Part shown: positions 1 to 64,000 of the stretch, piece by piece
How the letters are laid out: every line of letters begins with the position of its first letter
Position numbering within the stretch: position 1 is the stretch's first letter
Assembly (NCBI GenBank): GCA_021325455.1
Contig: JAJPHD010000009.1
Coordinates: 65,792-129,791 of the forward strand
Source: Actinomycetota bacterium
Lineage (GTDB): Bacteria; Actinomycetota; Acidimicrobiia; Acidimicrobiales; JAJPHD01
Direction of reading: 5' to 3'
Length of the DNA stretch: 64,000 nt
Translations under genes and position numbers: made by a program
Notes under the pieces: model-generated
The model's database searches: none
The model's input: the letters and a program-made list of their open reading frames with translations, nothing else
What the model was told of the DNA's origin: nothing

Positions 1-33
1 CCGGTGCCCACCGCCCGCCAGGCCACCCCGTGA
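1..33 (+). CDS. 3' end of upstream gene, probably MoxR-family AAA ATPase (partial)
   Basis: Frame 1 reads PVPTARQATP*. MoxR proteins often end in ...VPVP and usually precede DUF58 and transglutaminase genes. Confidence 0.35.
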   Translation, partial: PVPTARQATP

Positions 34-48
34 CCCAGCGGTGAGCTG

Positions 49-1287
49 ATGCCCAGCAGGCGAGGGTGGGAGGTGCTGGCCCTCGGGCTGGCAGTCATCA
101 TCCTCGGCCGGGTCCTGGGCCTGATCTCCCTCTACATGATCGGCACCGCCGCCATCGTCCTGGTGGGCGCGGCGGTGGCATGGGTCCGCCTGCACCGCTT
201 CGAGCTGGTCGCCACCAGGATCCTGCGCCCCGCCCGGGTGGAGATGGGGTCGGCCGCCACCGTCGAGCTCCTCGTCAGCAACTACGGCATACGGCGCTCG
301 CCGGTGCTCCTAGCCTCCGACCCCCTGGACGGCGGCCGGCGGGTGGCAGCCTTCGCCCTGGCCCCGCTCCAGCCAGGGGAGATGGGGAAGGCCACTTACC
401 GGGTGCCGACCGAGCGGCGCGGCATCCAATGGGTCGGGCCGCTCGACCTGGAGTTGAGGGACCCCTTCGGCGTGGCATCGATGCATGTCCGGGCGGCCGA
501 GACCTCCCGGTTGACCGTGCTGCCCCGGATCGAGCGCGTCCCCCCACCGCCGGCAGGGCTCGGGTCGCACCCCGACTCGGGCCTCCACCAGCCCACCCTG
601 CGGGGGAGGAGGGGCGAGGACTTCTACAGCCTGCGCCCCTACACGGTGGGCGACGACCTCCGGCGGGTCCACTGGCCATCGACCGCCCGGTTGGACGAGC
701 TCATGATCCGCCAGGACGAGCGGCCCCGCCAGGACCAGGTCACGGTCCTGCTGGACCGGCGGCGGGCCGTGCACGATCGCGCCACCCTGGAGCTGGCCGT
801 CTCCGCGGCAGCAAGCATCGTGGCCTCGGTGGCGTGGCGGGGGCGGGGCCTCGTCCGCCTGGTGGACACCAGCGGCACGGACACCGGCTACGGCATCGGG
901 GCGGCGCATGCCGACCGCATCATGGACCGCTTGGCCCAGGTGGCCGGCGACGGGCCCTCGTCGTGGACGCCGGGGCTGCACCGCATCCGCTCGCAGCCGG
1001 GGGCCGGTGTGCTGGTCTTCGTCACCACCGAGGCCGCAGGCGACTCCGAGGTGGAGGGCCTGGAGCACCTGCATCCCCGGTTCTCGCCCATCACCGTCAT
1101 GGTCGATGGCCCGGAGGGGACCTCGGCCGCCGGCCAGGCCGGCGAGGGCCGCCCCAGGGTGGTGCGATGCGGCCAGGGAAGGCCGTTCCGGGACGCCTGG
1201 GCAGCGGCTGTCGGCGAGGGGCGGGCGGTGGCCCCGGGATGGAGGCCGCACCTGGCCCGCCCCAAGAACGCAGGGGGACACAGGTGA
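49..1287 (+). CDS. DUF58 domain-containing protein
   Basis: N-terminal TM hairpin, DPFG motif, LRPYTVGDDLRRVHWPSTAR signature. Confidence 0.9.
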   Translation: MPSRRGWEVLALGLAVIILGRVLGLISLYMIGTAAIVLVGAAVAWVRLHRFELVATRILRPARVEMGSAATVELLVSNYGIRRSPVLLASDPLDGGRRVAAFALAPLQPGEMGKATYRVPTERRGIQWVGPLDLELRDPFGVASMHVRAAETSRLTVLPRIERVPPPPAGLGSHPDSGLHQPTLRGRRGEDFYSLRPYTVGDDLRRVHWPSTARLDELMIRQDERPRQDQVTVLLDRRRAVHDRATLELAVSAAASIVASVAWRGRGLVRLVDTSGTDTGYGIGAAHADRIMDRLAQVAGDGPSSWTPGLHRIRSQPGAGVLVFVTTEAAGDSEVEGLEHLHPRFSPITVMVDGPEGTSAAGQAGEGRPRVVRCGQGRPFRDAWAAAVGEGRAVAPGWRPHLARPKNAGGHR

Positions 1288-3761
1288 GGGCCCCCTACAC
1301 AGGCACGGCTGCCCGCCGTGTGGGGGTCCCGGTGGCTCGCAGCAGAGCCGGGCCGGCCGGCCACCTCCCGGCCACCTTGGCCCTCTCGGCGGTCACGCTC
1401 GTCACCGCGGCGGGGATGGGCCGGCTCTTCGAGGGGCTTTCCTACCTGCCCCCCGTCCTGCTGGCCGGCGCCGCCGCCCACCTCCTTGCCTTCGCCCTGC
1501 GCCGGTGGCGGGTCCCCGTGCCCCTGGCCGCCCTGGCCAGCGCGGCCGAGGTGGTGCTGGTGCCCACCTGGGTCGTCTTCCCGTCCCGGACCCTGTGGGG
1601 GATCCCCATCGGTGACACCTGGGCCAGCGTCACCAATGCCCTGGCCCAGTCCCGCCTGGACTTCCAGACCATGCACGCCCCAGCGCCGGCCACGGCCGGG
1701 TTCCTGTTCCTGGCCATGGCGGGCATCGGCGTGGCGGCGGTGCTGGCCGACGCCGCGGCACTGCGCCTGGGGACGGCCATAGAGGGGCTCCTCCCCTCCT
1801 TCGGGATCCTGATCTTCACCGCCGGACTCGGCGTCAGCTCAGGGCGGGCGGCAGCCACCGGGGGCTGGGTGGCGGCTTCCCTGGTCTTCCTCCTGACCGT
1901 CGAGGTGGAGCACCGGTGGGGCTCGCTGGCCCACTTCACCACCGGCACCGGCGCTCGCTGGATGCTCGCCACTGCCGGCGCCGCCCTCTCCGTGGTGGCC
2001 ATCCTCGGGGCCCTCGCTGTCGGACCCAGCCTGCCCGGCGCCGGTGCCCGGGCCCTGGTGAACTGGCACAGCCAGGGAGGCACGGGCAGGAGGGTGGCCC
2101 TCAGCCCCCTGGTGGACATCAGGGCCGAGCTCCTGAAGCCGTCGCGGATCGAGGTCTTCACGGTGGCCACCTCTGCTCCGGCCGGCTCGTACTGGCGCCT
2201 CACGGCCCTGGACGACTTCAACGGGGTGGAGTGGTCCGCCGACGACTACTACCGCCAGGTCGGCTCCGCCCTGCCGGGGGGGGCGGGGCCCGAGACCACC
2301 AGGACCCTCACCCAGACCGTCACCATCAAGTCCCTCGACAGCGCCTGGCTGCCCGCCGCCTACCGCCCGGTGGCCGTGAGCGGGGTGCCCGGGGCCACCT
2401 TCGACCCCCGGTCCGCCAGCCTCATAGCCCCTTCAGCCACCACCAGGGGCCTGCGCTACACAGTGGTGTCCCGGGTCCCCAGCTTCACCCCCGCCGAGCT
2501 GAGCACGGCCAGGGTCGACACCGGGGACCCTGCCCTGGCCCGCTACCTGGCCCTGCCTTCGTCCCTGCCCCCCGCCATCGTCTCCCTGGCGCACCAGGTC
2601 GTGAGAGGCCAGACCACCCCCTACGGCAAGGCCCTCGCCCTGCAGGAGTTCTTCCGGCGCAACTTCACCTACAGCCTCAACGTCCCAGCCAGCAGCTCCG
2701 ATGACGCCCTGGTGCAGTTCCTCTTCCACACCAGGAAGGGCTACTGCCAGCAGTTCGCAGGGGCCTACGCCGTCATGGCCAGGGCCGTGGGCCTGCCCGC
2801 CCGGGTGGCGGTGGGCTTCACCCAGGGCCAGCGCTCCGCCAACGGCGTCTACCACGTGCTGGCCCTCGACGCCCACGCCTGGCCCGAGGTGGACCTCGGC
2901 CAGTTCGGCTGGGTGCCCTTCGAGCCCACGCCGGGCCGGGGAGCGGCGGCGGCCGCCACCTACACCCATGTCCAGCCGGCCCAGGCCAACCCGGCCACGG
3001 CACCGGCCGCCACCGCCACCACCACGGCCACCACGACGGCCACCACTCCGGGGACGGCCAGGACCGGGGGGTCCTCCAAGATCGCCCCCCAGCTCCTGGG
3101 GCGGGGGCGGTTCCGGGCCGGAGGCGCCTCTCCGGCACCAGGCGGACGGTCCCGTGCTGCCAGCCCCGCCGCCGCCGACGCCGGGTGGGCCTTGCTCAGC
3201 ACGATCGGGTTGGCGGCCCTTTGCCTGTGCTGCGTCCCCGCCCTGCTGCTGGCCCGCCGCCGGCGCCGGCGGGCCAGGGCGGCCGGCGAGGCCGAACGGG
3301 TACTGCTTGCCTTCGCCGAGGCCAGCGAGTCCCTGGCCCGCCTGGGGCGGGTGCGCCATCCGGCAGAGACCTTTGCCCAGTACGCGCGCCGGGTTGCTCC
3401 GGGGCTCCCACCTGACGCCGCCCGGGCCGTCATCTTCCTCGCCGAGGCGGCCGAGCGAGCGGCCTTTGCCCCGGACGGCTCCTACGCCGGTGCCAGCGGG
3501 GGAAGAGCGGCGGCCGCCCTGGGCAAGGTCAATCGGGCCGTCCGGGACCAGGTCCCCGCTTCCCGCCGGCTGGCCTGGTGGTTCGATCCTCGCCCCCTTC
3601 TGGGCGGCGCACGGCGCCCCGACCAGGCAGGGGGCGCCCCCCTGTCCCTGGTTGCCCGCCTGGCCAGCCAGGACTTCGAGCTGCGGGTGAGCTCTCTCGA
3701 TCCCGAGCTGGAGGAGGAGGCCGTCACCAGCAGCCCCAGGGAGCCGGCCACGCACCCGTAG
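1284..3761 (+). CDS. Membrane transglutaminase-like protein (TgpA/DUF3488 type)
   Basis: GTG at 1284 overlaps the DUF58 stop (GTGA). Multi-TM N-terminus, YWR motif, GYCQQFA, ARVAVGF, DAHAWPEV and GWVPFEPTP motifs. Confidence 0.9.
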   Translation: MRAPYTGTAARRVGVPVARSRAGPAGHLPATLALSAVTLVTAAGMGRLFEGLSYLPPVLLAGAAAHLLAFALRRWRVPVPLAALASAAEVVLVPTWVVFPSRTLWGIPIGDTWASVTNALAQSRLDFQTMHAPAPATAGFLFLAMAGIGVAAVLADAAALRLGTAIEGLLPSFGILIFTAGLGVSSGRAAATGGWVAASLVFLLTVEVEHRWGSLAHFTTGTGARWMLATAGAALSVVAILGALAVGPSLPGAGARALVNWHSQGGTGRRVALSPLVDIRAELLKPSRIEVFTVATSAPAGSYWRLTALDDFNGVEWSADDYYRQVGSALPGGAGPETTRTLTQTVTIKSLDSAWLPAAYRPVAVSGVPGATFDPRSASLIAPSATTRGLRYTVVSRVPSFTPAELSTARVDTGDPALARYLALPSSLPPAIVSLAHQVVRGQTTPYGKALALQEFFRRNFTYSLNVPASSSDDALVQFLFHTRKGYCQQFAGAYAVMARAVGLPARVAVGFTQGQRSANGVYHVLALDAHAWPEVDLGQFGWVPFEPTPGRGAAAAATYTHVQPAQANPATAPAATATTTATTTATTPGTARTGGSSKIAPQLLGRGRFRAGGASPAPGGRSRAASPAAADAGWALLSTIGLAALCLCCVPALLLARRRRRRARAAGEAERVLLAFAEASESLARLGRVRHPAETFAQYARRVAPGLPPDAARAVIFLAEAAERAAFAPDGSYAGASGGRAAAALGKVNRAVRDQVPASRRLAWWFDPRPLLGGARRPDQAGGAPLSLVARLASQDFELRVSSLDPELEEEAVTSSPREPATHP

Positions 3762-3909
3762 ACGAGGAGGGCAAGCCGGGGGCTCCACAACTCCCCCGGT
3801 GAGCAAGCTCGCCCGGTGTTAGTTAGTCACCCCGGCAGCCCGGCCAGGCCATGGCCCGCCCGCCCCTCCCGGGGAGACCGCCGGTAGGCCCGGGCTCAGG
3901 CCCGATGGC

Positions 3910-4278
3910 CTACTCCTGACGAAAGCGGTCCCGGAAGTGCAGACGCACTCCCGGCTCTCGGGGGACCGAGCGGCCCCGGATGGACCCCGACAACTCCGCC
4001 CAGCCCGCCCGGGCAACGCTCCTGAGGTGGCGCTCCACGTAGATACTGGCCCCCAGCATCACGAGGAACCCCAGTGCCCCGAGGACGAGGGAGGTCGAGA
4101 AGCTGGCGAGCAGCAGGGCCAGGCCGCCCACGAACCACAACAGGCCCCACTTGCAGCTGCGCCCGGGCCGCCGGCCGGGGCCATCGCTGCCGACCCTGTG
4201 AGCGAGGACGGGATCGTGCTCGTAGAAGGAGCGCTCTATCTGCTCGAGGATGCGTTGCTCATGCTCGGACAGCGGCAC
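3910..4278 (-). CDS. DUF3040 domain-containing membrane protein
   Basis: MPLSEHEQRILEQIERSFYEHDP followed by two TM helices. Typical position downstream of dinB. Confidence 0.88.
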   Translation of the reverse strand: MPLSEHEQRILEQIERSFYEHDPVLAHRVGSDGPGRRPGRSCKWGLLWFVGGLALLLASFSTSLVLGALGFLVMLGASIYVERHLRSVARAGWAELSGSIRGRSVPREPGVRLHFRDRFRQE

Positions 4279-4339
4279 CGTGCCCTCCTAGCTCCCCCCT
4301 CTGGTTGCCCATGCTTGCAGCTGTCCGTACCGGCATCCC

Positions 4340-5710
4340 CTACTCCTCCGCCCCAAGATCATCGCGCATGCCACGGTCCTCAACAACGCGAGCCCCCCGC
4401 TCAGGCCCCCCAGGCGGCGTCCGGGGGCGGCTGGCCCGTGCGCCTCCCTGGGCCGGCCCCCACTGGGTGTCCCCCGCCCTCTTCACCTCGAGCCTGCGTC
4501 CCCGGGCCAGGGTGGCGGGGCCAACGGCGTCCTCTCCGAAGAGCTCCCGGACCCGGTCCACCGCTGCCGAGGCCGCTCCCCAGTCACCGGGGGGCCCGTC
4601 ATCGCCGCCCAGGCCCTCGAAGCTGAGCTGGTGCCCGGACCTTTGGCCTCCCGCCGAGGTGAGGCCGGAGACGGCTACGCCGAGCAGCCTCACACCGGTT
4701 CGGACGTCCACCCCTTGGAGCAGCCGGACTGCTGCCCGGGCGATAGGGGGACCGTCGGCCACGGGGTGGGCGCCGGTATGGGACCGGGTGATGGTGGAGA
4801 AGTCAGCGAAGCGCACCTTGATGGTGACCGTCCGGCCCTCCCGGCCCGCCCGGCGCAGTCGGGAGGCCACGGCGTCGGCCATACGCACGGCTTGGCGCTC
4901 GATCTCGGACCGGTCCACCAGGTCCTCGGGGTAGGTCTCCTCGTGCCCGATGGACTTGACCTCCCGGTCGGGCTCCACGGCCCGCGGGTCCCGGGCCCAG
5001 GACAGCTCGTGCAGCTGGCGGCCAGCGGCCTTGCCGAAGACGGCGACCAGGGCCGCCGGTGGCACGGCCGCCAGGTCCCCCACCGTCTGGACCCCCATGC
5101 GGGCCAGCCGCGACGCCGAGGCCGGTCCCACTCCCCAGAGGGCTCGCACGGGCAAAGGGTGCAAGAAGGCCAGCTCCTCCTCGGCGGGCACGACCACCAC
5201 CCCAGGTCCCGGGACGGTCCCGGTTGGGGTGGGGCGGGGCTTGGCCGCCTTGGATGCCAGCTTGGCGATCAGCTTGGACCGGGCCACCCCTACCGAGCAG
5301 TCCAGGCCCAGCCGGTTCCTTACCTCCCGGCGGACCTGCCAGGCGATGACGGGGCCGGGGCCGAAGAGCCGCCTGCCCCCCGAGACGTCCAGGAAGGCCT
5401 CGTCCAGCGCAATGCCTTCGACCAGGGGGGTGAAGGAGCCCAGCACCTCGTGGAGCCGCCGGCTCGCCTCGGCATAGGCCTCGTAGCGCCCGGGGAGGAA
5501 GATGGCCTGGGGGCAGAGCTGGCGGGCCCGTGCTGACGGCATGGCCGAGCGCACGCCGTAGAAGCGAGCCTCGTAGGAGCAGGACGCCACCACACCCCTG
5601 GGCCCCGACCCTCCCACGATGACGGGGAGCCCTGCCAGCGAAGGGTCGGCCTGCACCTCCACGGCCACGAAGAAGGCGTCCATGTCGACGTGCAGGATCG
5701 AGAGGTCCAA
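4340..5710 (-). CDS. dinB: DNA polymerase IV
   Basis: ILHVDMDAFF, SCSYEARFYGVRS, IALDEAFLD, KLASKAAKP. Start trimmed to TTG at 5710. Confidence 0.93.
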   Translation of the reverse strand: MDLSILHVDMDAFFVAVEVQADPSLAGLPVIVGGSGPRGVVASCSYEARFYGVRSAMPSARARQLCPQAIFLPGRYEAYAEASRRLHEVLGSFTPLVEGIALDEAFLDVSGGRRLFGPGPVIAWQVRREVRNRLGLDCSVGVARSKLIAKLASKAAKPRPTPTGTVPGPGVVVVPAEEELAFLHPLPVRALWGVGPASASRLARMGVQTVGDLAAVPPAALVAVFGKAAGRQLHELSWARDPRAVEPDREVKSIGHEETYPEDLVDRSEIERQAVRMADAVASRLRRAGREGRTVTIKVRFADFSTITRSHTGAHPVADGPPIARAAVRLLQGVDVRTGVRLLGVAVSGLTSAGGQRSGHQLSFEGLGGDDGPPGDWGAASAAVDRVRELFGEDAVGPATLARGRRLEVKRAGDTQWGPAQGGARASRPRTPPGGPERGARVVEDRGMRDDLGAEE

Positions 5711-5768
5711 AGACCTCTTCCCCCCTCCGGGGTTCAGGTCACCGGGCCCACCGGCCGGTGGCAAGCCC

Positions 5769-6536
5769 TCACCCCCGCAGCCGGAGCCTCCGGAACGCTT
5801 CGGCGAACCGGACCCCCGCCCTCTCACCGGCCTCGGCCGCACGCCGGCGGACCGCCTCCTCGGCCCAGGAGCCGGGGGTCCCTACCTGGGAGGCATGGCA
5901 GAGCACGGCCCGGACCTTGGCCTCGATGGTGTCGGACACGTCGACCCAGACGTCTGGCACCAGGGTCCCGGACAGGTAGATGACATCGACCTGGTGGGCC
6001 GGGCCAGCATCGGGGAAGTAGAGGGGGAGCGCCGCCGCCGGTGACACGGCATCGAGGGTGGCCCACCCGATCACCCGGTGGTCACGGTGGTTGAGGTACT
6101 CCTGCCCGAACACCGCCGCCTCTGGGTCGGGGCACACCACCACCTCCGGGCGCAGCTTGCGGACCAGGGCCACCAGCTCGGCCCGGAGGGCCCGGTCGTC
6201 CTCGAGCTCCCCATCGAGGCGGCCGAGGTGGTGCTGGCCGGCCACGCCGATCTCGGAGCCGGCGGCAGCCACCTCGCCCGCCCGGCGGGCCACCAGCTCG
6301 GCGGGCCGGGCCTCCGGGTCCAGGGTCCCCTTGTCGCCCCTGGTGGCGATGGCCACGTGAACCTCGGCCCCCATCCGGCTCCAGCGGGCCAGGGTCCCGC
6401 CGCATGACACGTCGGGGTCGTCTGGATGAGCATAGACGGCGAGCACGCGCCCGGGGCGGTCCTCCACCAGCTCAGCGGGGCCTGGATGGGCTTCCAGCAC
6501 CTCCCGCCCCAGGGCCGGCGCCCCTGCCACCTCCAT
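5769..6536 (-). CDS. PIG-L/LmbE family deacetylase
   Basis: AHPDD, TRGDKG, NHRDH, HASQ and AEAF motifs. Confidence 0.9.
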   Translation of the reverse strand: MEVAGAPALGREVLEAHPGPAELVEDRPGRVLAVYAHPDDPDVSCGGTLARWSRMGAEVHVAIATRGDKGTLDPEARPAELVARRAGEVAAAGSEIGVAGQHHLGRLDGELEDDRALRAELVALVRKLRPEVVVCPDPEAAVFGQEYLNHRDHRVIGWATLDAVSPAAALPLYFPDAGPAHQVDVIYLSGTLVPDVWVDVSDTIEAKVRAVLCHASQVGTPGSWAEEAVRRRAAEAGERAGVRFAEAFRRLRLRG

Positions 6537-6554
6537 GCCCGCCCGCCCCAGTCT

Positions 6555-7580
6555 CTAGGGGACGCTGGCCAGGGCCTTCATGGCCCGGTCCACTCCCTCG
6601 TCGTCCACGTCGTGGTGGGTCACCAGGCGGACCACCCCGGGGGCGATGGTCCCGGCCAGCACGCCCTCTCCCTCCAGGTGCTGGAGGACCCTCTCCGGCT
6701 CTGGGTGGCGGAAGACAACGATGTTGGTGTCCACCCTCGCCGGCTCGCACCCGGAGTCCGGCCACCGATCGGCAACCGCCTCGGCCAGGCGTCGAGCCCG
6801 CTCGTGGTCCTCGCCCAGGCGATCGACCATGGTCCGCAGGGCCACCAGCCCGGCGGCGGCGATCACGCCCGCCTGGCGCATGGCCCCTCCCAGGCAGGCC
6901 CGTTCCTCCCTGGCCACCGACATGACGTCGGCCGGGCCCGCCAGCATGGAGCCCACCGGAGCGCACAGGCCCTTGGACAGGCAGCACATGACGGTCGTGG
7001 CCGCCCCCGCCCAGGTGGAGGCGGGAACGCCGCTGGCCACCTCGGCGTTGAACAGGCGGGCGCCGTCCATGTGCACGGGTAGAGGCCGGGCCGAGGAGGC
7101 CAGCTCCTGGAGGAGGCCCAGGCTCCAGACTCGCCCGCCCGAGGGCATGTGGGTGTTCTCCACGCACACCAGGCCGGGCTGGGGCCAGTGGTGGTCGGCC
7201 GTCTCCCTCACCCAGGCCACCTCGGCGGGTGAGATGGTCCCCTCGCTGTCGTCGAGGATGTGGAACTGGACCCCGGCGTTGCGGGCCGCCCCCCCGTGCT
7301 CGAAGGCCACGATGTGCTGTTGGCGCCCCGCTATCACCACGGCGCCTGGCCGCGTCAGGCTGCGCAGGGCCACCTGGTTGCCCATCACCCCGGAGGGCAC
7401 GAAGAGGGCTGCCTCCTTGCCGACGCGCTCGGCGAAGGCCTCCTCAAGGGCCACCACGGTGGGGTCCTCCCCGTACTGGTCGTCGCCCACCTCGGCCTCG
7501 GCCATGGCCCGGCGCATGGCGGGGGTGGGGCGGGTGACGGTGTCGGAGCGGAGGTCGACCAGACCGGCAGAAGTGCCCAT
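6555..7580 (-). CDS. ltaE: Low-specificity L-threonine aldolase
   Basis: [36 protein letters not shown] (PLP lysine). ATG 7580 lies 7 nt after TAGGGT; alternative start 7598. Confidence 0.92.
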
Positions 7581-7640
7581 ACCGCCAACCCTATCCATCC
7601 CGGCAGGCGCTCCCCAGCGCCGGGCCGCTAGACATCGTGC

Positions 7641-8447
7641 ATGCCTGACGCCGAACCCGCCGCCCTGCTGGAGCTGGCCACCTCCCTGGCCAGGAGGGCG
7701 GGCGCCCTGCTGGCCGAGGCTTCGGGGCGGGCCCGCACGGAGATCGGCACCAAGTCCAGCTCCACCGACATGGTGACGGAGATGGACCGGGCCAGCGAGG
7801 CGCTGATCCTCGGTGAGCTGGCCCGCTCACGCCCCGGAGACTCCATCCTGGCCGAGGAGGCCGGGACCAAGGGAGGGGACGGCCCCATCCGCTGGATCGT
7901 CGACCCCCTGGACGGGACGACCAACTACCTGTACGGCCTGCCCGCCTATGCCGTCTCCATCGCCGCCGAGGGCCCGGGGGGACCCCTTCTCGGTGTGGTG
8001 CACGATGCCAGCCGCCAGGAGACCTTCACTGCCCTGGCGGGCCAAGGTGCCTGGCTGAATGGCGTCCGTCTGCTCCGGCCCCCCGCGCCGGCTCTCGACC
8101 GCTGCCTGATCGGGACGGGCTTCGGCTATAGCTCCGAGCGCCGCCGGGCCCAGGCCAGGCTGCTGCCCACCGTGCTGCCCTCGGTGCGTGACATCCGCCG
8201 GGTGGGCTCGGCCGCCATCGATCTGTGCTGGGTGGCTGCCGGCCGCCTGGACGGCTTCTACGAGGCCGGCCTGGGCCCCTGGGACCTTGCCGCCGGCATG
8301 GTGGTGGCGGAGGAGGCAGGGGCCTGGGTGGGATCGGTCCCGGGCGGGGCCGAGCTCCCCGACATGGCGGTGGCCGCCGCCCCGGGCCTGTCCGGGCCGC
8401 TCACTGCCCTGCTGGAGGAGGCCAGGGACCGAGCAGGCAGGCCGTAG
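7641..8447 (+). CDS. suhB: Inositol monophosphatase family protein
   Basis: [31 protein letters not shown]. Confidence 0.88.
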
Positions 8448-8453
8448 GGGGGC

Positions 8454-9482
8454 TCAGGAGAAGAACAGCTCGCCCACGTCGTGGAGCAGCGCCGGGTCGA
8501 TGAACTTGGGCGCCACCGCCTCCCCGAGGGGGACCCTCACGATCTCGCCCCCTTGGAGAGCCACCATCTGGTCGAAGGCCCCGTCATGGACCGCCTCCAC
8601 CGCAGCCACGCCGAAGCGGGTGGCCAGGACCCGGTCGAAGGCGGTCGGAGTGCCACCCCGCTGGATGTGACCGAGGATGGTCACCCGGGACTCGAAGCCG
8701 GTGCGGCGCTCGATCTCCTGGGCCAGCACGGAGCCGATCCCACCCAGGCGCTCGTGGCCGAACTGGTCCACCTCCCCTGAGCGGACGACCAGCGTCCCCT
8801 CCTTGGGCTTGGCCCCCTCGGCCACCACCACGATGGAGGCAAAGCGGCCCTTGTGGTGCCTCCGGGTCAGGCTGTCGCAGATGACGTCGATGTCGAAGGG
8901 CTCCTCGGGCACCACGATCTCCGCCGCCCCCCCGGCGATGCCGGCATAGGTGGCGATCCAGCCGGCGTGGCGGCCCATGACCTCGCACACGATCACCCTG
9001 TCGTGGGACTCGGCCGTGGTGTGCAGACGGTCTATGGCATCGGTGGCGATCTGCACGGCCGTGTGGAAGCCGAAGGTGACCTCGGTCCCCGACAGGTCGT
9101 TGTCGATGGTCTTGGGCACCCCCACCACCGGCAGACCGGCCCCGGCCAGCCGGTGGGCTACGCCCAGGGTATCCTCACCGCCCACGGCGATGACGGCATC
9201 GACGGCCTCGGCCTTGATGGTGGCCAGGACCGCCTCCTCCCCTCCCTCGACGCGGAATGGGTTGGTGCGGGACGTACCGAGGATCGTGCCCCCCCGGGGC
9301 AGGATGCCCCGGCACCTCTCCACGTCGAGGGGGATGACCCGGTCCTCGATGGCCCCCCTCCAGCCGTCGGCGAACCCCAGCACCACGTCCCCGAAGGAAA
9401 CCTCACCCTTGCGCACCACGGCCCTGATGACGGCGTTCAGCCCCGGGCAGTCCCCCCCACCGGTCAGGACACCGATTCGCAT
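8454..9482 (-). CDS. pfkA: 6-phosphofructokinase (actinobacterial GGED type)
   Basis: TGGGDCPGLN, GGEDT, PKTIDND, EVMGRHAG. Confidence 0.93.
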   Translation of the reverse strand: MRIGVLTGGGDCPGLNAVIRAVVRKGEVSFGDVVLGFADGWRGAIEDRVIPLDVERCRGILPRGGTILGTSRTNPFRVEGGEEAVLATIKAEAVDAVIAVGGEDTLGVAHRLAGAGLPVVGVPKTIDNDLSGTEVTFGFHTAVQIATDAIDRLHTTAESHDRVIVCEVMGRHAGWIATYAGIAGGAAEIVVPEEPFDIDVICDSLTRRHHKGRFASIVVVAEGAKPKEGTLVVRSGEVDQFGHERLGGIGSVLAQEIERRTGFESRVTILGHIQRGGTPTAFDRVLATRFGVAAVEAVHDGAFDQMVALQGGEIVRVPLGEAVAPKFIDPALLHDVGELFFS

Positions 9483-9514
9483 GGCCTCCCTCTCCTAGCT
9501 GGCGTCGCTTCCTC

Positions 9515-9964
9515 TCAGGCGCTGGTCCGGGCGATTATGACGTCGCAGGGGGCATGATGGGAAACCCTGTTGGGCACGCTGCCGATGAGGAACCTCCTAG
9601 CTCCGCTCATGCCCACGTTCCCCACCACTATCAGGCCGGCGCCCAGCTCGGAGGCCACGTCCAGGATGGCGGCCGCCGCCTCCCCCTCCACCGCCCGGGT
9701 CTCCACCTGCCTCACCCCTCGCCCGGCGGCGATGCCCCGTGCCTCGAGGAGCACCTCGTCCACCTCCTCCCTGGGGTTGATCATCCACCTGAGCTCCTCG
9801 GGCGTCTCCAGGCGCTGCCGGCGGAGCCTCTCCTCGGGCACCGGCTCGTAGGCGCTCACCACGACCAGGACCGAGCCCAGCCGGGCAGCCAGGTCAGCAG
9901 CCCGGCCCACGGCCAGGCTGGCCGTCTCCGAGCCATCGGTACCCACCACGATCGTGTCGTACAC
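9515..9964 (-). CDS. Universal stress protein
   Basis: IVVGTDGS ... LIVVGNVG ... GSVPNRVSHHAPCDV. GGAGGGAG RBS before GTG. Confidence 0.92.
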   Translation of the reverse strand: MYDTIVVGTDGSETASLAVGRAADLAARLGSVLVVVSAYEPVPEERLRRQRLETPEELRWMINPREEVDEVLLEARGIAAGRGVRQVETRAVEGEAAAAILDVASELGAGLIVVGNVGMSGARRFLIGSVPNRVSHHAPCDVIIARTSA

Positions 9965-10068
9965 GGCTCCCTCCGCCTCCAGGGGCCAGGACGGAAGGCC
10001 CCAGCTCCACCCCGACAGGCTAACCCAGCTGACTTTGGCCGACCCCCGGGGGTCACTAGCGTGGTCGT

Positions 10069-10461
10069 GTGCGGCTCCTCCGGTCGCTCCGAACCAAGGT
10101 GCGCGAGAACCTGGCCCTGCACCTCCTGGCCCTGTTCGTGGTGGCGGGCTGCTCGACAGCCGCCTGGTGGCAGCTGGGCCGGGCCCTGGGGGGCAACGGG
10201 CTCAGCTGGGCCTACGTGTTCGAGTGGCCCTTCTTCGCCATGTACGCGGTGTGGATGTGGTGGAAGCTCTCCCACGAGGACAAGGCCCAGGGCCCCGGCG
10301 CCCGGGCCCCCTCCCGGCCCCGGAGCCCCGAGGATGATGAAGCCGACCGGGTGGCAGCGGAGAGGCTGGCGGCCTACAACCAGTACCTGGCGGCCCTGGC
10401 TGCCGCCGACCGGGAGCGCCAACGCCAGCGGGGGGAGAGGCGCGGCCACGCCCGCCACTAG
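10069..10461 (+). CDS. Conserved actinobacterial two-TM hypothetical protein
   Basis: WWQLGRA...NGLSWAYVFEWPFFA and LAAYNQYLAAL motifs. TAGCGT 6 nt upstream of GTG. Confidence 0.75.
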   Translation: MRLLRSLRTKVRENLALHLLALFVVAGCSTAAWWQLGRALGGNGLSWAYVFEWPFFAMYAVWMWWKLSHEDKAQGPGARAPSRPRSPEDDEADRVAAERLAAYNQYLAALAAADRERQRQRGERRGHARH

Positions 10462-10496
10462 GCCGCGCCCGTCATCGGGTGATGATGGCCTCCACC

Positions 10497-10877
10497 TCAG
10501 CCCGGCGTAGTGCCGGGCAGGATCAGGCGCTGGCCCGCCTGGAGCTGTCCACCGTGCAGCTCTGCCTCCATCTGGTCCACCAGCGGGCGGGGGTCACCGC
10601 CGGGGTCCAGTCGGGTGGCGATCCCCCACAGGGTGTCCCCGGGCCGGGCCACGTACACCCGGCCCCGGCTCGGCGGAGCTGCGCCCCCCGCCGGCAGCCC
10701 GGCCACCGGCCTCAGCGCGGCCCAGCTCGGTACGCCCACGGCCGCAGCCAGGCACAGCGCCACTGTGGCCCTTCTCCTCCGGTAGGTGGCCGGTGTCTCC
10801 CGGCGGGAGCACCTGGCCGGCGGGGGGAGCCGGCCCGGCGCGGCCTGCCTTGGTACCCAGACCGTGACGGCTGCCAT
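10497..10877 (-). CDS. TM + LysM protein, likely SOS cell-division inhibitor (ChiZ/YneA-like)
   Basis: YRRRR + TM helix, LysM (YVARPGDTLWGIA...LQAGQRLILP). GAGGAGG RBS. Divergent from lexA. Confidence 0.85.
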   Translation of the reverse strand: MAAVTVWVPRQAAPGRLPPPARCSRRETPATYRRRRATVALCLAAAVGVPSWAALRPVAGLPAGGAAPPSRGRVYVARPGDTLWGIATRLDPGGDPRPLVDQMEAELHGGQLQAGQRLILPGTTPG

Positions 10878-10896
10878 GCCGCACCTCCTCACTAGG

Positions 10897-11007
10897 GAAC
10901 GTCTGTTCCCCTCCAGTGAATCGCGAACACATGTTCGCCGTCAAGTCAGAGCCGAACGGGTGTTTGCGCCGGCCTGTCCCGGTGGGTAGCATGCGGAACG
11001 TCCGTTC
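10897..11007. promoter_or_regulatory. Four LexA (SOS) boxes in the divergent LysM/lexA promoter
   Basis: GAAC-N4-GTTC at 10897-10908, 10925-10936 (CGAACACATGTTCG) and 10996-11007. GAAC-N4-GTTT at 10954-10965. Candidate -10 TAGCAT at 10987-10992. Confidence 0.88.
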
Positions 11008-11049
11008 GGCGACGACGTCCCTTCGGCGGGAAAAGGCAGGCAGGTCCTC

Positions 11050-11679
11050 ATGGCTGAGCAGGTGACCGGCAAGCGGCGCGAGATCCTCGAGTTCATCGCC
11101 TCCCAGGTGAGGGAGCGCGGCTACCCGCCCTCCGTGCGGGAGATCGGGGAGGCGGTGGGGCTGGCATCGTCGTCGACCGTGCACTCCCACCTGCGCGTCC
11201 TGCAGCGGGAGGGGTACCTGCGCCGCGACCCGACCAAGCCCCGGGCCATCGAGGTCCGCTGGGAGCCCGCCTCGGGGGCCGCACTGGCCAGCCGCCCGGC
11301 CCGCCACGTTCCCCTCGTCGGCGAGGTGGCCGCCGGTCTAAACGTCCTGGCCCAGGAGAACGTGGAGGACGTCCTCCCCCTGCCCGAGGACCTGACCGGG
11401 ACAGGTACCCTGTTCATGCTCCGGGTCAGGGGGGACTCGATGATCGAGGCCGGGATCCTGGACGGGGACTACGTGGTGGTCCGCCAGCAGCCCGAGGCGT
11501 CCCGGGGCGACATCGTGGTGGCAGGGATCCCCGGAGACGAGGCAACCGTCAAGCGCTATACGACGAGGGGGCGCAAGGTGGTGCTGCAGCCCGCCAACCC
11601 TCGCATGGAGCCGATCGAGCTCGACCCCCAGGACGTCACCATCTACGGGCGGGTCGTCACGGTGCTGCGCCGGCTCTGA
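11050..11679 (+). CDS. lexA: SOS repressor LexA
   Basis: GYPPSVREIGEAVGLASSSTVH HTH, VAAG cleavage site, GDSM and ATVK catalytic Ser/Lys. Confidence 0.97.
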   Translation: MAEQVTGKRREILEFIASQVRERGYPPSVREIGEAVGLASSSTVHSHLRVLQREGYLRRDPTKPRAIEVRWEPASGAALASRPARHVPLVGEVAAGLNVLAQENVEDVLPLPEDLTGTGTLFMLRVRGDSMIEAGILDGDYVVVRQQPEASRGDIVVAGIPGDEATVKRYTTRGRKVVLQPANPRMEPIELDPQDVTIYGRVVTVLRRL

Positions 11680-11711
11680 CGGCCGCCAACTGGAGGTGGC
11701 CGCCCCCGGCG

Positions 11712-12539
11712 TCAGGTGGCCACGCCGTGGGTCCGCAGGATGTCGTTGAGGCGAGCCTTGTCATGGCGCTCACCCTCGGCGAGCCTCCTTATGACCAGGA
11801 CACAGGGAAGCCCGAAGGTCCCTCCCGGGAACTCCCGGGAGCGGGTCCCGGCGATGGCGACGCACCAGGGCGGCACCACCCCCCGCCCCAGCTCGGCCCC
11901 CGTCTCCACGTCGATGACCGGTATGGACGGGTTCAGCACCGCTCCGGCACCGAGCACTGCCCCCTCCCCCACCCGGGCCCCCTCCGTGACCATGCACCGG
12001 CTGCCGATCATGGCCCCATCGCCCACCATCACCGGCGCCGCTTGGGGAGGCTCCAGCACCCCGCCCAGGCCAGCCCCCCCCGAGACATGGACGTCCCGCC
12101 CGACCTGGGCGCAGGAGCCCACGGTGGCCCAGGTGTCGACCATGGAGTTGGCCCCGACCCGAGCCCCGATGTTCACGTAGCTCGGCATGAGCACGACCCC
12201 CCTCTCCAGGAAGGAGCCCCAGCGAGCCAAGGCTCCAGGCACCACCCTCACCCCTGCGCGCGCATAGCCCTTCTTGAGGGGGATCCGGTCGGCATACTCG
12301 TAAGGACCCAGCTCGATCGTCTCCAGCGCCGACAGCCGGAACAGGAGCAGCACCGCCTGCTTGCACCACTCGTGGACGACGACCTCCCCGTCCCCGGGCC
12401 GCACCTCCGCCACCCGGGCCTCCCCCCTGTCCAGGAGGTCGACCGCCTGGTTCACCAGGGCCAGGGCCTCGGCGTCACCAGCCACAAGCTCCTCCCGCCG
12501 GCGCCACAGCTCGCCGATGCCCCTCTCCAGGTCTGCCAC
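11712..12539 (-). CDS. dapD: Tetrahydrodipicolinate N-succinyltransferase
   Basis: GVRVVPGA, MPSYVNIGA, DTWATVGSCAQVG, GGVLEPPQA. Confidence 0.95.
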   Translation of the reverse strand: MADLERGIGELWRRREELVAGDAEALALVNQAVDLLDRGEARVAEVRPGDGEVVVHEWCKQAVLLLFRLSALETIELGPYEYADRIPLKKGYARAGVRVVPGALARWGSFLERGVVLMPSYVNIGARVGANSMVDTWATVGSCAQVGRDVHVSGGAGLGGVLEPPQAAPVMVGDGAMIGSRCMVTEGARVGEGAVLGAGAVLNPSIPVIDVETGAELGRGVVPPWCVAIAGTRSREFPGGTFGLPCVLVIRRLAEGERHDKARLNDILRTHGVAT

Positions 12540-12623
12540 TGGCGAGACCCTATCCCCGCCCGCTCGCCGGGCGGCCCGCTAGAGGGGCCGGCCCCGGCGG
12601 GCCTCCCGCTCCCCTGAGCCCGC

Positions 12624-13790
12624 TCAGGCCACTCCCAGCCGCCTGGCCACCAGGTCCAGGCGGTCCATGGGGGCGACCATGGCCACCCGGACATGAGATG
12701 ACCCGGAGGGCCCGTACAGGTCTCCCGGGCTCACGAGCACCCCGCCCTGGCGGGCCAGGCGATCCGTCCACGCCCAGGCCGGCCCGCAGCCATCATCGCC
12801 TGTTGCCGGCTCCCGGGCGGGGACCGCCGCCCAGAGGTAGAAGCCCCCGGCGGGGAAGCCGGCCTCGAGACCCAGCCCTTCCAGGACGGATGAGAACCTC
12901 TCCAGCCTCTGGGCGTAACGGCGGCGCTGCAGGTCGACGTGGCGGTCATCTCCGAGCGCCACCACGGCGGCGGCCTGGACCGGTCCGGGAACCATGAGGC
13001 CGGCGTGCTTGCGCACCTCGCTCAGGTAGCCGACCAGGTCCGGGTCGCCGGCATAGAAGCCCACCCGCAGCCCGGCCAGGTTCGAGCGCTTGGAAAGGGT
13101 GTGCAGCGCCAGCACGCCCTCCAGCCCCTCCTCCAGGATCGTCCTCGGCCTCCCCCGCCACGTGAAGTCCACGTAGCACTCGTCGGAGAGGACAGGCACC
13201 CCATGGTCACGCCCCCAGGCCGCAGCCGCGGCGAGGTCCTCCAGGGCTCCCGTCGGGTTGGCCGGGCTGTTCACCCAGAGCGCCAGCGCCCGTTCCGCAT
13301 CCCCGGGGTCCACCGAGGCCAGGTCCAGCACCCCGCTGCCGCTCTGCACCAGGACCGGGACGGCCCGGCAGCCGGCCAGCCTGGCACCCATGGCATAGGT
13401 GGGGTAGGAGAGCTCGGGGTACAAGACGGTGTCCCGGTCAGGGCGGCGCAACCGCAGCCACTGGGCCACAGAGGCCACGAACTCCTTGGTCCCCACGCAG
13501 GCTGCCACCGCCTCGTCGGGTACCTCGACGGCGAAGCGGCGCCGCAGCCAGGCCCGGGCTGCCTCCCTGAGAGCGGGCGAGCCCACCGAGGGGGGGTAGC
13601 CACGCTCTGCTCCCGAGGAGGCCAGAGCCTCCACCACCTCCGGCGGCGGGGGGTCGCCAGGGGTCCCGACGGACAGGTCCACCAACCCCCCCTCGTGAGC
13701 AGCCGCCAGGGACCGTGCTCCGGCCAGGCGCTCGTAGGGGTAGGGCGGGGGGACGAAGCCTGCGGGGGGAGCCTTTGCTGTTTCTCTCAC
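12624..13790 (-). CDS. dapC: N-succinyldiaminopimelate aminotransferase (class I/II)
   Basis: DLSVGTP, WVNSPANPTG, SDECY, LSKRSNLAGLRVGF. GTG overlaps hflX stop. dap gene context. Confidence 0.85.
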   Translation of the reverse strand: MRETAKAPPAGFVPPPYPYERLAGARSLAAAHEGGLVDLSVGTPGDPPPPEVVEALASSGAERGYPPSVGSPALREAARAWLRRRFAVEVPDEAVAACVGTKEFVASVAQWLRLRRPDRDTVLYPELSYPTYAMGARLAGCRAVPVLVQSGSGVLDLASVDPGDAERALALWVNSPANPTGALEDLAAAAAWGRDHGVPVLSDECYVDFTWRGRPRTILEEGLEGVLALHTLSKRSNLAGLRVGFYAGDPDLVGYLSEVRKHAGLMVPGPVQAAAVVALGDDRHVDLQRRRYAQRLERFSSVLEGLGLEAGFPAGGFYLWAAVPAREPATGDDGCGPAWAWTDRLARQGGVLVSPGDLYGPSGSSHVRVAMVAPMDRLDLVARRLGVA

Positions 13791-15091
13791 GAGCCGTCCT
13801 CGCTTCCGTCCGAGCCGCCGGCGTCTCTGCCTGCCACCACGAAGGGTCGGAGCCGGGCCAGGGTGGCCGGCTCCAGGCGGGCACGCAGGCGTGTGCCGGT
13901 CTCCTCGTGGGACTCGACCAGCACCTCCCCCTCCCGGTGCACCGCTGCCACCACATCCCCCCGTTCGTAGGGAACCGCCATCTCGACCACGGGATCGAGC
14001 GCCCGCAGGCGGTCGCTGATGGCTACCAGGAGCCCGTCCACGCCCTCGCCGGTGAGGGCGGAGATGGCCACCGACCCGGGGTGGGCGGTGAGGGCTCGGG
14101 ACGGGTCGGTCCCCGGGCGGTCGATCTTGTTGAAGGCCAGCAGCTCGGGGACGCTGGCGGCCCCGATGTCGGCCAGCACCCGCCTCACGGCATCGATCTG
14201 CGACTCGGCATCGGGGGCCGACAGGTCGACCACATGGACCAGGAGATCCGACTCCGACACCACCTCCAGGGTGGAGTGGAAGGCCTCGACCAGCTCGTGG
14301 GGGAGCTTGCGCACGAACCCCACCGTGTCGGAGCACACCACGGCCTCCCCCCCCGGCAGGTCCAGGCGGCGCGTACGGGGATCGAGGGTGGCAAAGAGGC
14401 GGTCCTCCACCAGCACCCCGGCATCGGTCAGCCGGTTGAGCAGCGTCGACTTTCCCGAGTTGGTGTACCCGACCAGCGAAACTGCCCGCTGGCGCGACCG
14501 CTGCCGGGCCCGGCGCTGGGTGCGCCGGGTCCGCTCCAGCTGGCGCAGCTCGGCCTCCAGCTTGGTCATGCGCCGGACCAGGCGCCGGCGGTCCACCTCC
14601 AGCTGGGTCTCGCCCGGGCCCCTGGTCCCGATACCGCCCGCCTGCTGGGACAGGCCCTTGCCCTTGCCTCTGAGCCGGGGCAGCCGGTAGCGCAGGAGGG
14701 CCAGCTCGACCTGGGACTTCCCCTCCTGGGTATGGGCGTTCTGGGCGAAGATGTCGAGGATCACGGCCGTGCGGTCGATGGCAGTGCGACCGAGGATCCG
14801 CTCCAGGTTGCGCTGCTGGGCGGGGGTCAGCTCGTTGTCGAAGACGACCGTGTCGGCATCGACCTCCTCGGATAGCTGGTGGAGCTCGGCCGCCTTCCCC
14901 TTGCCCACGTAGGTGGCGGGATCAGGCTGGTCCCGACGCTGGAGGACCCGGGCCGCCTCGTCGGCCCCGGCCGTGTCCACCAGGCGGCTTAGCTCGTCCA
15001 TGCCGGCCTCGGCCTCGTCCACCCCCACCGGGGGGATGGCCACGCCGACCAGCACGATCCGCTCCCGGAAGCTGCGCTCTATCAGGCTCAT
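13787..15091 (-). CDS. hflX: GTPase HflX
   Basis: IGTRGPGETQLE, GYTNSGKSTL, LFATLD, DTVGF, NKID. ATGA overlap with dapF. Confidence 0.96.
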   Translation of the reverse strand: MSLIERSFRERIVLVGVAIPPVGVDEAEAGMDELSRLVDTAGADEAARVLQRRDQPDPATYVGKGKAAELHQLSEEVDADTVVFDNELTPAQQRNLERILGRTAIDRTAVILDIFAQNAHTQEGKSQVELALLRYRLPRLRGKGKGLSQQAGGIGTRGPGETQLEVDRRRLVRRMTKLEAELRQLERTRRTQRRARQRSRQRAVSLVGYTNSGKSTLLNRLTDAGVLVEDRLFATLDPRTRRLDLPGGEAVVCSDTVGFVRKLPHELVEAFHSTLEVVSESDLLVHVVDLSAPDAESQIDAVRRVLADIGAASVPELLAFNKIDRPGTDPSRALTAHPGSVAISALTGEGVDGLLVAISDRLRALDPVVEMAVPYERGDVVAAVHREGEVLVESHEETGTRLRARLEPATLARLRPFVVAGRDAGGSDGSEDGS

Positions 15092-15906
15092 GAAGCCAAC
15101 TCCACCTCCACCTCGACCACCCCCACCCGCTCGGCCGGCCCCTCCAGGTAGGCCTCCCCACCGGACCACTCGACCTGCAGGTCACCTCCCGGGTTGTGCA
15201 CGGTCAACCGGTCCCCGGCCACCAGGCCCATGGCGCCGGCCGCTGCCGCAGCCGCCACCGAGCCGCTGCCGCAGGCCAGCGTCTCACCCACCCCCCGCTC
15301 CCAGACCCGGATGGTGAGGGCCTGCCGGCCCGGCCTCGCCCATTCCACGTTGAGCCCGCCGCTCCGGCTGGCCTCGATGGCGGGCCCCAGCCTCCCGAGG
15401 TCGAGGGAGCCGAGCTCGGCCTCCACGAGCACCAAGTGGGGGTTGCCGAGCTGGACGAAGCGCCCCCTCCAGTGCCGGTCCTCCACCGCCACCTCCTCGT
15501 CGGCCGGGCTGACCGCCGGCACGCCCATCCCCACCCGGACCCGGGCCACCTCGGGCCTCCCTCCCGGGCCGACGTGCACGGCCCGCGGTCCGGCCACCGT
15601 GCCCACCACCAGGTCCGGCCCCCTGACCAGCCCGTCCCATATGGCTGCCTGGGCCAGGCAGCGGATCCCGTTCCCGCTCACCTCCGCCTCCCCCCCGTCG
15701 GCATTGCGGAGCTCCATGCGCAGGTCGCAACCGTTGTCGCCGGCCATGACCCGCATCAGCCCGTCGGCCCCGATGCCCCGGCGGCGGTCGCACAGGCGCG
15801 CCACCGTGCCCGCGCTCAAGGGGAAGCGCCCGTCCAGGTCGACGAGCACCAGGAAGTCATTACCCAGCCCGTGGTGCTTGGCCATGCGCACGGTGGTCAC
15901 AGCCAC
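15088..15906 (-). CDS. dapF: Diaminopimelate epimerase
   Basis: KHHGLGNDF, GIGADG, SGNGIRC, GNPH, ERGVGETLACGSG. Confidence 0.93.
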   Translation of the reverse strand: MAVTTVRMAKHHGLGNDFLVLVDLDGRFPLSAGTVARLCDRRRGIGADGLMRVMAGDNGCDLRMELRNADGGEAEVSGNGIRCLAQAAIWDGLVRGPDLVVGTVAGPRAVHVGPGGRPEVARVRVGMGVPAVSPADEEVAVEDRHWRGRFVQLGNPHLVLVEAELGSLDLGRLGPAIEASRSGGLNVEWARPGRQALTIRVWERGVGETLACGSGSVAAAAAAGAMGLVAGDRLTVHNPGGDLQVEWSGGEAYLEGPAERVGVVEVEVELAS

Positions 15907-16015
15907 CAGTCTCCCAGGCCAGCCATTCCGTTACGAGCGTATTCCCCCTGGCTGGGGCCCCGGCCGGGTCCACCGGGGAGGGGTGGCCGGCCGGACCGGA
16001 GCCGACCGACCACCT

Positions 16016-16933
16016 TCATCGCTCCAGCAGGGGCTCCACCCGGGACTCCGCCTCCTCGGGGGAGCCGACCCAGTCGATACGAGGATCCCGGCGGAACCAT
16101 GCCAGTTGCCTGCGGGCGAAGGCCCTCGTGCGGCGGATGGTGGCCTCCACCGCCTGCTCCAGGGGCAACCCCTCCTCCAGGTGCGCCAGCAGCTCGCGGT
16201 AGCCGAGCGCCTGGCGGGCGGTCCGGGAGAGGCCCTCGGGCCGGGCCAGGAGCGTCTGCACCTCCTCCAGCCAGCCCGCTGCCATCTGGTCGTGGACGCG
16301 GCGGGCGATGCGGGCAGCCAAGGCCCCAGGCGGCGGGGAGATGCCGACCATGGTCACCCCCCTGGGTGGGTAGGCGGTCAGCCCCGGGCCGAAGGAGGAG
16401 AAGGGACGGCCGCTCCCCAGGGTCACCTCCAGGGCCCTCACCACCCGCCGGCGGTTGGTCGGTGTCATCCGGGCCGCCGCATCGGGGTCCAAGGCGGCCA
16501 GGCGGGCATGAAGGGCCGGCACCCCTCCCGGCCCCTCGGCCTCTTCCTCCAGCGCCGCTGCCACGTCCGGCCAGCGTCCCGGCAGATCGAGGTCGTCCAC
16601 GATGGCCCGCAGGTAGAGTCCCGTGCCCCCCACCAGCAAGGGGAGGCGGCGGCGAGACGACAGGTCTTCCAGCACCTCCCGGGCGGCCAGCTGGAAGCGG
16701 CGCACCGAGAACTCTTCCGAGGGGTCCGCCAGGTCCAGGAGGTGGTGGGGCACCGAAGCCCGCTCCTCGGCGGTGGGCTTGGCCGTGCCAATGTCCATGC
16801 CCCGGTACACGCTCATGGAGTCCACGGCGAGGATCTCAGCCCTACGATGCCGCCGGCCCAGGGCCAGGGCCAGGGAGCTCTTGCCGGCGGCGGTCGGGCC
16901 CACGATGGCCACCCCTCGCTCCAATGGAGCCAT
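16016..16933 (-). CDS. miaA: tRNA dimethylallyltransferase
   Basis: GPTAAGKS, DSMSVYRGMDIGTAKP, VGGTGLY, QALGY. Confidence 0.96.
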   Translation of the reverse strand: MAPLERGVAIVGPTAAGKSSLALALGRRHRRAEILAVDSMSVYRGMDIGTAKPTAEERASVPHHLLDLADPSEEFSVRRFQLAAREVLEDLSSRRRLPLLVGGTGLYLRAIVDDLDLPGRWPDVAAALEEEAEGPGGVPALHARLAALDPDAAARMTPTNRRRVVRALEVTLGSGRPFSSFGPGLTAYPPRGVTMVGISPPPGALAARIARRVHDQMAAGWLEEVQTLLARPEGLSRTARQALGYRELLAHLEEGLPLEQAVEATIRRTRAFARRQLAWFRRDPRIDWVGSPEEAESRVEPLLER

Positions 16934-17075
16934 GTCCCCACGACGCTACCGGCAGGCCCGGCCGCAGCGGACGGACCGGCCCGCCCCGAGGTGGAGCGAC
17001 GGGCTCCGGACCTCCCGCCCGGGGGCCCCCTCGGTACCGTTAGCATGCCGGGGTGACCAGGGAGGACCACTGAGC

Positions 17076-18251
17076 GTGCCCGCCCTCCGGCTCCCGGCCG
17101 ACCTTCTCCCCTCGGTCGCCGAGCTCAGGCGGCGTAGCGGCTTCAAGTGGAGCCACTACCCGCCCGACGTGCTGCCGGCCTGGATAGCGGACATGGACTT
17201 TCCTCCCGCTCCCGCCGTGCGCCGGGCCGTGCTCGCTGCCCTGGACCGGGGCGACCTCGTGTACCCCAACTTCGAGACCTGGGGTGGGCTGCCCCAGGCC
17301 TTCGCGGCGCGGATGGAGTCACTCTATGGATGGCGGCCGGACCCGGCCCGGACCGTGGTGGTGGGGGATGTCGTGCAGTCCATCTATCTCACCCTGCAGA
17401 CCTGCACCGCTCCGGGGGACGGGGTTCTCGTGCAGACCCCCGTGTACCCCCCCTTCCTCCAGGCGGTGGCCGAGACCGGCCGGCGGCTCCTCGACAACCC
17501 CCTGCGCCAGGGGCCGAGCCGCTACGAGGTGGACCCCGGGGGATGGGCTGACCTGGAGGGGGCGCGCCTCCTGCTGCTCTGCAACCCCCACAACCCCACC
17601 GGACGCGTCCTGGAGCGGGCCGAGCTGGAGGCCCTGGCCGAGGTGGTCCTGGCCCGGGACCTGATCGTGGTCTCGGACGAGATACATGCTGAGCTCACCT
17701 GGGCGGGCCACACCCACACCCCCTTTGCCATGTTGGGAGAGAAGGTGGCGGCGCGCACGATCACCCTCACCTCGGCCACCAAGGCCTTCAACATCGCCGG
17801 GCTGCGGTGCTCGGTGGCCCACTTCGGCAGCGCCGAGCTGCTGGCCCGGTTCCAGTCCGTCCCCGAGCACCAGAGGGGAGGGGTGGGGAGCCTTGCCATC
17901 GCTGCCACCCTGGCGGCCTGGCAGGAGGGCGGCGAATGGCAGGAGCTGGTCCGGGCCCAGCTCGAGGAGAACCGCCGCCTCCTCGGCTCCCTGCTGGAGG
18001 CCCACCTGCCGGGAGTGCGCTACCTCCCTCCTGAGGCGACCTACCTCGCCTGGCTGGACTGCCGCCAGTTGGGGATAGGTGCCGATCCCTGGCGCCACTT
18101 CCTCGACCGGGCCCGAGTGGCGCTGTCCGACGGAGCCGACTTCGGGCCTCCTGGCCGGGGCCATGTCAGGCTGAACTTCGCCACCTCCCCGGCCATCCTC
18201 ACCGAGATCGTGGAGAGGATGGGTCGCTCGGTCGGGAGGGCAGGGGCCTAG
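17076..18251 (+). CDS. MalY/PatB family PLP-dependent C-S lyase/aminotransferase
   Basis: PAWIADMDF, CNPHNPTG, SDEIH, SATKAFNIAG, RLNFAT. GGAGGA RBS. Confidence 0.9.
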   Translation: MPALRLPADLLPSVAELRRRSGFKWSHYPPDVLPAWIADMDFPPAPAVRRAVLAALDRGDLVYPNFETWGGLPQAFAARMESLYGWRPDPARTVVVGDVVQSIYLTLQTCTAPGDGVLVQTPVYPPFLQAVAETGRRLLDNPLRQGPSRYEVDPGGWADLEGARLLLLCNPHNPTGRVLERAELEALAEVVLARDLIVVSDEIHAELTWAGHTHTPFAMLGEKVAARTITLTSATKAFNIAGLRCSVAHFGSAELLARFQSVPEHQRGGVGSLAIAATLAAWQEGGEWQELVRAQLEENRRLLGSLLEAHLPGVRYLPPEATYLAWLDCRQLGIGADPWRHFLDRARVALSDGADFGPPGRGHVRLNFATSPAILTEIVERMGRSVGRAGA

Positions 18252-19483
18252 GTTCCGCCCTCCAGCCCCCCCGGGCCCGGGGCCGGCGCCGGGGCGGGGG
18301 AGGGCATGGGCACCTCGGTCCGCAGGCGGGGCAGGGCGGTGGGGTGCTCCGACCGCAGGAACTCGATCAGGGCCTCCCTGACCTCGCAGCGCAGGTCCCA
18401 GAGCCGCGAGGCGTCGGCCGCGCTGACCAGGGCCCGCACGTGCATGGTGGCCGCACCGGCATCGGTCACCTGCAGGGCGCTGGCCTTGCCGTCCCAGTTC
18501 GGTGAGGCGGCCAGGACCTCTGACAGGCGCTGGCGCATGGCCTCCACGGGAGCGTTGAAGTCCAGGTCCAGGTCCACCGTCCCGAGCAGGTCCGAGGTCT
18601 GCCTGGTCCAGTTCTCGAAGGGGTTGGTGGCGAAGTAGGAGAAGGGCAGGACCAGCCGGCGCTGGTCCCAGACCTGGACCACCACATAGGCGAGGGTTAT
18701 CTCCTCCACCCGGCCCCAGTAGCCCGAGACCACAACCACGTCGTCCAGGCGGAGCGGTTGGGTTACGGCCATCTGCAGGCCGGCGATGACGTTGGAGAGG
18801 ATCGGCTGAGCCGCTATGCCGGCGACCAGCCCGGCGAGGCCTGCCGACGCCAGGAGGCTGGCCCCGATGGCCCTCACCTGGCCGAAGCTGAGCAGGATGA
18901 CGGCGGCGGTGACCACCACCACTCCGAAGATGAGCACCCGCCTTATCACCTGGACCTGGGTGTGTATGCGCCTGGCCCGCAGGTTGTCCCTCTCTGTGAC
19001 CGAGAACCGCTCCAGCAGGAGGTCGTCGAGCACCCAGGTGACCTCGATGACGAGCCAGGCCAGGCCGGCTATGAGGAAGGCCCCCACGGCGTGCAGGAGC
19101 ACGTTCCTCACCCCGTGGGGGATGCCCTGGGTGAGAGGGAGGGCGATCTCCACCGCGGCCACCGGCAGCACGAAGCGAAGCGGCCGGCGCGAGCGGCCGA
19201 CCAGGGACCTCTCCAGCGCCGCCCCGTGGCGCTGCCGGGCCTCCTCCGGGCGTGGGCGCCAGGGGGCGCCTCTTGGCCATCGGCCCCGGCGCCGGCGCCG
19301 GCCGCCGGCGACGTCGGTCCTGCCGGCCGCCTGCCCGGCCTCGGCCTGGGCGGCTGCCCTCTCGACCAGCCTGGCCATGACGGCGAAGGCCACCCCGTGG
19401 ACGGCGAGGGCGACGACGACGGCACCGATCAGGGTGCCGGCCGCTACCGCCCCCGCGGCTACCACCGCGCTCATGGGCGGCAC
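18248..19483 (-). CDS. MscS-family mechanosensitive channel
   Basis: SLLASAGLAGLVAGIAAQ, GRVEEIT, PFENWT, WDLRCEVRE. Confidence 0.9.
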   Translation of the reverse strand: MPPMSAVVAAGAVAAGTLIGAVVVALAVHGVAFAVMARLVERAAAQAEAGQAAGRTDVAGGRRRRRGRWPRGAPWRPRPEEARQRHGAALERSLVGRSRRPLRFVLPVAAVEIALPLTQGIPHGVRNVLLHAVGAFLIAGLAWLVIEVTWVLDDLLLERFSVTERDNLRARRIHTQVQVIRRVLIFGVVVVTAAVILLSFGQVRAIGASLLASAGLAGLVAGIAAQPILSNVIAGLQMAVTQPLRLDDVVVVSGYWGRVEEITLAYVVVQVWDQRRLVLPFSYFATNPFENWTRQTSDLLGTVDLDLDFNAPVEAMRQRLSEVLAASPNWDGKASALQVTDAGAATMHVRALVSAADASRLWDLRCEVREALIEFLRSEHPTALPRLRTEVPMPSPAPAPAPGPGGLEGGT

Positions 19484-19544
19484 GGGAGCCCTCGGCAGGG
19501 ATGCCTGGCCGGGGCTGGCAGGTCCGGAGGGGGGGACGGGACCC

Positions 19545-20438
19545 TCACACCTCCAGGAACCTGCGTACCCCGAGGGCCGAAGCCCCGGTGCCGATCACCG
19601 CACCCAGCACGATCACGGCGGCAACGGTGAGGGCGACCTGGTGCCCGGTGACCAGTGCATACCTGAACAGGTTGGCCTGGAAGTGGGCGATCAGATAGGA
19701 GACCAGGTGCCCCATGCCGAACACCGCCCCCGCCGCCACCAAGGCGCCCACGAGCCCTTGGACGAGCCCCTCCAGCATGAAGGGCACCCTGATGAACCAG
19801 TTGGTGGCCCCCACCAGCTTCATCACGGCCACCTCCCGCCGGCGGGCGAAGATCGCCACCCGGATGGCATTGAGGATGAGCACCAGGGCCGACAGCAGCA
19901 GGACCACGGCCAGGGCGGCAATGACGATCTGCATCACGTCGGTGACCCGGAGCATGGCGTCCACGGCCTGGCGGTTGTAGAGGACCCTGTACACGCCCGG
20001 CTGGTGCTCGAAGCGCCGGCCCAGGGCGGCTGCCTGGTCGGCGTGGCGCAGCACTATGCGGAACGACGTGGGCAGGTCATCGGGCTTGAGGACCTTCAAC
20101 AGGTCCGGCTGGGAGGAGAAGTACTGCTTGGCCTCCCGGTAGGACTGGGCCGGGCCCACGTAACGGAACGACTTGACCTCCGGGTCCCGGCTGAGCTGGT
20201 CGCGGACGGCCCGGATCTGAGCAGGCGTGGCGGCCGGGTAGGGCTGGCCGGCCGGCGTCATGTACACGATCAGCTCCACGCCCCCCCGCCATTTGCCCAC
20301 CGCCCTGCTCACTCCCTGGTTGAGGAGCAGTGCCGCCCCCACCAGGGACAGCGACACGGCCACGGTCAGGACGGCGGCCAGCGTCATGAGGCGGTTGCGC
20401 CACAGGTTGCTGGCCATCTCCTTGACCGCGTAGGGCAT
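19545..20438 (-). CDS. ftsX: Cell division permease FtsX
   Basis: NLWRNRLMT, ARRREVAVMKLVGATNWFIRVPF. Follows ftsE. Confidence 0.94.
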   Translation of the reverse strand: MPYAVKEMASNLWRNRLMTLAAVLTVAVSLSLVGAALLLNQGVSRAVGKWRGGVELIVYMTPAGQPYPAATPAQIRAVRDQLSRDPEVKSFRYVGPAQSYREAKQYFSSQPDLLKVLKPDDLPTSFRIVLRHADQAAALGRRFEHQPGVYRVLYNRQAVDAMLRVTDVMQIVIAALAVVLLLSALVLILNAIRVAIFARRREVAVMKLVGATNWFIRVPFMLEGLVQGLVGALVAAGAVFGMGHLVSYLIAHFQANLFRYALVTGHQVALTVAAVIVLGAVIGTGASALGVRRFLEV

Positions 20439-20455
20439 GGTCCTCCTCCGCTTAC

Positions 20456-21142
20456 CTACACGTGTCCGTAGACGCCGCGAGCTTCGTCCCGCATGATCCG
20501 CCCCTGGTCCAGGGCTACCACACGCCGGCGCATCCGGTCCACGATCGAGGCGTTGTGCGTGGCCATCACCACCGTGGTCCCCGTGCGGTTGATGCGGTCC
20601 AGCAGCCGGGTGATGTCCTCCGAGGTGTCCGGGTCCAGGTTACCGGTCGGCTCGTCGGCCAGGAGGATGAGCGGCCGGTTGACGAACGCCCGGGCTATGG
20701 CCACCCGTTGCTGCTCGCCGCCCGAGAGCTGGTGAGGGAGGGCGTCCCTCCGCCGGGCCAGGCCCACCAGGTCGAGGATCTGGGGGACCTGGGCCGCGAT
20801 CACGTGCCTGGGCCGCCCGATCACCTCCAGGGCGAAGGCCACGTTCTCGAACACCGTCTTGGTGGGGAGGAGCCGGAAATCCTGGAAGACGCAGCCGATA
20901 TTGCGGCGCAGATAGGGGACCTTCCACCGGCTCAGCTGGCAGACGTTCTTGCCCGCCACCCAGATGGTGCCCTGGTCGGGGAGCTCCTCCCGCAGGACCA
21001 GGCGCAGGAGGGTGGACTTCCCCGACCCGGTGGGGCCGACGAGGAACACGAACTCACCCTTGGCGATGCTCACCGAGCAGTTGCGCAGGGCAATGACCGC
21101 GCCATGGTTGTACGTCTTGGTGACGTTCTGGAGTTCGATCAT
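20456..21142 (-). CDS. ftsE: Cell division ATPase FtsE
   Basis: [34 protein letters not shown]. Confidence 0.96.
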
Positions 21143-21236
21143 GGCTGGCTACGGAAGGCCCCTACGGCCACCACTCTGAGCAGCGAAGAAGGCTACCACC
21201 GGACCTCGCCGGGGCTGGTGGACCCCACCGGCCCGC

Positions 21237-22346
21237 TCACCCGCCATCCCGCCGGCTTCTCTGCCAGCGCAGGTAGGCCTCCATGAACTGGTCAAGCTCC
21301 CCGGAGAGCACGGCTTCCACGTTCCCCGTCTCCTCCCCGGTGCGGAGGTCCTTCACCAGCTGGTAGGGGGCGAGCACGTAGGAGCGGATCTGGTTCCCCC
21401 AGCCGATGTCGCCCTGGGGCCCGGATATGGCGTCCAGCTCCGCCCGCCGCTCAGCCCTCTGGCGTTCCGCCAGCTTGGCGGCCAGGATCTGGAGGGCCCG
21501 GGCCTTGTTCTGGAACTGGCTGCGCTCGTTCTGGCAGGAGACGACGATGCCGGTGGGAAGGTGGGTGATCCGCACCGCCGAGTCCGTGACGTTCACGTGC
21601 TGGCCGCCCGCTCCCGAGGACCGGTAGGTGTCGATGCGCAGGTCCTTCTCGTCCAGGTCGACCTCGTCACTGGCATCCTCCATGAAGGGGACCACATCCA
21701 GCGAGGCGAAGCTGGTCTCCCGCCTGTGGGCGCCGAAAGGGGATATGCGCACCAGCCGGTGGACCCCCCGCTCGGCAGCCAGCAGGCCGTAGGCGTAGCG
21801 GCCCCGGACGATGAAGGTGGCCGAGAGGATGCCCGCCTCCTGGCCCGGTGACACCTCGTCCACCTCCACCGAGAAGCCCCGGCGCTCGGCCCAGCGCAGG
21901 TACATGCGGAGCAGCATCTCGGCCCAGTCCTGGGCATCGGTGCCCCCCGCACCGGCATGGATGTCGGCCACCGCGTCCCGCTCGTCGTACTCCCCCCCGA
22001 AGAGGGCCCGTAGCTCGAGGGCATCGAGCTCCCTCGACAAGGAGGCCACGGCGGCCCCCACCTCCTCCTCGACTGAGTCATCCTCCTCCTCGACGGCCAG
22101 CTCGTACAGGGTCTTGGCGTCCGAGAGGCGGCCCCCCAGGGACTCGAGGAGGTCTATGTCGTCCTTGGCCCGGCCGTAGGCGGTGGTGACCTCACGAGCC
22201 CGGTCCGGGTCGTCCCACAGGTCGGGGCGCGCCACCTCCGCCTCCAGGGACTGGAGCTCGGCACGAAGCCGGGGGAGGCCGAGGTAGGCCTCGGCCTCCT
22301 CCACCCGCTTGGCCAGGGTGGCCAGCTCCCCGCTGAAGTCGCGCAC
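21237..22346 (-). CDS. prfB: Peptide chain release factor 2
   Basis: SPF and GGQ motifs, QIRSYV. Single continuous ORF. Confidence 0.96.
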   Translation of the reverse strand: MRDFSGELATLAKRVEEAEAYLGLPRLRAELQSLEAEVARPDLWDDPDRAREVTTAYGRAKDDIDLLESLGGRLSDAKTLYELAVEEEDDSVEEEVGAAVASLSRELDALELRALFGGEYDERDAVADIHAGAGGTDAQDWAEMLLRMYLRWAERRGFSVEVDEVSPGQEAGILSATFIVRGRYAYGLLAAERGVHRLVRISPFGAHRRETSFASLDVVPFMEDASDEVDLDEKDLRIDTYRSSGAGGQHVNVTDSAVRITHLPTGIVVSCQNERSQFQNKARALQILAAKLAERQRAERRAELDAISGPQGDIGWGNQIRSYVLAPYQLVKDLRTGEETGNVEAVLSGELDQFMEAYLRWQRSRRDGG

Positions 22347-22358
22347 GGCCGGGGCTGC

Positions 22359-25238
22359 TCAGGAGCGGCCGTGGCAGAGCTTGTACTTGCGCCCGCTGCC
22401 GCACCAGCAGGGCTGGTTGCGCCCCATCCTCTCCGGCTCCGGGCGGCCGGCCGGGCCGAGGCCGCCCCTGGCGGGCGGACCTGGCGGATAGGCCACCCCC
22501 GCCTCGGGCGGTCCCGGCTCCTGCCAGGTCGGCCGGCGATCGGCACCTCGTGGCCCCGCCGGGCCGGGAGGGGATGGCGGGGCACCGGCCTCAGAGGCGG
22601 GGAGCGGACCTCCGAGCACCCCATGCCCCTCCTCTCCCAGCGTGGCCAGCTCTGCGGCCGCCAGCTGGGACGCCGTCAGCTGGTCGGTGAGAACCGAGAG
22701 GTCCTGCACGGGCTCCCCTGCGCCCAGGTATTGGGCCTGGGCCAGGTCGGGCTCGGGACCGGTCTCCTCCAGGACCTCGACATGGAGCACGTAGCGGAGA
22801 TAGTCCTCGTCTATGGAGGCCATCATCTGGCCGAACATCTGGTAGCCCTCCCGCTGCCAGCTCACCAGAGGGTCCTGCTGGCCCATGGCCCTCAGGTTGA
22901 TGCCCTCTCTCAGGTAGTCCATCTCGGCCAGGTGCTCGCGCCAGCGCTGGTCGATTATCTGCAGCATGATCTCGCGTTCCAGCTCCCGGGCGGTCTCGGC
23001 TCCCCCGGGCATCTCGGCCTCCCGCCTCTCGTAGTACTCCAGCGCCTCGGCCAGGATGCTCTCGGCGATCTGCTCCGTGCTCACTGCCTCGGCCAGGTCC
23101 TCAGCGGTGAACTCGGTCGGGTAGTACTGGTGCACCTCGGCCACCAGCCGCTCGAGGTCCCAGTCCTCGGGGAACTCCCCGGGGCAGGTGTCGGCCACGA
23201 TGGTCTCGATGGCCGACTCCAGGAGCTCCACCGTCCGTGCCCGCAGGTCCTCACCGTCGATGATCTGCATGCGCCGGGCGTAGATCACCTTGCGCTGCTC
23301 GTTCATCACCTCGTCGTACTTGAGGACGTCCTTGCGGATCTCGGCGTTGCGCGCCTCGACCGTGTTCTGTGCCCGCTCTATGGCCTTGGTGACCATCCGG
23401 GCCTCGATGGGCACGTCTTCGGGCAGGGCCTTGCCCATCACCCAATTCATGGCACCGGTGGCGAAGAGGCGCATGAGCTCGTCCTCGAGGGAGAGGAAGA
23501 ACCGGCTCTCCCCGGGGTCCCCCTGCCGTCCGGACCGGCCCCGCAGCTGGTTGTCGATCCGACGGCTCTCGTGGCGCTCGCTGCCGAGCACGTACAAGCC
23601 GCCCAGCTCCTTGACGCGCTCTCCCTCCATCCGGCACTGTTCGGCGAACTTGCTCACCAGCTCGGCGAGCCGGGCCCTGCCCTCCTCGCTCGACGGGTCG
23701 GTTCCTTCGGCCAGCGCCTCCTGGAGCGCCAGGCCCTCCGGGTTGCCCCCGAGGATGATGTCCACTCCCCTACCGGCCATGTTGGTGGCCACGGTCACGG
23801 CACCCAGGCGCCCGGCCTGGGCAACGATCTGGGCCTCCCGGGCGTGCTGCTTGGCATTGAGGACGTGATGGGGTATCCCCCGCTGGGTGAGAAGGCGCGA
23901 GAGCTGCTCCGACTTGGCCACCGATGCGGTGCCGACCAGGACCGGCTGCCCCCGCTCGTGACGCTCGGCGATGTCCTCCACCACGGCAGCGAACTTGCCC
24001 GCCTCGGTCTTGAAGATGACGTCCGAGTGGTCGACGCGGATCATGGGGAGGTTGGTGGGGATCGGGACCACCGGGAGGTTGTAGGTGTTGGCGAACTCGG
24101 AGGCCTCCGTCTCGGCCGTCCCCGTCATGCCTGCCAGCTTCTCGTAGAGGCGGAAGTAGTTCTGCAGGGTGACGGTGGCCCAGGTGTGGTTCTCCTCCTT
24201 GATGGTCACCCGCTCCTTGGCCTCCACGGCCTGGTGCAGGCCGTCCGACCAGCGGCGGCCTTCCAGGATGCGCCCCGTGAACTCGTCTACGATCTTCACC
24301 TCCCCCTGGGCCACGATGTAGTCCTTGTCCCTCTTGTAGAGCTCCTTGGCCCGCAGAGCCTGGGTGAGCTGGTGGACGTAGTTCACCGCCACCGCCTCGT
24401 ACAGGTTGTCCAGGCCCAGCTGGCGCTCCACCTTGGCGATCCCCTCCTCGGTGGGGACCACGGTGCGCTTCTCCTCGTCCACCTCGTAGTCCACGTCCCT
24501 GCGCAGGGTGCGGGCCACGCTGGCGAACTGGTAGTAGAGGCGAGCCGACTCCGTCGCCGGCCCTGAGATGATGAGCGGGGTCCTGGCCTCGTCTATGAGT
24601 ATGGAGTCGACCTCGTCGACGATCGCATAGACGTGCTCCCGCTGGACCATGGCGTCCCTGGTCCGGCACATATTGTCTCGGAGGTAGTCGAAGCCGAACT
24701 CCGTGTTGGTCCCGTAGGTGACGTCGCACTCGTAGGCCGCCCTCCGCTCGGCCGAGTCCTCCATCGTGGGCAGGACGAGACCCACGTCGAGTCCAAGGAA
24801 GCGGTATATCTGGCCCATCCACTCGGCGTCCCGGGCGGCGAGGTAGTCGTTCACCGTCACCACGTGGACGCCTCGGCCCGTCAAGGCGTTGAGGTACACA
24901 GGCAGGGTGGAGACGAGGGTCTTGCCCTCGCCCGTCTTCATCTCGGCGATCCAGCCGAAATGAAGGGCCATGCCCCCCATGAGCTGGACGGGGAAGTGCC
25001 GCTGGCCGATCGTCCTCCTGGCTGCCTCCCTGACCACGGCGAAGGCCTCGACCAGCAGGTCGTCGAGATCCTCGCCCTGGTCCAGCCGCTCCCGGAACTC
25101 CACCGTCTTGTGGGCCAGGGAGATGTCGTCCAGGGCCTCGACCTCGGGCTCCCTCCCCTCGATGATGGGCACGATCTCGGCCAGCCGCCGGACCTTCTTG
25201 CCCTCGCCGGCCCGGAGCAGCTTGGTGAACATGCTCAT
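22359..25238 (-). CDS. secA: Preprotein translocase SecA
   Basis: MKTGEGKT, DEVD, QLRGRSGRQGDPG, C-terminal CWCGSGRKYKLCH. Confidence 0.98.
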   Translation of the reverse strand: MSMFTKLLRAGEGKKVRRLAEIVPIIEGREPEVEALDDISLAHKTVEFRERLDQGEDLDDLLVEAFAVVREAARRTIGQRHFPVQLMGGMALHFGWIAEMKTGEGKTLVSTLPVYLNALTGRGVHVVTVNDYLAARDAEWMGQIYRFLGLDVGLVLPTMEDSAERRAAYECDVTYGTNTEFGFDYLRDNMCRTRDAMVQREHVYAIVDEVDSILIDEARTPLIISGPATESARLYYQFASVARTLRRDVDYEVDEEKRTVVPTEEGIAKVERQLGLDNLYEAVAVNYVHQLTQALRAKELYKRDKDYIVAQGEVKIVDEFTGRILEGRRWSDGLHQAVEAKERVTIKEENHTWATVTLQNYFRLYEKLAGMTGTAETEASEFANTYNLPVVPIPTNLPMIRVDHSDVIFKTEAGKFAAVVEDIAERHERGQPVLVGTASVAKSEQLSRLLTQRGIPHHVLNAKQHAREAQIVAQAGRLGAVTVATNMAGRGVDIILGGNPEGLALQEALAEGTDPSSEEGRARLAELVSKFAEQCRMEGERVKELGGLYVLGSERHESRRIDNQLRGRSGRQGDPGESRFFLSLEDELMRLFATGAMNWVMGKALPEDVPIEARMVTKAIERAQNTVEARNAEIRKDVLKYDEVMNEQRKVIYARRMQIIDGEDLRARTVELLESAIETIVADTCPGEFPEDWDLERLVAEVHQYYPTEFTAEDLAEAVSTEQIAESILAEALEYYERREAEMPGGAETARELEREIMLQIIDQRWREHLAEMDYLREGINLRAMGQQDPLVSWQREGYQMFGQMMASIDEDYLRYVLHVEVLEETGPEPDLAQAQYLGAGEPVQDLSVLTDQLTASQLAAAELATLGEEGHGVLGGPLPASEAGAPPSPPGPAGPRGADRRPTWQEPGPPEAGVAYPPGPPARGGLGPAGRPEPERMGRNQPCWCGSGRKYKLCHGRS

Positions 25239-25396
25239 GGCGGTTCCATGCTACCGGCCCTGGCCTGGGCGTCCCGGGCGGGCAGCTACGGTCATTTCGC
25301 CCGGGATCCTCCCTGTGGCCCAGGAGAGGGCGGGGATCGCCCTGGGCCCGGCGCCCGCCGGGCTGCACGGGTCCGGGCCGCGCCGGGGAAGAGCTC

Positions 25397-26116
25397 TCAG
25401 AGCCCGTCGGTCTCTATCAACCTCTCCCGCACGGCGTACATGACAGCCTGCATCCGGGAGTGCAGATGGAGCTTCTCCAGGATGTTGCGGACGTGGTTCT
25501 TGACCGTGTTGTCGGAGATGAACAGGCGCTGCCCGATCTCCCGGTTCGAGAGCCCCTTGGCGGCCAACCCCAGGACCTCGAGCTCGCGTCCGGTGAGGAC
25601 GGGGGCGGGGAAACGAGCCTCGGCCCTCTCGGCCAGGGCCGAGAACTCGCTCAGGAGCTTGGCGGCCATGGAAGGCGTGATGAGGCTCTGGCCCTGGGCC
25701 ACGGCCCGGATGGCATCGGCCACCTGCTCGACAGAGATCTCCTTGAGCAGGTACCCGCTGGCGCCCGCCTTGACCGCCTCGAAGAGGTCCTCGTCCTCGT
25801 CGCTCACGGTGACCATGAGGATCTTGGTCGTCGGTGCCAGGGCGTGCACCGCTCGGGCCGCTTCGATACCGGTCACCTTCGGCATGCGTACGTCCATCAA
25901 GATGACGTCGGGAGCCAGCTCCTCGGCCTTGGCGACCGCCTCCTCCCCGTCCTCGGCCTCGGCCACGATCTCGATGCCCGGCTCGTCGGCCAGCACCGCC
26001 CTCAACCCCCGGCGGAAGAGGGCTTGGTCGTCGGCGATGATGACCCGCAGGGTCTGGTCGCCCGGGCCGAGCCCGGTCTCCACGCCGGTCTCGATGTCGG
26101 TGTCGGTCACGGTCAC
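25397..26116 (-). CDS. NarL/LuxR-family response regulator (no adjacent kinase)
   Basis: IADDQ, LMDVRMP receiver, LTGRELEVL...TVKNHVRNILEKL HTH. Confidence 0.92.
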   Translation of the reverse strand: MTVTDTDIETGVETGLGPGDQTLRVIIADDQALFRRGLRAVLADEPGIEIVAEAEDGEEAVAKAEELAPDVILMDVRMPKVTGIEAARAVHALAPTTKILMVTVSDEDEDLFEAVKAGASGYLLKEISVEQVADAIRAVAQGQSLITPSMAAKLLSEFSALAERAEARFPAPVLTGRELEVLGLAAKGLSNREIGQRLFISDNTVKNHVRNILEKLHLHSRMQAVMYAVRERLIETDGL

Positions 26117-26124
26117 CCCTTCGC

Positions 26125-26769
26125 TCAGATGGAGTCGATGAGGCCGATGTCCCCGTCGTTGCGCCTGTAGACCACCGCCGGCCGGTCCGTCTCTGCGTTC
26201 GTGAAGAAGAAGAAGTCGTGGGCCAGGAGGTCCATCTCGAGCACGGCCTCCTCCGGTGTCATGGGCTTGATGGCGAACTGCTTGACCTTCACGATCCGGC
26301 CGGCCCCGTCCACCGCCCCAGCCCCTCCTGCCTCATCGAGCTCCTCCTCTCCGGTGCCCGGGCTGACGCCGCCGCGCCGGGCAGAAGCGGGGCGGGAACC
26401 CGGGCGACGAACGGGGGCGGCCCCGCCAGCGGCCGCCACCTTGGGGCTGGCGTGGTGGCGGGGGTGGGACCGGCCCACCAACCTTCCCTTCAGCTTCTCC
26501 ATCCGGTGCTCCAGCTTGTCCAGCACCCGATCCACGGCCACGAGGGTGTCCGCCGCCGACGCCCGGGCCCGCAGAACCGTACCACGTCCCACGACCCTGA
26601 CCTCGCAGACCTCCTTGTCCGCTATGCGGGGGTTGCGCTCCTCGGTGAAGTTCACCTCGGCCCGCTCCACCCCGTCCAAGTACCTGCTCAGGTGCCCCAC
26701 CTTCTCCTTCACCACGGACCGAACGTCCTCGGGCACCTCGACGTTGCGGCTACGGATGGAGATGTCCAA
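26125..26769 (-). CDS. hpf: Long-form ribosome hibernation promoting factor (HPF/RaiA)
   Basis: ISIRSRNVEV...ERNPRI N-domain, PMTPEEAVLEMDLLAHDFFFF...VVYRR C-domain. TTG start with AGGGAG RBS. Confidence 0.93.
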   Translation of the reverse strand: MDISIRSRNVEVPEDVRSVVKEKVGHLSRYLDGVERAEVNFTEERNPRIADKEVCEVRVVGRGTVLRARASAADTLVAVDRVLDKLEHRMEKLKGRLVGRSHPRHHASPKVAAAGGAAPVRRPGSRPASARRGGVSPGTGEEELDEAGGAGAVDGAGRIVKVKQFAIKPMTPEEAVLEMDLLAHDFFFFTNAETDRPAVVYRRNDGDIGLIDSI

Positions 26770-26894
26770 CGCTGGCTCCCTTGCTCGTGTGGGCCGAAGC
26801 CCAAAGGTGGGGTCCGGAGGTCCGCGCCGCCTCCAGGTGGCGGTGGCCCCCCTCGGCGGGCAGTGCCCCGGGGGTCCCGGCGGGATGGAAAGGC

Positions 26895-27174
26895 GATGGG
26901 CAACGTGCGGCTGACCTGGTCTTTGCCCCCACACTCGCCTGCGGAGGAGGTGGCCGGCCGGGAGCCGGCGGCCGTGGGCCCGGGGCCCACCGCCCTGCAG
27001 CCCCCAGGGTGGCCGGCGTCGCTCCTTCACCGCCGGAGGCCGCCCATCGGCCTCTCAGCAGGCAGGTCTTACTCCTAAGCCGCACCATGCTCAGCAACCA
27101 CGGGTCGCCTTACGTGGGTCGTTTCGCCTGCGGCTGGCGTCGACTTGCAACCACAGACCCGCACGCAGCCCATC
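26895..27174 (-). ncRNA. raiA-motif structured RNA
   Basis: Minus-strand blocks GGTCTGTGGTTGCAAGTCGACGCCAGCCGCAGGCGAAACGACCCACGTAAG, TGAGCATGGTGCGGCTTAGGAGTAAGACCTGCC and GCAGGCGAGTGTGGGGGCAAAGACCAGGTCA match the raiA consensus as I recall it. Closing stem GATGGGC..CGTGCGG/CCGCACG..GCCCATC. Sits upstream of hpf. Confidence 0.88.
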
Positions 27175-27181
27175 CCCCGCG

Positions 27182-27187
27182 AGTGTA
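27182..27187 (-). promoter_or_regulatory. Candidate -10 element (TACACT) for the raiA RNA/hpf transcript
   Basis: TANNNT located 7 nt upstream of the 5' closing stem. Confidence 0.6.
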
Positions 27188-27234
27188 GGCCTGCGGCGCA
27201 GGCGGTGCGGGAGGGAGGTGGGGAGCCCCGGACC

Positions 27235-28296
27235 TCAGCCCTGGCGGAGCTGGCTCTTCAACCGGGTGAGCACGGGGGCAGGGCCGGGGTCTATGCCTGA
27301 CTGAGCTGCCAGGTGGAGCGAGACGAAGTCGCCGATCATGACCAGGTCGAGCAGCTGAGCCAGCTCCCCCTCACCGGCGGCCCGCACCTCGCACACGTCG
27401 GCCACCGCTCCGGCCAGGATCTCGCCCACCAGGGCAAAGCGCCGGGCAACCTGGGGGTGCTCTCCGTCGTGGCGGAGGTTCACGACCGTGATGAGCTTCC
27501 TGGTCACGTCGGCCAGCCTGGCCCAGCCCTCGACCTCGTTGTGGCACAGCTCGGGGTAGACGGCCCAGAAGGCCGGGGACTTGGCGTTCTCGTTGACCTG
27601 GGTCTTCCACCGCAGGGCAGCGGTCATCCCCAGGGCGCGCGAGCTGTGGACGAGGGGGATGGTGTTCCCTATCCTGGCCGCCACTTCGGCCGCCACGCTG
27701 TCCCCCCCGAGAAGCTGCTCCCGGCGGCGCCGGAGCTGGGCCACAGCCAGCTCCACCCAGCGGGAAGCGCCCGGGAACAGCCCGATGGACTCCAGCACCA
27801 CCAGGATGGGGATCGCCATGGCGCCGATGGCGGCCCGGGGCTCGGGCAGGTCGCGGGGCACCCCGACCAACGGGAGCTCGGCTCTCTGGGCCAGCTCGGC
27901 CAGCTGGCCGCCCCCGGTCACCACGACCATCTTGGCCTGCTGGCCGAGGCTCTCCCCGGCGGCCTCGACCGTCTCCTCGGTGTCGCCCGACCACGACACG
28001 GCGAAGACCAGGCTGGCTGGGCCCACGAAAGCCGGGGGGGTGTAGGACTTGACGACCGTCACCGGTACTGGCAGGTAGGGGCCCGCCACCGCCAGCACCA
28101 CGTCGCCGGCCACGCCGCTACCCCCCATGCCCAGGACCACCACGTTCTCGATCTGCTCCCGGGCGGGCAGCCCCGCCACGTCCGCCGCCCGCTCGGCTGC
28201 CGACGCCACCTGATCGGGGAGGCCGGCGTGGGCCTCCAGCATGCCTTCGCTGTCCAGCGCCCCCAGTCCCGGCACGCGCCCGGCGAGGTCGCTCAC
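27235..28296 (-). CDS. Bifunctional phosphoglucose/phosphomannose isomerase (SIS)
   Basis: GMGGSG, SWSGDTEET, NENAK, PELCHNE. GTGA overlap with Trm112 gene. Confidence 0.9.
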   Translation of the reverse strand: MSDLAGRVPGLGALDSEGMLEAHAGLPDQVASAAERAADVAGLPAREQIENVVVLGMGGSGVAGDVVLAVAGPYLPVPVTVVKSYTPPAFVGPASLVFAVSWSGDTEETVEAAGESLGQQAKMVVVTGGGQLAELAQRAELPLVGVPRDLPEPRAAIGAMAIPILVVLESIGLFPGASRWVELAVAQLRRRREQLLGGDSVAAEVAARIGNTIPLVHSSRALGMTAALRWKTQVNENAKSPAFWAVYPELCHNEVEGWARLADVTRKLITVVNLRHDGEHPQVARRFALVGEILAGAVADVCEVRAAGEGELAQLLDLVMIGDFVSLHLAAQSGIDPGPAPVLTRLKSQLRQG

Positions 28297-28628
28297 GTCG
28301 CCGTCTCCTCGCCAGGCCGGGGATGGGGAGGGCCGGAGCCGGCCTCGCTGGCGAGGTCTCCTGGCCTGGACGAGGGCGACCCGGCCGGGGCCCCGGGGTC
28401 GAAGGTGGGCTTGATGCCCTCGGCCTCGGCTTTGGCCATCAGCCGGGCGTGCTCCTCCTCCCCCACCGACTCGGCCTCCTCCACCAGCATGATGGGGATG
28501 TCGTCCCTGATGGCGTAGCGCCGGCGGAGGCGGGGGTTGTAGAGGGACTCCTCGTCGGCGAAGTAGAGGAGAGGGCCCTTGTCCTCGGGGCAGGCCAGGA
28601 TCTCCAGGAGCATGGGGTGCAGGGGCAT
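28293..28628 (-). CDS. Trm112/UPF0434 family protein
   Basis: LLEILACPEDKGPL...YAIRDDIPIMLVEEA. Confidence 0.9.
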   Translation of the reverse strand: MPLHPMLLEILACPEDKGPLLYFADEESLYNPRLRRRYAIRDDIPIMLVEEAESVGEEEHARLMAKAEAEGIKPTFDPGAPAGSPSSRPGDLASEAGSGPPHPRPGEETAT

Positions 28629-28630
28629 GG

Positions 28631-30088
28631 CTACCTTCCTTCGTCCCTCGGGCCCCCAGCGTCGTCGGCGGCGGCCGAGGCGCCCTTGCCACCGGAGCCC
28701 GGCCCGTCCCCGCCCGGCGTCCCCGCCCGGGCGGCCTCGAGGGCGGAGAGGACCTCCGCCACGTGGCGGTCGCAGGAGGCCCGGTCACCGGCCTCCAGGT
28801 TGAGGCGGAGAAGGGGCTCGGTGTTGGAGGGGCGCAGGTTGAACCACCAGTCGCCCAGGTCGGCGGTGAGCCCGTCCAGCCGGTCGAGGGAGGCCCGCCC
28901 GGCGTAGGCAGCCTCCATGGCGTCTACGACCGACCGGGGGTCGTCCACTTGGATGTTGATCTCCCCGGAGTTGGCGTAGCGTTCCAGGGGCCGGCGCAGC
29001 TCCGACAGGGGCTGACCCGCCCTGGAGACGACTTCCAGGACCACGGCGGCGGCGATCAGCCCCGAGTCCGCCCGGTAGTTGTCCCGGAAGTAGTAGTGAC
29101 CGGAGTGCTCCCCCCCGAAAACGGCCCCGGTTTCGGCCATGACGGCCTTGATGAAGGAATGGCCCACCCGGGTACGCACAGGAGTCCCCCCGGCCTCAGC
29201 GATGACCTCCGGGACCACCTTGGAGCAGATGAGGTTGTAGAGGATGGTGGCTCCGGGGTGCTTGGCGAGCATGGCCTGGGCCACGAGGGCAGTGGTGATG
29301 GAGCCCGAGAGCGGCTCGGCTTGGTCGTCGACGAGGAACACCCGGTCGGCGTCACCGTCGAAGGCCAGGCCGACGTCGGCGCCCGTCTCGCGCACCCTGG
29401 CCTGGAGGTCCACCAGGTTCTCGGGCTGGATGGGATCGGCAGGATGGTTGGGGAAGGTCCCGTCCAGGTCCCCGTAGAGGATCTCCAGGCGGAAGGGGAG
29501 CCGCTCGAACACCCGGGGGACCACCAGCCCGCCCATGCCGTTGGCGGTGTCGGCCACCACCCGGAGGGGTCTGAGCGAGGCGGCGTCGACGAAGGACACG
29601 ACGTGGTCCGCGTACTCGTCCAGGAGGTCCATGCGCTCGACCCGGCCCGGGCCGCTCCCCCCCGACCCTGGTTCGCCCCCCCCGGCCTCCTCCTGGAGGG
29701 CCATGCGCTGGATCTCGGCCAGTCCCGTGTCCTGCCCCACCGGGCGGGCCCCTGCCAGGCACAGCTTGATCCCGTTGTAGCGGGCCGGGTTGTGGGAGGC
29801 GGTGAACATGGCTCCCGGGGCGTCGAGGTGCCCCGACGCGAAGTAGAGCAGGTCCGTCGAGGCCAGGCCGAGGTCGACGACCGCCGCCCCCTCGGCCGTG
29901 GCCCCGTCCACGAAGGCCGCCACCAGCTCCGGGCCGGAGGGCCGCATGTCCCGGGCCACCAGCAGGCGCTCAGCGCCTGTGAAGCGGGCAAAGGCGGCCC
30001 CGACTGCCCGGGACAGGGCAGAATCCAGCTCGTCAGGAACGACGCCGCGCACGTCGTAAGCCTTGAAGACCGAGGCTGGAGCGGGCAT
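28631..30088 (-). CDS. manB: Phosphomannomutase/phosphoglucomutase
   Basis: FKAYDVRG, TASHNP, FDGDADR, GGEHSGH, RPSNTEP. Confidence 0.94.
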   Translation of the reverse strand: MPAPASVFKAYDVRGVVPDELDSALSRAVGAAFARFTGAERLLVARDMRPSGPELVAAFVDGATAEGAAVVDLGLASTDLLYFASGHLDAPGAMFTASHNPARYNGIKLCLAGARPVGQDTGLAEIQRMALQEEAGGGEPGSGGSGPGRVERMDLLDEYADHVVSFVDAASLRPLRVVADTANGMGGLVVPRVFERLPFRLEILYGDLDGTFPNHPADPIQPENLVDLQARVRETGADVGLAFDGDADRVFLVDDQAEPLSGSITTALVAQAMLAKHPGATILYNLICSKVVPEVIAEAGGTPVRTRVGHSFIKAVMAETGAVFGGEHSGHYYFRDNYRADSGLIAAAVVLEVVSRAGQPLSELRRPLERYANSGEINIQVDDPRSVVDAMEAAYAGRASLDRLDGLTADLGDWWFNLRPSNTEPLLRLNLEAGDRASCDRHVAEVLSALEAARAGTPGGDGPGSGGKGASAAADDAGGPRDEGR

Positions 30089-30127
30089 GGCAGGCAGAGA
30101 CTAACCCAAACGGCCGCCCGGGGCCCA

Positions 30128-30147
30128 GGGCCGGGCGGGCCCGGCCC
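30128..30147 (-). terminator. GC hairpin downstream of the large membrane protein gene
   Basis: GGGCCGGG-CGGG-CCCGGCCC inverted repeat, no U-tract. Confidence 0.3.
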
Positions 30148-30188
30148 AGCTCGACCCAGCGTCCTCTCAACCTGGGGTCCCCGTGGGC

Positions 30189-33002
30189 CTAGGGGTCCCG
30201 GGCCTCCACCAGCTCGCGTTCCCCGGCTCCTGAGTCAGCGCCCGGGCCCGCAGGAGGCTCGCCGGGGCCGTCCTCCCCTTCCTCGCCGCGCCGGCCCCGG
30301 GCCCTCTCCAGCAGGGGCCTGTGCTCCGGCATGGGCACTGGCCCGCGCCAGCCCATCCACACCACGCCGGCCAGGCCGGCCAGGGTGACGGCGATGCCGG
30401 CCCAGTCCCCCTTGGTCCTGCCGTAGACGAGGGAGACATGGTGGGAGCTCGGGACGACCACCATCAGGTTGGGGGTCACCCTCCAGGGGCCCCGGGCCCC
30501 GTGGGCCTGCCAGTTCGGGAAGTACGAGGTCTTGACCAGGACCGGGGTGCCCGTCCTCGTGACGTCGAAGCTGATGCGGTTGTCGCCCTGGCTGACATGG
30601 CTCACCGCTGTGGGGGGAACCGGGACCGCCGGCGTCCGCTCGTGGGCGTGCTGCCCACCCAGGTCCAGGGTGCTGGCGCGGACCCGAGGCCACGATGGGG
30701 GACCGCTCTCGGCCAGGACGACCCCCCAACGCCGGGGGTGCATGTACCAGGGGATCGAGACCTTCAGCCAGCCGGGGCCCGTCCTCGCCACCGCGGTGAG
30801 GACCACTGGTCGATGAGACAGGGGCACCACCGTCGAGGAGTCGTGGACCAGGTAGATGTCCCAGGTGCGCTTGATGGTCTTGTTGCCCACGACCGTGGGC
30901 CACGGCCCGGAGGTGGCGATCCTGGTGAGGGAAGGGTCCCGGGCGGCCTGGGCCTCGGCCTGGGGCGTGAAGGCCATGTAGTAGCGGACGCCCAGCAGCT
31001 GCAGGTGCTGGACGCCCGCGGCCACGTCCAGGGGCCCGTAGGGAAGGTTGGCCTCCGCCTCCGACGGGTGCAGGGAGAGCTCGGCCTGGTTGATGAAGTG
31101 GTAGGGGGTGGTGGCCGAGGACTCGAACAGCAGGCCCTCCATGGAATCGATGCAGCCCCGTGTCCAGAAGGGCAGGAGCATCAGGGCCATGGGCGTGCCG
31201 AGATCGTTGAGCTCGGGCCCGTACTCCCACATGGCCCGGCCGCAGCCGTACCGCTTGCCCACCCGGGCCATGGTGCGCATGAGGGCGTGGTACTCGGGCC
31301 AGGTCGACTTGCCCTGGTAGCCCGAGTAGTTCCAGCGCACCCAGTCGGGAACGAAGCTCTGCTGCACCGGGATCGGGATCCACGAGAGCCCGAGGGGCAC
31401 CACCACCACGGCTGCCGCCGCCACCCCGGCCAGGAGGGGGGTGGCCACCGCTGCCACCGGGCCCGCCCGGGTGAAGCCCCGGAGGTCCCTCCCCGCCGCC
31501 ATGTGGGCCACCGCCTCCGGCCTCCAGCGACGGGCCCGCCTGGCCAGCTTGACGAAAGGCCCGACCCCCGAGCCCTCGGCCAGGGCCACCCACAGGTCAA
31601 AGGCGGCCGGGCCCAGAGACGGCTGGCGCCGAGCGAGGTGGGCAGCCTCGCCCAAGGCCTCCTTCAGCTCGTAGGCGCGGGCCAGGTCGGGATCGAGGTC
31701 CAGGGCCACCCGGGCGGCATCCCTCTCGCCCTGACCCCAGTCAGTGGGGTCCTGGTCCAGGTCGGCCCGCTCCCTGGCCAGGGGGTCGAGGCCCTGCCTG
31801 ATGGCCTGCACCAGCTCGGGATGACCGGCGAACCGCCTCGCCACCTCGTCCCCCGTCGCCCAGAGCGCCCCCAGGGCCGCCTGGCCCAGGTTCCGGCGTC
31901 CCGGCCAGCGCGCCTTCCTGCGCCCCCACAGGTCGGCAGCCAATATCCCCAGCTCGGCCGCCGCCACCCCCGCCAGCAGGTACACGCAAAGGATCCAGAA
32001 GGGCAGCAGGCGGGCGTTGTAGAGCTTGCTCGTGGGGTCAAGGATGAACATGGCGGCGGACAGCCCCGCCATGACGATCAGGAAGGTCCCCACCCTCCGG
32101 CGCCGGACCAGGGAGATCACCGCTCCCACGGCGGCCAGGGCCACCGCCCACAGCAGGCTCTCGGGGAACATGCTGGCCACGTAGGTTGTGACCTTCTGCC
32201 AGCCCATGTTGGTCGTGTAGGGCAGCCCCAGGTAGAAGGGGATGACCCAGAACCCGGTGATGGCCACGCCTGCCGCCGCCACCGTCACCGCCCAGCGCAG
32301 GCGGTAGCGGTCCCACCGGGCCAGGACCAGCACGACAGCCCCTATCCCGGCCCAGAAGGCGGGCACGAAGTGGCACAGGGCGGACACGGCCAGAAGGAAG
32401 GCGGCCAGGGCCCGGCGCTTCCCGGTCCGCAGGCCATCGGCCACGAGGCCAAGGAACATGAGGGCAAAGGCCAGGCTGAGGGAGAAGCCGAACTCCCCGG
32501 CCAGGGTGGAGGCGATGTTGCCTCCGTAGATGGTGAAGCTCTGGTCGAAGAGGAAGGGCAGCGTGGCAGCTGCCAGGCAGGCGGGGCCGGGCCGGCGCAT
32601 ACCCGCTCCCCGCCCAAAGAGGTAGGCGCTGAGCGGCAGCAGCAGCGAGCCCGCCGCCGTGACCAGCTTGAACGCCACGTTGTAGGGGGCGACCAGGTTG
32701 AGGATGGCCACGAAGAGCGCCGGCAGCGGGAAGTAGAAGGTGTACTGGGGATAGCCGTCGTACCACCAGGGGCTCCAGCCCGTGAGGCGGAAGTGGGGGA
32801 GCAGGTGGTGCTCCATGTACCAGGGCAGGGCCACGTGGGCGCCGGTGTCACCGCCGGCGGTGGTGGTGTTGGCAAAGAGGAGAGAGGGGTCCAGCTGCCA
32901 GAAGACGAGCGCCGTGGCCCCCCCCACGACGAGGACGGTCACCAGGTCAGGGAGGCTGAGCTGCGGCAGGAGGCGGAGGGCCCGATGGCGCATCCCGCCC
33001 AT
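30189..33002 (-). CDS. Large polytopic GT-C-like membrane protein (PTPS-related/YfhO-like) with an internal ISL3-transposase-like segment
   Basis: GGDTGAH, GWSPWWYDGYPQYTFYFP, GGNIASTLAGEF, many TMs. C-terminal VLVKTSYFPNW...PNLMVV plus final TM. Start 33002 or 32993. Confidence 0.85.
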   Translation of the reverse strand: MGGMRHRALRLLPQLSLPDLVTVLVVGGATALVFWQLDPSLLFANTTTAGGDTGAHVALPWYMEHHLLPHFRLTGWSPWWYDGYPQYTFYFPLPALFVAILNLVAPYNVAFKLVTAAGSLLLPLSAYLFGRGAGMRRPGPACLAAATLPFLFDQSFTIYGGNIASTLAGEFGFSLSLAFALMFLGLVADGLRTGKRRALAAFLLAVSALCHFVPAFWAGIGAVVLVLARWDRYRLRWAVTVAAAGVAITGFWVIPFYLGLPYTTNMGWQKVTTYVASMFPESLLWAVALAAVGAVISLVRRRRVGTFLIVMAGLSAAMFILDPTSKLYNARLLPFWILCVYLLAGVAAAELGILAADLWGRRKARWPGRRNLGQAALGALWATGDEVARRFAGHPELVQAIRQGLDPLARERADLDQDPTDWGQGERDAARVALDLDPDLARAYELKEALGEAAHLARRQPSLGPAAFDLWVALAEGSGVGPFVKLARRARRWRPEAVAHMAAGRDLRGFTRAGPVAAVATPLLAGVAAAAVVVVPLGLSWIPIPVQQSFVPDWVRWNYSGYQGKSTWPEYHALMRTMARVGKRYGCGRAMWEYGPELNDLGTPMALMLLPFWTRGCIDSMEGLLFESSATTPYHFINQAELSLHPSEAEANLPYGPLDVAAGVQHLQLLGVRYYMAFTPQAEAQAARDPSLTRIATSGPWPTVVGNKTIKRTWDIYLVHDSSTVVPLSHRPVVLTAVARTGPGWLKVSIPWYMHPRRWGVVLAESGPPSWPRVRASTLDLGGQHAHERTPAVPVPPTAVSHVSQGDNRISFDVTRTGTPVLVKTSYFPNWQAHGARGPWRVTPNLMVVVPSSHHVSLVYGRTKGDWAGIAVTLAGLAGVVWMGWRGPVPMPEHRPLLERARGRRGEEGEDGPGEPPAGPGADSGAGERELVEARDP

Positions 33003-33111
33003 CCTGCCTGATCGACCCCCTGGGCGCAGATCGCCCCCCGAAACGGCACCTCCGCCCGTACCGCCCTCCCTGTCCCCGGACCGGTGCTGCCAGCGGGCAG
33101 GGGCCCCGCTG

Positions 33112-33957
33112 TCAGTGCAAGCGGGCCAGAGCCAGGGCCACCACCGTCGCGCAGTTGAAGGTGGCGTGGGCCACGATGCCAGGCCCCAGCCGGTGGAAGG
33201 CCTCGGCCAGCACACCGAGGACGAGCCCGAAGACCCCGAGCCCCAGGGCGATGATGAGCCCCTCGCCATGGGCCAGCCCGAAGGCCGCCGCCGTCGCCAC
33301 CACGGCCACCGCCGGTCCGGCCCACCGGCCCGCCACCGCCAGGCTCCGGTCCAGGGAGCGCAGGAGCAGACCTCGGAAGAACAGCTCCTCCACCACCGGT
33401 GCCCCCAGCACGATGAAGACGGCCAGCACGGCGAAGCCCGCCCCCCGGGCGTGGCCGGTGAGGGAGAGCGCAGGGTGGGACAGCACCCGGTTGAGATGGG
33501 GGAAGGAGGGCCTGAGGGGTATGTAGACCGCCGGCACCAGCACGAACTGGGATCCGAGGCCCGCCGCCACGCCGATGGGCAGGTCCGGCCAGGGCCGGAG
33601 GCGCAGGCCGAAGTCCCTGCTCAGGCGGCCCGACCCCCACGCCCGGCTCGTCACCAGGGCAGCACCGAGGAGGCCCACCCAGAGCCCGACCAGGCTGGCT
33701 ATGACCACGGCAGGCACCTGCTGGGGCCGTCCCGACGAGGTGGGGACCCCCCCGACCAAGGTCACGACGGCGACCAGGACGGCGGAGACGAGCGAGCCCA
33801 CGAAGAAGCCTGCTGCCGCCAGCAGGACCCCCCAGGGGCTGGAGCCCGGCCTGGCAAAGAGGGTGGACCGGTCCCGGTGCCTGCCAGGGGTGAGGCCGCC
33901 CTGCGGCCGCGGGGGCCGGGCGGGGGGCTCCTCCCCCGAAGCCAGGGTCCTGCTCAG
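33112..33957 (-). CDS. CPBP (CAAX/Abi) family intramembrane metalloprotease
   Basis: EELFFRG, FGLAH, AHATFN motifs. Start uncertain (CTG 33957 or GTG 34071). Confidence 0.85.
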   Translation of the reverse strand: MSRTLASGEEPPARPPRPQGGLTPGRHRDRSTLFARPGSSPWGVLLAAAGFFVGSLVSAVLVAVVTLVGGVPTSSGRPQQVPAVVIASLVGLWVGLLGAALVTSRAWGSGRLSRDFGLRLRPWPDLPIGVAAGLGSQFVLVPAVYIPLRPSFPHLNRVLSHPALSLTGHARGAGFAVLAVFIVLGAPVVEELFFRGLLLRSLDRSLAVAGRWAGPAVAVVATAAAFGLAHGEGLIIALGLGVFGLVLGVLAEAFHRLGPGIVAHATFNCATVVALALARLH

Positions 33958-34151
33958 CCCGGTCTCCGGCGGTCCTCCCGGGTCCAGCCTCTCGGCACCC
34001 GCAGGCCGTCGGCGTGGGCGGGGCACATGCCCCAGGCTAGGGGGCCGGGGCCGGGGGCATCGTCCAGCCACACCATGCGGGAGTCGTAGTCATAGGTCAG
34101 GTACGCTGAGGCCGGCGCCCCGCATCCGGGGCGAGCACAGGCGGAGGGCAC
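33954..34151 (-). CDS. DUF3499 family protein
   Basis: CARPGC...LTYDY...MCPAHA..LRVPRGW. TAGCGT 8 nt upstream. Typical position upstream of manB. Confidence 0.85.
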   Translation of the reverse strand: MPSACARPGCGAPASAYLTYDYDSRMVWLDDAPGPGPLAWGMCPAHADGLRVPRGWTREDRRRPG

Positions 34152-34261
34152 GAGCTCAAACGCTAGCCTGCACGCGGCTGCCTTCTTTTCGTATCCGGCT
34201 CATAGCTGGCCTTGACCTCCTGGGCACTGCTATGGGCCCCCCGACGCCTACCATTGTGCTC

Positions 34262-36316
34262 ATGAGTCGTCAACCACCGGACCTCCGCCCAGACCGGCCG
34301 GGCAGACCGGGCGGCGGCCCGGGAGGTCCTGGGAGCCCGGAGCAGAGCTGGCGCTGGGCCGCCTTCGTCCTCATCGGCCTGGTCATATTGGCCATCGCCG
34401 TCTCGTCCTTCCTCTCCCACACGCCGAGCACCAAGATCTCCTACAACCAGTACCTGTCCGACCTGAGCTCCCATCAGGTCTCCTCGGCCCTGGTCAACAA
34501 CGCCACGGGGCAGATCACCGGCTCCCTCAAGAACGGCACCCCCTACGTGGTGGACGGCCCCAGCCCGCTGCCCAACAGCGAGTACAACGCCCTCCACGCC
34601 AGCGGGGTCAACGTCAACTACACCACGCCGAGCCAGAACGGGCTGATCTCCAACCTCCTCTACATCGGCCTGCCGGTGGTGTTCCTCATCGCCTTCTTCG
34701 TGTGGATGAACCGCAGGGCGCAGGGTCAGATGTCGGGGATCATGTCCATCGGACGGTCCAAGGCCAAGCTGTTCAGCACCGACCGCCCCCGAACCACCTT
34801 CAACGACGTGGCTGGCTACACGGGTGTCAAGCAGGAGATCAGCGAGGTGGTGGAGTTCCTGAAGACACCCGGGCGGTTCCGGGACATCGGGGCTCGCATC
34901 CCCAAGGGGGTCCTGCTGGTCGGGCCACCGGGCACGGGCAAGACCCTGCTGGCCCGGGCCGTGGCCGGCGAGGCCGGGGTGCCCTTCATGTCCGTCAGCG
35001 GCTCGGACTTCATGGAGATGTTCGTGGGGGTGGGGGCGAGCCGGGTGCGGGACATGTTCCAGACGGCTCGCAAGCAGGCCCCCGCCATCATCTTCGTGGA
35101 CGAGATCGACTCCATCGGGCGCAAGCGCGGAGCCGGCCTGGGCGGCGGCCACGACGAGCGGGAGCAGACCCTCAACCAGATGCTGTCGGAGATGGACGGC
35201 TTCGACACCACGGAGGGGATCGTGATGATGGCCGCCACCAACCGGCCCGACATCCTGGACCCCGCCCTCTTGCGTCCCGGGCGCTTCGACCGTCAGATCG
35301 TCGTCCCCCTCCCCGACCTGGACGAGCGGCTGCCCATCCTGATCGTCCATTGCCGAGACAAGCGCATGGGCCCCGACGTGGACCTGGAGCTGGTGGCCAG
35401 GGGGACCCCCGGCATGAGCGGGGCCGACCTGGCCAACCTCGTGAACGAGGCGGCCCTCCACGCCGTGCGCCGGGGCAGCGATGCGGTGGAGATGCGGGAC
35501 TTCGAGGCGGCCCGGGACCGGGTCCTCATGGGACAGCGCCGGGACTCCCTTGTCCTCACCGAGCAGGAGAAGGAGCGGGTCGCCTACCACGAGGGTGGCC
35601 ACGCCGTGCTGGCCTACGTCCTCCCGCACGCCGACCCCCTCCACAAGGTCACCATCCTGCCCACAGGCATGGCCCTTGGCGTCACCCAGCAGCTGCCGCT
35701 GGAGGAGCGCCACATCTACCCGGCCGAGTACATCGAGGACTCCCTGGCCGTGCGCATGGGAGGCAGGGTGGCCGAGCTGCTCGTGTACAAGAACCTGTCC
35801 ACGGGGGCTGCCAACGACCTGGTCGGCAACACCGAGCTGGCCCGGAAGATGGTGCGGGAGTACGGGATGAGCTCGCGCATCGGCCCCATGGCCTGGGGTT
35901 CCCAGGGCATGGTCTTCCTGGGCGAAGACCTCATGCACTCCCGTGACTACTCGGAGGACACCAGCCGGATCATCGACGAGGAGGTGGAGCGCATCCTGCG
36001 CGAGGCCGAGGAGCGGGCTACCGAGTACCTGACCAGGCACAAGTCGGGCCTCGACGCGGTGGCCCACGCCCTGCTGGAGCGGGAGACCCTGGACGGCGAC
36101 AGCGTGGCCCGCCTGGTGGACGAGGCATACGGGCGACCGGTCCACGCCGGCGAGGAGCGCCCCCAGCCCCATCGCTTCGCCCTCCCCGAGGAGGTGGTGG
36201 GCAATGGTGCTGCCGCCCCTGCCCGCCATCCTGACGGCTCGGGGGGGACACCAGGCAACCACGTCGAGGAGAGCGGGGCGCAGCACACCGGATGGCACCG
36301 CTCCTCCGATGCCTAG
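34262..36316 (+). CDS. ftsH: ATP-dependent zinc metalloprotease FtsH
   Basis: Two TMs, [35 protein letters not shown]. Confidence 0.96.
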
Positions 36317-36329
36317 CTGTGCGGGTGCC

Positions 36330-36578
36330 ATGAGCGATCACCGGGAGCTGGCCTCGACCCTTCGTGACGCGGCCTACACGGCCATCGGCCTGGGAGTGCT
36401 GGGCCTCCAGAGGGCCCATGTCCGCCGGCGGGAGATAGAGCGCCAGCTGGTCGAGCTCTCCCGGGACCTGGACGAGCGGGTGGCGCCCGTGCTGGACGAG
36501 CTGGAGAGGCGCCTTCCTGGCCAACTGGCAGCTGCCTTCCGCCAGGTACGCCAGCAGGTGGTGAGGAGGCCGGCCTAG
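36330..36578 (+). CDS. Small helical hypothetical protein
   Basis: DAAYTAIGLGVLGLQRAHVRRRE followed by a coiled-coil-like stretch. GC3-rich codons. Confidence 0.7.
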   Translation: MSDHRELASTLRDAAYTAIGLGVLGLQRAHVRRREIERQLVELSRDLDERVAPVLDELERRLPGQLAAAFRQVRQQVVRRPA

Positions 36579-36586
36579 CCCCTCGG

Positions 36587-37489
36587 TCAGCGGGTGACCA
36601 GGGTCTCCCTCCACTCGGCCAGCACGTCGGCCAGCGTCTGCTCCAGGCTCACTTCGGGCCGCCAGCCGGTGGCCTGCACCAACCGGCTCGGGTCCCCCCG
36701 CAGCACGGCCACGTCAGCGGGGCGCATCAGCCCCGGGTCGGGCTCCAGGCGCAGGTTGGCATCCACCAGGGCGGCCAGACGCTGCACCACCTCCTTGATG
36801 GCAACGTCCCTCCCGCTGCAGACGTTGTAGACCTGGCCCGGCTCACCTGACAGCACGAGCAGCCGGTAGGCGCGCACCACGTCCCGCACGTCGGTGAAAT
36901 CCCGGCGGGCCGACAGGTTCCCCACCTTGATCGTGGCCCGGCCCTCCCGGGACGCCTCCAGGATGCGGCGGGCCATGGCCGGCACCACGAAGTCCGGAGA
37001 CTGCCCCGGGCCGACGTGGTTGAAGGGCCGGGCCCTCAAGACCGCCAAGCCGTGGGCCAGGTGGGCCTGGACGCCGAGGAACTCCGCCGCCACCTTGCTG
37101 GCGGCATAGGGGCTCACGGGCCTGAGAGGCGAATCCTCCCCTATGGGGAGATCGGCCGGCTGGACCCGCCCGTAGACCTCGGCCGAGGAGACGAGCAGGA
37201 CCCTCGGTCGGCCCCGGCAGGCCCGTGCCGCCTCCAGCAGGGCGAGGGTCCCCAGGGCGTTGACCCGCAGCGCCTCCTCAGGGTGCTCCCAGCTCCGGCC
37301 CACATGGCTCCACGCTGCCAGGTGATAGACGGCATCGGGCTCCCAGGCGACCATCACCTCCTTCAGGGCCTCCCCACGGGTGACATCCAGGTCAGCGGGG
37401 GCCTCGGCTACCTCGTCCCCCAGGTCCCGGAGGTGGGGCACGAGCCAGCTCCCCACGAAGCCCCTGCTCCCGGTGACGAACGCCCGCAC
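36587..37489 (-). CDS. GDP-sugar extended SDR, Rmd-like (GDP-4-keto-6-deoxymannose reductase)
   Basis: TGSRGFVG, SSAEVYG, PYAASK, RPFNHVGPGQ, RRDFTDVRD. Confidence 0.8.
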   Translation of the reverse strand: MRAFVTGSRGFVGSWLVPHLRDLGDEVAEAPADLDVTRGEALKEVMVAWEPDAVYHLAAWSHVGRSWEHPEEALRVNALGTLALLEAARACRGRPRVLLVSSAEVYGRVQPADLPIGEDSPLRPVSPYAASKVAAEFLGVQAHLAHGLAVLRARPFNHVGPGQSPDFVVPAMARRILEASREGRATIKVGNLSARRDFTDVRDVVRAYRLLVLSGEPGQVYNVCSGRDVAIKEVVQRLAALVDANLRLEPDPGLMRPADVAVLRGDPSRLVQATGWRPEVSLEQTLADVLAEWRETLVTR

Positions 37490-37685
37490 CCGACCACGGT
37501 ACCCCGCCCGCGGGGAGCCACCGGACCGAGCCCGGTGGACCTGGGACCGGGCCCGGTCTCCTCGGTTCCGCGGGGTGGCCCCCAGCCAAGAGGAGAAGTG
37601 GCAGGTACGACCGACAGTGGAGGAGCTCTCCCGGTGTCCTTATGATTCAATGTGACTTCGGCACCACTAAGAGTGGAGGGTAGGG

Positions 37686-39338
37686 ATGCGGGCTCGATGG
37701 TTGGTGGCGGTCATGGCCACGGTGGGCATGAGTGGCCTCGTCGTCCCCCCGGCCTGGGCCGGCGAGGGCGTCTCCTATCAGAACCCGGTGACGGCCGATC
37801 GGCCCGTTCCCGTCCCTCCCACCCCATCGTGCACCGTGACCTTGGCCAGTGACTACGTCACCAACGCACCCTCGGGAGCGCCTCAGGACTACCAGGGGAC
37901 CTTCGATCCGCCAGCCGGTTGCCCCGGCCCTTGGGCCAAAGTGGTCCTGCACTGGACGGGCCAAGAGGCCGGCCGTCAGTACGACCGCGCTGGTGAGGTG
38001 ACCCTGGGCGGCGCCGAGATCTTCTTCACCTCCACCCCGGAGCCCGACCCAGCCGGGATCACCTGGCATGCCGAGAAGGATGTCACCGAGTACACGTCCC
38101 TCTTCACCCCCGGGCAGCCCTATACGATCAGCGTCCCCAACTACCTGAACAGCGTCGACACGGGTGTCATGCACATCTCCGTCTCGTTGACGTTCTACGA
38201 GCCCGACGCCGCCTACCCCGCACCTCGGACTCCGAACGAGGTGATCGGGTTGGGGACCCAGTACCTGGCCAGTCCTCAGGATGTGGCCACATTCCACCTC
38301 ACAGGCCTTCCGAGAAACCTCACCCGGGCATTGGTCGAGGTCTACCCCAAGGGCAATGCCTGCGACGAGTTCTGGTACGGGGGCCTTCCCAACGACTTCG
38401 TCTCCGCCCATCCCTCCGCCGGGCTATGCGGAGGAGGCCCCTACCGGGAGATCGACGTGTCCCTCGATGGGCAGCCCGCCGGAGCCACCATTCCCTTCCC
38501 GAACATATTCACCGGGGGGATCAACCCGTTGCTCTGGCGCCCCATTCCGGCAGTGGACGCCTTCAACCTGCAACCCAGGGACATCAACCTGACCCCCTTC
38601 GTCGGTCAACTCACCGACGGGGACAGCCATGCCCTCACAATGTCCATCACCAATGCCCAGTCGTACTGGTCACTCACGCCCAACCTTCTTCTCTATACCG
38701 ACCCGAGCACCAGTCAGACAACTGGAGCACTCACCGAGGACACGCTGTCCCAGCCGACCAGCATCACGGCCAGTGAACAGACCGGGGCTGGGCACGTCAA
38801 CTACACCGTAAGTGCTCGCCGCTCCGGGACGCTCTCGGGGTGGGTGCAAACCCCGAGTGGACGGGTCACGACCACCATAACCACGAGCCTCAGCTTCGCC
38901 AACACCAACGTCTTCGAGCTCCGGAACTACCGCCAGCAGACGACGAGCAATCAAACCCTCGAGACCGTCACCACCACCCAGGGTCCCAGCGGCACCGAGG
39001 TGAGCATCACCAAGGAGCAGGACCCCCTCACCGCAGTGGAGATGTTCCAACAGCCGACCAGGACGAACTGGTTCCTGTTGCCTGCCCATGTCGTGGCATC
39101 GAAGACGGTGGTCACCTCGCAGTCCGAGAATGGGACCCTCGTCTTCGCCAGCCGGCTGGCCAACACCACCTCGGGGTCGGGCGTCCTGTCAGAGTACGAC
39201 AGCGGCCAGTACCGCCTGGCCAACGGGACGGACCGCCAGACCTATGAGTACAGCGACTCGACGGGCGTGTGCTACGACCACCGCATCACCGCCGCACAGG
39301 GCTCTGTGACCTCGGACCGCCTGAGCACCAGCTGCTGA
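37686..39338 (+). CDS. Secreted peptide-N4-(N-acetyl-beta-glucosaminyl)asparagine amidase (PNGase A family)
   Basis: Signal peptide ending AWA, GRQYDR, TSTPEP, CDEFWY, GGGPYRE, FTGGINPLLWRPIP. TATGAT and GGAGG upstream. Confidence 0.9.
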   Translation: MRARWLVAVMATVGMSGLVVPPAWAGEGVSYQNPVTADRPVPVPPTPSCTVTLASDYVTNAPSGAPQDYQGTFDPPAGCPGPWAKVVLHWTGQEAGRQYDRAGEVTLGGAEIFFTSTPEPDPAGITWHAEKDVTEYTSLFTPGQPYTISVPNYLNSVDTGVMHISVSLTFYEPDAAYPAPRTPNEVIGLGTQYLASPQDVATFHLTGLPRNLTRALVEVYPKGNACDEFWYGGLPNDFVSAHPSAGLCGGGPYREIDVSLDGQPAGATIPFPNIFTGGINPLLWRPIPAVDAFNLQPRDINLTPFVGQLTDGDSHALTMSITNAQSYWSLTPNLLLYTDPSTSQTTGALTEDTLSQPTSITASEQTGAGHVNYTVSARRSGTLSGWVQTPSGRVTTTITTSLSFANTNVFELRNYRQQTTSNQTLETVTTTQGPSGTEVSITKEQDPLTAVEMFQQPTRTNWFLLPAHVVASKTVVTSQSENGTLVFASRLANTTSGSGVLSEYDSGQYRLANGTDRQTYEYSDSTGVCYDHRITAAQGSVTSDRLSTSC

Positions 39339-39348
39339 GGCGCTCGCC

Positions 39349-40551
39349 TCAAACCCTCCGGCGCGCCGCCGCCCGGTAGGCGTCAACGTGGCCCTCGACA
39401 CTCGCCCCCCAGGTGTAGCGGGAGGCGACCTCCAGACCCCTGGCCCGGCGCGCCGCGAGGCCGTCGTCCCCCCGTACCAGCATGTCCAGAGCGCCGGCCA
39501 GGCCCTCGATGTCCCCCGGCTCGACCAGCAAGGCGGCCCCGTCGGCCAGCTCCTCCATCACCGTTCCGGCCGTGGTCACCAGGGGGGTCCCCGTGGCCAG
39601 GGCCTCCAGGACGGGGAGACCGAAGCCCTCCTCGAGGGCGGGATAGGCCACGGCCGCCGCCCGCCGGAGCAACTCGGGCACGGCCGCTTCCGGCACGTAG
39701 CCCAGCCGGACCACCCGTTCGGGGTGGCGGGCCTCGGCGATGACCTGGGCGAGGGCCTTCTCCCCCCAACCCGGGGCGCCAGCCACCACGAGGCGCAGGC
39801 TGGGATGGGCCGGGCACATGCGGTCGAAGGCCTGAACCAGGGTAGGGACGTCCTTGCGGGGCTCCACGGTGCCCATGAAGGCCACGTAGGGCCAGTTGAT
39901 CCCGAGCCGGGCCAGGACCTCGGGCATGGGCGATCCGGGGCCTCCGCCCCCCTCGGGGGGGGCGGGGCTGAACCGGTCCAGGTCCACTCCGTGGGGCACG
40001 ACCCGGACCTCGCCCGCCGGAGGGCACAGCTCCATCAGCCTCCTCGCCGTGGTATGGCTGACGCAGACCAGCACTTCGGCCTGGGCCGCCGCCACCCGCA
40101 CCGCCCGGCGGAAGACGACGACCTTTGAACGGTCGTGCCACTCGGGGTGGTCGAAGAAGGTGAGGTCGTGGATCGTCACCACCTTGGGCACCGATGCCCC
40201 CTCCGGCATGGTGTAGTGCGGGCCGTGGTGCACGTCCACGGGGAGGCGGGCCAGCAGCCGCGGCAGGCGGGCCTGCTCCCAGAGCAGCCGCATCGGCCGG
40301 GGATCGGGCACCACGGCCTGCACCGAGGCCCGGGGCACGGCCCCCCTCCACCGCCGGGCGTCGCCGGAGCGTGCCAGCAAGGTCAGGTCCAGGTCCGCTC
40401 GGGACCCCAGCGCCTGGGCCAGGGTGACCGTGTAGCGGCCGGCTCCCGCCGGCCTGGCGGGCACGGCGCTCACGTCCAGGCTGACCGCCAAGCGCTCGTC
40501 GGCACCTGTCCCCCGGTCGGCCTCTACCGACCGGTTGGACGGGCCCCTCAT
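39349..40551 (-). CDS. Glycosyltransferase family 4
   Basis: VTIHDL, GTVEPRKD, EEGFGLPVLEA. ATGA overlap. Confidence 0.9.
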   Translation of the reverse strand: MRGPSNRSVEADRGTGADERLAVSLDVSAVPARPAGAGRYTVTLAQALGSRADLDLTLLARSGDARRWRGAVPRASVQAVVPDPRPMRLLWEQARLPRLLARLPVDVHHGPHYTMPEGASVPKVVTIHDLTFFDHPEWHDRSKVVVFRRAVRVAAAQAEVLVCVSHTTARRLMELCPPAGEVRVVPHGVDLDRFSPAPPEGGGGPGSPMPEVLARLGINWPYVAFMGTVEPRKDVPTLVQAFDRMCPAHPSLRLVVAGAPGWGEKALAQVIAEARHPERVVRLGYVPEAAVPELLRRAAAVAYPALEEGFGLPVLEALATGTPLVTTAGTVMEELADGAALLVEPGDIEGLAGALDMLVRGDDGLAARRARGLEVASRYTWGASVEGHVDAYRAAARRRV

Positions 40552-41618
40552 GCCGCCTCCTCCCAGACCTCGACATGGGCCCTCGCTGCCTCGGCCCAGG
40601 TGAGCCGGGACGCCCGGGCCCTCCCCCTGGCCACCAGATGGGCCCGTAGCTCCTCGTCGGTGGATGCCGCCACGATGGCCTCCGCCATGCGACCGACGTC
40701 GCGCGGGTCCACCTCCAGGGCCTGGCCGGCGGTGCTCGGCATGGGGCTGGCCACGACCGGGGTGCCAAGGGCCATGGCCTCGATGGCTGGGAGGCCCCAC
40801 CCCTCCAGCAGAGGGACGTAAGCCAGGCAGCGGGCGGCGGCGTAGAGCCCGCTCAGCTCGCCGGCGCTGGCCTCTCCCAGGAGGACCACACCCGGCGGGG
40901 CCGCCAGCCTGGGACCCCAGCCCCGCGGGCCCACCACAACCAGGGGCCAGGGCTCGGGCAGCCTGGGCCGGGCCTGGGCGAAGGCCTGAACCAGGCGGGC
41001 CAGGTTCTTGCGGGGCTCCATGGTGCCCACGCTCAGCAGGTAGGGGCCCTCCACTCCGGCCTGCGCCAGCCTGGCTCGCGCCGCCTCCCGGTCCGGGGGG
41101 GCCAGGTGGTCGCAGCCCTCTTCCACCACCGTGACCGTACCGGCAGCCACCCCTGCCCGCACGAGGGCGTCGGCGGTGGCGGTGGAGGGAACGATGAGCC
41201 TGCGCGCCCGGGACAGGGTCCGGGCCAGCGCCGCCTCGTGCCAGCGGCGGGCCCGGGGCGGGAAGGTCTCGGGCAGGCAGCGCCACGCCAGGTCATGGAC
41301 ACAGGCAACGGCTGGCACGGGCCCGGTGGGGGGAAGGGCCACCGACACGGCGTGGACCAGGTCCAAGCCGCCGACTTCGGGTACCAGGCCAGCGTGCCAA
41401 GCCCGGCTGGCCAGCAGGCCGGGCAGGCGGGACGCCCGGACAGGGGGCCCCAGGGCCGCCAGGGGGTCGGGCCGGCGCTGGGGCCGACTGGCCAGCAACA
41501 ACAGCTCCGGCGCCTCGCCGCCGAGCTGGGCCAAGCCCTGGATGAGCCCGCGCGCGTAGGTCCCGATCCCGCCGGGGACCGCCCGGCGGAGCTGCTCGAC
41601 GACCAGACCGACCCTCAC
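40548..41618 (-). CDS. Glycosyltransferase family 4
   Basis: GGIGTY, VHDL, GTMEPRKN, EGWGLPAIEA. Confidence 0.9.
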   Translation of the reverse strand: MRVGLVVEQLRRAVPGGIGTYARGLIQGLAQLGGEAPELLLLASRPQRRPDPLAALGPPVRASRLPGLLASRAWHAGLVPEVGGLDLVHAVSVALPPTGPVPAVACVHDLAWRCLPETFPPRARRWHEAALARTLSRARRLIVPSTATADALVRAGVAAGTVTVVEEGCDHLAPPDREAARARLAQAGVEGPYLLSVGTMEPRKNLARLVQAFAQARPRLPEPWPLVVVGPRGWGPRLAAPPGVVLLGEASAGELSGLYAAARCLAYVPLLEGWGLPAIEAMALGTPVVASPMPSTAGQALEVDPRDVGRMAEAIVAASTDEELRAHLVARGRARASRLTWAEAARAHVEVWEEAA

Positions 41619-42805
41619 CCTCCCCCCTTCCGGCTGGACACAGCCTCTGCGTACAGCCTGGCCAGCCCCTCAGCACAGTCGGCCCAGCGGTAGCTCCCGA
41701 CCCTGGCGCGCCCCCGCTGCACCAGTTGGCGCCTCACCGCCTCGTCGTCCAGTACCCGGCTGAGGGCTGAGGCCAGGGCGACCGGGTCTCCTACAGGCAC
41801 CAGCTCCGCCCCGTCGCCCAGCACCTCCGGCAGGGCGCCGGCCCTGGTCGCCACCACCGGTACCCCGGCTGCCATGGCTTCCAGGGGCGGGAACCCGAAT
41901 CCCTCGTAGACGGAGGGGTAGGCGAACGCGGCAGCCCCTGCCAACAGCGAGTCCCGCCGCTCACCCCCCACCCATCCGAGACGGAGGATCCGCCTCCGGT
42001 GGGGGGACCGTTCCAGGGCGGCGGCCATGTCAGCCACCCCCCACCCGTCCGGCCCGGCCAGCACCAGGGCCACGTCCGGGTGGCCGGAGGCCAGCTCGTC
42101 GAAGGCTCTCACCAGTCCCGGGAGGTCCTTGCGGGGCTCCACGGTCCCGAGGGCCAGGATGTAGCGCGACGTACCGGAGGGGAGGGTCAGGGCCCTCTGC
42201 CCCGTCCCGGCCGGACGGTCCGGCAACCACACGCCGTGGTGCACCGCCCGCACCCGCTCCGGGTCCACCCCGAGCAGCTCGACGACCTCCTGGGCCACCC
42301 AGTGAGAGGGGGTATGCACCCAGGCCCCCCGGGAGGCGGCCCGGCGCACCAGGGCAGGAAAGCGCCTGCTCACCGGCTCGCACATCTCGGGGAAGCGCAG
42401 GGCCGTGAGGTCGTGCACGGTTACGACCCTGGCCGCCCGCCGGGCCGGCGGGACGACGAAGTTGGACCCATGGACAAGGTCCATCGGTCCGGCCAGCCAC
42501 TCGATGGGCGGAAGCTCGGTCATGCTCCAGGCCCAGTGCAGGGGGCGGGCGGGCAGGGGGCGGTCCACCCGGACGACGCCGGCCGGCAGCCGGCAGGCCA
42601 GGGCGTGGCGGGTCCTCCAGGTCACGGCGAAGGCGCGGACTTCCAGATCCCCCCGAGACGCCAGCGCCCCCAGCGCCCCGGAGCAGAAGGTGGCCACCCC
42701 GGTCCGGGTCCCGAGGAGCGGAGTGGCATCCATGGCCACGCGCAGCCGCCCCTCCACCGCACCGGAGCTCAGGGCTCCGGCCGGTCGGGTCCGGGTGGCT
42801 GGCAC
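41615..42805 (-). CDS. Glycosyltransferase family 4
   Basis: RTGV, VTVHDL, GTVEPRKD, EGFGFPPLEA. Start uncertain. Confidence 0.9.
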   Translation of the reverse strand: MPATRTRPAGALSSGAVEGRLRVAMDATPLLGTRTGVATFCSGALGALASRGDLEVRAFAVTWRTRHALACRLPAGVVRVDRPLPARPLHWAWSMTELPPIEWLAGPMDLVHGSNFVVPPARRAARVVTVHDLTALRFPEMCEPVSRRFPALVRRAASRGAWVHTPSHWVAQEVVELLGVDPERVRAVHHGVWLPDRPAGTGQRALTLPSGTSRYILALGTVEPRKDLPGLVRAFDELASGHPDVALVLAGPDGWGVADMAAALERSPHRRRILRLGWVGGERRDSLLAGAAAFAYPSVYEGFGFPPLEAMAAGVPVVATRAGALPEVLGDGAELVPVGDPVALASALSRVLDDEAVRRQLVQRGRARVGSYRWADCAEGLARLYAEAVSSRKGGG

Positions 42806-42860
42806 GCTGGCCAGCCTTCCACACGCACAGACCGGGAGCGACAGCGCCTACCCTCCGAGC

Positions 42861-43796
42861 GTGATCACCGCCCTGGCCGGAGGCGTAGGTGCTGCCCGGC
42901 TCCTGGCGCCCCTGTGCCGGGCGGTGGGGCCCGCTCGGGTTCACGCCGTGGTCAACACCGGCGATGACGAGGTCCTCCATGGCCTGCACATAAGCCCGGA
43001 CCTCGACACCGTCACCTACACCCTCGCCGGCGCCGCCAACCCCACGACAGGTTGGGGCCTGGCGGGCGAGACCTGGCGGGTCATGGAAGCCCTGGAGCGC
43101 TACAGGGGCCAGACCTGGTTCCGCCTGGGGGACCGGGACCTGGCCACCCACCTGTACCGGACCCAGCGCCTGGCCGAGGGGGCCCCCCTGTCGGCCGTCG
43201 CGGGGGAGATCGCCAAAGCCTGGGGCATTCGATCTCACCTCATGCCGATGACAGACGACGAGGTGCGGACCCGGGTGACCCTGGCCGGCGGCGAGGAGGT
43301 CAGCTTCCAGGACTACTTCGTGCGCCGCCGGCACTCGGTGGCGGTGACCGGGCTGCGCTTCGAGGGGGCGGCAACCTCCCGCCCTGCCCCGGGGGTCCTG
43401 GAGGCGGTGGCGGGGGCGGAGCGGCTAATCATCTGCCCTTCCAACCCACTGGTCTCCATTGCCCCCATCCTGGCCGTGCCGGGGGTCGAGGAGGCCGTGA
43501 GGGCCCGGCGCCAAGACGTAGTTGCCATCTCGCCCATCGTGGCCGGGGCCGCCCTCAAGGGCCCCGCTGACCGGCTCTTGGCCGAGCTGGGCCACGAGGC
43601 GTCGGTGGTAGGAGTGGCCCGTCTCTGGGCACCCATAGCGGGGACCCTGATCGTCGACGAGGCCGATGCCGGCCTGGCCAGGCAGGTGGAGGCGGAGGGC
43701 ATGGACTGCCTGGTGGCCCCCACGGTGATGGACCGCCCCGGGGTGGGTGAGTCCCTGGCCCGGCTGGCCGTCGGAGATACGCTGAGCGCCTCCTGA
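42861..43796 (+). CDS. cofD: 2-phospho-L-lactate transferase (F420 biosynthesis, FbiA)
   Basis: LAGGVGAAR, VNTGDD, SPDLDT, WFRLGDRDLATH, PSNPLVSI, KGPAD. Confidence 0.95.
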   Translation: MITALAGGVGAARLLAPLCRAVGPARVHAVVNTGDDEVLHGLHISPDLDTVTYTLAGAANPTTGWGLAGETWRVMEALERYRGQTWFRLGDRDLATHLYRTQRLAEGAPLSAVAGEIAKAWGIRSHLMPMTDDEVRTRVTLAGGEEVSFQDYFVRRRHSVAVTGLRFEGAATSRPAPGVLEAVAGAERLIICPSNPLVSIAPILAVPGVEEAVRARRQDVVAISPIVAGAALKGPADRLLAELGHEASVVGVARLWAPIAGTLIVDEADAGLARQVEAEGMDCLVAPTVMDRPGVGESLARLAVGDTLSAS

Positions 43797-43801
43797 GCCC
43801 C

Positions 43802-44500
43802 ATGGGACCCGTCACCGTCATCCCCGTGCCCGGCTTCCCGGAGGTGCGCCCGGGGGACGTGCTGTCCGACCTGGTGGCCGAGCGCGCCGATCTGGCCGAC
43901 GGGGACGTGGTGGTGGTCACCCAGAAGGTCGTCTCCAAGGCCGAAGGCCGTCTGGTCCCGGTGAAGCCCGATGACCGCCCCTCGGTGCAGGCGGTGGTGG
44001 AGGCCGAGGCCGTCCGCGTGCTGAGGCGCAGAGGGGACCTGCTCATGACCGAGACCCGCCACGGGTTCGTCTGCGCCAACGCCGGGGTGGACCTCTCCAA
44101 CGTCGAGAGGGGGTGGGCGGCCCTGCTCCCGCTCGACCCCGACCGCAGCGCCCGCAGGCTGCGCGACGGCCTGAGGGCCAGGCTGGGAGTGCAGGTGGGA
44201 GTGATCGTGTCTGACACGTTCGGTCGGACCTGGCGGCGAGGCGTGACCGACGTGGCCATCGGCTGCGCCGGCGTGGCCGGGGTGGTCGACCTCAGGGGCA
44301 CCGAGGACGCCTTGGGACGCCAGCTCGTGGCTACGGAGGTGTGCGTGGCCGACGAGATCGCCGGTGCTGCGGAGCTGGTGATGGGCAAGGCCCAGGGGGT
44401 GCCGGTGGTGATCGTGAGAGGTCTCGAGGGATCATGGCTCCGGGAGGCTTCGGTGCGAGGGGAGATCGTGCGCCCTCATGCCGAGGACCTGTTCCGGTAG
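43802..44500 (+). CDS. cofE: Coenzyme F420-0:L-glutamate ligase (single domain)
   Basis: KVVSKAEG, CANAGVDLSN, SDTFGRTWRRG, ends EDLFR. Confidence 0.94.
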   Translation: MGPVTVIPVPGFPEVRPGDVLSDLVAERADLADGDVVVVTQKVVSKAEGRLVPVKPDDRPSVQAVVEAEAVRVLRRRGDLLMTETRHGFVCANAGVDLSNVERGWAALLPLDPDRSARRLRDGLRARLGVQVGVIVSDTFGRTWRRGVTDVAIGCAGVAGVVDLRGTEDALGRQLVATEVCVADEIAGAAELVMGKAQGVPVVIVRGLEGSWLREASVRGEIVRPHAEDLFR

Positions 44501-44607
44501 GCCACGGCCCAGGTTCCTGCCCCGGCACGGCCTCGCCCGCCCTCCGGTCGGCCCGGCCTCCTACCGGCCCTACCGGCCTGCCCGCGGCGGCTCCGCCCGG
44601 CTGGCCC

Positions 44608-44892
44608 TCAGGCCAGGATCCGGCTCAGCCCGGCCACGGCAATGAGGTCGAGCACCACGACTGGCGCCGCCTGGTAGAGGCGGCTGCGCGCCTGGCGGGT
44701 GCAGGCCGGGGTGGCATGGCGAGGCGGCCTGCTCCCTGGGACGGCGGGCCCTGGTCGAAGACCTGGTAGACGGCTGGCCGGCAGCTGTGGGAACGAGGTT
44801 GAGTACGGCAGGATGGCATAGGCCACGGCCCAGAGGGCCACCCCCAAGGCCCCCAGCTGGACGAGCCGGCGGAGCACCCCCACGACCGCCAA
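44608..44892 (-). CDS. Small hypothetical membrane protein (two hydrophobic segments)
   Basis: LVQLGALGVALWAVAYAILP and APVVVLDLIAVAGL. The frame stays open upstream, so the start is uncertain. Confidence 0.5.
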   Translation of the reverse strand: MAVVGVLRRLVQLGALGVALWAVAYAILPYSTSFPQLPASRLPGLRPGPAVPGSRPPRHATPACTRQARSRLYQAAPVVVLDLIAVAGLSRILA

Positions 44893-45227
44893 GCGCCATT
44901 GCCTCGGGAGCGGTTCGGCGGGGCCCCGGACGGGCCTGCCCGGGGGGACCAGCCGCTGGCCGCCGGCAGGTTGGCCAGCAGGAGCGGGAGCCCCCGGGGG
45001 AGCGCCGGGGGCGAGACGGAGCGGCCAGCAGGCACCTCCCTGCCCTGGGCCTGGAGAGGCCGCGCCCTTTCCCCCGCATGCCCGGATCCCTCCCGGCCGG
45101 GCGGTCCCGGGGAGGGGTGGGCCTGGCCGGCGGCCCGGCTCCGGCCGGTGCGATCACCCTGCCCCGGTCCCCGGCCCCCCCCGGTGCCGTTGTTCTCCGT
45201 GTCCGACCCTCCTCCCCAGCAGCGGGG

Positions 45228-46190
45228 TCAGCCCCTCGTCCTCCTCACCGAGTCCAGCACGGCAGCGGTGCCCTCCGCCAGAGCGGTCCAGGGAGCCCAT
45301 CCCAGGACCTTGCGAGCCTGGGCCGGGTTGAGAGCGGAGCGTTGCAGCTCCCCGGGCCGAGGGGGCGCCAGGGTGGGTGCCCGCTCCACCCCGGCGGCAC
45401 GGGCCATGGTCTCGTAGAGCTCCCTGACCGAGGTCTCGACCCCCGTCCCGATGTTGAGGACCTCCCCCCCGCCACGGCCCCCGGCCCTCACGAAGGCATC
45501 GACCACGTCGTCCACGAAGACGAAGTCGCGGGTCTGGCTCCCATCCCCGTAGATGGTGCAGGGCTCGCCGGCCAGCAGATGGCCGGCGAAGATGGCGACC
45601 ACCCCGGCTTCGCCGTGGGGGTCCTGGCGGGGCCCGTACACGTTGGCCAGGGCCAGGGCCGAGAAGTCGAGGCCGTGCAGCTCTCGATAGGCGACCAGGT
45701 AGTCGATGGCCGACTTCTTGGACACTCCGTAGGGGGACAGCGGCCGCCAGGGGCAGTCCTCCGCCAGGGGCAGGAGGGCGGGGTCCGGGTCCCCGTAGAG
45801 GGTGCCGCCGCTGGCGGCCAGCACCACCCGCTCGGCGCCGGCAGCCCGGGCCCCCTCGAGGACCCTGATGGTGCCCAGGATGTTCACGTCGGCGTCGAAG
45901 TGGGGGCGGGCCACGGACACCCGCACGTCGGCCTGGGCGGCCAGGTGGTAGACGACCGACGGGCGCCGCCGGGACATCAGGCGGACCAGGTCCTCGGAGC
46001 GGATGTCCATCTGGTGGAAGGTGAGGCGCCCTGCTCCTGACGCCCGGGCATCGGACAGGTTCGCCAAGGACCCCGACGAGAGGTCGTCGATGACATCCAC
46101 CCGCCGGCCCTCGGCCAGTAGCCGGTCCACCAGGGTCGAGCCGATGAAGCCCGCCCCACCGGTGACCAGGGCCAAGCCGGGATCGCTCAT
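45228..46190 (-). CDS. NAD-dependent epimerase (UDP-glucose 4-epimerase-like)
   Basis: TGGAGFIG, HLAAQADVRVS, PYGVSK, NVYGPRQDPHGEAGVV. Confidence 0.9.
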   Translation of the reverse strand: MSDPGLALVTGGAGFIGSTLVDRLLAEGRRVDVIDDLSSGSLANLSDARASGAGRLTFHQMDIRSEDLVRLMSRRRPSVVYHLAAQADVRVSVARPHFDADVNILGTIRVLEGARAAGAERVVLAASGGTLYGDPDPALLPLAEDCPWRPLSPYGVSKKSAIDYLVAYRELHGLDFSALALANVYGPRQDPHGEAGVVAIFAGHLLAGEPCTIYGDGSQTRDFVFVDDVVDAFVRAGGRGGGEVLNIGTGVETSVRELYETMARAAGVERAPTLAPPRPGELQRSALNPAQARKVLGWAPWTALAEGTAAVLDSVRRTRG

Positions 46191-47260
46191 GGCCCCATGC
46201 GGGCGCCACTGGCCCTCACCCCGTCGGCGACGGTCACCCGGTTGCCCACCACGCAGAGGTCGCTCAGCCAGGCCTTGGACCCCACCCGAGCCCCCTCCCC
46301 CACTATGGAGCCCTCCACCACCGCCCCGGCACCGACCACCGCCCCGGCCATCACCACCGAGCCTTCCACCAAGGCCCCTCCTTCGATCCTGGCCCCGATC
46401 CCGACGACCGACCCCGAGACCCGGGCCTCGCGGGCCACGAAGGCGGCGTCGGCCACCAGGGCCGGCCCGGCTATTTCCCCGTCGATGACGGGGGACCCTG
46501 TAGCCCAGCGCCCCCCGCCCAGGTCCCTGGCGCCCGGCGCCGGGGGGGTCCCCCGCACCCCCGAGATCAGGTCCTTGCAGGCCGCCAGGTAGCTGGGGAG
46601 CGTCCCTGCATCCACCCAGTAGGCGTCGGATGCCCAGGCCCACAAGGCGCCGTCGGCCACCATGGAGGGGAAGGTGTCCCTCTCCACCGACACCGGCCCC
46701 CCGGCGGGGATGCGGGCCAGCACCGAGGGCTCCATGACATAGGTGCCGGCGTTGATGAACCGGGAGGGATAGGGGGGACCTGGCTTCTCCAGGAAGGCCT
46801 GGACCCTGCCCTCCCCATCCGTTGTGACCACACCAAAGGCCGACGGGTCGGCCACAGGAGCCAGGTGGATGGTGGTCTCCGCTCCGATCCGACGGTGGAA
46901 TGCAACCAAGGCGGACAGGTCGGCGTCGGTGAGGACATCGCCGTTGACGGCGAGGAAGGTCTCCTCCACCTCCGCCTCGGTGGCCGCAAAGCGGATGGCT
47001 CCCCCCGTGTCCAGGGGCAGGGGGTCGACGGCATACATGAGGCGGACCCCGCACGCCTTTCCGTCGGGGTAGGCGGAAAGGAAGGCGTCGGGACGGTAGC
47101 CGAGGGACAGCACGGCCTCGTCCACTCCGTGGGCTGCCAGGTGCCCGAGCACCCGCTCGATCATGCGGACCTCCACCACGGCGAGGAGCTGCTTGGGGGT
47201 GTCCAGGGTGAGGGGGCGGAGGCGGGTCCCCTCCCCGCCCACCAGGACCACGGCCTTCAC
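46187..47260 (-). CDS. NDP-sugar synthase, probable mannose-1-phosphate guanylyltransferase
   Basis: VGGEGTRLRPLT..PKQLL, NGDVL, FLEKP, C-terminal hexapeptide repeats. Confidence 0.88.
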   Translation of the reverse strand: MKAVVLVGGEGTRLRPLTLDTPKQLLAVVEVRMIERVLGHLAAHGVDEAVLSLGYRPDAFLSAYPDGKACGVRLMYAVDPLPLDTGGAIRFAATEAEVEETFLAVNGDVLTDADLSALVAFHRRIGAETTIHLAPVADPSAFGVVTTDGEGRVQAFLEKPGPPYPSRFINAGTYVMEPSVLARIPAGGPVSVERDTFPSMVADGALWAWASDAYWVDAGTLPSYLAACKDLISGVRGTPPAPGARDLGGGRWATGSPVIDGEIAGPALVADAAFVAREARVSGSVVGIGARIEGGALVEGSVVMAGAVVGAGAVVEGSIVGEGARVGSKAWLSDLCVVGNRVTVADGVRASGARMGP

Positions 47261-47997
47261 GGCTTGGTGGTGGAGGTGTGCTTGGCGTGCCTCCCGTGGG
47301 CGGTCGTCGAGGTGCGCGCCCCGGGGGCAGTGGTCGAGGTGGTCACGGGGGCCGAGGTGGCGGCCGAGGCCTTGAGGAGGTTGGCGGCCGAGGGTGGCTT
47401 GGGGATGTTGGCGCCCGCAGGCACAAAGGCAATGGTGATGAGCTGCCCGTTCTCGAGCAGCAGGCCGGCCGGGTCGCTCACGACGTGGCCGGTCGAGGAG
47501 GCCAGGCTGTTCCACACCTTCACCTGTACCTGGCCGGGCTTGGCACCGCACAGGTCCCCGTCGTGCCATACCTTCTTGCCCGGGTAGCGGAGCGTGGAGG
47601 AGGACAGCTCCATGCCCGGGTAGTCCTTCACGAACCGCCCCAGGGTGGCGTCGTGCCCGGTGTCGGGCTGGCCCGCAAGCGGCTGGATGTTGATGATGCC
47701 CTGCCCCAAGGTGTTGATCCCGACCTGGGAGGCGTTCGGGTTGGGCTTGGGGGCGGGCTGCAGCTTGCCGCAGATGTCGAAGGCGAAGGCGGCGTGCCAG
47801 TGGTCGTGGACAGTCGGCGGGACGGCAGAGGCCGGGTGGTGGGCCTGGTAGCGGCTGAAGCCCACCGTGGCCAGCCCGAGCAGCACCACGATCACCAGCG
47901 TGATGTAGTAACCAAAGGGGGTCTGGCGCCGGCGGGTCCGGCTCCCCCCTGTGCGGGCGGCACGGGCGATCTTCCTGCCTACCGGTCCTCGAGCCAT
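47257..47997 (-). CDS. Membrane-anchored hypothetical protein
   Basis: Basic N-terminus, one TM, DHWHAAFAFDICG, Thr-rich tail. Translationally coupled to the next gene. Confidence 0.8.
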   Translation of the reverse strand: MARGPVGRKIARAARTGGSRTRRRQTPFGYYITLVIVVLLGLATVGFSRYQAHHPASAVPPTVHDHWHAAFAFDICGKLQPAPKPNPNASQVGINTLGQGIINIQPLAGQPDTGHDATLGRFVKDYPGMELSSSTLRYPGKKVWHDGDLCGAKPGQVQVKVWNSLASSTGHVVSDPAGLLLENGQLITIAFVPAGANIPKPPSAANLLKASAATSAPVTTSTTAPGARTSTTAHGRHAKHTSTTKP

Positions 47998-48012
47998 GGT
48001 CGAAGCAGCACC

Positions 48013-48909
48013 CTACCCGTTGTCGGAGGGCGAAGGGGCTCGCCTCGAGCTCAGCCAGTAGCGGCCGCACGCCAGCGCCCCTCTCACGGCCAGTCCGGTG
48101 GCCACGACCGGGAGGAGGGCCCGCCGGCGCCCCTTGGTCGTCCGGCCGGCGAAGTGCAGCAGCGACCGGTGATGGGCGGCGATCATGCGATAGGGGTGCC
48201 GTCCGGCCGAGACGCCCTGCAGGTGGGTCACCCGGGCGGAAGGCTCGTAGGCCACCTCCCACCCGGCCTGCCGGGCCCGCCAGCACAGGTCCACGTCCTC
48301 GGAGTACATGAAGTAGGACTCGTCGAAGCCCCCCAGCCCCTCTAGCACCGACCGCCGGGCGAGGAAGCAGGCACCCGATACCCAGTCGACCAGCCTCGGT
48401 TCCGAATGGTCCCAGTCGGCCATGTGATACCGGCGGCTCCAGCGGTTGTTGGGAGCGACCAGCCCGAGGAAGCCGTGGCCCACGGCGTCGGCCAGGCGGG
48501 GAAAGGTGCGGGCCGAGGGGTACAGGCGGCCGTCGGCCTCCTCGAGGCGGGGCCCCACCAGGGCGACCCGGGGGCTGGCGTCGAGCGCCGCCACCAGCGC
48601 CGCCACTGCGCCGCCCTGGACGATGATGTCGGGGTTCCCGACCAGGACCAGCTCGTGCCGGCAGGCGGCCAAGCCCCGGTTGGCCCCTGCGCCGTAGCCG
48701 GCGTTCCGCCCCGTGTCCACCACCCTGGTGCCAGGGTCGGCCGCCCGCAGGGCGTCTATGGACCCATCGGTGGACCGGTTGTCCACCACGACCACCTCCT
48801 GCACGCCCTCTGACCGTAGGCTCCTCACGCACCTGAGCAGGTGGGGCCCGGCGTTGTAGTTGACGATCACGGCCCCCACCCGCTCGCCGACCGGTACGGG
48901 AGCGGTCAC
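48013..48909 (-). CDS. Glycosyltransferase family 2 (WbbL-like)
   Basis: [37 protein letters not shown]. Confidence 0.9.
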
Positions 48910-49868
48910 GGGGCGCCAGGAGGCGGGACCGCCGGCCGGCCCAGTCGCTCCTTCAGCCAGGCCGCCGTCCGGGCCAGCCCCTCCCGGAGGTCGACTCCCG
49001 GCTCCCAGCCGAGCAGCCGGCGGGCGAGGGTGATGTCAGGCCGGCGGCGGGCAGGATCGTCCACCGGCAGCGCCTCGAAGACGACCTCTGAGGTCGAGCC
49101 CGTAACGGCCAGCACCTCGGACACCAGCTCGAGGAGGGTGAACTCGGCAGGGTTGCCGATGTTCACGGGGCCGGTGTGGGCCGAGTCCAGCAGGGCGAGG
49201 ATGCCGCGCACCTCGTCGTCCACATAGCAGAAACTCCGGGTCTGGCTGCCGTCCCCGTACACGGTGAGAGGCTTGCCCTCCAGGGCCTGCACGAGCAGGT
49301 TCGACACCACCCTGCCGTCGTGGGGCCGCATCCTCGGGCCATAGGTGTTGAAGATGCGCACGATGCCCACGCTCAGGCCGTGGCTGCGGTGGTAGGCCAT
49401 GGTCAGGGCTTCGGCGAACCGCTTGGCCTCGTCGTAGACGCCGCGTGGGCCGACCGGGTTGACGTGCCCCCAGTAGCCCTCGACCTGGGGATGGACCTCG
49501 GGGTCACCGTAGACCTCGCTGGTGGAGGCCAGCAGGAAGCGCGCCCTTTTGGCCTTGGCCAGGCCGAGGCAGTTGTGGGTCCCGAGGCTCCCCACCTTCA
49601 GGGTCTGGATGGGGAGCTCGAGGTAGTCCCGAGGTGAGGCGGGGCTGGCGAAGTGGAGCACGGCGTCCACGGGGCCGGGGACGTCCAGGTAGCTGCTCAC
49701 ATCGTGGCAGCGGAACTCCATGCCCGGGTGGTCGAGGAGGCCGGCCAGGTTGTCGAGCGTCCCCGTCACCAGGTTGTCGATGCACACGACCTGGTCGCCC
49801 CGTCCCAGCAGGGCCTCGCAGAGGTGGGAACCGAGGAAGCCGGCCCCTCCCGTCACCACCGCCCTCAC
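48906..49868 (-). CDS. UDP-glucuronate decarboxylase (UDP-xylose synthase) family
   Basis: [31 protein letters not shown]...DGRVV. Confidence 0.9.
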
Positions 49869-51145
49869 TGACGGCCCATCCCGAGATAGCGGAATCCGGC
49901 CAGCCGCATGGAGGCGGGCTCCAGGAGGTTGCGGGCATCCACCAGGCAAGGAGAGGCCATCACGGACCTCACCTTGTCGAAGTCCAGCCAGCGGAGCTCG
50001 TCCCACTCCGTGAGCAGGGCCAGGACCGAGGCCCCCTCGCAGGCCTGATAGGGATCATCACAGAGCTCGATGCCTGCCAGGTCGGGCTGCGGGCCGCGTA
50101 CCGTCGGGTCGTACGCCCGCACCCTGGCGCCGGCAGCCACGAGGGCAGCGGCTATGGCGACGGCGGGCGACTGCCTGCGGTCGTCGGTCCGGGCCTTGAA
50201 GGTGAGGCCCCACACGGCGACCTGCGCCTCCTCCAGGGGGCCGCCCACCATGGTCGCGATCTTGGCCAGGACCCGGGATCGTTGCTCGTCGTTGACCTCG
50301 ATCACCCCTCGCAGCAGGCTGAAGTCGTAGCCGGCGTCCTCGCCTATGCGGACCAGGGCCCTCGTGTCCTTGGGCAGGCAGCTCCCGCCCCAGCCCGGGC
50401 CGGGCTTCAGGAACTCGAAGCCGATGCGCCGGTCGTAGCCCATGCCGAGGACGACGTCCTTGACATCGGCCCCTACCGCCTCGCACAGGTTGGCGACGGC
50501 ATTGATGAAGCTGATCTTGGTGGCGAGAAAGGCGTTGGACGCGTACTTGATGGTCTCGGCCGAGGCCGGGTCGGTGACCATCACCGGCGCCCGCACCTGA
50601 TCGAAGAGGGCGGCCACCCTGATGGCAGCAGCCTCGTCGTCGGCTCCTATCACGATGCGGTCGGGGTGCTCGCAGTCGTGTATGGCCGAGCCCTCACGGA
50701 GGAACTCCGGGTTCGAGACCACGGCCACGTCGGGCCGGGCCAGCGCCCTCTCGACCACTCGCGTCGACCCCACCGGGACGGTGGACTTGTTGATGACGAC
50801 GGACCCGGGCTCGAGGACGGGCCCGATCTCGGTGGCGGCGTCGACTATGTAGGACATGTCGGCCGACCCATCGGGCCGCTGGGGCGTGGGCACGCACAGG
50901 AAGACGAACTCCTGGCCCGGCACGGCGGCTGCGGCGCCGAGGACGAACCTGAGCCGGCCCGAGGCCAGGCCCTCCCTCACCAGGCCCTCCAGCCCCTCCT
51001 CCACGATGGGGATACGGCCGCCATTGAGCATGGCCACCTTCTCCGCCACCACGTCGGCACACAACACGTCATGGCCGAGGCGGGCGAGGAAGGCGCCCGT
51101 GGTGAGGCCCACGTACCCCGTCCCGACCACCGCCACCCTGCTCAT
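49865..51145 (-). CDS. ugd: UDP-glucose 6-dehydrogenase
   Basis: [38 protein letters not shown]. Confidence 0.93.
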
Positions 51146-51987
51146 ACCGCCACCAGCTCCTTCACCAGCACCTCGAGGGACTCCTCCCAGGCCGGGAGCA
51201 GGGGGAGGCCCGAGAGGCGCAGGGCAGCATTGTCCAGCACCGAGAAGGGGGGGCGGGGAGCCGGCCGGGGCGGCTGGAGCGAAACGGTGGCGATGGGCTC
51301 CACCCGCCCGGGATCGAGGCCGGCGGCGCCCAGCACGGCCCGGGCGAAGCCGTACCAGGTCGTCTGGCCCTGGTTGGTCACATGGAAGAGCCCCGGCCGG
51401 CGCTCCACCGCCAGGCGCATCACCACCCCGGCCAGGTCGGCCGCCATGGTGGGGCTGCCGTGCTGGTCGTCCACGAACCGCAGGGGCCCCGGCTCCCGGG
51501 CCAGGCGCAGCACGGTGCGAGCCATGTTGGACCCGTGGCGCCCGCAGACCCATGAGGTGCGCACGATGGTGGCCTCGGGGGGGCAGGCGTGCTCCCCCCC
51601 CAGCTTGGAACGCCCGTAGACGGAAAGGGGATGGGGGTCGTCCCACTCCGTGTAGGGGCGGCCGCTCGCCCCGTCGAACACGTAGTCCGTCGACAGGTAG
51701 CAAAGATGGGCACCGCACCACCGGGCTGCCTCGGCCACGTGGCGGGTGCCGAGGGCGTTCACCAGGTAGGCCCGGTCGGGGTCCTCCTCGCAGGCATCCA
51801 CCGCCGTCCAGGCCGCGGTGTGCACGATGACGTCGGGGCTCGTTCCCGCCACCAGCTGGAGGACGGCATCGCGGTCGGACACGTCGAGGCGGGAATGGTC
51901 CAGGGCCACCACGTCCCACCTCGGCCCGAACGCTGCCGCCACCTCCTGGCCTACCTGGCCCCCCGCCCCGGTGATGACCACCCGCAT
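51142..51987 (-). CDS. rfbD: dTDP-4-dehydrorhamnose reductase
   Basis: GAGGQVG, AAWTAVD, STDYVFDG, YGRSK, DQHGSPT. Confidence 0.94.
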   Translation of the reverse strand: MRVVITGAGGQVGQEVAAAFGPRWDVVALDHSRLDVSDRDAVLQLVAGTSPDVIVHTAAWTAVDACEEDPDRAYLVNALGTRHVAEAARWCGAHLCYLSTDYVFDGASGRPYTEWDDPHPLSVYGRSKLGGEHACPPEATIVRTSWVCGRHGSNMARTVLRLAREPGPLRFVDDQHGSPTMAADLAGVVMRLAVERRPGLFHVTNQGQTTWYGFARAVLGAAGLDPGRVEPIATVSLQPPRPAPRPPFSVLDNAALRLSGLPLLPAWEESLEVLVKELVAV

Positions 51988-51990
51988 GAG

Positions 51991-52992
51991 CTACCAGGCC
52001 GTCTCCTGGACGGGGGCCCGGCCCCGCCGGGGCTCCCACCACTCCCGGTTCCCGGCGTACCAGGCCACGGTGGAGTCCAGGCCCTCCCGGAACCCCACCT
52101 CTGGCTCCCACCCCAGCTCGCGGCGGATCTTGGTCGAGTCGAGGAGGTACCGCCGGTCGTGGCCCGGACGGTCGGGGACCACCATCTTGAGGGAGGAGGG
52201 CCGGCCGGTGGCGGCGAGAACGAGGTCGGCGACGTCCTCGATGCTCGCCTCCTCACCACTGCCCACGTGGTAGGTCTCGCCCACCCGGCCCCGCTCGAGG
52301 ACGGCCTCGACGGCCCGGCAGTGGTCCGACACGTGCAGCCACTCTCTCCGGTTGCGGGTGGAGGCGTACATGGGGAGGGGCTGGCCATCCAGAGCCCTGG
52401 TGGTGAAGAGGGGGATGAGCTTCTCGGGGAACTGGAAGGGCCCGTAGTTGTTGCAGCAGTTGGTGATGGTGGTAGGCAGCCCGTACGTCTCGCCGTAGGC
52501 GCGCACGGCATGGTCCGCGCCCGCCTTGGAGGCGTTGTAGGGAGTGCGGGGCCGGTAGGGGGACTGCTCGGTGAAGGCCTCGGGCGAGTCGAGGGCCAGA
52601 TCGCCGTACACCTCGCAGGTCGAAATGTGGTGGAAGCGGGCCACCCCCGCTCGTCTGGCCGCCTCCAGCATGGTCTGGGTGCCGAGCACGTTGGTGCGGA
52701 AGAACAGCCCCGGGTCCAGGACCGCCAGGCTGTTGTGGGACTCGGCGGCGAAGTTGACGATGGTGTCGACGCCGTGGGCTGCGATGGCCTCCTCGGCCCG
52801 GTCCAGGTCGCAGACATCGGCGTGGACGAAGACGATCCCGCTCTCGACGTCAGCCAGGCTCTCCCGGCTGCCGGCATAGGTGAGGGCGTCGTAGACGACC
52901 ACGGGCCCCTCGTGGCCGGCCAGCCAGTGGCGGACGAAGTTGGACCCGATGAACCCGGCCCCGCCGGTCACGAGCAGCCTGCCAGATGCCAT
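51991..52992 (-). CDS. rfbB: dTDP-glucose 4,6-dehydratase
   Basis: GGAGFIGSNF, DALTYAG, FAAESH, NNYGPFQFPEKLIP, DRPGHDRRY. Confidence 0.9.
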   Translation of the reverse strand: MASGRLLVTGGAGFIGSNFVRHWLAGHEGPVVVYDALTYAGSRESLADVESGIVFVHADVCDLDRAEEAIAAHGVDTIVNFAAESHNSLAVLDPGLFFRTNVLGTQTMLEAARRAGVARFHHISTCEVYGDLALDSPEAFTEQSPYRPRTPYNASKAGADHAVRAYGETYGLPTTITNCCNNYGPFQFPEKLIPLFTTRALDGQPLPMYASTRNRREWLHVSDHCRAVEAVLERGRVGETYHVGSGEEASIEDVADLVLAATGRPSSLKMVVPDRPGHDRRYLLDSTKIRRELGWEPEVGFREGLDSTVAWYAGNREWWEPRRGRAPVQETAW

Positions 52993-53031
52993 CGGGGCGC
53001 CAGGCTAGAGGCTGGGGGGCCGAGGGCTGGG

Positions 53032-54147
53032 TCAGGCCAGATCGACCCGTGAGTGGTCGCCCAGCATCAGGCGGACGGCCCGGGGGCGGCGGCTGGTCCG
53101 GGAGACCTCCACCATCTTGCCCACGAGGGAGTCCTCCACCCTCGGTATGTCGATGATCCGGCTCTGCTCCAGCACCACCGAGTGCTCGATCTCGGACCGG
53201 ACTATCTCGCAGCCGTAGTAGACGGAGGTGAAGGGGCCGATGAAGCTGTCCACGATCCTGGTGCCCTCGCCGATGATGGCCGGTCCTCTGATGGTGGAGC
53301 GCACTATCTGGGCCCCGTCCTGCAGGACGACCCGCCCCTCCAGGCGGGAGTCCCCGTCCACCTCACCGTGGTTGGCGGGCTCCAGGCCCTCCAGGACCAG
53401 ACGGTTGCCTTCCAGGAAGGCGTCCAGCTCCCCCAGGTCCTTCCAGTACCCGTCCACCACCTGGCACCGGACCCGGTGGCCGTGGTCGATCAACCACTGG
53501 ATGGCATCGGTGATCTCCAGCTCCCCCCGGGCCGACGGGGAGATGGACGCCACCGCCTCGTGGATGCGGGCATCGAAGAGGTAGACACCCACCAGGGCCA
53601 GGTCAGAAGGGGGATGGGCCGGCTTCTCCACCAGGCCCACCACCTCGCCGGCGGGGTCCAGCACGGCCACCCCGAACCGCTGCGGGTCGGGCACCCGGGC
53701 CAGCAGGATCTGGGCCGCCGGGGACTTGCCCTGGTCTCCCTCCAGGCCCTGGAAGGTGCCGCTCAGCCGCTCCCGCTCCCCCTCGAAGTCGGCCACCAGG
53801 CCGGTGATGCCCTGGCGCAGCAGGTTGTCGCCCAGGTACATGACGAACTCCTCGTCCCCCAGGAAGGGCTGGGCGATGAGGACGCCGTGGGCCAGCCCCA
53901 GGGGCGCTTCCTGGGGGATCCAGGTCACCTCCAGCCCCCAGGCCGAGCCGTCCCCCACTGCCGCCTCCACCTCGGCCCTGGTGTCGCCCACCACGACCCC
54001 CACCTGGCGGATCCCGGCCTCGGCCATGGCCTCCAAGGCGTAGAAGAGGATGGGCTTGTTGGCCACCGGCACCAGCTGCTTGGCGCTGGTGTGGGTGATG
54101 GGCCGGAGGCGGGTGCCGGCTCCGCCGGCGAGGATCAGGCCCTTCAC
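53032..54147 (-). CDS. rfbA: Glucose-1-phosphate thymidylyltransferase (long form)
   Basis: LAGGAGTRLRPITHTSAKQLVPVANKP, YLGDN, SARGELEITDA. Confidence 0.92.
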   Translation of the reverse strand: MKGLILAGGAGTRLRPITHTSAKQLVPVANKPILFYALEAMAEAGIRQVGVVVGDTRAEVEAAVGDGSAWGLEVTWIPQEAPLGLAHGVLIAQPFLGDEEFVMYLGDNLLRQGITGLVADFEGERERLSGTFQGLEGDQGKSPAAQILLARVPDPQRFGVAVLDPAGEVVGLVEKPAHPPSDLALVGVYLFDARIHEAVASISPSARGELEITDAIQWLIDHGHRVRCQVVDGYWKDLGELDAFLEGNRLVLEGLEPANHGEVDGDSRLEGRVVLQDGAQIVRSTIRGPAIIGEGTRIVDSFIGPFTSVYYGCEIVRSEIEHSVVLEQSRIIDIPRVEDSLVGKMVEVSRTSRRPRAVRLMLGDHSRVDLA

Positions 54148-54151
54148 GGCG

Positions 54152-55876
54152 TCACGACCTGCAGGCGGTGGGGTCCCACGGGGGGGGCTTGGTGGAGCCC
54201 GAGGGGGTGGCGGTCCCCCCGGCTGAGGAGCCGGTTCCCGACCCCCCTGCCGAGCCTCCCGCACCTCCCGAGGGGGCCGATCTCACCGCCCCCGGCGAGG
54301 CCTTGGTGCTGATCCCCCCGTAGCTGGCCCCGGTCGTGAGGGTGATGACCGAGCCGCCCATGTTGGGGTCTTCGTTGATGGTGGCGCCGCCCTTCACGTG
54401 CTCGGCCAAGGTGCGGGCCTCGGCCTCGTGACCGGGCCCGTAGGTGACGATGGAGGATAGATAGCCATAGGAGTTGGCATCTCCGTAGTTGACCACCTTG
54501 AAGCCGGCACTGCTGAGGGCCTGGGCCGCCTGCTGGGCCTGGCCCGTCGCTCCCGAGCCGTTCAGGACCTCGACGTGGACCGACGAAAGAGCCACCGTGG
54601 GCGGAGGGGAATGCCGGGCGGCGGGGCGCCGGCTCCCCCCGGCGGGGGCGGGCATCCCGTAGCTCTCCCAGGCCCGGATGACGGCCTTGTCCGCCGACCA
54701 CTCGGGCTGGAGCACGTCCGCCCCTCCCGGGGTGACATAGGGGGTCCCGGGCATGGTCCATGAGGGGGTGCTGCCCGGGTTGGCCCTGCCGAACTCGCTG
54801 ATGAGGCGCAGGATGTCCGAGGTCGAGAAGCGGCTGTCCACCCGCACGTCCCCCACCGCCTTGGAGACCAGCGAGTTGGCCACGAAGGGATTGTGGATCC
54901 CGCGGTGCACGGCCGTCTGGGCCAGCACCCGCAGGAACTCGTGCTGGCGGGTTATCCTCCCCAGGTCCCCGGTGCCCTCCGGTATCCACTGGCCGCCCTT
55001 GTAGTACTGGTAGAAGCGGCTGCGGGCCAGGGCCAGGGCCATCTTGCCGTTGAGGTGATGGTTGCCGGCGGTGGGAATGTCCAGGCCCGACTCCGCGTCC
55101 CTGGCGGGGTAGGGGAAGTACATGCATATCCCCCCCACCGTGTTCACGATGCCCTCCAGGCCGGTGAAGTTGACCTCGATGTAGTGGTTGATGGGGATCC
55201 CGTAGTCGTGCGTGATGGTCTGTATGAGCTGGCTGGGCCCATTGTTGAAGGCCGAGTTGATGCGGTTCACGGTGCTCGTGCCGGCGATGTGCACGTAGCT
55301 GTCCCGGGGTATGGAGAGCATGGCCGCCTTGCCGGTGGCGGGGATCAGGTGCACGAGCACGATGACGTCGCTGCGTTGCCCGGCAGCCTGGGCCGTGCTG
55401 CCGTACTCGGCCTGCTGGGACTTGCTGAACCCGGATCGGCTGTCCGAGCCCACCAGCAGGATGGTCTCGGGCTTGCCGGGAGGCGGGGGGGCGGCCGTGC
55501 GACCGACCCCCTGGAGGCCGTGCACCACGACCTTGGGTATCTGGCTCACCTTGTAACGGGCGTAGAGATAGGTCGATGCCGTTCCCGCCATGCACAGGAC
55601 GACGATGACGTTGAGCACGAGCAGGGCCCGCCTGGGCCAGCGCCGGGCCGGGCGCTGTCGGTGGCGGGGAGAGGGGGGACCGCCGGGGGGCCGGCCCGCC
55701 CAGGGGGCCCAGCGGCGGTGCCGATAGCGCCGGCGCCGGTGCTCGCCCCCCCGCCGGGGGATCTCGAGGGCGGGATCGGGCCGCTCCGGCGCCACCACGC
55801 CCCCCCTCGGGAGGTCCTCGCTGGCCGGCAGGTTGATCCAGACGCGCCCGCCCCGCCCGCTGCCGAGGTCAGCCAT
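54152..55876 (-). CDS. LCP family protein with LytR C-terminal domain
   Basis: TM, LVGSDSR, RSD, SIPRD, LARSR, DLGRITRQ, VEVLNGSG. Confidence 0.92.
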   Translation of the reverse strand: MADLGSGRGGRVWINLPASEDLPRGGVVAPERPDPALEIPRRGGEHRRRRYRHRRWAPWAGRPPGGPPSPRHRQRPARRWPRRALLVLNVIVVLCMAGTASTYLYARYKVSQIPKVVVHGLQGVGRTAAPPPPGKPETILLVGSDSRSGFSKSQQAEYGSTAQAAGQRSDVIVLVHLIPATGKAAMLSIPRDSYVHIAGTSTVNRINSAFNNGPSQLIQTITHDYGIPINHYIEVNFTGLEGIVNTVGGICMYFPYPARDAESGLDIPTAGNHHLNGKMALALARSRFYQYYKGGQWIPEGTGDLGRITRQHEFLRVLAQTAVHRGIHNPFVANSLVSKAVGDVRVDSRFSTSDILRLISEFGRANPGSTPSWTMPGTPYVTPGGADVLQPEWSADKAVIRAWESYGMPAPAGGSRRPAARHSPPPTVALSSVHVEVLNGSGATGQAQQAAQALSSAGFKVVNYGDANSYGYLSSIVTYGPGHEAEARTLAEHVKGGATINEDPNMGGSVITLTTGASYGGISTKASPGAVRSAPSGGAGGSAGGSGTGSSAGGTATPSGSTKPPPWDPTACRS

Positions 55877-56014
55877 GACGGGCCACCCTACCAGCGGGTT
55901 CCCTCTCTCCCGACGCGCCCGGGGGCCTCCCGGGACCGGGCATCACGACCCCAGGACCCCTGGGGAGGGCCAACGGTTCCGCCGGGGGCCAACCCGAGAG
56001 GGGGGACGAAGGCC

Positions 56015-57160
56015 CTAGCCCACCGGCAGGCCCAGGCCCCGGCTTATGACCAGGCGCTGGACCTCGCTCGTGCCTTCCCCTATCTCCAGGATCTTGGCGT
56101 CGCGGTAGAAGCGGGCCACGGGCGTCTCATCGATGAAGCCGTAGCCACCGAATATCTGGGTGGCCTCCCGGGTGGCGGACACGGCGGCCTCGGTGGCAAG
56201 AAGCTTGGCCATGGCCGCGGCCTGCTTGAACGGACGGCCGTGGTCCTTCAGCCAGGCCGCCCGGTAGGTGAGGGCCCGGGCCGACTCCACGGCCACGGCC
56301 AGGTCGGCGCATTTGAATGCCACGGCCTGGTAGCGCCCAATGGGGCCGCCGAAGGCCTGGCGGCTCCCGGCGTAGGCCACGGACTCCTCCAGGCAGGCCT
56401 GGGCCAGGCCCACCGCCAGTGCGGCAATGGCGATGCGCCCGTCGTCCAGGATGGCGAGGAACTGGGCGAGGCCCCTCCCCTCCTCCCCGAGGAGGTTGTC
56501 AGCAGGGACCCGGCAGCCGTCCAGCGTGAGGCCGTGGGTGTCCGAGGCGTGCCAACCCATCTTGCGGTAGGGGGGCTCGACGATGAGGCCAGGGGTCCCC
56601 GCCGGCACGATGATGGCCGAGATCCCCTCCCCGGGCCCGGTACGGGCCGTGACCGTGATCACCGAGGTGATCGGGGTGCCGGAGTTGGTGATGAAGGCCT
56701 TGGAGCCGTCGATCACCCACTCGTCACCCTCCCGCCTGGCCCGGGTCCGGGTGGCGCCGGCATCGCTGCCACCATCGGGCTCGGTGAGCCCGAAGGCCCC
56801 GAGGGCCTCCCCGGCACACAGGGCGGGCAGCCACTCATCCCGCTGGGCGTCGGTGCCGAACTGGAATATGGGGTTGGCGCCCAGCCCTACCCCGGCCGAC
56901 AGCGTGATGGCCAAGGAGGAATCCACCCGGCCCAGCTCCTCTATGGCCAGACACAGGGTCGTGAAGTCCGCCCCCGAGCCCCCGTACCTCTCGGGGAAGG
57001 GCAAGCCGAACAGGCCCAGCTTCCCCATGGCCAGCACGGTGTCCAACGGGAAGTGGTGGTCCCGGTCCCAGGCCTCGGCATGGGGCGCGATCTCCTGCTC
57101 GGCGAACTCCCTCACAACCTTGCGGAAGGCCTCCTGCTCGGGCGTGAAGTCGAGGTCCAT
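56015..57160 (-). CDS. Acyl-CoA dehydrogenase
   Basis: FGLTEPDGGSDAG, GSKAFITN, QIFGGYGF, IGEGTSEVQR. Confidence 0.93.
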   Translation of the reverse strand: MDLDFTPEQEAFRKVVREFAEQEIAPHAEAWDRDHHFPLDTVLAMGKLGLFGLPFPERYGGSGADFTTLCLAIEELGRVDSSLAITLSAGVGLGANPIFQFGTDAQRDEWLPALCAGEALGAFGLTEPDGGSDAGATRTRARREGDEWVIDGSKAFITNSGTPITSVITVTARTGPGEGISAIIVPAGTPGLIVEPPYRKMGWHASDTHGLTLDGCRVPADNLLGEEGRGLAQFLAILDDGRIAIAALAVGLAQACLEESVAYAGSRQAFGGPIGRYQAVAFKCADLAVAVESARALTYRAAWLKDHGRPFKQAAAMAKLLATEAAVSATREATQIFGGYGFIDETPVARFYRDAKILEIGEGTSEVQRLVISRGLGLPVG

Positions 57161-57188
57161 ACCGCTTCTGATCGTAGGCTGTGAGGCG

Positions 57189-58040
57189 ATGACCAGCGCA
57201 CCTTCCTCCCTACCCGCCCCGGTCTGGGTGAACGACCGCCTCGTCCCCGGCGAATCCGCCGGGGTCTCGGCCTTCGACCACGGGTTGGTCACCGGCGACG
57301 GCGCCTTCGAGACGGTCCTCATACGGGGAGGGGAGGCCTTCGCCCTTTCCCGGCACCTGGCCCGCCTGGCCCGCTCGCTGAAGGGACTGGGCCTGGACCC
57401 CCCGGCCGAGGACCTGGTCCGCCAGGCGTGCGCCGCCGTGCTCGGATCCTGCGGGCTGGACCAGGGCCGCTTGCGCATAACCGTCACGGGCGGTCCCGGG
57501 CCCCTCGGGTCCGACCGGGGCGAGGGGCCCCCCAGCCTGGTGGTGGCGGCCTCCCCCCTGGACCCACCGGCCCCCAGCGTGGCCGTGTCGGTGGTCCCCT
57601 GGCCGCGCAACGAGCGGGGGGCCCTGGCTGGCCTCAAGACCATCTCGTACGCGGAGAACGTGGTGGCCCTGGCCTATGCCCACGGACGAGGGGCCGGCGA
57701 GGCCGTCTTCGCCAACACGGCGGGCCTGCTCTGCGAGGGCACCGGCTCCAACGTGTTCCTGGCCCAGGGGGGGCGCCTGACCACGCCCACCCTGGCCTCG
57801 GGCTGCCTGGACGGGGTGACCAGGGCTCTGGTCCTCGAGTCATGCGAGAGTGCTCTCGAGCAGGACGTGCCCGTCGGCGCCCTGGCCGGCGCCGAGGAGG
57901 CCTTCCTCACCGGCACCACCCGGGGCGTGCAGCCCATCGCCTCCGTGGACGGCACCCCTCTTCCTGCCTGCCCCGGGCCCCTCACCCGGGCCGCTGCGGA
58001 CGCCTACGCCAGGCTGGTGGACGCCGGCTCGGACCCGTGA
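57189..58040 (+). CDS. Class IV aminotransferase (BCAT/ADC lyase-like)
   Basis: DHGLVTGDGAFET, HLARL, GLKTISY, EGTGSNVF, CLDGVTR. Confidence 0.9.
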   Translation: MTSAPSSLPAPVWVNDRLVPGESAGVSAFDHGLVTGDGAFETVLIRGGEAFALSRHLARLARSLKGLGLDPPAEDLVRQACAAVLGSCGLDQGRLRITVTGGPGPLGSDRGEGPPSLVVAASPLDPPAPSVAVSVVPWPRNERGALAGLKTISYAENVVALAYAHGRGAGEAVFANTAGLLCEGTGSNVFLAQGGRLTTPTLASGCLDGVTRALVLESCESALEQDVPVGALAGAEEAFLTGTTRGVQPIASVDGTPLPACPGPLTRAAADAYARLVDAGSDP

Positions 58041-58139
58041 GGAGCTCCGGCCCTGCTCCCGTCCCGGGGAAGGCCCACGATCCGCCGGGCACCGGCCGCG
58101 GGAAGCGGCCGGCATGCCCCCACGGCCCGGCGTACCGCC

Positions 58140-58919
58140 TCAGGCCGGTCTGAGGTGCACCACATCGCCCGCGGTGACGCGGCGCAGGCACACCCCCACG
58201 TCGATCAGCAGGTGGCCCTCGGGAGTGACGTCGGCCACGGTGCCGGTGAAGGTCTCGTCGACCAGGTCCACCCGCACCAACCGCCCCACGGTGGAGCAGC
58301 GCCGGCGGTACTCGCTGGCCTGGGCGGCCTGCCCGGAGAGATCCCGGAGGGCCTCGTAGCGGTCTTCCAGGGACGCGAGGAGGGAGGCGAGGAGGCGCTC
58401 CCGGTCCACCTCGAAGCCCACCAGCTGGCTGAGGGCCACGCCCCCTTCAGGGGGGCCGGCCTGGTCCGCGGGCCAGTTCACGTTGATCCCCGCACCCACC
58501 ACCACCGCCTCCACCTGCCCCGAGACGGCCATCGCCTCGGCCAGGACCCCACCCAGCTTCCGCCCCCCCGCCAGCAGGTCGTTGGGCCACTTGAGGTCCG
58601 GGTCCACGCCGGCCTCCACCCGGCAGGCGTCGGCGGCAGCCAGGGCCATCACCGCCGTGGCCAGGTAGAGGTGCTCGCCGTCCAGGGGGGGCCTCATGAG
58701 GACCGAGACCAGGAGGGAGGTCCCCGCCGGAGCCTCCCAGGTCCGCCCCAACCGCCCCCTGCCGGCCGTCTGGTGGTCAGCCACCGCCACCAGGCCTTCG
58801 GGGGCCCCCTCCCGGGCCCGGCTGATCAGCCAGGCGTTGGTGGAGTCGATCGAGCCGAACCGCCGGATGTCGCTGAACCGGGTGGCCCCGGGCTGCGATG
58901 TGGCGCCGGTGTCGGGCAT
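58140..58919 (-). CDS. birA: Biotin-protein ligase (no N-terminal HTH)
   Basis: DSTN, QTAGRGRLGRTW, KWPND, KLGGVL, GDVVH. Start 58919 (7 nt after TATGGT) or 58931. Confidence 0.93.
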   Translation of the reverse strand: MPDTGATSQPGATRFSDIRRFGSIDSTNAWLISRAREGAPEGLVAVADHQTAGRGRLGRTWEAPAGTSLLVSVLMRPPLDGEHLYLATAVMALAAADACRVEAGVDPDLKWPNDLLAGGRKLGGVLAEAMAVSGQVEAVVVGAGINVNWPADQAGPPEGGVALSQLVGFEVDRERLLASLLASLEDRYEALRDLSGQAAQASEYRRRCSTVGRLVRVDLVDETFTGTVADVTPEGHLLIDVGVCLRRVTAGDVVHLRPA

Positions 58920-58975
58920 GGCGGTAACCATATGACTGTGGGGATCGGTTCCCCACGCAGAGAAAGGCTGCTCGC

Positions 58976-60850
58976 GTGCTGACCAAGGTCCTCATCGCCA
59001 ACCGGGGGGAAATAGCGGTGCGGGTGATCCGCACTGCTCGGGAGATGGGCATCCCGACGGTGGCCGTCTACTCAGAGCTGGACCGCGATGCCCTGCACGT
59101 GCGCCTGGCGGACGAGGCCTACGCCCTCGGAGGCCAGACGGCAGCCGAGAGCTACCTCAACACCGAGGCCATCTTGCAGGTGGCTTCCCGCAGCGGGGCC
59201 GATGCCATCCACCCCGGCTACGGCTTCCTGTCCGAGAACGCCGGCTTCGCCCGGGCCGTGCGGGAGGCAGGCCTGGTCTTCGTGGGGCCGCCCGCCGAGG
59301 CCATCGAGGTGATGGGGGACAAGATCAGCTCCCGCCTGGCCGCTCAGCGGGCCCAGGTGGCCGGAGTGCCGGGGACGACAGAGGTGCTCACCTCGCCTGA
59401 GCAGGTCGTGGCCTTCGGCGAGAAGGCCGGGTGGCCGGTCGCCATCAAGGCTGCCTACGGCGGGGGGGGCAGGGGGATGCGGGTGGTGCCCGATGCCGCC
59501 GCCGCGCCAGCGGCGCTGGAGTCGGCCCAGCGGGAGGCCGAGAAGGCGTTCGGCCGGGGTGACAGCTACCTGGAGCGCTATCTCACCTGGCCCCGCCACA
59601 TCGAGATGCAGGTGATCGCTGATACCCATGGCAACGTGCTGTGGTTGGGGGAGAGGGACTGCTCCTGCCAGCGACGGCACCAGAAGCTGGTCGAGGAGAG
59701 CCCCGCCCCCGGCTTCCCCGACGAGGTGCGCCAGGCGATGGGCGAGGCTGCGGTGCGGGTCTCCCGGGCCTGCGGCTACGTCAACGCCGGCACCGTGGAG
59801 TTCCTCTACCAGGACGGGGAGTTCTACTTCCTGGAGATGAACACCCGCCTCCAGGTGGAGCACCCCATCACGGAGATGGTCACGGGCCTGGACCTGGTGG
59901 CCCTGCAGCTCGAGGTGGCCGCCGGGGAACGGCTGGGTTTCACCCAGGAGGAGATCGCTCGGCGCGGGCATGCCATCGAGTGCCGCATCAATGCCGAGGA
60001 CCCTGCCGGTGGGCGCTTCCTCCCCTCACCGGGGCGCATCACCCGCTTCCGGCGGGCCGACGGGCCCGGCGTGCGCACCGATGCCGGCTACGAGGCCGGT
60101 GACACCGTGAGCCAGTTCTACGACAACCTGGTGGCCAAGCTGGTGGTCTGGGCGCCGGACCGGGAGGCCGCCAGGCGGCGGATGCTCCGGGCGCTGGAGG
60201 AGACCGAGATCGAGGGGGTCGCCACCACCATCCCCGCCCACCGGGCCATCCTGTCCCACCCGGATTTCGCCGAAGGGCGCCACTCGACGCGCTGGGTCGA
60301 GGAGACCCTGGACCTCTCCGGCGTCTCGGCCGGGGCGGGGGCCTCCGTCTCGGCCCCGACTGCACCGAGGAGCACACCCGGCGGCGGCGACCAGGCGCCC
60401 GAGGAGGAGCCCCGGGTCCTGCGCCAGGTGGAGGCCGAGGTCGATGGCCGGCGCTACCAGGTCCGCCTGTGGGTCCCTGCCGCGGACGGGGGCAGCCCGG
60501 GACCGGCGACGTCCCCCGGCCGGGCGGCGGGCACGTCGGCGCCCGGCCGGGCGGGGACGCGTCCCGCCGGGCGGGGCGGGACGGGGCGGGCCGCCCAGGG
60601 CGGTGCAGGGCGGTCCTCCCGGGACGGGGCGGCCGGCAGCGGGACCGTGACCGTCCCCATGCAGGGCACGATCGTGAAGATCCTGGTCTCTGTGGGCGAC
60701 CCGGTGGAGGTGGGCCAGACCGTCTGCGTGCTGGAGGCCATGAAGATGGAGAACGCCATCCCCGCCGAGAGGGCAGGGACGGTGCAGGAGGTAAGGGTGT
60801 CGGCCGGGGACGCTGTAGGCCCAGGCGACGTGATAGCGGTCATCTCATAG
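58976..60850 (+). CDS. Acyl-CoA carboxylase alpha subunit (biotin carboxylase + BCCP)
   Basis: [39 protein letters not shown]. Confidence 0.95.
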
Positions 60851-60858
60851 GAGGCGCA

Positions 60859-62043
60859 GTGGCAAGCACGCAGGACGTGACGGGCATGCAGGCCAAGGAG
60901 GCGGCCCGCGAGAGGGTGGACCGGGACCTGGAGGGGCTGCTCACCCTCAGCCACACCCTCCACCAGCACCCCGAGCTGGCCTTCGAGGAGGAACGCTCGG
61001 CGGCATGGGTGGCCGAGGCCCTGGCCACCGGAGGGTTCCAGGTGGAGGCCGGCGTCTGCGACCTGCCTACCGCCTTCGTGGCCACCGCCGGGTCCGGCCC
61101 CCTGGTGCTGGCAATCTGCGCCGAGTACGACGCCCTGCCGGGCATCGGCCACGCCTGTGGGCACAACATCATCGCCGCCGCCGCCGTGGGGGCGGGGCTG
61201 GCCCTCGCCCCCCTGGCCGACGAGCTGGGGATGACGGTGAAGGTCATGGGGACCCCGGCCGAAGAGGGTGGAGGGGGCAAGATCCTGATGCTGGAGCGGG
61301 GAGCCTTCGCCGGGGTCAATGCGGCCATGATGGTGCACCCTGCCCCCATCGAGGAGCTCCAGATGCGCTGCCTCGCCGTCTCCCATCTCGACATCCGCTA
61401 TACGGGGAAGTCGGCACACGCCTCCGCCTACCCCGAGCAAGGCATCAACGCCGCCGACGCCCTGACCGTGGCCCAGGTGGCCATTGGGTTGCTGCGCCAG
61501 CACCTGCGCCCCGGGGACCAGGTGCACGGGATCGTCACCGACGGAGGGGATGCCCCCAACGTCATCCCGGCCCGCAGCACCGCCCAGTACCTCGTGCGCA
61601 GCCCCTCGCTGGCCGCCCTGGCCGAGGTGGAGCCCAGGGTGCGGCGCTGCTTCGAGGCCGGTGCACTGGCCACCGGGGCGAGCCTGGAGATCACTCCCCT
61701 CTCACCGCCCTACTCCGAGTTCCGGTCCGACGACGAGATCGCCTCCTGCTACAAGCGCAACGCCGAGGCCCTGGGCCGCAGCTTCCCGGAACTGCCCGAC
61801 CGTCCCATGGGGGGATCGACCGACATGGCCAATGTCTCCCTTGCCATGCCCGCCATACACCCCATGGTGGGCATCGACTCCCTGCCCGCCGTCAACCACC
61901 AGCCCGAGTTCGCCGCGGCCACGGTGACCCCGGCGGGCGACCGGGCGGTGCGGGACGGGGCGCTGGCCATGGCCTGGACGGCCATCGACCTGGCCTCGTC
62001 ACCCGGCCTGCGCCGGCGGCTGGAGGCCAGGGCGGCGCAGTAG
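60859..62043 (+). CDS. M20 family amidohydrolase
   Basis: HPELAFEE, EYDALP, HACGHN, TPAEE, GSTDM. GGAGG RBS. Confidence 0.92.
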   Translation: MASTQDVTGMQAKEAARERVDRDLEGLLTLSHTLHQHPELAFEEERSAAWVAEALATGGFQVEAGVCDLPTAFVATAGSGPLVLAICAEYDALPGIGHACGHNIIAAAAVGAGLALAPLADELGMTVKVMGTPAEEGGGGKILMLERGAFAGVNAAMMVHPAPIEELQMRCLAVSHLDIRYTGKSAHASAYPEQGINAADALTVAQVAIGLLRQHLRPGDQVHGIVTDGGDAPNVIPARSTAQYLVRSPSLAALAEVEPRVRRCFEAGALATGASLEITPLSPPYSEFRSDDEIASCYKRNAEALGRSFPELPDRPMGGSTDMANVSLAMPAIHPMVGIDSLPAVNHQPEFAAATVTPAGDRAVRDGALAMAWTAIDLASSPGLRRRLEARAAQ

Positions 62044-62051
62044 GGGGCGGC

Positions 62052-63416
62052 CTACTCGGCGGCGTCGGCCAGGGCCTCGGCCAGGGCCGGGTGGACCAGC
62101 AGGCTCTCCACGATGTCGGTCACCTGCAGATGGGCGGTGACGGCGAGGGCCAGGACCGAGATCAGCTCGGCAGCGTTCTTGCCCACGATGGAGCCGCCCA
62201 GCACGATCCCGGTGGCGGGGTCGGACAGGATCTTCACGAAGCCCCTGGCATCCCCGTCTATGAGGGCCCGGGCATTGGCGGCGAAGGGGACCTTGGTGAC
62301 CCTGAGCTTGCGGCCCTCGGCAAAGGCCTCGGCCTCGGCCAGGCCCACGTCGGCGATCTCGGGCTCGGTGAAGATGGCGCTGGCCGCCTTGTCGTAGTCC
62401 AGATGGCGGTGGGCCCGGGTGTGCAGGCCCATCACGTGCTCCGCCACCTTGCGCCCCTGGGCGTAGCCGACCGAGGCCAGCGGCAGCTTTCCTGACACGT
62501 CCCCCGCCGCGTAGATGTGGCTCACGTTGGTCTGGCAATGCTGATTGACAGGGATGTAGCCGGCCTCGTTCACCCGGACACCGGCGGAGGCCAGCCCCAG
62601 GCCGTCGGAGTTGGGGACCGAGCCGATGGCGAGCAGGGCATGGGACCCCTCCGCCATCCGGCCGTCACTGCAGCGCACGACCACGCCCTCGTCCGTCCGG
62701 TCGATGCCGACCGCCCGGGCCCCCTTGAAGAGGGTGACGCCGCGCCGAAGGAAGTCCGCCTCCAGGGCCGCGGCCACCTCGGGGTCCTTCTGGGGGAGGA
62801 CCTGCTGGCGGCTCACGATGAGCGTGACCTCGGAGCCGAGCGACCGGAACATGTGCACGAACTCCACGCCGGTCACCCCGGAGCCGATGACGACCAGGTG
62901 CCTGGGGATCTGGGGAGGAGGGTAGGCCTGACGGGTGACCAGGACCCGCTCGCCGTCCGCCTCGGCCCAGTCCGGGGTGCGGGGACGGCTACCCGTGGCC
63001 ACCAGCACGGCATCGGCCTCCAGCTCGACGGGCCCCTCCTCGGCGGTGTCCACGAGCACCTCCTGGGCCGACTTGAAGACGCCGGCGCCCCGGACGACGC
63101 GCACCCCCTGACTGGCCATGAGCTCGGTGGCAGACCGCTCCAGGTGGCCGGTGATGCGGTCGATCCGTTCCCTCAGGACCTGGAGGTCCAAGCGGGCGTC
63201 GAGGTCGCACAGGCCCATGGACGAAGCCCGCCGGACCAGCGACATCAAGCCGCCCGTGGAGATCATGGCCTTAGAGGGGATGCAGTTCCACAGGTTGGCC
63301 GACCCGCCGATCACATCCCTCTCGACCAGGGTCACCTCCGCCCCCATGCGGGCGGCGTGGGTGGCGGCCTGGACGCCAGCGGGACCGGCGCCGAGGATCA
63401 CGAACCGGACGGGCAC
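62052..63416 (-). CDS. lpdA: NAD(P)H-quinone dehydrogenase (mycobacterial LpdA-like)
   Basis: GAGPAG, single Cys in ANLWNCIPSK (no CxxxxC), GSGVTGVEF, YAAGD. Confidence 0.8.
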   Translation of the reverse strand: MPVRFVILGAGPAGVQAATHAARMGAEVTLVERDVIGGSANLWNCIPSKAMISTGGLMSLVRRASSMGLCDLDARLDLQVLRERIDRITGHLERSATELMASQGVRVVRGAGVFKSAQEVLVDTAEEGPVELEADAVLVATGSRPRTPDWAEADGERVLVTRQAYPPPQIPRHLVVIGSGVTGVEFVHMFRSLGSEVTLIVSRQQVLPQKDPEVAAALEADFLRRGVTLFKGARAVGIDRTDEGVVVRCSDGRMAEGSHALLAIGSVPNSDGLGLASAGVRVNEAGYIPVNQHCQTNVSHIYAAGDVSGKLPLASVGYAQGRKVAEHVMGLHTRAHRHLDYDKAASAIFTEPEIADVGLAEAEAFAEGRKLRVTKVPFAANARALIDGDARGFVKILSDPATGIVLGGSIVGKNAAELISVLALAVTAHLQVTDIVESLLVHPALAEALADAAE

Positions 63417-63508
63417 ACCAGAGAGGTTACTAACCAGGCTCCGGAGGTGACCGGTCCCGGCCGGGGCCGGGCCGGCCTGGCCCCGGGGGTGACCCCCGGG
63501 GTCGAGGG

Positions 63509-64000
63509 CTAGCGGGCGGGCTGGTAGACCCCGAAGGCCTCTCGCAGCACGTCGCTCACCTCCCCCAGGGTCGCCCGGAGGCGCAGGGCCTCCTTCATGG
63601 GCACGAGCAGGTTGGCGCTGCCCCGGGCGGCGGCGGCCACGTCGGCCAGGGCTGTGTTCACCCGCTCCTGGTCCCGCGAGGCCCGCAGCTCCCCCACCCG
63701 CTTGCGCTGGGCATCCTGGAGGGCGGGGTCGAGCGGGAAGACCTCGGGGGCCTCAGGCGCCTCCTCCACGTAGCGGTTGACGCCCACCACCACCACCTCC
63801 CCATCCTCGACGGCCTGGGCGTAGGAGTAGGCAGCCTGCTCGATCTCCTCCTGCATGAAGCCGGCCTCGATGGCCGCCACCGCCCCTCCCATCTCACCTA
63901 TGCGGTCAAGGTAGGCAGAGGCCCGTGCCTCGACCTCGTCGGTGAGGGCCTCCACGTACCAGGAGCCGCCCAGGGGATCGGCGGTGTCGGTCAGCCCGCT
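63509..64000 (-). CDS. Methylmalonyl-CoA mutase-family large subunit, 3' part (runs off window)
   Basis: DTADPLGGSWYVEALT, MGGAVAAIEAGF, VVGVNRY, ATLGEVSDVLR. Confidence 0.9.
   Translation of the reverse strand, partial: SGLTDTADPLGGSWYVEALTDEVEARASAYLDRIGEMGGAVAAIEAGFMQEEIEQAAYSYAQAVEDGEVVVVGVNRYVEEAPEAPEVFPLDPALQDAQRKRVGELRASRDQERVNTALADVAAAARGSANLLVPMKEALRLRATLGEVSDVLREAFGVYQPAR

Follow-up and report, generated by a model that had tools for sequence, protein, structure and literature searches.

The raiA motif, or ModT, RNAs are a described family of structured noncoding RNAs (Weinberg 2017, PMC5737381; Soares 2024, PMC10861870; Lence 2024, PMC11706538), and the class Acidimicrobiia has been listed among their carriers (Soares 2024, PMC10861870). 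In the survey reported there, comFC is upstream of 74% and raiA/hpf downstream of 66% of raiA RNAs, 26% being without comFC, and a response regulator gene, secA and prfB are given as common neighbors. The RNAs of C. acetobutylicum and C. difficile are reported to be abundant, stable and trans-acting, to be transcribed from a housekeeping promoter and to affect the transition to stationary phase and sporulation (PMC10861870, PMC11706538). Cryo-EM structures of Ca-raiA, from C. acetobutylicum, and Ns-raiA, from Nocardioides, are described in PMC12968392, as is the binding in vitro of KhpA/KhpB to four different raiA RNAs at about 2 micromolar; the C. difficile study reports that no KhpB association was seen (PMC11706538). 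Our literature search found no paper on the transcription of raiA RNA in Actinomycetota; Dataset S1 of PMC10861870 may hold Acidimicrobiia contexts.

We analyzed a 64,000-nucleotide stretch of DNA (the window) in which the spacer upstream of hpf holds a genuine copy of this already described RNA. Published work already covers the family, its occurrence in Acidimicrobiia and contexts without comF, and the copy in the window brings nothing new on the raiA fold. The account developed below, which we regard as very probably correct as a whole, is that of a single raiA (ModT) gene encoding a self-folding, pseudoknotted RNA of about 280 nt, with a -10-only promoter, read-through into hpf and a function in trans. 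The transcriptional arrangement, with a promoter apparently shared with hpf and with no comF found, provides a modest but usable comparative lead.

A raiA RNA in the spacer upstream of hpf

The sequence-only reading had placed a raiA-motif RNA of about 280 nt in the 465-bp gap between a PGI/PMI gene and hpf, and had suggested a search with the Rfam raiA covariance model. The gap is as described, with the PGI/PMI stop codon at 27237-27235 and the TTG start codon of hpf at 26769-26767, and the search bore out the identification. Rfam family RF03072 (raiA) matched at 26902-27167 on the minus strand, the strand of all features described below, with a score of 127.2 bits (E 6.4e-31), above the gathering score of 101.3, and the cmscan alignment covers the full model (positions 1-209 of 209). 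This was the sole Rfam match in the whole window at gathering thresholds. When a 7-bp extension of the closing stem P1 is added to the match, the RNA occupies 26895-27174, which agrees with the proposed extent. The RNA is single-copy in its own genome (2.95 Mb in 28 contigs, 96% complete), where the search returned an identical score; a single copy per chromosome is also what is seen in the family, whose members come from Bacillota or Actinomycetota.

Matches above the gathering score were found in 22 of 41 genomes of the same order, its own included, and in 57 of 151 sampled genomes of the phylum, the latter tally including two genomes flagged as unpublished (G127 and G187). The 80 nearest HPF loci, which come from MAGs titled Acidimicrobiales, Acidimicrobiia or Actinomycetota, were searched with two conserved motifs, by which 26 were found to carry the RNA just upstream of hpf; Rfam confirmed all 26 at the predicted coordinates, and found no raiA in the 14 that were checked of the 54 motif-negative loci. 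The two locus sets were pooled and, after removal of six identical RNAs, yielded 42 distinct Acidimicrobiales-type loci. It should be noted that the order-level counts (41 genomes, 22 RNAs, 42 loci) include G003 and G004, two further genomes flagged as unpublished.

Secondary structure, pseudoknot and subtype

The window RNA was aligned with RNAs from 21 relatives in the same order (n = 22, with 8 nt of flank on each side, and including L018 and L016 from the flagged genomes G003 and G004, respectively). We counted 53 hand-placed pairs in the P1 extension, P1a-c, P3a/b, PK1, P4, P5 and P6. Standard pairs occupy 95.3% of the cells, against 90.1 +/- 0.4% in shuffled alignments, and both sides of the pair have changed at 22 pairs, against 8.7 +/- 1.9 in the shuffles. 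None of 500 shuffles reached any of five covariation measures, and sliding the partner by 1-3 columns lowered pairing to 31-45%. The three conserved blocks proposed from the single sequence (27159-27109, 27093-27061 and 26942-26912) recur as runs of invariant columns in the 22-RNA alignment, and the same blocks are the high-confidence parts of the cmscan alignment.

The RNA is closed by the terminal stem that had been predicted, in which GATGGGC (27174-27168) pairs with GCCCATC (26901-26895) and CGTGCGG (27165-27159) with CCGCACG (26910-26904). The first of these helices is the P1 extension. Its inner four pairs are formed in 20-22 of the 22 RNAs, with several pair types and compensatory changes; its outer three are unsupported, being formed in only 8-13. 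For P1 proper (5' strands 27149-27165, 3' strands 26904-26921) we took the P1a/b/c layout from PMC12968392: P1a (27165-27159) is followed by a GT bulge, P1b (27156-27154) and P1c (27153-27149), and on the 3' side P1c (26921-26917) is followed by a GGT bulge, P1b (26913-26911) and P1a (26910-26904). P1a and P1b together are 98.2% paired, with changes on both sides at 7 pairs, and both bulges are invariant in the 22 RNAs. P1c and P4 are themselves invariant in all 22, so that covariation is uninformative for both.

Within P1 lies the P3 hairpin (27118-27144), composed of P3a (GTCG/CGAC) and P3b (GCC/GGC) separated by an asymmetric AC/GAAA internal loop. Pairing in P3a and P3b is complete (100%), and P3a has one compensatory pair. 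The apical loop of P3b is the 5' arm of the pseudoknot PK1, AGCCGCA (27135-27129), which pairs with TGCGGCT (27078-27084) between P5 and P6. PK1 is formed in all 22 RNAs, that is, in 100% of cells, and two of its seven pairs have changed on both sides (C-G to U-A and A-U to G-C). The 5' arm of P4, CCACG (27113-27117), pairs with TGTGG (26933-26929). P5 (27093-27109) is a hairpin, GGCGACC-CGT-GGTTGCT, that is 85-99% paired and has changed on both sides at 4 pairs, and P6 joins CCTGC (27062-27066) to GCAGG (26942-26938) with 100% pairing. PK1 is followed by a single-stranded 10-nt linker, TTAGGAGTAAG, of which T98, T99, A100, G101, G104, T105, A106, A107 and G108 are invariant. The bases of PK2 (two Watson-Crick pairs plus G-A pairs) are likewise invariant, and PK2, being also too short, was left out of the pair count.

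Four long-range complementarities had been proposed from the sequence, some of them necessarily crossing as pseudoknots. Three are real helices: AGCCGCA/TGCGGCT is PK1, the only pseudoknot among them, GCAGG/CCTGC is the stem P6, and CCCACG/TGTGGG is the stem P4, which is nested and was counted as five base pairs. The fourth, GGTCT/AGACC, is not a helix, since the published structure and the pair counts make its GT a bulge and assign CTG/CAG to P1b and GACCA/TGGTT to P1c. The other AGACC, which follows GTAAG, is not conserved, its A being replaced by C or T in most relatives.

RNA lengths among the relatives range from 174 to 344 nt, and the large insertions and deletions are confined to peripheral stems. 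In the window RNA the long P7 hairpin (27030-27061, limits approximate) has an 11 + 11 nt insertion relative to the model in the cmscan alignment, and P7 is variable among the relatives. The P8 arm (26945-27026, limits also approximate) carries a G+C-rich expansion, of 60 nt against 18 in the model; its length in relatives is highly variable, and in some the arm is missing.

The core is that of raiA/ModT, with P1a/b/c and their GT and GGT bulges, P3a/P3b, P4, PK1 and P6, and the single-stranded TTAG..GTAAG linker is common to the window RNA and the family. Like Ca-raiA, which has no P2 and has P8, the window RNA lacks an insertion between P1c and P3a, hence P2, and possesses P8, enlarged by about 60 nt. 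Its P7 is long, as in Ns-raiA, in which all eight stems are present and P7 has 14 bp. The junction reads G-C-A-A in the window RNA and G-A-A in Ca-raiA. The window RNA is thus of a subtype without P2 and with P7 and P8, both enlarged. Two members of the window's own taxonomic family, G002 (L022) and G004 (L016), have an insertion at the P2 position and no P8 (columns 29-64 and about 190-409 of alignment A1). Opposite P2/P8 make-up within one family indicates that structural subtypes mix or switch among close relatives.

A candidate promoter element and the connection to hpf

A TACACT hexamer of the TANNNT type, which the sequence-only reading had named as a -10 element, is found at 27187-27182, 7 nt before the stem begins. 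In all 22 loci of the first set and all 42 distinct loci, a hexamer of this type ends 10-15 nt ahead of the Rfam start. These counts speak for conservation and are not a probability; since related genomes are not independent, they overstate the statistical weight. The background frequency of TANNNT is 0.00099 per position, and only one other was found in the 80 nt upstream across all 22 loci. The spacing is kept whatever gene lies upstream, which supports the proposal that the RNA has a promoter of its own: at the 42 loci this gene is comF in 22 (plus one in which it is further away), AdoHcyase (S-adenosylhomocysteine hydrolase) in 9, PGI/PMI in 7 (plus one further away) and another gene in 2. 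At 30 loci from other Actinomycetota (L108-L137), TANNNT ends 9-16 nt before the start in 27, with a background of 0.0086 per position. A sigma-70 two-hexamer scan of 26000-27600 returned no promoters, and there is no evident -35 element; promoters of actinobacteria are often -10-only. The raiA RNA would accordingly be transcribed from a -10-only promoter of housekeeping type. From the position of the hexamer, the predicted transcription start falls in three G residues at 27174-27176, 6-8 nt downstream, and the transcript would then begin where the extended closing stem P1 does. No RNA sequencing run was listed for 26100-28100.

Downstream, hpf (26125-26769) encodes a long hibernation-promoting factor of the raiA family (214 aa; Pfam Ribosomal_S30AE, 8e-17, and Ribosom_S30AE_C, 6.9e-26), as in the typical raiA/ModT context. 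Its TTG start appears to be correctly placed, as tblastn alignments begin at residue 1 in 19 of 22 relatives' loci. The earlier suggestion that the RNA is linked to hpf rather than to comF agrees with the gene order: in 39 of the 42 distinct loci the RNA is followed on its strand by hpf, more than have comF upstream, and in the remaining three a response regulator gene or secA comes next instead. The gap between the Rfam end and hpf has a median of 46 nt (range 23-287 nt) and does not exceed 60 nt in 28 loci. That of the window is among the longer ones, at 132 nt from the Rfam end or 125 nt from the end of P1; this spacer (26770-26894) contains an AAGGGAG ribosome-binding site at 26782-26776. 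The window RNA differs from the published raiA/ModT members in its closeness to hpf and in having no evident terminator ahead of that gene. The comparison suggests that the published rule of a large distance between the RNA and the downstream gene fails in Acidimicrobiales and in part of the other Actinomycetota.

Neither TANNNT nor even a TA dinucleotide occurs in the window spacer, and TANNNT was found in the RNA-hpf gap at 1 of 19 loci in one set and 0 of 26 in the other. The scan of 26000-27600 for terminator-like sites found none on the RNA strand and one on the plus strand. The fold of the spacer (26760-26900) is no stabler than those of shuffled sequences (z 0.12), and we therefore propose no attenuator or switch. 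The 3' arm of P1 is followed by CGCCTTTCC, a weak U run with TTT three bases past P1. Within 22 nt past the model end, 1 of the 42 loci has a U-rich run, defined as at least 5 T in 8 nt; among the other Actinomycetota 17 of 30 have one, a difference confounded by base composition, the other genomes being lower in G+C. In those 17 the run directly follows the P1 extension, and the closing stem may there double as a terminator stem. The gaps to hpf in the other Actinomycetota are bimodal, with one group of 9 loci (26-47 nt) and another of 11 (127-494 nt).

Informative in this respect are the 54 hpf loci without the RNA, of which three lacking upstream DNA were omitted. All 51 examined have a TANNNT in the 300 nt ahead of hpf; in 49 of them it is the only one within 400 nt, and in most it begins 39-43 nt before the hpf start. 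In the nearer RNA-less relatives the hexamer is TACACT, 19-275 nt upstream of hpf. Seven of these combine TACACT, which is 265-275 nt upstream of hpf in L060, L061 and L064 and 106-174 nt upstream in L030, L052, L055 and L057, with long leaders. These long leaders (about 100-270 nt) gave no Rfam match even at E values up to 1, raiA included; they may be decayed remnants of the RNA or be of another nature. Because TANNNT precedes hpf in loci with and without the RNA, its simplest reading is as the hpf promoter, with the RNA lying between it and hpf. Because no terminator and no second -10-like element separate RNA and gene, transcription most likely continues into hpf. On these comparisons, the raiA RNA is probably co-transcribed with hpf from the hpf promoter.

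Other readings of the locus were weighed against this one. The RNA might be an independent unit as in Clostridia, ending right after P1, with hpf served by a separate promoter, for example one for a stress sigma factor, within the 125-nt spacer. The raiA RNAs of C. acetobutylicum and C. difficile are reported to be independent transcripts with their own terminator(s) (PMC10861870, PMC11706538), and the terminator-tail-like U-rich runs of other Actinomycetota, together with the TTT past P1 in the window, fit such an arrangement. The window gap is long enough for a promoter, and could conceal one that serves a different sigma factor, or a terminator lacking a U tract; in close relatives, though, it shrinks to 23-30 nt, too short for a terminator plus a promoter. 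With a spacer devoid of TA, an RNA strand devoid of terminator-like sites and the same kind of hexamer ahead of hpf in RNA-less relatives, we consider independent transcription unlikely. Highly improbable, in our view, is that the RNA is a cis-acting hpf leader, such as a riboswitch-like or stability element. Its strand, its short distance from hpf and the promoter shared with hpf in 39 of 42 loci would suit a leader, Rfam labels the family 'Cis-reg; riboswitch', and the authors of PMC11706538 leave an ancient-riboswitch origin possible. Trans complementation in two clostridial species, however, rules out a purely cis role there (PMC10861870, PMC11706538), ligand binding was not found in vitro (PMC5737381), and expression platforms are described as typically not associated with raiA RNAs (PMC10861870). 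In the loci studied here, moreover, the ribosome-binding site has no conserved pairing, the spacer fold is unremarkable, and three loci have the RNA without hpf next to it.

That the region codes for protein, as an N-terminal extension of hpf or an overlapping ORF, or that the Rfam match arose by chance in G+C-rich DNA, has a practically negligible probability. In favor of coding, the reading frame of hpf stays open as far as 27030, and the region is overlapped by five other ORFs of at least 93 aa; but Pfam gave no match for any of the four overlapping frames tested, and the coding reading was rejected. The alignments of relatives' HPF proteins begin at the TTG at 26769, indels are confined to peripheral stems while helix pairs covary, and an E value of 6.4e-31 argues against chance.

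If the RNA is co-transcribed with hpf, read-through would extend into hpf and possibly into the response regulator gene, so that RNA and hibernation factor would come from one promoter; the compact RNA would then be freed by processing or would persist through its own stability. By homology with its clostridial relatives, from which alone a function in trans is carried over, the mature RNA would be abundant and stable, would act in trans and may affect the transition from growth into stationary phase. The genome has genes for both KhpA and KhpB/Jag, which shows the availability of partners only. In E. coli, 6S RNA (ssrS) is co-transcribed with a downstream ORF and cut from the longer transcript. 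As an abundant, stable, growth-phase-linked RNA that shares its promoter with a downstream protein gene, it offers a possible analogy for the RNA-hpf unit, although it is unrelated to raiA RNA in sequence, structure and partner. One may go further and suppose that in Acidimicrobiales the raiA RNA is an obligatory 5' part of the hpf transcript, made in fixed proportion with HPF and playing a role at the hibernating ribosome, as a partner of HPF or a cis modulator of its synthesis, the adjacency to comF elsewhere being an accident of synteny; this we consider distinctly unlikely. The independence of the RNA from comF, described below, and its nearly constant placement between a conserved promoter element and hpf point experiments to ribosome hibernation rather than to DNA uptake.

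Gene neighborhood and comF

The family tends to have comFC upstream; in the window, the upstream gene is a bifunctional PGI/PMI-type sugar isomerase (27235-28788; Pfam bact-PGI_C, 4.6e-39), whose listed ORF probably overstates the length of the gene. It is preceded by a phosphomannomutase-type gene (28631-30088). At the place where comF usually lies, the window sequence is contiguous and has PGI/PMI instead. The absence of comF had been noted from the window, and searches of the whole genome are in line with it, in that the gene was not found: TIGR00201 gave no more than a 26-bit match, limited to the last ~35 model positions and lying in a frame of 364 aa, and the ComF protein of a relative, used as query, had no match in the 96% complete assembly. 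Across the 41 genomes, TIGR00201 matches are of a full type, with most or all of the model and 31-90 bits, or of a partial type, with the last 35-60 positions, 20-30 bits and frames mostly of about 330 aa. Full-type comF is present in 12 of the 22 RNA-bearing genomes, adjoining the RNA in 9 and elsewhere in 3, and is missing from the other 10, including the genome studied here and all four RNA-bearing members of its family. It is also present in 16 of the 19 RNA-less genomes, in one of which it is cut by a contig end. These co-occurrence counts indicate that RNA and comF are largely uncoupled in this order, for which the published 74% with comFC upstream leaves room.

Downstream of hpf are a LuxR-type response regulator gene (25397-26116; Pfam Response_reg, 1.7e-28, and GerE, 1.4e-21), secA (22359-25238) and prfB (21237-22346), matching the common raiA neighbors given in PMC10861870. 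Of 21 loci from relatives, 12 have the response regulator gene immediately behind hpf in the same orientation, and in two others it immediately follows the RNA. Further upstream in the window, a 1026-aa ORF (30189-33269, minus strand) has both a PTPS_related membrane domain (1.2e-08) and a weak match to the transposase family DDE_Tnp_ISL3 (4.8e-07), an odd pairing that may reflect an over-long ORF call in G+C-rich DNA. The order pmm, PGI/PMI, (AdoHcyase), (comF), raiA RNA, hpf, response regulator, secA, prfB, which corresponds to 21237-30088 of the window, recurs in L010, L014, L015, L019 and L020, with AdoHcyase and comF present or missing within it. This order appears similar to a shortened form of the actinobacterial sahH-mtrAB-lpqB-comF-hpf-secA neighborhood.

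Follow-up and report, generated by a model that had tools for sequence, protein, structure and literature searches.

Domesticated transposase-derived proteins include RAG1, the eukaryotic genes derived from hAT and piggyBac elements, and the bacterial regulators derived from TnpB. To our knowledge, such cases usually keep the DNA-binding or the catalytic part of the transposase, as a stand-alone protein, and in bacteria the transposase-derived parts kept for host use are few—mostly whole nucleases or DNA-binding proteins. The sequence described here resembles these in being of mobile-element origin, immobile, orthologous in position in several species, and under purifying selection. It differs in what survives: only an internal insertion sub-domain of an ISL3-family transposase, and this as a loop of a membrane enzyme. 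At a probability of about 60%, we read it as a single, old, in-frame capture, kept by selection as a non-catalytic, cytoplasmic appendage.

The gene concerned occupies positions 30189–33002 of the window (the whole stretch of 64,000 nucleotides that was analysed), on the minus strand, and translates into 937 aa without stop or frameshift, as an earlier, sequence-only reading had said of the loop discussed below. The open frame extends to 33269. Translation may start at M1 (33002) or at M4 (32993), and the copy of the protein in the database, P0002, has a length of 934 aa. The protein matches Pfam family PF10131, ‘PTPS_related’ (34.6 bits, gathering score 26.4, residues 88–338), and its AF2 model is confident (mean pLDDT 92.8, pTM 0.91), with Foldseek matches to AftD (E 7.6e-7) and ArnT (E 1.1e-4) and, at weaker E-values, to STT3/AglB, AftB and PglB. 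PF10131 appears in one published listing of GT-C/PMT-clan families (PMC7801869). The GT-C-like host first proposed is thus borne out: the protein has the overall fold of the family and of its solved structural relatives AftD and ArnT, in which a multi-TM N-terminal module, bearing an acidic motif in its first outer loop, is joined to a large outer C-terminal domain.

According to DSSP of the model, family alignments and the distribution of Lys and Arg among the loops, the N-terminal module (residues 1–365; 31908–33002, minus strand) comprises about 10 TM helices, the last of which, TM10, spans residues 329–365 (31908–32018). TM11 (residues 513–537; 31392–31466) returns the chain to an extracytoplasmic alpha/beta domain (residues 538–863; 30414–31391) that is highly conserved in the family, and TM12 (residues 864–885) leads into a disordered, acidic, cytoplasmic tail (residues 886–937; with TM12, 30192–30413) in which pLDDT falls below 50 from residue 921. 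A nearly invariant GGD(T/M)G motif sits in the first external loop; its aspartate, D52, is at least 90% conserved in an alignment of 114 family sequences and, judging from GT-C enzymes in general, might be catalytic, the GGD loop being the presumed catalytic loop. A phosphomannomutase gene (PGM_PMM domains I–IV; 28631–30088, minus strand), syntenic in relatives, lies downstream, as does a PGI/PMI gene, and this context, with the fusions of phosphomannomutase to the GT-C protein in some family members, hints at a transferase dependent on a polyprenyl-phosphate-sugar. Where our protein departs from its PF10131 relatives is between TM10 and TM11, in a cytoplasmic helical bundle of 145 aa that 103 of the 114 aligned sequences lack.

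This bundle is the ISL3-like domain that the sequence-only reading had placed at 31490–31890. The domain is real and the range slightly narrow: Pfam, BLASTP, alignments and the AF2 model together delimit it to residues 368–512 (about 31467–31901, minus strand), with a PF01610 (DDE_Tnp_ISL3) core at residues 403–501 (31500–31796) that corresponds to profile positions 108–204 of 240. The loop peptides quoted at the time are all present, ATGDEVARR beginning at residue 382. The whole protein scores 30.4 bits against PF01610 (E 4.2e-7, gathering score 23), and the loop alone 35.4 bits (E 1.3e-8). The nearest transposase found is a bona fide ISL3 enzyme of the Acidimicrobiales (L007:967-2055; PF01610 positions 1–237 of 240), to which BLASTP aligns the loop with 48 identities in 122 (39%), one 1-residue gap, and an E-value of 1e-17. 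A profile built from five inserts, searched against 1.84 billion representatives, returned 83 matches at E ≤0.001, and 77 of these carry PF01610, a likeness much too strong to be due to chance; five PD40-repeat proteins and an Mrr-type protein (P0137) among the 83 were set aside as spurious, as was an Ala/Arg-rich protein, L022.

When the insert is aligned with 74 ISL3 sequences, its start coincides with the D(p)FH position and its end, RDLRGF, with G-l-S-N-g, immediately ahead of the catalytic Glu. Only the helical stretch that separates the second Asp from the Glu was thus captured, with neither catalytic residue, much as was first supposed. Within this region the positions most conserved among ISL3 transposases are kept (L73, A76, L79, K80 and E81 in loop numbering; DP.L.RAY.LKE and W...A..S....F..LA), and the PF01610 core displays their common motifs, DP.L.RAYELKEA and DLW.ALA.GSG..PF..LA.

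What the insert shares with ISL3 transposases, then, is this homologous region and its motifs; what it does not share is the rest. Instead of the full-length DDE_Tnp_ISL3 domain it spans the stretch of the profile given above, and inserts score 18–27 bits against the equivalog model NF033550, whose cut-off is 180. The DDE triad is absent: the region of the first Asp is missing, the D of DpFH falls on a variable residue, G368, and the insert stops, with RDLRGFTR on the GlSNg position, before the catalytic Glu is reached. Neither the Zn ribbon (PF14690) nor the HTH (PF13542), both present in genuine ISL3 matches, is found in the host protein at E ≤10. Lacking the first-Asp region, Zn ribbon and HTH, and having kept neither the D2 nor the E position, the insert is not a transposase, and can neither cut transposon ends nor bind them. 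No IS-type terminal repeats and no target duplication were found, and the insert is acidic and embedded between two TM helices. In its own genome (G000, 96% complete) the only PF01610 match is the insert itself.

The architecture was at first thought undescribed. That view is consistent with the literature searched—on domesticated ISL3, the ISL3 alpha-helical insertion domain, the DesA/ISL3 bundle and ISAon1 nothing relevant was returned—but it overlooks an NCBIfam model, NF049919 (‘DesA/ISL3 alpha bundle tail’), that represents the same helical region alone. On L007 this model matches residues 150–283 over all of its 122 positions (1–122, 32 bits); on five inserts it scores 25.6, 20.5, 21.7, 20.8 and 19.2 bits, below the cut-off of 30, from model positions 24–39 to 104–121. 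The region is the same but the scores are sub-threshold, which makes the insert a divergent relative. NCBIfam curators have therefore already noticed the helical region as a separable unit, and the name of their model implies that they saw the bundle outside ISL3 transposases, too.

The AF2 model resolves the insert into eight helices (residues 372–390, 395–409, 412–417, 421–436, 438–459, 461–477, 481–492 and 494–502), at pLDDT 95–98 within the full-length protein and 97.2 as a domain alone, and so predicts a bundle that folds autonomously. A two-copy complex prediction of residues 366–512 gave a score of 0.00 and returned no answer, which counts neither for nor against a homodimer. Comparison of structures, one of the checks originally proposed, recovers the GT-C fold for the host, but finds no match to the insert domain in the PDB at E ≤0.001 (Foldseek; the best, at 0.44, is a designed helical filament). 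VIA-align against 48,161 chains ranks the ligand-binding domain of McpS first (Z 6.8), with Hel2i of RIG-I/MDA5 at Z about 6, values below the meaningful level for helical bundles. Sequence searches, too, brought up no solved ISL3 structure; with no solved structure resembling the insert, its fold offers no functional lead.

Short K/R-rich loops alternate with K/R-poor loops along the host protein, and by the positive-inside rule this alternation puts loop 10, which is the insert, on the cytoplasmic side. The bundle lies on the cytoplasmic face, and the presumed catalytic GGD loop and the C-terminal domain on the outer face.

Across the family the loop that joins TM10 to TM11 is of hypervariable length: the median is 29 aa, against 150–185 aa in the carriers of the insert. 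Alignment of orthologs shows it to be an insertion, present in 11 of 114 family members, and in a tree built without the insert columns these 11 form one clade (SH-aLRT 99) that needs one change, which points to a single gain. The carriers are a small group of soil Acidimicrobiales. Among 401 genomes of this order, insert-bearing orthologs occur only in one family (f1), in our genome and in four of the five others; the fifth (G256, 73% complete) has no match to the whole host protein, and is uninformative on loss. Gene order—FtsH, CPBP, the GT-C protein, PMM, Trm112, PGI-PMI, HPF—is kept in four loci.

Further searches did not meet with the arrangement elsewhere. A homology search with residues 385–510 returned only the query’s own cluster; a search of longer proteins with the insert profile returned eight, all of the insert-bearing family, and no other architecture; and the ESM Atlas, searched with PF01610 clusters left out, gave a best score of 0.87 and nothing usable. 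A scan of JGI metagenomes found at least 48 loci; among the matches listed, identity to the insert does not exceed 42%, PF01610 is present in 46 of 48 ORFs, and there is no membrane protein. PADLOC returned no matches.

For selection we estimated Nei-Gojobori omega, with bootstraps, from five genomes, including the unpublished G215, G169 and G117; dS is 0.7–1.6, near saturation, and the ratios are accordingly rough. Omega for the insert is 0.26–0.52; each of the four bootstrap 95% intervals lies below 1, and pN equalled or exceeded pS in none of 1000 replicates. For the flanks omega is 0.21–0.31. In the g2 genomes the insert, at 0.26, is close to its flanks (0.21–0.22). Between G000 and L003 it stands at 0.52 against 0.24, exceeding the flanks in 999 of 1000 bootstraps: constraint on the insert is relaxed in this pair. 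All 11 known carriers have the insert in full, apart from small indels, over divergences at which dS is about 1, and its codons are host-like, with a GC3 of 0.91 compared with 0.93–0.94 in the flanks. The 11 inserts have net charges between −9 and +2, whereas 46 ISL3 regions average +9.7 (range −2 to +26), and the inserts have invariant motifs specific to them, for example the R-x-R-x-x-L-x-x-D...G core of ARDRADL..DPT.WG, and RPE.

On our reading, then, the non-catalytic, all-helical region of an ISL3-family DDE transposase, between D-x-F-H and S-N-G-x-x-E, was captured once, in frame, by a PF10131 GT-C glycosyltransferase, in whose membrane module it occupies the cytoplasmic loop of variable length that links TM10 and TM11. 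Since the ancestor of one Acidimicrobiales family, purifying selection has preserved it at full length, while its surface shifted from basic, and presumably DNA-facing, to acidic. The data show the origin of the insert, its anatomy, topology, phyletic pattern and selection; from its retention and the shift in charge we infer that it now serves as a structural or protein-docking appendage of its host protein, with no part in transposition. The structural claims of the sequence-only reading all hold. Describing the insert as domesticated, as that reading did, is supported, so far as sequences allow, by the single gain, the conserved gene order, the dN/dS significantly below 1 and the change from basic to acidic charge; a function for the host is putative.

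Several points tell against this explanation, the relaxed constraint between G000 and L003 among them. Over 90% of family members do without the insert, which is therefore dispensable for basic activity; and a passenger domain can come under purifying selection simply because misfolding is costly. The strongest alternative, which we consider possible but rather doubtful, is that the insert is a tolerated scar, left in frame in a permissive loop by an ISL3 copy that decayed, without function for the host and conserved only as a misfolding loop would harm an important membrane enzyme. The loop is a hot spot of length variation, after all, where other members of the family have 66–110 aa (the long loops of P0025 and P0029 look low-complexity in the alignment); the piece captured matches a self-folding domain, as a filter for tolerance would let through; most of the family lacks it; and constraint is relaxed in one pair of genomes. 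Bacterial genomes are biased toward deletion, however, and yet all 11 carriers retain the insert whole at a dS of about 1. In the g2 genomes, moreover, it is constrained on a par with its flanks, and its own invariant motifs and systematic charge reversal point to new constraints rather than to drift.

Within the preferred reading—capture, followed by selective retention as an appendage—a more specific role can be imagined, and we offer it tentatively, as something more doubtful still. The insert may have been exapted as a cytoplasmic module by which an envelope glycosyltransferase is regulated or docks with partners, recruiting, for example, the mannose-activating enzymes encoded next door. 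The suggestion comes from other lineages, whose versions of this GT-C protein carry a fused phosphomannomutase (P0034, P0069 and P0114).

Truncated transposases inhibit assembly in the case of some other elements, and by analogy with these the insert might be a membrane-tethered decoy that binds incoming ISL3 transposases through the retained sub-domain, and poisons their assembly. It does face the cytoplasm, and its genome has no other PF01610 match, but we regard this as very improbable. ISL3-type matches occur in genomes of the same family, as a 427-aa frame scoring 65 bits in G256 and as three matches, the insert among them, in G117, and an argument from an ‘ISL3-free lineage’ was dropped for that reason. 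Such matches are sparse in the order in any case (19 of 395 genomes outside the family), so that their absence from G000 carries no weight, and the insert is just 30–40% identical to any transposase found, and opposite in net charge.

That the likeness to ISL3 is not homology at all, but a chance or compositional resemblance among Ala/Leu/Arg-rich helices in a high-GC genome, is harder still to credit. The sequence does have a high GC content and many helix-forming residues, and spurious matches such as the PD40, Mrr and L022 proteins do exist. Against this, the score exceeds Pfam’s curated threshold, the alignment to L007 is collinear over its whole length but for the single gap, the most conserved ISL3 motifs are retained, and nearly all of the profile matches are ISL3 proteins.

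No terminal inverted repeats were visible to the sequence-only reading, and between 31200 and 32200 none of the IS type is found: there are two inverted-repeat pairs, one with 23-nt arms, 74% complementary, within the insert, and one with 12-nt arms at 31493–31504 and 32048–32059, and neither brackets the insert as IS ends would. In this genome a 24-nt direct repeat in the same interval encodes LLAGVAAA in both TM10 and TM11; the TM11 peptide of relatives differs from it in the alignment. A Logan contig spans both junctions (31096–32400) with 0 differences, although it possibly comes from the source sample, and is not independent. Another 10 proteins, from NCBI, JGI and Logan assemblies, share the architecture, and misassembly, one of the concerns raised at the outset, is therefore excluded. 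One ortholog, P0010, is annotated ‘transposase’ in a public record, but a chimeric assembly, or a live IS that interrupts the gene and is read through by the ORF caller, has next to no chance of being correct, given those proteins, the four genomes with conserved gene order, the contig across both junctions, the continuous frame, and an insert of only about 145 aa, without ends, from a transposase of roughly 430.

Host proteins that retain a transposase fragment are rare in bacteria, and this is one; it shows that an IS decaying within a permissive loop can supply its host protein with a ready-folded domain. If its docking or regulatory role were true, it would be the first described bacterial DDE-transposase sub-domain to be domesticated into a membrane enzyme, as far as the literature searched shows. 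It may be useful, too, as a natural, soluble and confidently folded (if predicted) stand-in for the ISL3 insertion domain, of which no solved structure turned up in searches by sequence or by fold. And glycosyltransferases of this kind can be mislabeled as transposases by annotation pipelines, as one ortholog already has been.

The gene at 30189-33002 (-) translates without interruption into 937 aa, the sequence-only reading having likewise seen neither stop nor frameshift in the loop. Two Pfam families score above their gathering thresholds in the product: PF10131 ('PTPS_related'; residues 88-338, 34.6 bits, threshold 26.4), which a passage in PMC7801869 counts among the GT-C/PMT-clan families, and PF01610 ('DDE_Tnp_ISL3'; residues 403-501, window 31500-31796 (-), profile positions 108-204 of 240), at 30.4 bits against 23 (E 4.2e-7). 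The second match lies inside an insert, residues 368-512 (window 31467-31901 (-)), that makes up the whole segment between transmembrane (TM) helices 10 and 11; scored alone, the 154-aa loop reaches 35.4 bits (E 1.3e-8). The same stretch falls on positions 238-331 of 370 in the NCBIfam ISL3 equivalog NF033550, and on NF049919, the 'DesA/ISL3 alpha bundle tail domain', both times with scores below cut-off. In an order-wide scan, 19 genomes besides those with the insert had matches, in ORFs of transposase size. The best of these, L007:967-2055, is a genuine ISL3 transposase (PF01610 1-237 of 240; NF033550, 182.5 bits), to which the loop is 39% identical over 122 residues with one single-residue gap (E 1e-17). 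A profile built from five inserts retrieved 83 proteins at E <= 0.001 from 1.84 billion representatives: 77 carry PF01610, and the other six (five PD40-repeat proteins and one Mrr-type protein) were set aside as spurious. The likeness to ISL3 transposases, first proposed from motifs, is thus genuine, and well beyond chance.

When the insert is aligned with 74 ISL3 sequences, its first residues fall at D-p-F-H, the position of the second catalytic Asp (at this N-terminal side the register could be off by a few residues), and its last, G-R-D-L-R-G-F, fall at G-l-S-N-g, directly before the catalytic Glu. NF049919 maps to residues 150-283 of the L007 transposase, the very interval matched by the insert. 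The insert is therefore the helical stretch by which the RNase-H-like core of ISL3 transposases is interrupted, and includes neither of the flanking catalytic residues, in agreement with the earlier suggestion that the insertion domain alone was captured. By Pfam, the host protein lacks the first-Asp region as well as the Zn ribbon and HTH. Two further features noted at the outset, host-like codons and a lack of terminal inverted repeats, held up: GC3 is 0.91 in the insert against 0.93-0.94 in the flanks, and the only two inverted-repeat pairs around it, one of 23 nt (74% complementary) that lies within the insert and one of 12 nt, are not positioned like IS ends. Two copies of a 24-nt direct repeat (31414-31437 and 31957-31980; 22/24 identical; spacing 543 nt) lie on either side of the insert, each encoding LLAGVAAA, one in TM10 and the other in TM11. 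In the alignment of four related genomes the peptide at the TM11 site differs, and so this repeat is probably due to chance or local conversion, and we disfavor it as a trace of insertion.

AlphaFold2 modeled the host protein confidently from a 114-sequence alignment (mean pLDDT 92.8, pTM 0.91). From the N terminus, the modeled chain runs through approximately 10 TM helices, the insert and one further TM helix into a 326-residue alpha/beta domain, and ends with a final TM helix and a disordered tail. Its top PDB matches by Foldseek are GT-C glycosyltransferases, AftD (E 7.6e-7) and ArnT (E 1.1e-4), with STT3/AglB, AftB and PglB ranking after these; together with PF10131, they bear out the GT-C-like character first ascribed to the protein from sequence. 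In the family alignment, conservation of D52, which belongs to a GGD(T/M)G motif in external loop 1, is 90% or higher. Short loops 0, 2, 4, 6 and 8 are K/R-rich and loops 1, 3, 5, 7 and 9 K/R-poor, an alternation that places loop 10, the insert, on the predicted cytoplasmic side and the C-terminal domain on the outer side, as is usual for GT-C enzymes. Beyond the likely start, the frame stays open for another 89 codons upstream (33003-33269 (-)); ortholog alignments begin at about M1/M4, and the database copy, P0002, is 934 aa, which puts the probable start at 33002 or 32993. Very long antisense or out-of-frame ORFs overlap the gene (896 aa at 30321-33011 (+), for example); we rejected these as genes, such frames being typical of 70-75% GC DNA.

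Of 8000 candidates scored in a homolog search with the host protein, 1958 are family members at E <= 0.001. Eleven of the 120 listed (P0002-P0012, P0002 being the window's own protein) are 862-949 aa long and align to 85-100% of the query at 58-100% identity; the rest are mostly 760-860 aa, and their best local alignments cover only ~35-50% of it, because the alignment breaks at the loop. A block of 120-155 aa is confined to the eleven carriers, in a loop that varies in length and is short in the other members (median 29 aa; 150-185 aa in carriers). In a maximum-likelihood tree built with the loop columns removed, the carriers form one clade (SH-aLRT 99), and one state change explains the distribution, matched by none of 500 label shuffles: the segment is an insertion. 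Among 401 sampled genomes of the order, insert-bearing orthologs occur only in the window's own family, in its own genome and in four of five others (50-59% identity to the loop; open frames 955-967 aa), and this count, like the selection analysis, depends partly on three of those four that are flagged as unpublished (G215, G169 and G117). The fifth, G256 (73% complete), has no match to the whole host protein and is uninformative. Loops of 66-110 aa occur at the site equivalent to residues 362-512 in P0077, P0025, P0030, P0032, P0028 and P0029; those of P0025 and P0029 look low-complexity and lack a YELKEA-type motif, so the TM10-TM11 loop is a place where length changes are common in the family generally.

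ISL3 elements are widespread and the insert is limited to one clade, so the transfer went from transposase to glycosyltransferase. The window's own genome (96% complete) has no second PF01610 match; ISL3-type matches occur in two other genomes of the family. In G117, an ISL3-type fragment (C96:33397-33699; 162-aa frame; NF049919, 42 bits) lies ~21 kb from the insert-bearing gene on the same contig. Elsewhere, ISL3 matches in P0145, P0182, P0190 and locus L086 are joined to pieces of other families (an N-terminal sulfatase piece, an RHH domain, UPF0236); these resemble genes broken by an IS, or elements nested in one another, that gene callers have read through.

In our reading, the ancestor of the family acquired an ISL3 element, whole or in part, in its permissive TM10-TM11 loop, and the portion that survives is the one that folds on its own. 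The insert is modeled as eight helices, at pLDDT 95-98 within the full-length protein and 97.2 (pTM 0.90) alone. No convincing likeness to a solved structure emerged from Foldseek (best E 0.44) or VIA-align (best Z 6.8, within the noise range for helical bundles). The insert retains the most conserved ISL3 residues (DP.L.RAY.LKE and W..A..S....F..LA). Across five genomes (Nei-Gojobori), omega is 0.17-0.52 for the Pfam core (403-501), 0.20-0.40 for the N-terminal TM module and 0.18-0.34 for the C-terminal domain, ratios that are approximate because dS is 0.7-1.6. In four pairs the insert's omega is 0.26-0.52, with every 95% codon-bootstrap interval below 1 and pN >= pS in none of 1000 replicates. 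Within one genus of the family (g2), insert and flanks are equally constrained (0.26 vs 0.21-0.22); in the pair that includes the window's genome the insert is more relaxed (0.52 vs 0.24). That selection has kept the insert, beyond merely tolerating it, is argued by its full length in every known carrier at dS near 1, by omega well below 1, by motifs conserved specifically among inserts (ARDRADL..DPT.WG, RPE, D.R.F..A), and by a surface shifted from basic to acidic. The main rival reading, which we judge less likely, is a functionless scar constrained by its fold. Across the eight helices, the 11 inserts carry net charges of -9 to +2; the average for the same region is +9.7 (range -2 to +26) among the 46 ISL3 sequences that have 110 or more residues there. 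The helical region of ISL3 transposases is assumed to face DNA, as in other DDE transposases with insertion domains; on that assumption, the change in charge argues that the insert no longer binds DNA.

The GT-C gene is flanked by genes for a CPBP/Rce1-like protease and, 100 bp downstream, a phosphomannomutase (28631-30088 (-)), beyond which lie Trm112, a PGI/PMI-type SIS protein and a ribosome hibernation factor. Four loci titled 'MAG: Acidimicrobiales bacterium' share the order FtsH/CPBP/GT-C/PMM/Trm112/PGI-PMI/HPF as far as their contigs extend, though they may overlap with the four insert-bearing genomes and so do not count independently. Three relatives among the 120 listed (P0034, P0069 and P0114; 1219-1253 aa) have phosphomannomutase fused to the N-terminus of the GT-C protein, four PGM_PMM domains and the GT-C match sharing one polypeptide; two of the three have PF10131 listed. 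Such a Rosetta-stone link points to a mannose-based glycan pathway, and these fusions in other lineages indicate that the cytoplasmic face of the GT-C family is used for coupling to sugar activation. Nothing connects the insert itself with this coupling; a cytoplasmic brace or docking surface is our most economical guess.

Our literature search found no description of an ISL3 helical domain in a glycosyltransferase. PF10131 and PF01610 are already co-listed on the same proteins in precomputed Pfam lists, and NCBIfam already models the ISL3 helical region as a separable domain. The NCBI source record of one insert-bearing ortholog, P0010 (938 aa), calls this GT-C membrane protein a 'transposase' on account of its PF01610 match, an annotation trap. 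We rate the insert as belonging to a known class, that of transposase-derived domains retained in host proteins, and as unusual within it: an internal insertion sub-domain is the sole survivor of the transposase, housed inside a membrane enzyme.
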